A stretch of 63,974 nt of DNA, filler included, from Octopus bimaculoides (GCF_001194135.2; 8 parts of 7 records of this genome joined end to end with filler, not necessarily neighbours in it), one strand, 5' to 3'. Positions 1 to 63,974 are shown, counted from the whole stretch's first letter. Made by a program: numbers and translations. The notes: a model not told the origin generated them from the sequence alone.

Positions 1-29
1 TATATTTACTGTCTGCTTTGTATTAATAC

Positions 30-109
30 GACCCTGAAGAGATACAATATCCCATATTTTATAATATGCATGAATCGATCTGGATATTGCATCGAAATGA
101 TCATAGGTC
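30..109 (+). ncRNA. Minimal type-I hammerhead ribozyme motif (Penelope-like), intact core
   Basis: Stem I GACC(30-33)/GGTC(106-109); core CTGAAGA 34-40; stem II GATACAATATCC(41-52)/GGATATTGCATC(82-93), 11 of 12 paired; GAAA 94-97; palindromic loopless stem III ATGA/TCAT; cleavage triplet AUA (103-105). Confidence 0.72.
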
Positions 110-157
110 ATAATAAAGTCTTTACAATAGATCAGATGTTAGCTCTTGTTTAAATCG

Positions 158-159
<2 letters not shown>

Positions 160-190
<31 letters not shown>

Positions 191-514
191 TGTATGTATG
201 TATGTATGTATGTATGTATGCATGTATGTATGTATGAGTAGCGAACTGCTGCCAATCACATATTTCATTTTATCCCAACTGCTGATTTGCAGCTTTTACC
301 ACAACTATCACAGTTAATCCAATGCAAAACCATGGCACCGGCACTGTGTTTAAATATGTGTCTTCTCAGCTCACCAATAGAAGGGCAACATTTATAACAG
401 AATTGTCAGACATATCCTTTCAAGTAGTGAAGATTTACTATTAGCTTTGCTTTAGTTCATGTTTCCTAGAAACTGACGGAAGTAACCCTTCGTAGTCAAC
501 CTCAATATTAATAA

Positions 515-571
<57 letters not shown>

Positions 572-573
572 CC

Positions 574-639
<66 letters not shown>

Positions 640-652
640 CTCTATCTCTCTA

Positions 653-699
<47 letters not shown>

Positions 700-720
700 G
701 TGTGTCTGTGTGTGTGTGTG

Positions 721-789
<69 letters not shown>

Positions 790-818
790 GTTATTCTGTG
801 TACATGTACACACACGCA

Positions 819-857
<39 letters not shown>
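160..857. repeat. Compound microsatellite tract: (TATG)n, (CT)n, (CTAT)n, (GT)n, (CA)n
   Basis: Simple repeats visible directly; they account for the spurious ORFs 702..989 and 710..907. Confidence 0.95.
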
Positions 858-858
<1 letters not shown>

Positions 859-1044
859 CACAGCGTGTCACTTTGAGCCTCGATCTGCTGAATGTCGAAG
901 CCTTTGAGAAGTTTTACGAACGATTCCACTCGTTAAGGACTGAAGATGCAATCGGACTTAATAAAGCTGCTGCTAAGGGCCGTTGGTGAAAGTAATTAGT
1001 ATTGCGTGGAACAGCATCCCTTATGTTATTCTGGACTGGTGGCG

Positions 1045-1400
1045 GTTGTTATGGATCTCCGTTGTCTGACGGCGAGGATTCAGTTGTTTTGTCGACAGAA
1101 TTATCTGCTCCTGAATTAACTTGTAAATGGATGAGTATTCCCCAGACACATGTACCTTTAACGTAATTCTCAGAAAAAATCCGTCTGACGCATAAAGTGA
1201 GAATACTGTGCCCTTTGGAATGACAGATACAACCCCTCCAACAGGTTACTGTACAGTTTCCGTCTACTCAGTTTATCGTACAAAATATGAGTCGACCCAA
1301 AAGTGTAGAAGATAGCATTTGTCCAAGATGTCACACAGTAGGATCAGTACTGGGACCCCGTGGTTGCCAAGTCATTTTCTTAAGCATTTCGCCACACTCT
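1045..1400 (-). mobile_element. Decayed SINE fragments (3' part of family C, head of family A)
   Basis: 1045-1160 aligns to the reverse complement of the SINE 3' end at 34230-34345; 1250-1400 resembles the family-A head (cf. 31961-32120). Confidence 0.7.
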
Positions 1401-1459
1401 AGCTTGGTCGTGGATTAACCTTATGGAAATGGAAAACAAGCGAAGATATCAGGCATAAT

Positions 1460-1907
1460 ATAATCCTTTCTACTATAGGCACAAAGCCTGACATTTTAGG
1501 GAGAGGGGACTAGTCGATTACATCGACCCCAGTTCGTAACTGGTACTTATTTCACCGACCCCGTAAGGAGGAAAGGTAAAGTCGACCTCGGCGGAATTTG
1601 AACTCAGAACGTAAAGACGGACAAAATACCGCTAAGTATTTCGTCCGGCGTGCTAACGATTCTGCCAGCTCACCACCTTTAAAATATTGGTTTCAAATTT
1701 TGGCACAAGGCCAGCAGTTTCGGGTGGGGCGGGGTGTAGGTCGATTACATCGACCCCAATACTCAACTGGCACTCATTTTATCATCTCTGAAAAGATGAA
1801 GGATGAAGGGCAAAGTGGACCTCGCGGAATTTGAACTCAGAACGTAAAGACAGATGAAATGCCACTAAGCATTTTGTCCGGCTTGCTAACGATTCTGCCA
1901 GCTCACC
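1460..1907 (-). mobile_element. Two tandem copies of a short tRNA-headed SINE (family B, ~220 bp)
   Basis: Two head-to-tail copies of GGCGGTGAGCTGGCAGAATCGTTAG...GTTCAAATTCCGCCGAGGTCGACTTT...AAGTACCAG with A/B-box-like motifs; many other copies in the window. Confidence 0.85.
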
Positions 1908-1908
1908 T

Positions 1909-1934
1909 GAACAACAACAACAACAGCAACAACA

Positions 1935-1965
<31 letters not shown>

Positions 1966-2032
1966 CAACAACAACAACAATAATAATAATAATAATCATC
2001 ATCATCATCATCATCATCATCATAATAATAAT
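1909..2032. repeat. Compound trinucleotide microsatellite (AAC/AGC/AAT/CAT)
   Basis: Visible directly; ends about 25 nt upstream of the splice acceptor at 2056-2057. Confidence 0.95.
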
Positions 2033-2057
2033 ATCACATTCTTCCTAATTTCTTCAG

Positions 2058-2178
2058 GGTTTGGACGCGCCATTAAGTTCTGCAGCTTTCGAGGAATCAA
2101 ACTTTTGTCCGGATCTCGGCTAAAAACTCAAGACTGTTTCTCTTGTAACTGCACAACCGAAAAACTAAAATGTTGTGG
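2058..2178 (+). CDS. Beta-microseminoprotein/PSP94-like protein, internal coding exon
   Basis: Acceptor ttcttcctaatttcttcag, donor GG|gtaagt. Encodes (x)FGRAIKFCSFRGIKLLSGSRLKTQDCFSCNCTTEKLKCCG with the C-x17-C-x2-C-x-C-x6-CC motif of the beta-MSP N-terminal domain. Confidence 0.85.
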
Positions 2179-2289
2179 GTAAGTTTTGCATTTGTCTTTA
2201 GTAATTCACTCACAGTGGACAGTCATTAGTCATAAGTCACATTTCTGATGATCGGCATCTGCTTGTGTAACTCCTAGTAACAGAACATG

Positions 2290-2327
<38 letters not shown>

Positions 2328-2777
2328 TGGACATGCACAAACACAAATACATACACATACTCACACACGCAGGCATGCATGCACACCCACACACGTATCA
2401 CACAAACACACACACACTCACACACACACACTCACACACACACACTCACACACACACTCACACACACACACTCACACACGCATGCATGCACACACAAAAT
2501 CACAAACACACACACACACACTCACACACGCATGCATGCACACACACACTCACACACACACACTCACACACGCATGCATGTACACACAAAATCACAAACA
2601 CACACACACGCATATATACATACACACACATATAAACATACGTTACATTCTTTTTTTTAGGAAGTTTTAAGTTATTGCCCGTCACATACGTTGCTTAAAC
2701 AATGGCGCAGTTGAACCGGTTTACTTTCGTGTCTGTGTATTGGACGCGTTACCACCGCCGATGTTTGTTTCGTTTAC

Positions 2778-2827
2778 CTCGGGTCTGATTTCATTGTTGC
2801 TGGAGTCGTTGCTGGTGCTGATGTTTC
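2778..2827 (-). other. Candidate small antisense exon (ETSAPATTPATMKSDP)
   Basis: Minus-strand tttttttag acceptor and GAG|gtaaac donor around non-repetitive sequence; no homology recognised. Confidence 0.2.
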
Positions 2828-3094
2828 CTAAAAAAATTACATTACTGCTGAATGCCTTCCATTGTGCTGCTTTTCCGGATATGAGATCCACTGACGACAC
2901 AGATATTATATATGCTTTCACACATTTCCACACATATACACACCCATATACATATATATATATATGTAGAATGCATATAAACAAATTTAGGCTAATGACG
3001 TAATATAATAGGTGTGTATGTAAGTGCACGGATTAGTTTACCACTAAAACTCCGGCTTGAACTGCATCTAAAACAAAAGAGGTGTAGGAGAATA

Positions 3095-3290
3095 TACAAA
3101 TAATAACAACAGACGAGGACAGGTGGTGTAAATAACAAAAGTATATATTAGTATGACGCTCGGGAATACGGAAAGTCTTTGACGTTTCGAGCTACGCTCT
3201 TCAACAGAAAGAATACGGAGACAAGGAGAAAAACACGGAGAAAAAAAATTGAATAGTGTTCAGTCAACGGTCAATCATAATAATGGAGGT
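3095..3290 (-). mobile_element. Penelope-like terminal-repeat fragment with hammerhead motif (3176-3212)
   Basis: Minus strand TCTTT-CTGTTGA-A-GAGCgtaGCTC-GAAAC-GTC-AAAGA: perfect stems I and II, GUC triplet, core A6 mutated to U. Same family as 62682-62745. Confidence 0.65.
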
Positions 3291-3617
3291 GTAGCTGCTT
3301 ATCAAAGATGGCTATAAGTGGTTCATGATTGAGCGTGTTAATATACATTAGGAAGAGAGAATGAACAGACAAAACATGTGGTATCACTTTAGAACATGCA
3401 ATTTATAATACGGACATAATCGCAGAGTGGTTATAGTAAACACAGGATTAAGAAATAATGTGAAAAGTCTCTTACAGTTGTTTCTAGAATAGCTGAGTAT
3501 GTGGAGCAAATCTCCTTGATTAAAAATTACCATGTGAGACAGCAATTCCAAATACAGAGTAGGCCAAAAATCACGCACTAAAATATTGATGTTTTTTAAA
3601 AATATTACGTCATTATT

Positions 3618-3647
<30 letters not shown>

Positions 3648-3648
<1 letters not shown>

Positions 3649-3945
3649 GAAACCTCACAGCTTATTTTGCTGGGTATGATGGAAAGTGTCAGCTGTCCAC
3701 AACTAGCAGACTAGCATGACAACTAGCATGACCAGCAGACTGGTCATGCTTCAAGAACCCCGCGAAGAATTCTTGCAGTTCCAAGCAATGCTGATTTCCC
3801 TTGGTGTTCTACCTTCACACTTGCACCAATCTTTTTCAGCCATGTTGGTAGTTGAGTGCTGATACTTCTAAGTGCATCAATTACTATTGTAATCACATCT
3901 ACTCTCTTCATTGACCACAAACATTTTGTTCCCCATGCACAAATC
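3648..3945 (-). mobile_element. R4/Dong-like RLE non-LTR retrotransposon 3' fragment
   Basis: Minus frame LWSMKRVDVITIVIDALRSI...KSALLGTARILRGVLEA* matches the C-terminus of the 58948-60759 element; 3' end abuts (TAA)n at 3612-3647. Confidence 0.75.
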
Positions 3946-4294
3946 CATGTGCATTCCCCCTTATTTTATTTATCTTATTCAATTTTAGAAAAATCAAAGC
4001 ATGTTTTTGACAATTACGGAACGTATTGACTTCATTTTGTGCGTGACCTTTGGCCCATCTAGCATATAATATACATTCAGTGGCCGAATAAAAAATGCTG
4101 TAACTAAAGTTGCGGTAGTTTCTCCTTTCCGGTTTTCAGAATTCACCGAAAATAACAGAAAGTAGAACTTAAAAATTGTAGTGGTCATTGAGCATGAATA
4201 AATATATTTGTGGCACTCTACGGATAATATCAGGTTCTCTGTTTACATTGTTGATATTTATACGGAAACATGACTAGCGTCACACACACACACA

Positions 4295-4357
<63 letters not shown>

Positions 4358-4729
4358 NNNNNNNNNNNNNNNNNNNNNNNNNNNNNNNNNNNNNNNNNNN
4401 NNNNNNNNNNNNNNNNNNNNNNNNNNNNNNNNNNNNNNNNNNNNNNNNNNNNNNNNNNNNNNNNNNNNNNNNNNNNNNNNNNNNNNNNNNNNNNNNNNNN
4501 NNNNNNNNNNNNNNNNNNNNNNNNNNNNNNNNNNNNNNNNNNNNNNNNNNNNNNNNNNNNNNNNNNNNNNNNNNNATATAAGAGGAATGACCACTAGGTA
4601 GATTCCTAATATGCTAAATATAGACACCATAGGGTCTGACCACTAAGAAACGATTTGCAGACATTTACTTAATGTAGATAGTAACAATATAACCATGGTA
4701 TGTGACTAATCACGTACCATGTGATTAGG

Positions 4730-4830
4730 GGGTAGATGTTTTCAAGAAACAACTCGATCCCCTGCTGTCCAATGTCTCAGACGAACCTATATCACAGCAA
4801 GAAACTCAATCACATAAGAATGGTCATTGA
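4730..4830 (+). mobile_element. LINE (CR1/L2-type) 3' remnant
   Basis: Reads VDVFKKQLDPLLSNVSDEP, resembling the FKxxLDxxLxxxPDxP C-terminal motif of CR1/L2-group ORF2. Confidence 0.5.
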
Positions 4831-4909
4831 ACAGGTGATGACACTTGCCGTAATGCAGCGTCGCCTCTCATCTGTTGGCGATCGTTCCTTCTTTCTCTTT
4901 GGACTTTCC

Positions 4910-4946
4910 TATTTCCGACGAAGAGCTAAGCTCGAAACATTAACAA
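4910..4946 (+). ncRNA. Degenerate hammerhead-like motif
   Basis: CCGACGA-A-GAGCtaaGCTC-GAAAC-ATT; stem II intact, core U4 mutated, stem I and III decayed. Confidence 0.35.
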
Positions 4947-4984
4947 CAACTCTCTCCCTTCACCGTTTTTAACTGTTTATTTAA

Positions 4985-5019
<35 letters not shown>

Positions 5020-5297
5020 CATGCATGAAGGAAAGCATCTTTCTTCACGATACTTAAAATCCTAACCATGTTTTGCGGGATACTGTAATCATTTGTATGA
5101 ATTAAGAAGTTGTATTTTCTCTCCAACAGCCCCAATTCCGCCAGACGAGTTGGTAGGATTATTAAGAATATGTAGGAAGCTGAAATTGTACCTTGGCTAC
5201 CGGATTAACGGGCCCCTTATCAATGGCTTACAGACTTTTTCCCTGCATCTTCTCAGACCGTATTTTATGTATGAATGTATGTATATATGCACGTACG

Positions 5298-5338
<41 letters not shown>

Positions 5339-5348
5339 NNNNNNNNNN

Positions 5349-5384
<36 letters not shown>

Positions 5385-5853
5385 CGTGCGTGTATGAATG
5401 CATGTATGTGTATGTGTATGCATACTATACATACATACATACATATATACATACATACATACATACATATATACATATATACATAAATACACCTATATAA
5501 GCATAAATACATACATATTTACATCAACAACGAGTCTAGCCTGTGTAATTTCCCAAAACGAAAGCCACTCAATTAAAGTAGGAGACATACCACACGCACC
5601 AACACACACACACACACACATATGTGTGTATACACTCTCTCCATCTGTTTCCCATAGAAATGAAAGAATTTATATTAGATTCTCGTTTACTATTTGCATT
5701 CCTTTATATATCTTAGATAATCGCTGCCTGTTTTGAATTCTTACCGGAAACGCCACGTATATATACACATACATAAATACTTACACACACAGATATATAT
5801 ATATATATATATACACACATGTTTGTGTGCATACATACGTATGTATGTATATA

Positions 5854-6070
5854 CAAACGGGTTCTGAAAAGTTCCTGACTTTAAAGTTGTGGCGTGAGGC
5901 CTGGCTGGAGGAGGCCCAACCTTCCGAGTTCTTTTACGAGGCTTAGAAAAACTGATGGTCCCCTGCAATAAGTGTGTGAATCTGAGAGGGGAATATGTTG
6001 AATGAAATCATAATTAACTGACCCTTCTGTATTTTCTTTTACCCAAAGCCAGGAATTTTTCAGCACCCCT

Positions 6071-6073
<3 letters not shown>
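5854..6073 (+). mobile_element. Internally deleted mariner (MITE-like)
   Basis: Imperfect TIRs (GGGTTCTGAAAAGTTCCTGACT / AGCCAGGAATTTTTCAGCACCC); interior encodes a transposase-like C-terminus LMVPCNKCVNLRGEYVE*. Confidence 0.75.
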
Positions 6074-6133
<60 letters not shown>

Positions 6134-6884
6134 CACACACACACACATATGGACATGTGCTCTTTTCTGACCGGCCATGACTAACGGCCTCATGATATAC
6201 ATACATACGTACATACCTACATACATACATACGTACGTACATACATATATACATACATACATACATGCATACATGCATACATACATACATGCATACATAT
6301 ATACATACATAAATAAATAAGTAATTACTTGGACCTTGTGTATATGGTTAATAGTATACCGATAAAAGCCCTGTCACAGTTTAGGCCATGTCTTCCATAG
6401 ATTTGGTAAAAGTGTCATTAGATCTACTTCAGGATTTCTGCAGTATTCGTTGAGTTTATAACGAATGAAGGAAACGGAAAATGGAGTTCGCAAGAATCTT
6501 TATTTAGCAGAACGATCGTTTCTACCCATCCTGCATCTGTCCCCTGTGGGTGGGATACTGTACAAATGGTTTGTGTTGCTTCCTCCAGCGCAGAATGCAT
6601 CTCATCGGATGTCTTGTTTGAAATAATATATATTTACACATTATATTCATACACACACACACACACACACACATATAATACACATGCACATACATGTATA
6701 TGTGTATGTGATGACATACACATATCTGTATCACTCGACAGATGCAATACCTAACTCCAGTCATACACAGGTGCGTGATGGGCGTACGTGCGTGCGTGTA
6801 TGTGTGTGTATGCGTGTGTGTGTACGTATGTGCATGTGTGCGTGTGCATGTGCGTGTGTGTGTGTGTGTGTGTGNNNNNNNNNN

Positions 6885-6923
<39 letters not shown>

Positions 6924-7050
6924 GTATACTCAAATAACAGATAATAGAGAGATACTTTGCTTTGGTTTTGTTAAAAATAAAAACAGAAACGGTTCCTCTT
7001 GCTCGATTGGTTTATCCTTCTATTTTTTCTTTTTGTGTGTGAAATTGCAG

Positions 7051-7216
7051 GTTTGGTGTGAACAGCGGTTTGCACGTGGTTCCAAGACATTGCAAGATGC
7101 TGAAGGACGGCTGCACCCCACACTATGTTCGTCGGGACAACGAAAACGTCGATTGTGTTTCCGGTACACCGATAATGATCGACGATTCTGCTCATAAGAA
7201 ATCAGACCACGACTAA
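7051..7216 (+). CDS. Beta-microseminoprotein/PSP94-like protein, terminal coding exon
   Basis: Acceptor tttttctttttgtgtgtgaaattgcag; its first G completes the phase-2 Gly. Encodes FGVNSGLHVVPRHCKMLKDGCTPHYVRRDNENVDCVSGTPIMIDDSAHKKSDHD* (stop 7214-7216), supplying C-x6-C-x13-C of the beta-MSP C-terminal domain. This frame is absent from the ORF track. Confidence 0.85.
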
Positions 7217-7619
7217 AAATGATTACTGCTGCACATTGTTCGACTCACCGACATGAGGCATGAATAAGAACTACTGGAAAAACAGTCAAACTATGCACGG
7301 CATTCATTGTGGCAAATTAGAATAGAATATAAGTATTTTAGTAAGCAACTTATATTTTAGTTTTCTTTTTGCTTTTTTTCCAGGTTCGAATCCTGGCTAA
7401 CGCATTTGATTTTTGTGGTTGTCACGGTGACCACTCGAAGATAATTTCACATCATAAAATTTTAACTGATCTATCCTGACTCCCCTAGACCGACTGTCAA
7501 GTGGAACTAGTGACCTTCATGCGTCATATTTAACGATTATCATCACTTACCTCTTCACACCATCCTTTTTGAACCACCACCACCATCATCACCATCGTCG
7601 TCATCATCGTTATTTTGTT

Positions 7620-7960
7620 CTTTACTTACATCAGCTTTTGAGTTCAAATCCCGCAAGGCTTGAATTTACCTCTTCTTAAATTTCAAGGATGGGGTGTCTA
7701 TCATGAAGTAATGAAATACCAGTCGTCTACTGAGGTCAATATAATCGATTATGCTTCCTCCCTCCACCACCGTTTTGCCTTGTATTTAGTTACGATCATT
7801 TCATGCATTCTGCCTTAAATTCCACCGAGGTCATCTTTCACTTTCATCCCCCTGGGGTTGATAATGTAAGATACTAGCCAAGGACTGGGGTGAAGGGTGG
7901 ATTCAATCAAATGAGCCCCGCCCTTAATTTGGCGGCGTTGTGCTTTTATTAGAAACAATC
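7620..7960 (+). mobile_element. Two decayed family-B SINE copies
   Basis: GAGTTCAAAT...TTGAATTT/GTCATCTTT...TACCAGT motifs similar to the copies at 1460-1907. Confidence 0.55.
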
Positions 7961-8288
7961 ATTATTATTTATGACATTATCATCACTATCGTCAACTTCA
8001 TTATCATCATCAACTTCATTATCGTCGTCATAATTATTCTTCTTATTGGGAGCGAAAGTCGAAGAAATGAAATACCAATCTAGCAGATCAAACTCCGAAA
8101 TCTGATTTTAATTCTGCCAGTGGAGTAATTTCAGTTCATGTTCGTCTTTCGTGGCCTTGGGAGATGGATATATACCACAACATCTTATTTTCTTCACTTA
8201 AAATTCGCAAACATTCATATCAATGAAACAAGCAATTATTATTGACATTATCACGAACATTAATGTTCGGTGGATTGGCAGAATCGTT

Positions 8289-9672
8289 GTCAGAGAAAAT
8301 AGCTTGTGATATTTCTTCTGGCTTTTTACGTTCTGAGTTCAAATCCTACTAAAGTCAACTTTGCCATTCATTCTTCCGAGTTCAATAAAATGAAGAACTA
8401 GTCAAGTATTGGAGTCGATGTAATCGACTGCTCCTCATTGTGACAAGAACCTTGCACGGTAGGAAATTCTCCGAACGTTTGCGAACCATTTCGATTCATA
8501 ATTGAAACCTTCTCATTTCTCTATATTCATCGGGAAGGTCATAAACATCACAGCACTTCATTTTCCGTCATGGATAGAAAACAAATATCCAGGCTTCATG
8601 TAATCCTTACCAAATCTCTCAACTCAATATTTTCAGCTTTATAATCAACCAAAATCCTACGTTTCCCAATAACACCAACAATATTTTTAAAATTCAGTTT
8701 CTTGTAACAACGTATGTTTTCATTAAACCATTTAACAGTAATATATTTCTTCGCTTTTTCATTTCTGGTCTGTTATCTGAACGAAAACAGTAAACAATGA
8801 GAGACAATGAGTATTTCATAATCAGAAAGACCATCTTGGTATTTTGAGAACATCGAAACAAAAGGTTATCGGACTACAACTGGAAATGTAGATAGTAACA
8901 TGTTGTATTAAGTGTTTATACAGTAATCCCTCGACTATCGCAGGTGTTATACAGAAATCCCTCAACAACCGCCCCGCGATAAGTGAAAATCCGCGAAGTA
9001 GAAACAGTACTGTACTGTATATTTCTTTAAAATTATTTTTATGATTTGTATGTATTTATTTTATTATAAATGCAAAACAACACCACGGAGGAATCGATGT
9101 AAGCTTAAATAATAATCCACGAGAGGTGAACTGTGATATGGCGAGGAATTACTGTATCTGTAAATAAGTACAAAAAGATGTTATACAAGGCGAGAGCAAT
9201 ATTAAAGATGGAATATTGAAATAGAATTGTTATTAAGATAAAATATTAGATATTAAAAAAAAATATTGTGATATTTCTTCTGGCTTTTTACGTTCTGAGT
9301 TCAAATCCTACCGAAGTCAACTTTGCTATTCATTCTTCCGAGTTCAATAAAACGAAGAACTAGTCAAGTATTGGAGTCGATGTAATCGACTGCTCCTCAT
9401 TGTGACAAGAACCTTGCACGGTAGGAAATTCTCCGAACGTTTGCGAACCATTTCGATTCATAATTGAAACCTTCTCATTTCTCTATATTCATCGGGAAGG
9501 TCATACACATCACAGCACTTCATTTTCCGTCATGGATAGAAAACAAATATCCAGGCTTCATGTAATCCTTACCAAATCTCTCAACTCAATATTTTCAGTT
9601 TTATAATCAACCCAAATCCTACGTTTCCCAATAGCACCAGCATATTTTAAAAATTCAATTTCTTCACTTGTA
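8289..9672 (+). repeat. Local ~410-bp direct duplication (8289-8708 and 9267-9672)
   Basis: Near-identical copies comprising a SINE-B body plus about 270 bp of non-SINE flank, differing by scattered substitutions. Confidence 0.9.
8921..9154. mobile_element. Tc1/mariner (pogo/Tigger-like) MITE
   Basis: TIRs CAGTAATCCCTCGACTATCGC / reverse complement CAGTAATTCCTCGCCATATCAC, TA dinucleotide on both sides. Confidence 0.8.
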
Positions 9673-10459
9673 ACTTTCATGTCTGACGACGAGGATCGTT
9701 ATGAGCGAAAACTTTCAGGCTTTCATTTATAAATACCGAACCATGAGCCACATTCTTTGTTGTGACGTAATATAGGATGGAAGTAAATTCTATATCCACT
9801 TCTTACTCTGCCAGTCGTTCTGATTCTACCAACATCAGCTCCTTATTAGACTAGCACCAACCACACCGTCTTCGCGGATGTCTTCAAACCCAGCATTATT
9901 TGCCAGAAATTAATGTTAACTTTCTGTTGCTGGAAAACTTGGAAAGTCATGATTTTAGTCTCTTTTCCCGAACATCATTCATAGCTGAGTGTATCATTTC
10001 ATTCCGTAGCTCGAGAACTCATCAGCACGTTACTTCCGGTATGATTGTTGAACCACACACTCAAAAACTATTCCATATTGAGAATCACATGAGATCTATG
10101 GTAAAACCTCAACGGAAAACAAATAAATGAAAATAACGTCCGTGAGTTAACGGATTATCTGCTTAAATACTTCACTTAATTTTTGTCCTTGTCATAAATT
10201 GTTCTCACGACAGACACAGCAAGTTTTAATGTTTTTATAAACATAGTTGAGGTTTTTCTCCCGCGTGAAATGTTCGTAAAATATGGAGTTCAACGTTGAA
10301 CTTAATCTCTTTGTTCCTCCGCTTCACAGCTTTCAGTTTCACTTGCTGTCTTCTTTCCAGTCATTTCCAGTAAGAATAACACATTGTACTGGACGTCGTT
10401 TGTAGTTAGGTCCAACAGCAGTGGCGATTGATAGGAAAACGTTTAACTCCTTGGGCGTC

Positions 10460-10890
10460 TTACCCGGCTTTCATGGCGTATAAATGACTGGGGTGACAGC
10501 AGCCCCCTTGAACGGGACACCGGTCTATCGCAGAGCTGCTCATTTCTGCCAGGTCAATGGACTGGAGCAACGTGAAATGAAGTGTCTTGCTCAAGAACAC
10601 AACGTGTCGCCCAGCCCGGTAATCGAAACCATGATCTCAAGATCATGAGTGCAACACTCCAAACTACTAAGTCACGCGGCTTCAAATTTTGGCACAAGAC
10701 CAGCAATTTCGGGGTAGAGCAAAGTCGATTGCGTAGGGCTTAGTGTCCAACTGGTACTTATTTGATCGACCCCGAGTGGATGAAAGGCGAAGCTGACCTC
10801 GGCGGGATTTGAACTCAGGACGTAAAGGCGGATGGAATGCTGCTAAGCATTTCGCTCTACGTGCTTAACGATTTTGCCAGTTCGCCGCCT
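10460..10890 (-). mobile_element. Adjacent SINEs (family D 10460-10683, family B 10683-10890)
   Basis: tRNA-like heads on the minus strand; family D body CTTGAGCAAGACACTTCATTTCACGTTGCTCCAGTCCA matches 29379-29687. Confidence 0.8.
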
Positions 10891-11711
10891 TACGATTCTT
10901 TATTAATACGAAAACAAAATAAAGTTAGCATCCGTATAAATCATCTTTATTCGCTATGGCGGTGGACAAGTTTAAAAAGTTTAAATCCATTTGAATATTA
11001 TTAAATATAGCAATGTACCTCCTTCTCTTTTCAGTCGTTACTGCACCCCCAACAACCACAAGTAGGAACATTGGTTTAGAGAATAACGAAAACAAATATG
11101 TCACATACCTACACAGCTTATTTCTCTAACATCTATAAACAAATATACAACCGCATACATATGTCTGTAAACTGCATATCATTAGACAAGCTATGTTATT
11201 CGTCCGTAAAGCTACATATTTTATGCAATTTTGTCCTAGATTTCCGACCATATGTTACGTACTCGCGATTTAATTAGGGTCACTTCCGGTTTAATGTAAC
11301 AACTACCAGAAAAGTCAATGTAAATCCTGAAACAAAAAATATAAAACAATTTAACAATAACAAACAAGTTTTAGCTAACATTAGTTTGGTTCAGGAGCAG
11401 AACAAGATGGCAGCGTGTCTCTTCTGCTCGAAAATACTCATTTAAACTTCCTCTCCTACATAAACCATCATATGACACATTACATATTTATCTTTGATTT
11501 TTGTTTTTGTTGAAATTTCTATAAAATTGAAAGCATTAATTATAACGAAAAGTATTACAATAATTAGAACGTAGCTAACAGCCAGAATTGTGTTAGAGGC
11601 TGACTATGGTTGTTCGGTATTATTACAAAAGTTAAATGAGTAAAGATGACATTGAATATCTGCAGCACATTAGCAAACTGTAACAGCCGACACACACAGA
11701 CACACACACAC

Positions 11712-11754
<43 letters not shown>

Positions 11755-11814
11755 NNNNNNNNNNTACACACACACACACACACACACACGCACGCACGCA
11801 CGCACACACCTACA

Positions 11815-12980
11815 CAGAGGGTGCGATAGGTATTTGAATGCATATTTGGTAATTTAATAAAATAACTTTATTCTCACAAAAATTGAATACATTTTAATTT
11901 CAACAAACTGTTCTTGTTCTCCACAAGCTTTCTCAAAAGGTTATTCTACGAATCCACCTTCAGTTTCAACGACAGCATCAGGGCGAGAGAGGATTCGCTG
12001 TCATGCGTGCACTAAATGGTCCTTTATTAGTTTCGGACATTAGCTGGACAATGATGGCCTTCAGTGAAACTATGGAATTGTGAGGATCTCGATTTCTCTC
12101 CCTTTTAACAACATTTCAAACATATTAGCCCATGGGATTTGAACCTGGTGAGTTTTGAGACGATAAGTCTGGTGTTACATGATCATAAAGATAGTCAGAG
12201 ATCCATTCTTGGGTTACGTGCGTTTTGTGAGAATGTGCTGAGTCTTGTTGAAATACATAGGGCCTTCCACAACGGACTTCATCAATCCAAGCATCAACAA
12301 CTGTCCCAGCACCTCGAAGTATTCAGCAGCATTAATTCTCAGACCCTATGGAAAGATGTGATGAGGAGGCATGATATGACCTTTGTTGTTATTGATCACT
12401 TCTGAAACCGTCACAATTGTAAACTTTGTGGGCACCAAACTAAGGACATCAGACAGATCTGTACATAACCATCTTGTTGGACTTTTGAATCCGTTCCAAG
12501 TTTTTTTTCCCCGTTATCACCAGAGAAGAAAGAAAGCACGCCATGCCGTTACTGGACTTTAGTAATGGTTTGGCACGGATCAGACGGTTTTTCCGTGTCT
12601 TTGCAGGCATGAATTGGCCTCTCTTCCCGACACACGACTTGTAACGAATGTCTTCGTGCACCACAGTTCTTATATTAATGGTTTGTAGGAACACTGTATT
12701 TCGTTATGCAACCATAATATGCTACAAAGTATATTAAACGTTATTTTATAAGTCAATACCGTGTGCTTCTGTGTTAGCAGTGCACTTAAATCACGTGTTA
12801 AGGTCATCTCTACAGATTTTCTATCGGAATTATTAGCCAGCAACTGATTTTGTTATGATGCTTCGTATCCGAGACGTCAAATGTAAACAAACAATGAAAA
12901 CTTGGATGAAAAGATGGTTAATGGGTGTGTATGCCATATTTCGGGAGTTTTTGCTCCTTCGTTAGCACCCATCTAACCCC
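11815..12980 (-). mobile_element. Decayed Tc1/mariner-superfamily DDD/E transposon (transposase pseudogene)
   Basis: Frameshifted minus-strand frames give GHIMPPHIF...INAAEY, a FQQD-like segment, TQEWISDYLYDHVTPD, an SPDLNPMD-like motif and AVVETEGGFVE*. Confidence 0.75.
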
Positions 12981-13113
12981 TTAATCAGCCACGAACACAT
13001 TACTTAAATAACCACTAAACATAGCCGTGTAACGTTATTGGATTTACCAATTTTATATGTTAAACACATTCCTCGAATTGCACAGGTTTTATGCTCCACC
13101 CAGCCATGATAGA

Positions 13114-13166
<53 letters not shown>

Positions 13167-13272
13167 CAATATATATATATGTGTGTGAGTGTGTGTGTGG
13201 GGGGGGGACAATACCGAACTGACTTGGTGTCATCTTAAGCACCTAATTTAACTGAATCTTAAGTATATATAT

Positions 13273-13317
<45 letters not shown>

Positions 13318-13959
13318 ATATATATATATGTAATATATATGTGTGTGTGCATATATGTATATATGTATGTATGTAAACATATTTACATGCATACACACAC
13401 ATCCCCACATACAGACATACATGCATGTACACATATATGTGCATATCCATACATGCACTTACACACACACACATTAATAACAAATGTTTCTTTGTTTTTA
13501 AGTTGAGTTATGATGAAAGCAATTTAACAATTTAACTGAAGGATCTCTCGCTACTTTTGTAAAGGGCCTATTTATTACACTTTTACAATAAAATTAGTGG
13601 GACTTCGAAAGACCGAAACTTCGAAATCACTGTCACTTGTTAAGAATATTCCATACAAATCGTCTAACATTTTATATTCCAGTGAATTAATCTCAAAATA
13701 TATTTTTACAGTCAAATCGTTTCAAAATATAATATGTATTAAAAAAATAGATTATCACGATTAAATTATGTCAACGTGCATTCTTATGTATTCCGAAATA
13801 TCAAATCACGTACAAAATACTTTAACTACACTCAAATCACTCAAAGACTGCAGATTCCAAAGTACAATGAAATCATTTTAAAAAACCTTGCAAAACTTTC
13901 AAAGTCCATGCATGCATCTCTGTTATTTATATGCATGTACATATGTGTATGTATATATA

Positions 13960-13991
<32 letters not shown>

Positions 13992-14035
13992 NNNNNNNNN
14001 NNNNNNNNNNNNNNNNNNNNNNNNNNNNNNNNNNN

Positions 14036-14047
14036 TTAATTAATTAA
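14036..14047. other. Assembly scaffolding linker TTAATTAATTAA (also at 25747, 39923, 50821, 55040, 61121, 62790)
   Basis: Each copy sits within a fixed-length N block (44 N + 12 + 44 N where counted) and gives stops in all six frames. Confidence 0.95.
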
Positions 14048-14091
14048 NNNNNNNNNNNNNNNNNNNNNNNNNNNNNNNNNNNNNNNNNNNN

Positions 14092-14122
<31 letters not shown>

Positions 14123-14752
14123 ACGACAGGATTCTTTCAGTTTCTCTCTACCATACACTAACATGCCTCTGGTCGGCTCGAGATTATAGTAGAATACACA
14201 TGCCCAAATTGTTACAGAGGTGGATTGAAACCGGAAACGTGCGTTTGGGAAGGAAATTTCTTACCAGACGGTCACGCCTGCATTTATAATATAATTTCCC
14301 AACAATTGCCTTATGAGATAGAATCTTTGTAACAAAATTATGTTGTTCAATACCCAGCAGGCGATTAGTGGACACTATAATCCATAGCGGTATAATAGAG
14401 GCATTAATTATGCAAGATTTGGCGATCAATGTCAGTGCATGTGTTTAAGTGTGTGTGCGTGTAAATATATATACAGTAGCAAGGTACTTGGCGCCGACTA
14501 GGAAACAAGTAATTTTGTTGATGTTGATGGGCCATGAGCAATTATCTTTTATTTTTGTTAAAGATATTTTACTGCGGTCATGCTGAGGCACTGCCCAGGA
14601 AATCTTTTATCGAACCAATTAGCACTAGTGCCTATTTCTTTAAGTTTGGTACTAACTCAATCGATCGCGCTTGAAGGCAACATGAACAAGCCATTACCGA
14701 ATGACAAGGGCTATGAAGAAGACAAACACAAAAATATACAGACATATATATA

Positions 14753-15131
14753 TTCTTTTATTCTTGTACTTGTTTCAATGATTTGACTGCCCATGCTGTA
14801 GCACTGCCTTTAGTCGAGCAAATCGACCCCAGGACTTATTCCTTGTAAGCCTAGAACTTATTGTATTGGTCTCTTTTGCAGAACTGCTATGTTACGGGGA
14901 CGTAAACAGACAAGCATCGGCTGTCAAGTGATGTGTGGGGGGGAGCAAACACACGCACACACATACATATATATGCAACGAGCTTCTTTCAGTGTCCGTC
15001 TACCGAATCCCTGCACAATGCTTTGTCGAACCGAGGCTATAGTAGAAGACACTTGCCCAAGGTGCCAAGCAGTGGGACTGAACCCGAAACCATGTGATTG
15101 GTAAGGAAGCTACTTACCACACAGCCAGTCC
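14753..15131 (-). mobile_element. Full-length family-A SINE (tRNA head, CORE-like box, internal microsatellite)
   Basis: Reverse complement of GGACTGGCTGTGTGGTAAG...GGTTCAGTCCCACTGC..GGCACCTTGGGCAAGTGTCTTC...; matches 31961-32352 and 48005-48410. Confidence 0.9.
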
Positions 15132-15228
15132 TATGTATGTATGCATATATANNNNNNNNNNCATATATATATATATATACATATGTGTATGTATATATGT
15201 ATATATATATATAAATATATATATATAT

Positions 15229-15275
<47 letters not shown>

Positions 15276-15519
15276 GACATACAGACAGACAGACAGGCAG
15301 ATAGATAGCTAGATAGATTGATAGGATGGACTTCCACAATTTCCGTCCACCAAATTCACCCACAAGGCTCTAATCGACCAGAGCCTACAGACGAAGTCTC
15401 TTGTTCAAGACGCCTCCCAGTGGTATTGAACTCGAAGGCATATGATTGTAAAGTGAGCTTCCTAACGGAATCTGTATTGCTAACTCTTGCATTACTTGAA
15501 GCACAACGTTTGTTTTCTT

Positions 15520-17170
15520 TGTAACAGAGATAACACAGTTCAAAATGTCGCATTTCTTGCAGAACAATGGCAAGTAATTCTCAGCAAATGGCTTAGTGAT
15601 AAACAAAGTTCTTAGTTTTACCACTTTTTTCAGTGATAGAAAGGTCGTTTTTGCTTCTAACATAACAAAGTTATCTACAACTTTTAATCCAAAAATTTCT
15701 TGATTGACATTGCAAAGCTTACACATATTGGAATTTATCGTCTCTCGAATACAAATGGCAAATCAGTTTGACTAATAGTGATTCTAAGAATATATATATG
15801 TCTCTTGTTCTACTTCCAAATGGAATTGTAATCTCAATAACGCGTGGTGAGTGATTTGTAACTGCTAGTCTTATCACATTGTACAGATACGTTGGATCGA
15901 AATTACGAAGTAGCCAGAAGTATGTTCCTGTTATAAAATACAAACAGTTTAACTGATCTCGAGTGTGTTTTAATGAATCTAGAGCTTGTATTGAAACACT
16001 TGGTTCTTTTTTTTATAAGATTGAGTCCCAAACAAAACCTGGGGCCACTATAGCGTAAAGAACTATACACTAGAAAACAAAATGGGCCTACAAATTCAAA
16101 ACATGACCATATTCCAGTGGAAAACAAGACGATGGTAATGAATTCAAGAGAGCGTTTGTTCGAAGAAAGAAGCTATTATAATAACAGGCCTTATGTACTA
16201 AAAGAAAACTCAACAGAGAAAAGACACGATTAGGCAGAGTAGCGGGTGACATGTTTAACGCTGTTGGAGTTGGGTACTAGAGTAGAAAGTTCAACAGAGC
16301 AATTCTTGATTAGGATCAGGAACTGTAGCAGTGGTCCTTATCAGTTAACTGGTGCTGAAGCTGTATGTTAATGACTGGTACCAAATACCTTTGAATATGG
16401 TATTACTCTTTTATAAAAGAACCTGAGTTTCTGATTATTTCCAGAGAATGATTGGTAGGACCAATATTTTTCAGTTACCCTACAGAATCAACTGTTATAT
16501 TTACTTACTCAAATTCAGTTCTTCCTTTCTTATTTAACCTTTTCCGTTGCTTTTAGTTGTAAATTGTTTGCGAATGTTCTACATAGATGTAGAATGGCCA
16601 CATATCTATGTATAACAGGATTTTTTTTTGTTTGCATATCAGCAATGATAAGATGACTTTGCGCTGCCAGTCGACAAGATATCGTTGAATGTCTGTTGAG
16701 ATAACGAGCAATGCATATCATGAGTCCACAATTACAAACCAATGGGACCTTGCAGTCTTTTACGGATACCTTGCAGTATACTTTTCAGAGACTTGTGTGA
16801 CATAGTATCTTCGCCACAAACAAACCTTCTGTATAACCTCATCTCGATTATTTTTATTGATGCTGGATGTAACATCTTCAATTTTCAAGTTAAAAAGCAG
16901 CATGAATGTAGCATGGGCTGACTTGGATCCTTTCAGAATAGTCACTGTAATCCTCCAGGAAGCATCAGCAAGTGTAATTTCTTGGTTTTGAGCAACTTTT
17001 GCCAACGAGTCCATGAAAATATTTTCCCAATTCCCCCAGTGGCATCACGGTAGAATAATCTGTCTTTCCCAAACAGAACACAATCTATGATTGTTAAGTA
17101 CGTAATCGTTGAATTGATAAAATATTTCTTATGATGTTTGTTAAGGAAGTAACTGTGGCTCATTCATTTA
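15520..17170 (-). pseudogene. Helitron RepHel PIF1-type helicase remnant
   Basis: Broken frames: Walker-A-like DATGGIGKIF, LAKVAQNQEITLADAS..ITVTILKGSKSAHATF, QTKKNPVI (GDFRQxxPVI-like) and LLRNFDPTYLYNVIRLAV (LLRNLxxxxLCNGTRL-like); many stops and frameshifts. Confidence 0.8.
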
Positions 17171-17349
17171 AATTTAAACTTCTTTAGATTTGAAAATTAT
17201 CGTTCATCAAGAAATCAAATAGAAGATCTGAGACAATGTATAGAAGAAGAAAGTAAGAAATATGGCACGGAAATGGACCAAAAGGAAGTTGTCCTTGAAA
17301 TAGTTTGATAGTTTACAATTATAAGGCGGTGTACTAACTGGCAGTTCAT

Positions 17350-17655
17350 TGGTTACGAGGACGAAGATTCCCCTTGATCCGATTAACAGAACAGTCTGCA
17401 CATGAAATTAATGTGAAAGTAGCCCATCGTTCCAAGTCACGCGTGCGTTTAACGTAGTTCTAAAAAAGATTCAGCGTGAATTATTATATGACTAGGCTGA
17501 CTATTTGAATTACAGGTACAACACATTTTTGCCAGTTAAGAGGATGGGTGCTAAGTGAAAAAGAATATTTTGCTCAAGGACACAACGCATCGCCCCGATT
17601 CGAACTCGTTACGATCGTGAGCCGAATATCCTAACCACTAAACCACGCTCATTCA
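17350..17655 (-). mobile_element. Decayed SINE (family D head with family C-like 3' end)
   Basis: TTTTGCTCAAGGACACAACGC...ACGATCGTGAGCCGAATATCCTAACCACTAAACCACGC is the reverse complement of a tRNA-like head. Confidence 0.7.
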
Positions 17656-18420
17656 TGATAAGGTGTACAACTGCTAGACATACATGACTTCTTCCAAAAA
17701 ATGTCTCACCTAATCATCGGGAGTTGGGCTGAGGTGACAGGCGTCTTTAGACATATAGCTCAAATTTCGTCGGTGTCTACGCTGACATTTCCAGAAATTA
17801 GTAGATATGGACATAAACTACCGGAGAGTGTTGGAAATTGAGAAAGCAATATAGAAGTCTGAGAGAAATAGTCAGTAACTGGATGGAAACTTACAGAGAA
17901 TGATGCAAATTGCCGCTGATTGCCAGCTAGACCTGACCGTGAATTAATAAACATTGATGGAGACTGCCGGATATTGGTATTGATCGTCAAAAATTGATGG
18001 CAATTGCAGGAAATTGACAGAATTTGTCGTAAATTGGTAGAAAATTACCAAATAATTTGCAGAACCAAAACTGCTAGGATTTAACATGCATTACTATTTC
18101 AACTTAGAGATTCCCTCTTTAGCTATTTCCGTTAGGTAAGTTGCATATTACGCTACCTTTTTTACGCAGCTTTTACAGAATATATAAGTGCCTCACAATA
18201 CCTGGCATGTAAACGGACCGCTCAGCGTTGTGGGCAAATATCCGAACAGAATGGTTTGTTTTAGGTACGTCCCGGGCCATTCATTAATATGTTTGCCACT
18301 GTCATCGATATTTTCGCTAACATCTGGGACGTTGTGATTTACTGAATGAGAGCTACGACGATGGCCGAGAAAAGTAACCAGTGCAAATATGCACCGGTGC
18401 CAGGCCTATGTATCTTTAAA

Positions 18421-18514
18421 CTGGGGGTCACTGATCTATCTGGGGTCACTGATCTATCTGGGGTCACTGATCTATCTGGGGTCACTGATCTATCTGGGGT
18501 CACTGATCTATCTG
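18421..18514. repeat. 18-bp minisatellite (CTGGGGTCACTGATCTAT)x5
   Basis: Five near-perfect head-to-tail units with no spacers. Confidence 0.95.
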
Positions 18515-18764
18515 GTATTAGGGATAAATCTGAGAAGACTTTTGGCTCGCCAGACTTTAAATCGTTGAAGTGGCTGGTGCAGTGGCCTCTTCTCTTTGGC
18601 TGTGCACATGAATTGGTTTGACGACCCTCTATGCTCTTCTACATTCAGGTGTGGTAATGTGGAGCATACTTGGATGTGTACGTGATGTAGCACCTGTATG
18701 GGCCTACAGATATAATTAGGAATAGTCATATGTGGTTATTGCTAGTTTATTGTTATTAAGTGAA

Positions 18765-19080
18765 TGCGTGTCGCTTATTGGTTTGGGTATTCGGCTCACA
18801 ATCGTAAGGTGGTGAGTTCAATTCCCGGTGACGTGTTGTGTCCTTGAGTAAGACGCTGTATTTCACGTTGTTGCAGGCCACCCAGCTGGCAAAAAATGAG
18901 GTGTTCCTCTATTTCAAAGCGCAGACCTTGTCACACTCTGCGTCATGCTTAAATCTCCTTGAGAACTATATTGAGGGTACACGTGTTTGTGGAGTCCTTA
19001 GCTACTTACTCCTTAATTACATGAACTGTTTGCTCTGTTGATCAGGTCAGCTGGAGCCTTAGTCGTCCTAACCGAGAAAG
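18765..19080 (+). mobile_element. SINE (family D head, family C-like 3' end)
   Basis: GGTATTCGGCTCACAATCGTAAGGTGGTGAGTTCAATTCCCGG head, then GGGTACACGTGTTTGTGGAG shared with 33960-34349. Confidence 0.75.
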
Positions 19081-19521
19081 TACCAGTAGTGTTGTTACTT
19101 AATTTGGAATACAAAAATGGGTATTCCAAATTTATGTCTTTGCTTTTATTGATGAAGATGATGATCTTTAACCCTATATTAGGTTTGATCGAGTACACTA
19201 TATGAATAGTACAGATGGCGATATACATTACAATGTGCGTGATTTTCCCTAATATAGTGAAACTTAATCTCAATGAAGTAGTCGGGCTATGTCTTCATGG
19301 TTAGGAAACAATAGAGTTTGGCAGTAGAAATCACAAGTAGATTACAATAATGATTACTGAAAGAAGATACTCAATAAAAGAGTACTCCAGAGACGATCAA
19401 TGCTCGTGTATATTGTCTGAAATTTCCATCTGTTTCCCACTTTTAGAAACCTTTCTTATTTCGTTATTTCCTGTCGTTAGGTTCATGTTTCCGATCCTTT
19501 AGCCCAATTTACATCGAAATA

Positions 19522-19568
<47 letters not shown>

Positions 19569-19997
19569 TATATACACACATTCATATGCACACACGCNNN
19601 NNNNNNNNNNNNNNNNNNNNNNNNNNNNNNNNNNNNNNNNNNNNNNNNNNNNNNNNNNNNNNNNNATATATATATATATACATTCATATGTATAAATATG
19701 CGTATATATTTGTACATATATTTATGTCTGTGCGTGTGTGTGTAAATATACGTAGCAGACATGCACGCATTTTCCCTGTAGAATGAAAACAATGATAAAC
19801 AATCTAAATCAATGTTCGACCTTTATTGGCCTCTCATCACAAAGTTCAACATTTCATGACCAATGCCAGAAAAACAAGCAGCCAATCTGTATCTGTTTAT
19901 ACACACAACAAAACCGATCGTTTCAGAGATCTGTAGCAACTAATCTGTATACAATAAATGCTTGGCACATCATATAATATTTTAATATATATTTTAA

Positions 19998-20640
19998 GGC
20001 GGTAGGCTAGCACAATCCTTTCTTTGCCGGGAAAAATTCCATGGTGGTATTTTGTCGGGTTTTTTTTACGTTCTGAATTCAAATTTCGCCGAAGTCGAAG
20101 CTGCCTTTACCAATTTGAAGATCGATAAAATAAGTACAAGCTGAACAATAGGTTCGATGTAAATCGAATTACTCCATTTCCCAGAAATTGTTAACCTTGT
20201 TCCAAAGTTTGAAACCAATATATATACGAGTAATAAATTGGCAATTTGGAAGAAACGTTAGCACGCCGGGCAAAATGCTTAACGATCTTTCGTCCGTCTT
20301 TTCCTCCAAGTTCAAATTCCACCGAAGTCGACTTCGGCTTTCATCCTTTTCGGGACGACGAAAATAAGAACCAGATAAACACTGCAGACGAAGTACTCGA
20401 TTAATCCGCCCCAACCCAAATTGCTGGACTTGTGCCAAAATTTGGAACCAATATTTTAATAAAGATTATGTCGGCGAACTGGCAGAGATTTCTTCCATCT
20501 TTGATTCTAGTTCAAATTCCGACGTGGTCGAATTTGCCTTCATCCTTTCGGTGTCGATAAGATACATATGAGTAGAGCACTGTGGTTAAAATAGTCGACT
20601 TACCCTCACTTACCAACAATTACTGACCATGTGCCAAAAT
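19998..20640 (+). mobile_element. Three tandem decayed family-B SINEs
   Basis: Three successive GTTC(T/A)AATT(T/C)C..CGA(A/C)GT(C/G)G(A/T) bodies about 220 bp apart. Confidence 0.75.
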
Positions 20641-20641
20641 A

Positions 20642-22174
20642 CAAAGTGGTATCAAAATGTTCCCGGATTAGTTATCTAGTATATATAAATCACTGTATAT
20701 GTGTATATAATAACTAATGCATACATTTCCACAATTTTCAACAGATTTTCACCAAACTTTGCACAAACGTTACCTATGTCCCAAGGAAGGTCATGCACTA
20801 TAATATTTTGCCCAGAGCTCGCACATAAATGAACGTGAATGGACATGGATTTTTGTATGTAGGGTCTTCCATGCTTTTTTAATCTTTTTATCAAAATGAA
20901 TGGATTTTGTCTATTTATTTCGACTTTCTACCTGTCACGGTGATTGAATTGACTAGGAACATTTTACGCAATGACTACCCCAATACCAAACAATCTTAAT
21001 CTCCATATTTAAACTACATTAAACCTTGGCAACCTTATCTTTACTTATTCTGAATTACTTGAAAGGTGATGTCCCCTTCCTTCTCTTCTATTTGTTGATA
21101 CATTTGTTTACCTACCAATGCTTTGTTTCACTTTCAGGATGCATATTTACCCATCCATTATGACATTTCGACTGCTGACCATTGTTTCAAATAATGTTAA
21201 CATTGTCTTTCTAACCTTTTTTAAACAATCACGTATGATTCGTACCAAAGAATCAACCTTTAAATAAGAGTTTTGCTTCAAATAGCGAAAGCTATACGTA
21301 TCTTTCAGAAAACCACATACAAATTTAACTTCATGCAGCATTCGTTGTTTGTTTATGCGTAGGCTATGTTGGAGCGCAGAATAAAGGGGTTTTTGCTAGA
21401 TTATCTCACCAAAAAAATAGCTCCCTTTTCTGCTGAAAAAAATAAACACGCAGAGGGAAAGTTTCAACGTCTTCCTTCAATTTCATTTCATAATTTATGT
21501 GGCTGTTTCTGACAAGAAATTTCGCTTTCATGTAAAACAACTATTTTGTAGTCATTACTGTAATCTACTCCCAAAATACTTCAGTTGCTCTATTTTGCAT
21601 CACTTGCAAACTTATATGTTCTATGATCATTAAAGTGCAATGGCCTCCACAATAACTAGCCTTCAATTTTCCTAGGTTAATCGGAAACATAGATTGCCGT
21701 GCGACTCATAAACCTTCTCGGCAGAAGAAAATACTACCAATGCAACTTAAACCGTCAAAAAGACGGGTGCGTTTGCTAGTGTTTAATAGAAAATAACTTA
21801 TTTACCTAAGTTTTAGCATCATCTCTTTCGAAATAGTCACCTTGCGCAGCAATACACCGGTCCCAGCGTTCCTGCCATTTTTGGAACCCGGTCTGGAGGT
21901 CGTTTTCCGTAAGCGAGTCGAGGACATTCTGCAATTCGTTTGGATCTCTTAAACAGCGTTAAAACAGCGACCTTCGAGTTGCATTTTCATTGTGGCAAAG
22001 AGATAGAAGTCCGCAGGGTCTAAACTTGGCGAATAGGGTGATTGTGAAAGCAACACCGATTGTGTTTGGTGAGAAATTCACGAGTGAAGGGAATACGGTG
22101 AAGGATCCATTTCTTCGCGCTTTAGAGATCCGGTCGCCACAGATCAAGTCCGGGAACGTTTTGATACCACCTTG
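20642..22174 (-). mobile_element. Internally deleted mariner (DD34D) interrupted by a Helitron
   Basis: TIRs CAAAGTGGTATCAAAATGTTCCCGGA / CAAGGTGGTATCAAAACGTTCCCGGA; minus frame PYSPSLDPADFYLF...FQKWQERWDRCIAAQGDYFE. Confidence 0.85.
20675..21779 (+). mobile_element. Non-autonomous Helitron (1105 bp)
   Basis: A|TC 5' end (TCTAGTATATATAAAT); 3' hairpin CCGTC-AAAAA-GACGG (21752-21766) 9 nt before CTAG|T; no TSD; removing it rejoins the mariner subterminal sequence. Confidence 0.8.
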
Positions 22175-22679
22175 TGCATATATGTCTGAGTAGATATTCA
22201 TGTGATGTGCCTATGCATTATTGCATGTACAAGATAAACATATGTGATGAGCCCGAGGTCTGTTAACGTTACAGTGTACACATGGCGTATAAGTTACAGG
22301 AATAATCCTCACTGGAACCGAACCTTGTCTTATCGCGGAGTTAACTCCAAAGTTATTGCTGAAATGCATTTATAGTTGAAAGGAATGGAGAAATGTGAAA
22401 CGAAGTGTTTACTTGCTAAATAACACCAAGCACCGCCCGGTGTGGGATCGAAACACGATCTTAAGATTGTGATACCAACAACCTAAAACTAGAGCACACG
22501 TGCAACACTAGAACACACGAGGGTACGCACATTTCAAGACACACCCAGATATGCGTGTGTCTTTGTGTGTGTTGTATGTGTGAGTGTGTGCGTGTCTGTG
22601 TATACATAGATAATATATGCATAAATATATTTGAAATGCAAATGTATATAGGTATATATGTAATATATGCTATATTTAT

Positions 22680-22759
<80 letters not shown>

Positions 22760-23378
22760 NNNNNNNNNNNNNNNNNNNNNNNNNNNNNNNNNNNNNNNNN
22801 NNNNNNNNNNNNNNNNNNNNNNNNNNNNNNNNNNNNNNNNNNNNNNNNNNNNNNNNNNNNNNNNNNNNNNNNNNNNNNNNNNNNNNNNNNNNNNNNNNNN
22901 NNNNNNNNNNNNNNNNNNNNNNNNNNNNNNNNNNNNNNNNNNNNNNNNNNNNNNNNNNNNNNNNNNNNNNNNNNNNNNNNNNNNNNNNNNNNNNNNNNNN
23001 NNNNNNNNNNNNNNNNNNNNNNNNNNNNNNNNNNNNNNNNNNNNNNNNNNNNNNNNNNNNNNNNNNNNNNNNNNNNNNNNNNNNNNNNNNNNNNNNNNNN
23101 NNNATATATATATATATATACTACAAGAAATATATTCACTGTATAACTACTCCCAGTTATAAGAATCTATTCAATAGACAACGACACTTACCTATAAGAC
23201 AGAGCGCACTTTGAGCCTCACAAAGAAATCAAAGGTTCTTTTTGTCCAGTAATTTATTGGATTTGTGTGTGTGTATATATATATATATATACACTCACAC
23301 AAAAAAAAAACGCACATACACACACACACATATACACACATACTATACATTTGGAGAGACCACTCCCTTCAAATGTAC

Positions 23379-23425
23379 CTGATTCCCAGACCTGCCCCGA
23401 TGCATACCACGAAACTCATTCCTGA
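23379..23425 (-). other. Candidate 47-nt exon of an unidentified minus-strand transcript
   Basis: Strong acceptor ttttctaattttgtcacttcatttcgcag and donor CAG|gtacat; a second consensus donor TAG|gtaagt lies at 23190-23192. Confidence 0.3.
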
Positions 23426-62681: not shown

Positions 62682-62718
62682 CCTTTCAGCTGAACAGCGT
62701 AGCTCGAAACGTCAAAGA
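62682..62718 (+). ncRNA. Degenerate hammerhead (same family as 3176-3212)
   Basis: CCTTT-CAGCTGA-A-CAGCgtaGCTC-GAAAC-GTC-AAAGA; core mutated. Confidence 0.4.
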
Positions 62719-62929
62719 CTTTCTCTATTCCCGAGCGTTAAACTANNNNNNNNNNNNNNNNNNNNNNNNNNNNNNNNNNNNNNNNNNNNTTAATTAATTA
62801 ANNNNNNNNNNNNNNNNNNNNNNNNNNNNNNNNNNNNNNNNNNNNACATACATTGTTGTCTACTCTTTATGTAGTGTCTGACCACTTGTACTTACACCTT
62901 AGATCTATCATGCCATCCGCTGCGGCTTT

Positions 62930-63935
62930 TTAAACCAGACAATGTTTTGAAAAGACACCCACATAGATTGCATATCTAACTTTGACCACCAAAAGATGAT
63001 CTTTGTGGGTCTTAAGATGTCTTTTGTGACCACTTTTAGATTTGTAGACCTTATGGCATACACGGCATTGACAGGTGTGCACAGATATATAGGCAGAGTA
63101 GTTGGTGTAGGTCCGTTTTACATGGGTCCACAAATAGGACTTGAGCCCAGCAAAAGAAAGGCATGGTCTGTCACAAATTGTACACACAAAAAGGTCACTT
63201 AGATTTACCTTCTCGTTGATCACAACATTCTTCTTTAAATTCTTTTTGAGTCTTACATGGGTCATCCTGGCCTCTTCAAAAGCTTTCACTCCGCTCCACA
63301 CTTTTGTTCGCCATCCAGCTCGATCCGAAGCAAGGGTCTCTATGGCCTTTGGATCCATTCCAAGTGACTTCATGTTAGTCCTTATGCAGTCCTTAAACCT
63401 ATTTTTAGGTTTACATTGGTTGTGTTACCCTTCTGCAAGTTCACCATACACCAGCTTTTCCAGTGTGCGTTCATCTGCCATTCAAACAATGTGGCCAGAC
63501 CATAGCATTTAATTTTTCAGAATCATTGATTTAATTGAAGTGGTGTCTGCAGACGCAAAGATATCTGTGTCTGAAATAAAACAAAAAAAAAACCTATTTA
63601 ATGTTTAAAATACGGCGAAGGCATTTTTGGTGGAATCGTTCTAACAATTTGAGATGTCATTCGTACCAGGTCCATGTTTCAAAGGAATCCAACAGGGATG
63701 GTAAGACAAACGACTTGTAAAGAACCAATTTTGAGTTATTATTTACGTTTTGGCGCCAAACGCGTGGCTCCAAACTACCAAATGCTTGGGCTGCCCTTTG
63801 AATTCGAAGATACATTTCTGTGTCCAGATTTCCATCATTTTGTACAGAGCTTCCGAGGTAGATGAAAGAGTCAACAACCTCAAATAACATGCTCTTAACG
63901 AAAATTTTAGTGGGGTTGCAAACAGCACCACGTGC
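62930..63935 (-). mobile_element. RTE (BovB-like) LINE remnant with two C-terminal C2H2 zinc fingers
   Basis: EVVDSFIYLGS...RIQRAAQAFGSL...LYKSFVLPSLL..ETWT, LWSGHIV.MADER..LVYGELAEG, RFKDCI, ASDRAGWR, then CTICDRPC..AGLKSYLWTH and CRVCHKVYKSKSGHKRHLKTH. Confidence 0.88.
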
Positions 63936-63974
63936 AGGTTAATACAACTGTTTTTTGTTTTTGTTTTTTTTTTC

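Follow-up and report, generated by a model that had tools for sequence, protein, structure and literature searches.

A beta-microseminoprotein gene of Octopus bimaculoides: coding exons 2 and 3 and the assignment of the protein to the PSP94 family

Two short segments of octopus DNA that splice in silico into a cysteine-rich peptide raise the question of whether they form part of a functional gene, to which family the product belongs, and what the secreted protein might do. The preliminary description presented them as a hidden, two-exon gene for a protein similar to beta-microseminoprotein (PSP94). The window considered here is the whole stretch of DNA analysed (63,974 nucleotides, filler included), which at this locus is placed at L001:12168-26158. 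According to our analysis, positions 2058-2178 and 7051-7216 on the plus strand are very probably the second and third coding exons of the beta-microseminoprotein gene of Octopus bimaculoides, and we assign a probability of approximately 0.9 to the gene model and the family assignment jointly. The gene is single-copy, has three coding exons, and is located on chromosome record CM046604.1 at approximately 145.237-145.251 Mb. It is an ordinary, already annotated gene and is not new as a gene. An identical model of 129 amino acids is present in NCBI, UniRef and EukProt under the name beta-microseminoprotein of Octopus bimaculoides, and the 94-residue spliced peptide matches the NCBI/UniRef protein from residue 36 to residue 129 (100% identity over 100% of the length); the gene is therefore not hidden. 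MSMB-like genes had been reported in molluscs, including cephalopods, in 2011 (PMC3268785).

Structure of the gene and integrity of its exons

The two segments in the window are bounded by canonical splice sites in matching phase, as had been proposed, and their spliced translation is the 94-residue peptide initially described. Reading of the sequence places the exon 2 boundaries at ...ttcttcAG/GGTTTGGACGC...TGTTGTGG/GTAAGT and those of exon 3 at ...aaattgcAG/GTTTGGTGTG...CACGACTAA (Table 1). All three octopus exons have GT-AG sites, the introns are in phases 1 and 2, and the codon split between exons 2 and 3 (GG/G) encodes glycine. A two-exon structure cannot be retained because the first of the three coding exons lies outside the window; the upstream exon that had been predicted to carry a signal peptide, the first cysteine and a phase-1 donor is present there, beyond a gap of 1406 Ns, and the 5′ part of intron 1 also lies upstream of the window. 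Exon 1 encodes the signal peptide and the tenth cysteine. Exon 2 encodes (R)FGRAIKFCSF...KLKCC(G), which makes up the larger part of the N-terminal Greek-key domain and contains cysteines 2-7 of ten, and exon 3 encodes (G)FGVNSG...KKSDHD, which comprises the C-terminal domain, cysteines 8-10 and a non-conserved tail of acidic and basic residues. The signal peptide with the N-terminus, the N-domain and the C-domain are thus encoded by separate exons.

Table 1. Coordinates of the gene features, in window positions unless the record is named
Feature	Position	Strand	Length	Signals and phase
Coding exon 1	L001 10001-10103 (~2.1 kb upstream of the window)			donor A/GTAAGT, phase 1
Intron 1, 3′ part	1..2057	+		polypyrimidine tract and acceptor ...cacattcttcctaatttcttcAG at its end
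Coding exon 2	2058..2178	+	121 nt	phase 1 in, phase 2 out
Intron 2	2179..7050	+		GTAAGT...TTGCAG; phase 2, within the Gly codon after Cys-Cys
Exon 3, coding part	7051..7216	+	166 nt	includes stop TAA at 7214-7216

Three assembly gaps (4358-4575, 5339-5348 and 6875-6884) occur in the window, all within intron 2 and each inside a CA/TG/GT dinucleotide repeat (microsatellite). They are crossed by neither an exon nor a real reading frame and leave the coding sequence untouched, and the uncertainty that they introduce is limited to the length of the intron, which is nominally 4872 nt. No exon is concealed in these gaps, because the gapless orthologue of Argonauta hians likewise has exons of 121 and 166 nt, with an intron of 1041 nt between them, and because mRNA contigs of Sepia esculenta are colinear across the junction of exons 2 and 3. 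The preliminary description was also right that the second exon's frame is missing from the ORF track; this frame is visible only as a GTG-started ORF of 52 amino acids at 7058-7216, a length below the usual cut-off of 60 amino acids, which accounts for its absence. No copy of the gene that would constitute a tandem paralog was found within 10 kb on either side.

The orthologue of A. hians has exons of 109, 121 and 166 nt, the same architecture as in octopus, and the two proteins are 82% identical over their full length and 87% identical over the two exons in the window. Between the two species, pN is 0.093 and pS is 0.81, indicating strong purifying selection on the gene. The S. esculenta orthologue, which is 57% identical, is present as an uninterrupted ORF on RNA-Seq contigs of approximately 1 kb (24 contigs read; the index lists 45 blocks). 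Three of the sequencing runs trace to S. esculenta papers, and the one that was checked derives from newly hatched larvae; the cuttlefish orthologue is thus transcribed in whole hatchlings. In O. bimaculoides itself, expression is suggested by the public annotation and by these orthologues.

These data bear on the possibility that the locus is not a functional gene but two ORFs paired by chance, a pseudogene in decay or an error of annotation. Such a reading could appeal to the fact that the transcript contigs on record for O. bimaculoides include none for exactly this protein and to a Pfam score under the cut-off (see below). However, the reading frame has no interruption, all ten cysteines are present, Argonauta has kept the same splice sites and exon sizes despite saturated synonymous sites, the Sepia orthologue is transcribed, and the profile and fold matches are significant. 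We consider the probability of a non-functional locus to be negligible.

Evidence for membership in the PSP94 family

Judged by inspection, the precursor of 129 amino acids begins with a hydrophobic signal peptide, MYQLHLILLCVSFCSLFRPTAS, encoded by exon 1; residues 5-17 have a mean Kyte-Doolittle hydropathy of 2.28, and positions -3 and -1 are T and S. The mature protein is approximately 12 kDa and basic (pI ~8.6), starts with FCYEQ, and contains ten cysteines at positions 2, 21, 39, 42, 44, 51, 52, 67, 74 and 88. Both cysteine spacings given in the preliminary description are correct: x17, x2, x1, x6, CC, x14, x6, x13 for octopus and, in agreement with the PDB sequence, x18, x2, x1, x6, CC, x13, x8, x13 for human PSP94. 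Nine octopus cysteines (Cys 2-10) align column for column with C18-C87 of human PSP94, and the tenth, at mature position 2, is matched by the cysteine of human SCYF and chicken RCYF. Across the window, read in all six frames, the motif C-x2-C-x-C-x(5-7)-CC is found once if a poly-Cys run without coding meaning is set aside. Chicken MSMB3 has the disulfide connectivity 1-7, 2-5, 4-6, 3-9 and 8-10 (PMC8167871), and from this model we infer the disulfides C24-C74, C43-C66, C64-C73, C61-C96 and C89-C110 in octopus (precursor numbering).

The sole Pfam match is PF05825 (PSP94), at 15.6 bits for the two-exon peptide and 14.1 bits for the full precursor, which is below the curated gathering cut-off of 22 bits in single-sequence scoring; the Argonauta orthologue gave no match when it was scored against Pfam PSP94. 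Among 1.84 billion representatives, however, 65 relatives were found at E<1e-3, and 18 of the 65 match PSP94 (best E 1e-8). The three best sequence matches in the PDB are all beta-MSPs. A 47-sequence profile anchored on the octopus protein and searched against the whole PDB retrieved only 2iz4, 1xhh, 2iz3, 3ix0, 6rwc and 6imf_B, six MSMB/SSP-2 sequences with E-values from 1.4e-9 to 1.5e-7, and hhalign against chicken MSMB3 gave a probability of 96.35% (E 1.5e-9). The AlphaFold2 model built from the 47-sequence alignment (pLDDT 93.8, pTM 0.70) has nine strands, and the predicted fold, in which confidence is high, consists of a Greek-key beta-sheet domain at the N-terminus and, linked to it, a small beta domain at the C-terminus. 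With Foldseek against the PDB, the best match of this model is 6rwc_A (chicken MSMB3; E 4e-5, TM 0.68/0.76), followed by 6imf_B (snake SSP-2), 3ix0_A (human PSP94) and 2iz3, and VWC domains rank only below these.

The position of an intron provides further evidence. Octopus, Argonauta, the brachiopod Lingula and amphioxus share a phase-2 intron that interrupts the Gly codon following Cys-Cys, the 121-nt exon 2 recurs in both A. hians and Lingula anatina, and the exon-to-domain layout of MSMB, MSMP and USM agrees with the three-exon structure of the octopus gene (PMC3268785). The membership in the beta-microseminoprotein (PSP94) family that was originally proposed is therefore backed by profile, fold and intron position. 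The name assigned by automatic annotation is now better grounded by these three lines of evidence, and single-sequence Pfam scoring gives it no support.

Possible functions of the octopus protein

The pheromone role and the binding of CRISP or venom proteins that the preliminary description suggested are speculative. Human PSP94 pairs strands with CRISP2, CRISP3 and even yeast Pry1, as snake SSP-2 does with triflin, and this mode of PSP94-CAP binding has been described as evolutionarily conserved (PMC8857485). By analogy, the octopus protein might be a compact extracellular binding protein that resists proteases and that would align its exposed N-terminal edge strand with a beta-strand of another protein, most plausibly a member of the CAP/CRISP superfamily. 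The physiological setting might be mucosal or embryonic defence, reproduction or the handling of venom. A strand is predicted at the mature N-terminal C-Y-E-Q-N in the AlphaFold2 model. At the position of PSP94 Phe24, a CAP contact predicted by docking, octopus has Glu and the invertebrate family is variable, which counts against this mechanism; we regard it as possible and put it forward tentatively.

Purifying selection and hatchling expression bear on a second proposal, in which the protein is the orthologue of Loligo beta-MSP, secreted by female reproductive glands onto eggs as a contact chemosignal that alters the behaviour of conspecifics. The octopus protein belongs to the same family and is secreted, and a beta-MSP-like protein of loliginid egg capsules sets off male aggression (Cummins et al., 2011, as reported in PMC4500399 and PMC3268785). 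However, at least two lineages of MSMB-like genes are present in cephalopods (Frankenberg et al., 2011; PMC3268785), and neither the homologues found nor the 30 matches that were traced to a named source included a squid sequence. Transcripts of the cuttlefish orthologue occur in whole hatchlings rather than solely in adult females, and selection is strongly purifying, whereas MSMBs engaged in species recognition are reported to evolve rapidly; together, these two observations argue mildly against a purely female-reproductive, fast-evolving signal of species recognition. Furthermore, a brooding octopus female stays alone with her eggs in a den, and the social context of squid is absent. An egg-borne contact signal in octopus is thus quite improbable.

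A role in mucosal or embryonic innate defence, antimicrobial or antifungal as for chicken egg-white MSMB3 or candidacidal PSP94, would be consistent with the hatchling expression of the orthologue, the basic charge of the mature protein, and the antibacterial and antifungal activities reported for members of the MSMB family (PMC8167871). An MSMB-annotated gene, which may be the same orthologue, is reported to be up-regulated in malformed S. esculenta larvae and was grouped there with disease-related genes (PMC5085775). Although the structure closest to the model is that of MSMB3, an antibacterial protein of the egg, this likeness reflects family membership and not function, and we consider a defence role unlikely.

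The closest non-cephalopod relatives include PfN44 of Pinctada fucata (E 1.6e-16), which is treated in the literature as a matrix protein of the shell (nacre), several bivalve proteins combine the same domain with long low-complexity tails, and marsupial USM is a component of the egg coat (PMC3268785). By this comparison, the octopus protein could be associated with structural or extracellular matrix, for example in the egg coat, cuticle, beak or radula, or shell-remnant matrix. However, it lacks the long repetitive tail of the bivalve proteins, having just 19 residues past the last cysteine, and octopus has no mineralised shell; a matrix role is very unlikely.

This protein belongs to a cephalopod lineage that evolves slowly and has expression in hatchlings of cuttlefish, which makes it useful for testing whether beta-MSPs of non-loliginid cephalopods act as chemosignals or as binders of CAP proteins. 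More specific roles are conceivable but improbable: the conserved protein might be a dedicated high-affinity CAP/CRISP binder, for example of proteins of the posterior salivary (venom) gland, or a true orthologue of the squid aggression pheromone kept in solitary octopods for another chemosensory use. If true, the former would be an invertebrate counterpart of the SSP-2/triflin self-protection system of snakes.

Comparison with known systems

Compared with vertebrate MSMB/PSP94 (PF05825; 3ix0, 2iz3, 1xhh, 6rwc), the octopus protein is likewise secreted and of approximately 10-12 kDa, has the ten cysteines in the same order and with nearly equal spacing, including the cysteine at mature position 2, shares the predicted two-domain all-beta fold, and is encoded by the same exon layout of signal peptide with N-terminus, N-domain and C-domain (PMC3268785). 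It differs in being only approximately 16-22% identical to the solved MSMB structures and below the Pfam single-sequence cut-off, in having six rather than eight residues in the loop between Cys 8 and Cys 9, and in carrying a charged 19-residue tail past the last cysteine. In addition, an N-C-T sequon at Asn65 is kept in octopus, argonaut and cuttlefish, while vertebrate MSMBs are said to lack glycosylation (PMC8167871), and the strong conservation among cephalopods contrasts with the fast evolution of vertebrate MSMB (PMC3268785).

The egg-capsule contact pheromone beta-MSP of Loligo (Doryteuthis) pealeii is a secreted cephalopod protein of the same family. Snake SSP-2 (6imf_B), the second-best structural match and also matched by the family profile, has the same fold as the octopus model, in which a candidate N-terminal edge strand is predicted. 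SSP genes form tandem arrays (PMC6609765), whereas the 10 kb to either side of the octopus gene contain no further copy. Among lophotrochozoans, the relatives, which are 26-40% identical to the octopus protein, occur in Lingula, Haliotis, Liolophura, unionid and pteriomorph bivalves (PfN44 among them) and bdelloid rotifers. Many bivalve members have long low-complexity C-terminal extensions, unlike octopus, and the beta-MSP-like genes of Haliotis and Lingula include tandem duplicates. The Lingula gene has the three-exon structure found in octopus, and the octopus and lophotrochozoan proteins share the consensus C-x-Y-x-G-...-GS-x3-T-x-DC-x2-C-x-C-x3-GL-x-CCG-x-G-...-P-x-GC-x4-DGC-x4-V-x3-D-x4-C.

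Gene model and splice junctions

The gene consists of three coding exons, the first of which lies outside the window, and not of two as the preliminary description had it. The two exons that it named are present as described (coordinates are collected in the table), and when they are spliced together, a Gly codon divided as GG/G (slashes mark exon boundaries) is restored and the claimed 94-residue peptide results exactly. This peptide is 100% identical over its full length to residues 36-129 of the 129-aa "beta-microseminoprotein [Octopus bimaculoides]" in NCBI, UniRef, and EukProt, so the gene was not hidden; a further database entry, 87% identical, is "beta-microseminoprotein-like [Argonauta hians]". 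The gene is an existing annotation of a member of a known family and is of low interest.

An upstream exon carrying a signal peptide, a further cysteine, and a phase-1 donor had been predicted, and it was found in the octopus locus L001 with all three features, its cysteine being the tenth of the protein. It is located 2065-2167 nt upstream of window position 1, beyond a 1406-N gap (window = L001:12168-26158; encoding record, chromosome CM046604.1 of GCA_001194135.2), and a tblastn search with the full precursor as the query did not detect it in window 1-2057.

The exon-3 frame is visible in a mechanical ORF search only as a GTG-started ORF of 52 aa, and it was missing from the ORF track because this length is below the 60-aa floor. 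The true start of exon 2 is the acceptor at 2057/2058, which lies inside a spurious ATG-started 107-aa ORF (1859-2182, +) consisting of poly-N/S/H from a microsatellite followed by the real exon 2. The AAC/AGC/AAT/ATC trinucleotide microsatellite at 1910-2035 is in frame with exon 2.

Coding exons, repeats, and assembly gaps (window positions unless the octopus locus L001 is named)
Feature	Position	Remarks
Coding exon 1	L001 10001-10103	encodes MYQLHLILLCVSFCSLFRPTASFCYEQNANTEFT plus one base; donor A/GTAAGT
Coding exon 2	2058-2178	ttcttcAG/GGTTTGGACGC...ATGTTGTGG/GTAAGT, read directly
Coding exon 3	7051-7216	aaattgcAG/GTTTGGTGTG...GACCACGACTAA, read directly
Interspersed element, ~160-230 nt	1512-1674, 1740-1907, 10723-10885	three copies, 68-90% identical
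Motif GGTTCGAATCC, similar to that of the element	7383-7393	3′ of stop codon
Direct repeat, ~408 nt	8296-8703 and 9258-9664	two copies, 96.6-97% identical, 962 nt apart; downstream of gene
Gap	4358-4575	dinucleotide repeat at 4281-4357
Gap	5339-5348	inside dinucleotide repeat 5302-5393
Gap	6875-6884	inside dinucleotide repeat 6788-6922
Gap	11755-11764	inside dinucleotide repeat 11690-11809

All assembly gaps of this piece of sequence sit in CA/TG/GT/AC dinucleotide repeats and therefore resemble assembly breaks and not lost unique sequence. The three gaps within the gene all lie in the intron between exons 2 and 3 (in CA/TG/GT repeats), are crossed by no genuine reading frame, and affect no more than the length of this intron, which is nominally 4872 nt. 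The presence of a coding exon concealed in one of them is argued against by the gapless Argonauta hians orthologue, in which the 121-nt and 166-nt exons are 1041 nt apart, and by the cuttlefish mRNA, which is colinear across the exon 2/3 junction.

Besides the gene, the window contains a duplicated 408-nt segment, microsatellites, and interspersed repeats that carry a tRNA B-box-like motif, and it is without a tRNA gene, an Rfam family, or any other ORF of at least 90 aa of non-repetitive sequence. The interspersed element, two copies of which are in tandem just 5′ of exon 2, carries GCGGAATTTGAACTCAG, the reverse complement of the B-box-like motif, and is therefore possibly a SINE.

Family assignment and predicted fold

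The cysteine spacings quoted in the preliminary description are right for both the octopus peptide and human PSP94, and the motif C-x2-C-x-C-x(5-7)-CC occurs at a single place in the six-frame translation of the window, besides one poly-Cys run without coding meaning. The evidence for the family from single sequences is weak and all in one direction: PSP94 (PF05825) is the sole Pfam match, at 15.6 and 14.1 bits against a cut-off of 22 bits, and the best three PDB sequence matches are all beta-microseminoproteins (E 0.04-0.08). When 1.84 billion representatives were searched exhaustively with HMMER, 65 relatives were obtained at E<1e-3, 18 of which match Pfam PSP94 (best E 1e-8). Thirty named relatives come from bivalves, gastropods, a chiton, the brachiopod Lingula, bdelloid rotifers, and amphioxus, and several of them are already labelled beta-microseminoprotein(-like).

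We consider the evidence from the profile built on a trimmed alignment of 47 sequences, of which the octopus protein is the first, to be decisive. Against all PDB sequences, this profile matched only the human, porcine, and chicken beta-microseminoproteins and snake SSP-2 (E 1.4e-9 to 1.5e-7), with Cys 2-10 aligned column for column, and hhalign gave a probability of 96% against chicken MSMB3. An AlphaFold2 model from two sequences only (pLDDT 32) was discarded, and the 47-sequence alignment was used instead; the resulting model has nine strands (pLDDT 93.8, pTM 0.70). In a Foldseek search of the PDB, chicken MSMB3 ranked at the top (E 4e-5, TM 0.68/0.76), followed by snake SSP-2, the human PSP94 crystal structure, and the human beta-MSP NMR structure. 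VWC domains, which would have been another reading of the fold, appeared only below the MSMB entries (E >= 0.04), and we rejected them.

The gene structure is in line with the arrangement of one exon per domain that PMC3268785 describes for MSMB, MSMP, and USM. Octopus, Lingula, and amphioxus all have a phase-2 intron in the Gly codon that follows Cys-Cys, and the middle exon has 121 nt in both octopus and Lingula. Membership in the PSP94 family is therefore borne out by profile, fold, and gene structure, and is firmer than before.

Conservation, expression, and copy number

The splice sites and phases (1 and 2) are the same in Argonauta (locus L002) as in octopus, and the exon sizes are 109/121/166 nt versus 103/121/166. 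Between the two coding sequences, pS is 0.81 versus a pN of 0.093 (0.063 in the mature core); these are raw proportions, given because saturation of the synonymous sites makes the dN/dS ratio not computable. The octopus gene is under strong purifying selection. Only 6% of the non-synonymous sites of the octopus/argonaut core differ, the reverse of what is seen in vertebrate MSMB, for which rapid evolution is reported.

The orthologue of the cuttlefish Sepia esculenta (P0003, 57% identical) is listed in 45 index blocks, and in the contigs read (n = 24, ~1 kb, assembled from sequencing runs) it forms an uninterrupted 387-nt ORF. Three of its runs trace by accession to Sepia esculenta papers, and the one checked is RNA-seq of newly hatched larvae. 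The junction CCG/FGV is therefore present in transcripts of a cuttlefish, and hatchlings express the gene. Among the transcript contigs on record, none encodes the exact O. bimaculoides protein. The possibility that the locus is no gene can effectively be dismissed.

Six-frame profile scans gave only the two domain exons, and no second gene copy was found in the 10 kb that flank the gene on each side, either in octopus (many N gaps) or in Argonauta (gapless). A weak match at L001 6709-6867 (E 0.068) and the 'MYQFYLLLLCFA' match at L002 21608-21573 were rejected, their translations being low-complexity or chance sequence without the Cys motif. In contrast to these apparently single-copy loci, beta-MSP-like genes occur as same-strand tandem duplicates in the abalone Haliotis asinina (L014 1913-5527 and 10001-12401) and in the brachiopod Lingula anatina (L015 3594-6174 and 10001-12090). 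A genomic contig of Logan run SRR29346471 (L013 154-399) contains an exon-3-like sequence, FGINAGVSHLPSHCKILVDGCQ..., that is 49% identical and follows an acceptor whose position matches that of octopus intron 2; it may represent another mollusc or a paralogue lineage.

Possible function

The mature chain begins with FCYEQ and has 107 residues (~12.1 kDa, pI ~8.6) with ten cysteines, which by homology with chicken MSMB3 (PMC8167871) would form the disulfides C24-C74, C43-C66, C64-C73, C61-C96, and C89-C110. We tentatively adopt for it, at a probability of about 0.3, the best-documented mechanism of the family, in which a compact, disulfide-locked secreted protein would bind its partner by edge-strand pairing; the likeliest partner would be a protein of the CAP/CRISP superfamily. 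PSP94 pairs in this manner with CRISP2, CRISP3, and yeast Pry1, and SSP-2 with triflin, and the authors of that work regard the edge-strand mode of action as evolutionarily conserved (PMC8857485). The predicted octopus structure has an N-terminal strand, but Phe24, a contact of PSP94 predicted by docking, is Glu in octopus.

A role in defence is unlikely. The pheromone role of the preliminary description depends on orthology to Loligo beta-MSP and appears less probable still. Frankenberg et al. (PMC3268785) show that the MSMB-like proteins of cephalopods fall into at least two lineages, of which one is under unusual constraint. A fast-evolving reproductive signal accords less well with the strong purifying selection and the expression in Sepia hatchlings than does a conserved role of the housekeeping type outside the cell. 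No squid protein was among the results of word-index searches for homologues, in which the peptide, the family alignment, and the Sepia orthologue served as queries, and Argonauta is the only cephalopod among the 30 named relatives. Many bivalve relatives (P0004, P0005, P0010, P0011, P0015, P0021, P0025, and others; ~185-440 aa in total) have an N-terminal beta-MSP-like domain followed by low-complexity tails, and one of these, P0010, is PfN44, a nacre matrix protein of Pinctada fucata. PfN44 and the other bivalve proteins with this domain and long tails suggest a matrix role, which we judge the least probable for the octopus protein.

Vertebrate MSMBs are described as non-glycosylated, whereas the proteins of Octopus, Argonauta, and Sepia share an N-C-T sequon at Asn65 (precursor 65-67, window about 2145-2153), which is located between two disulfide cysteines.
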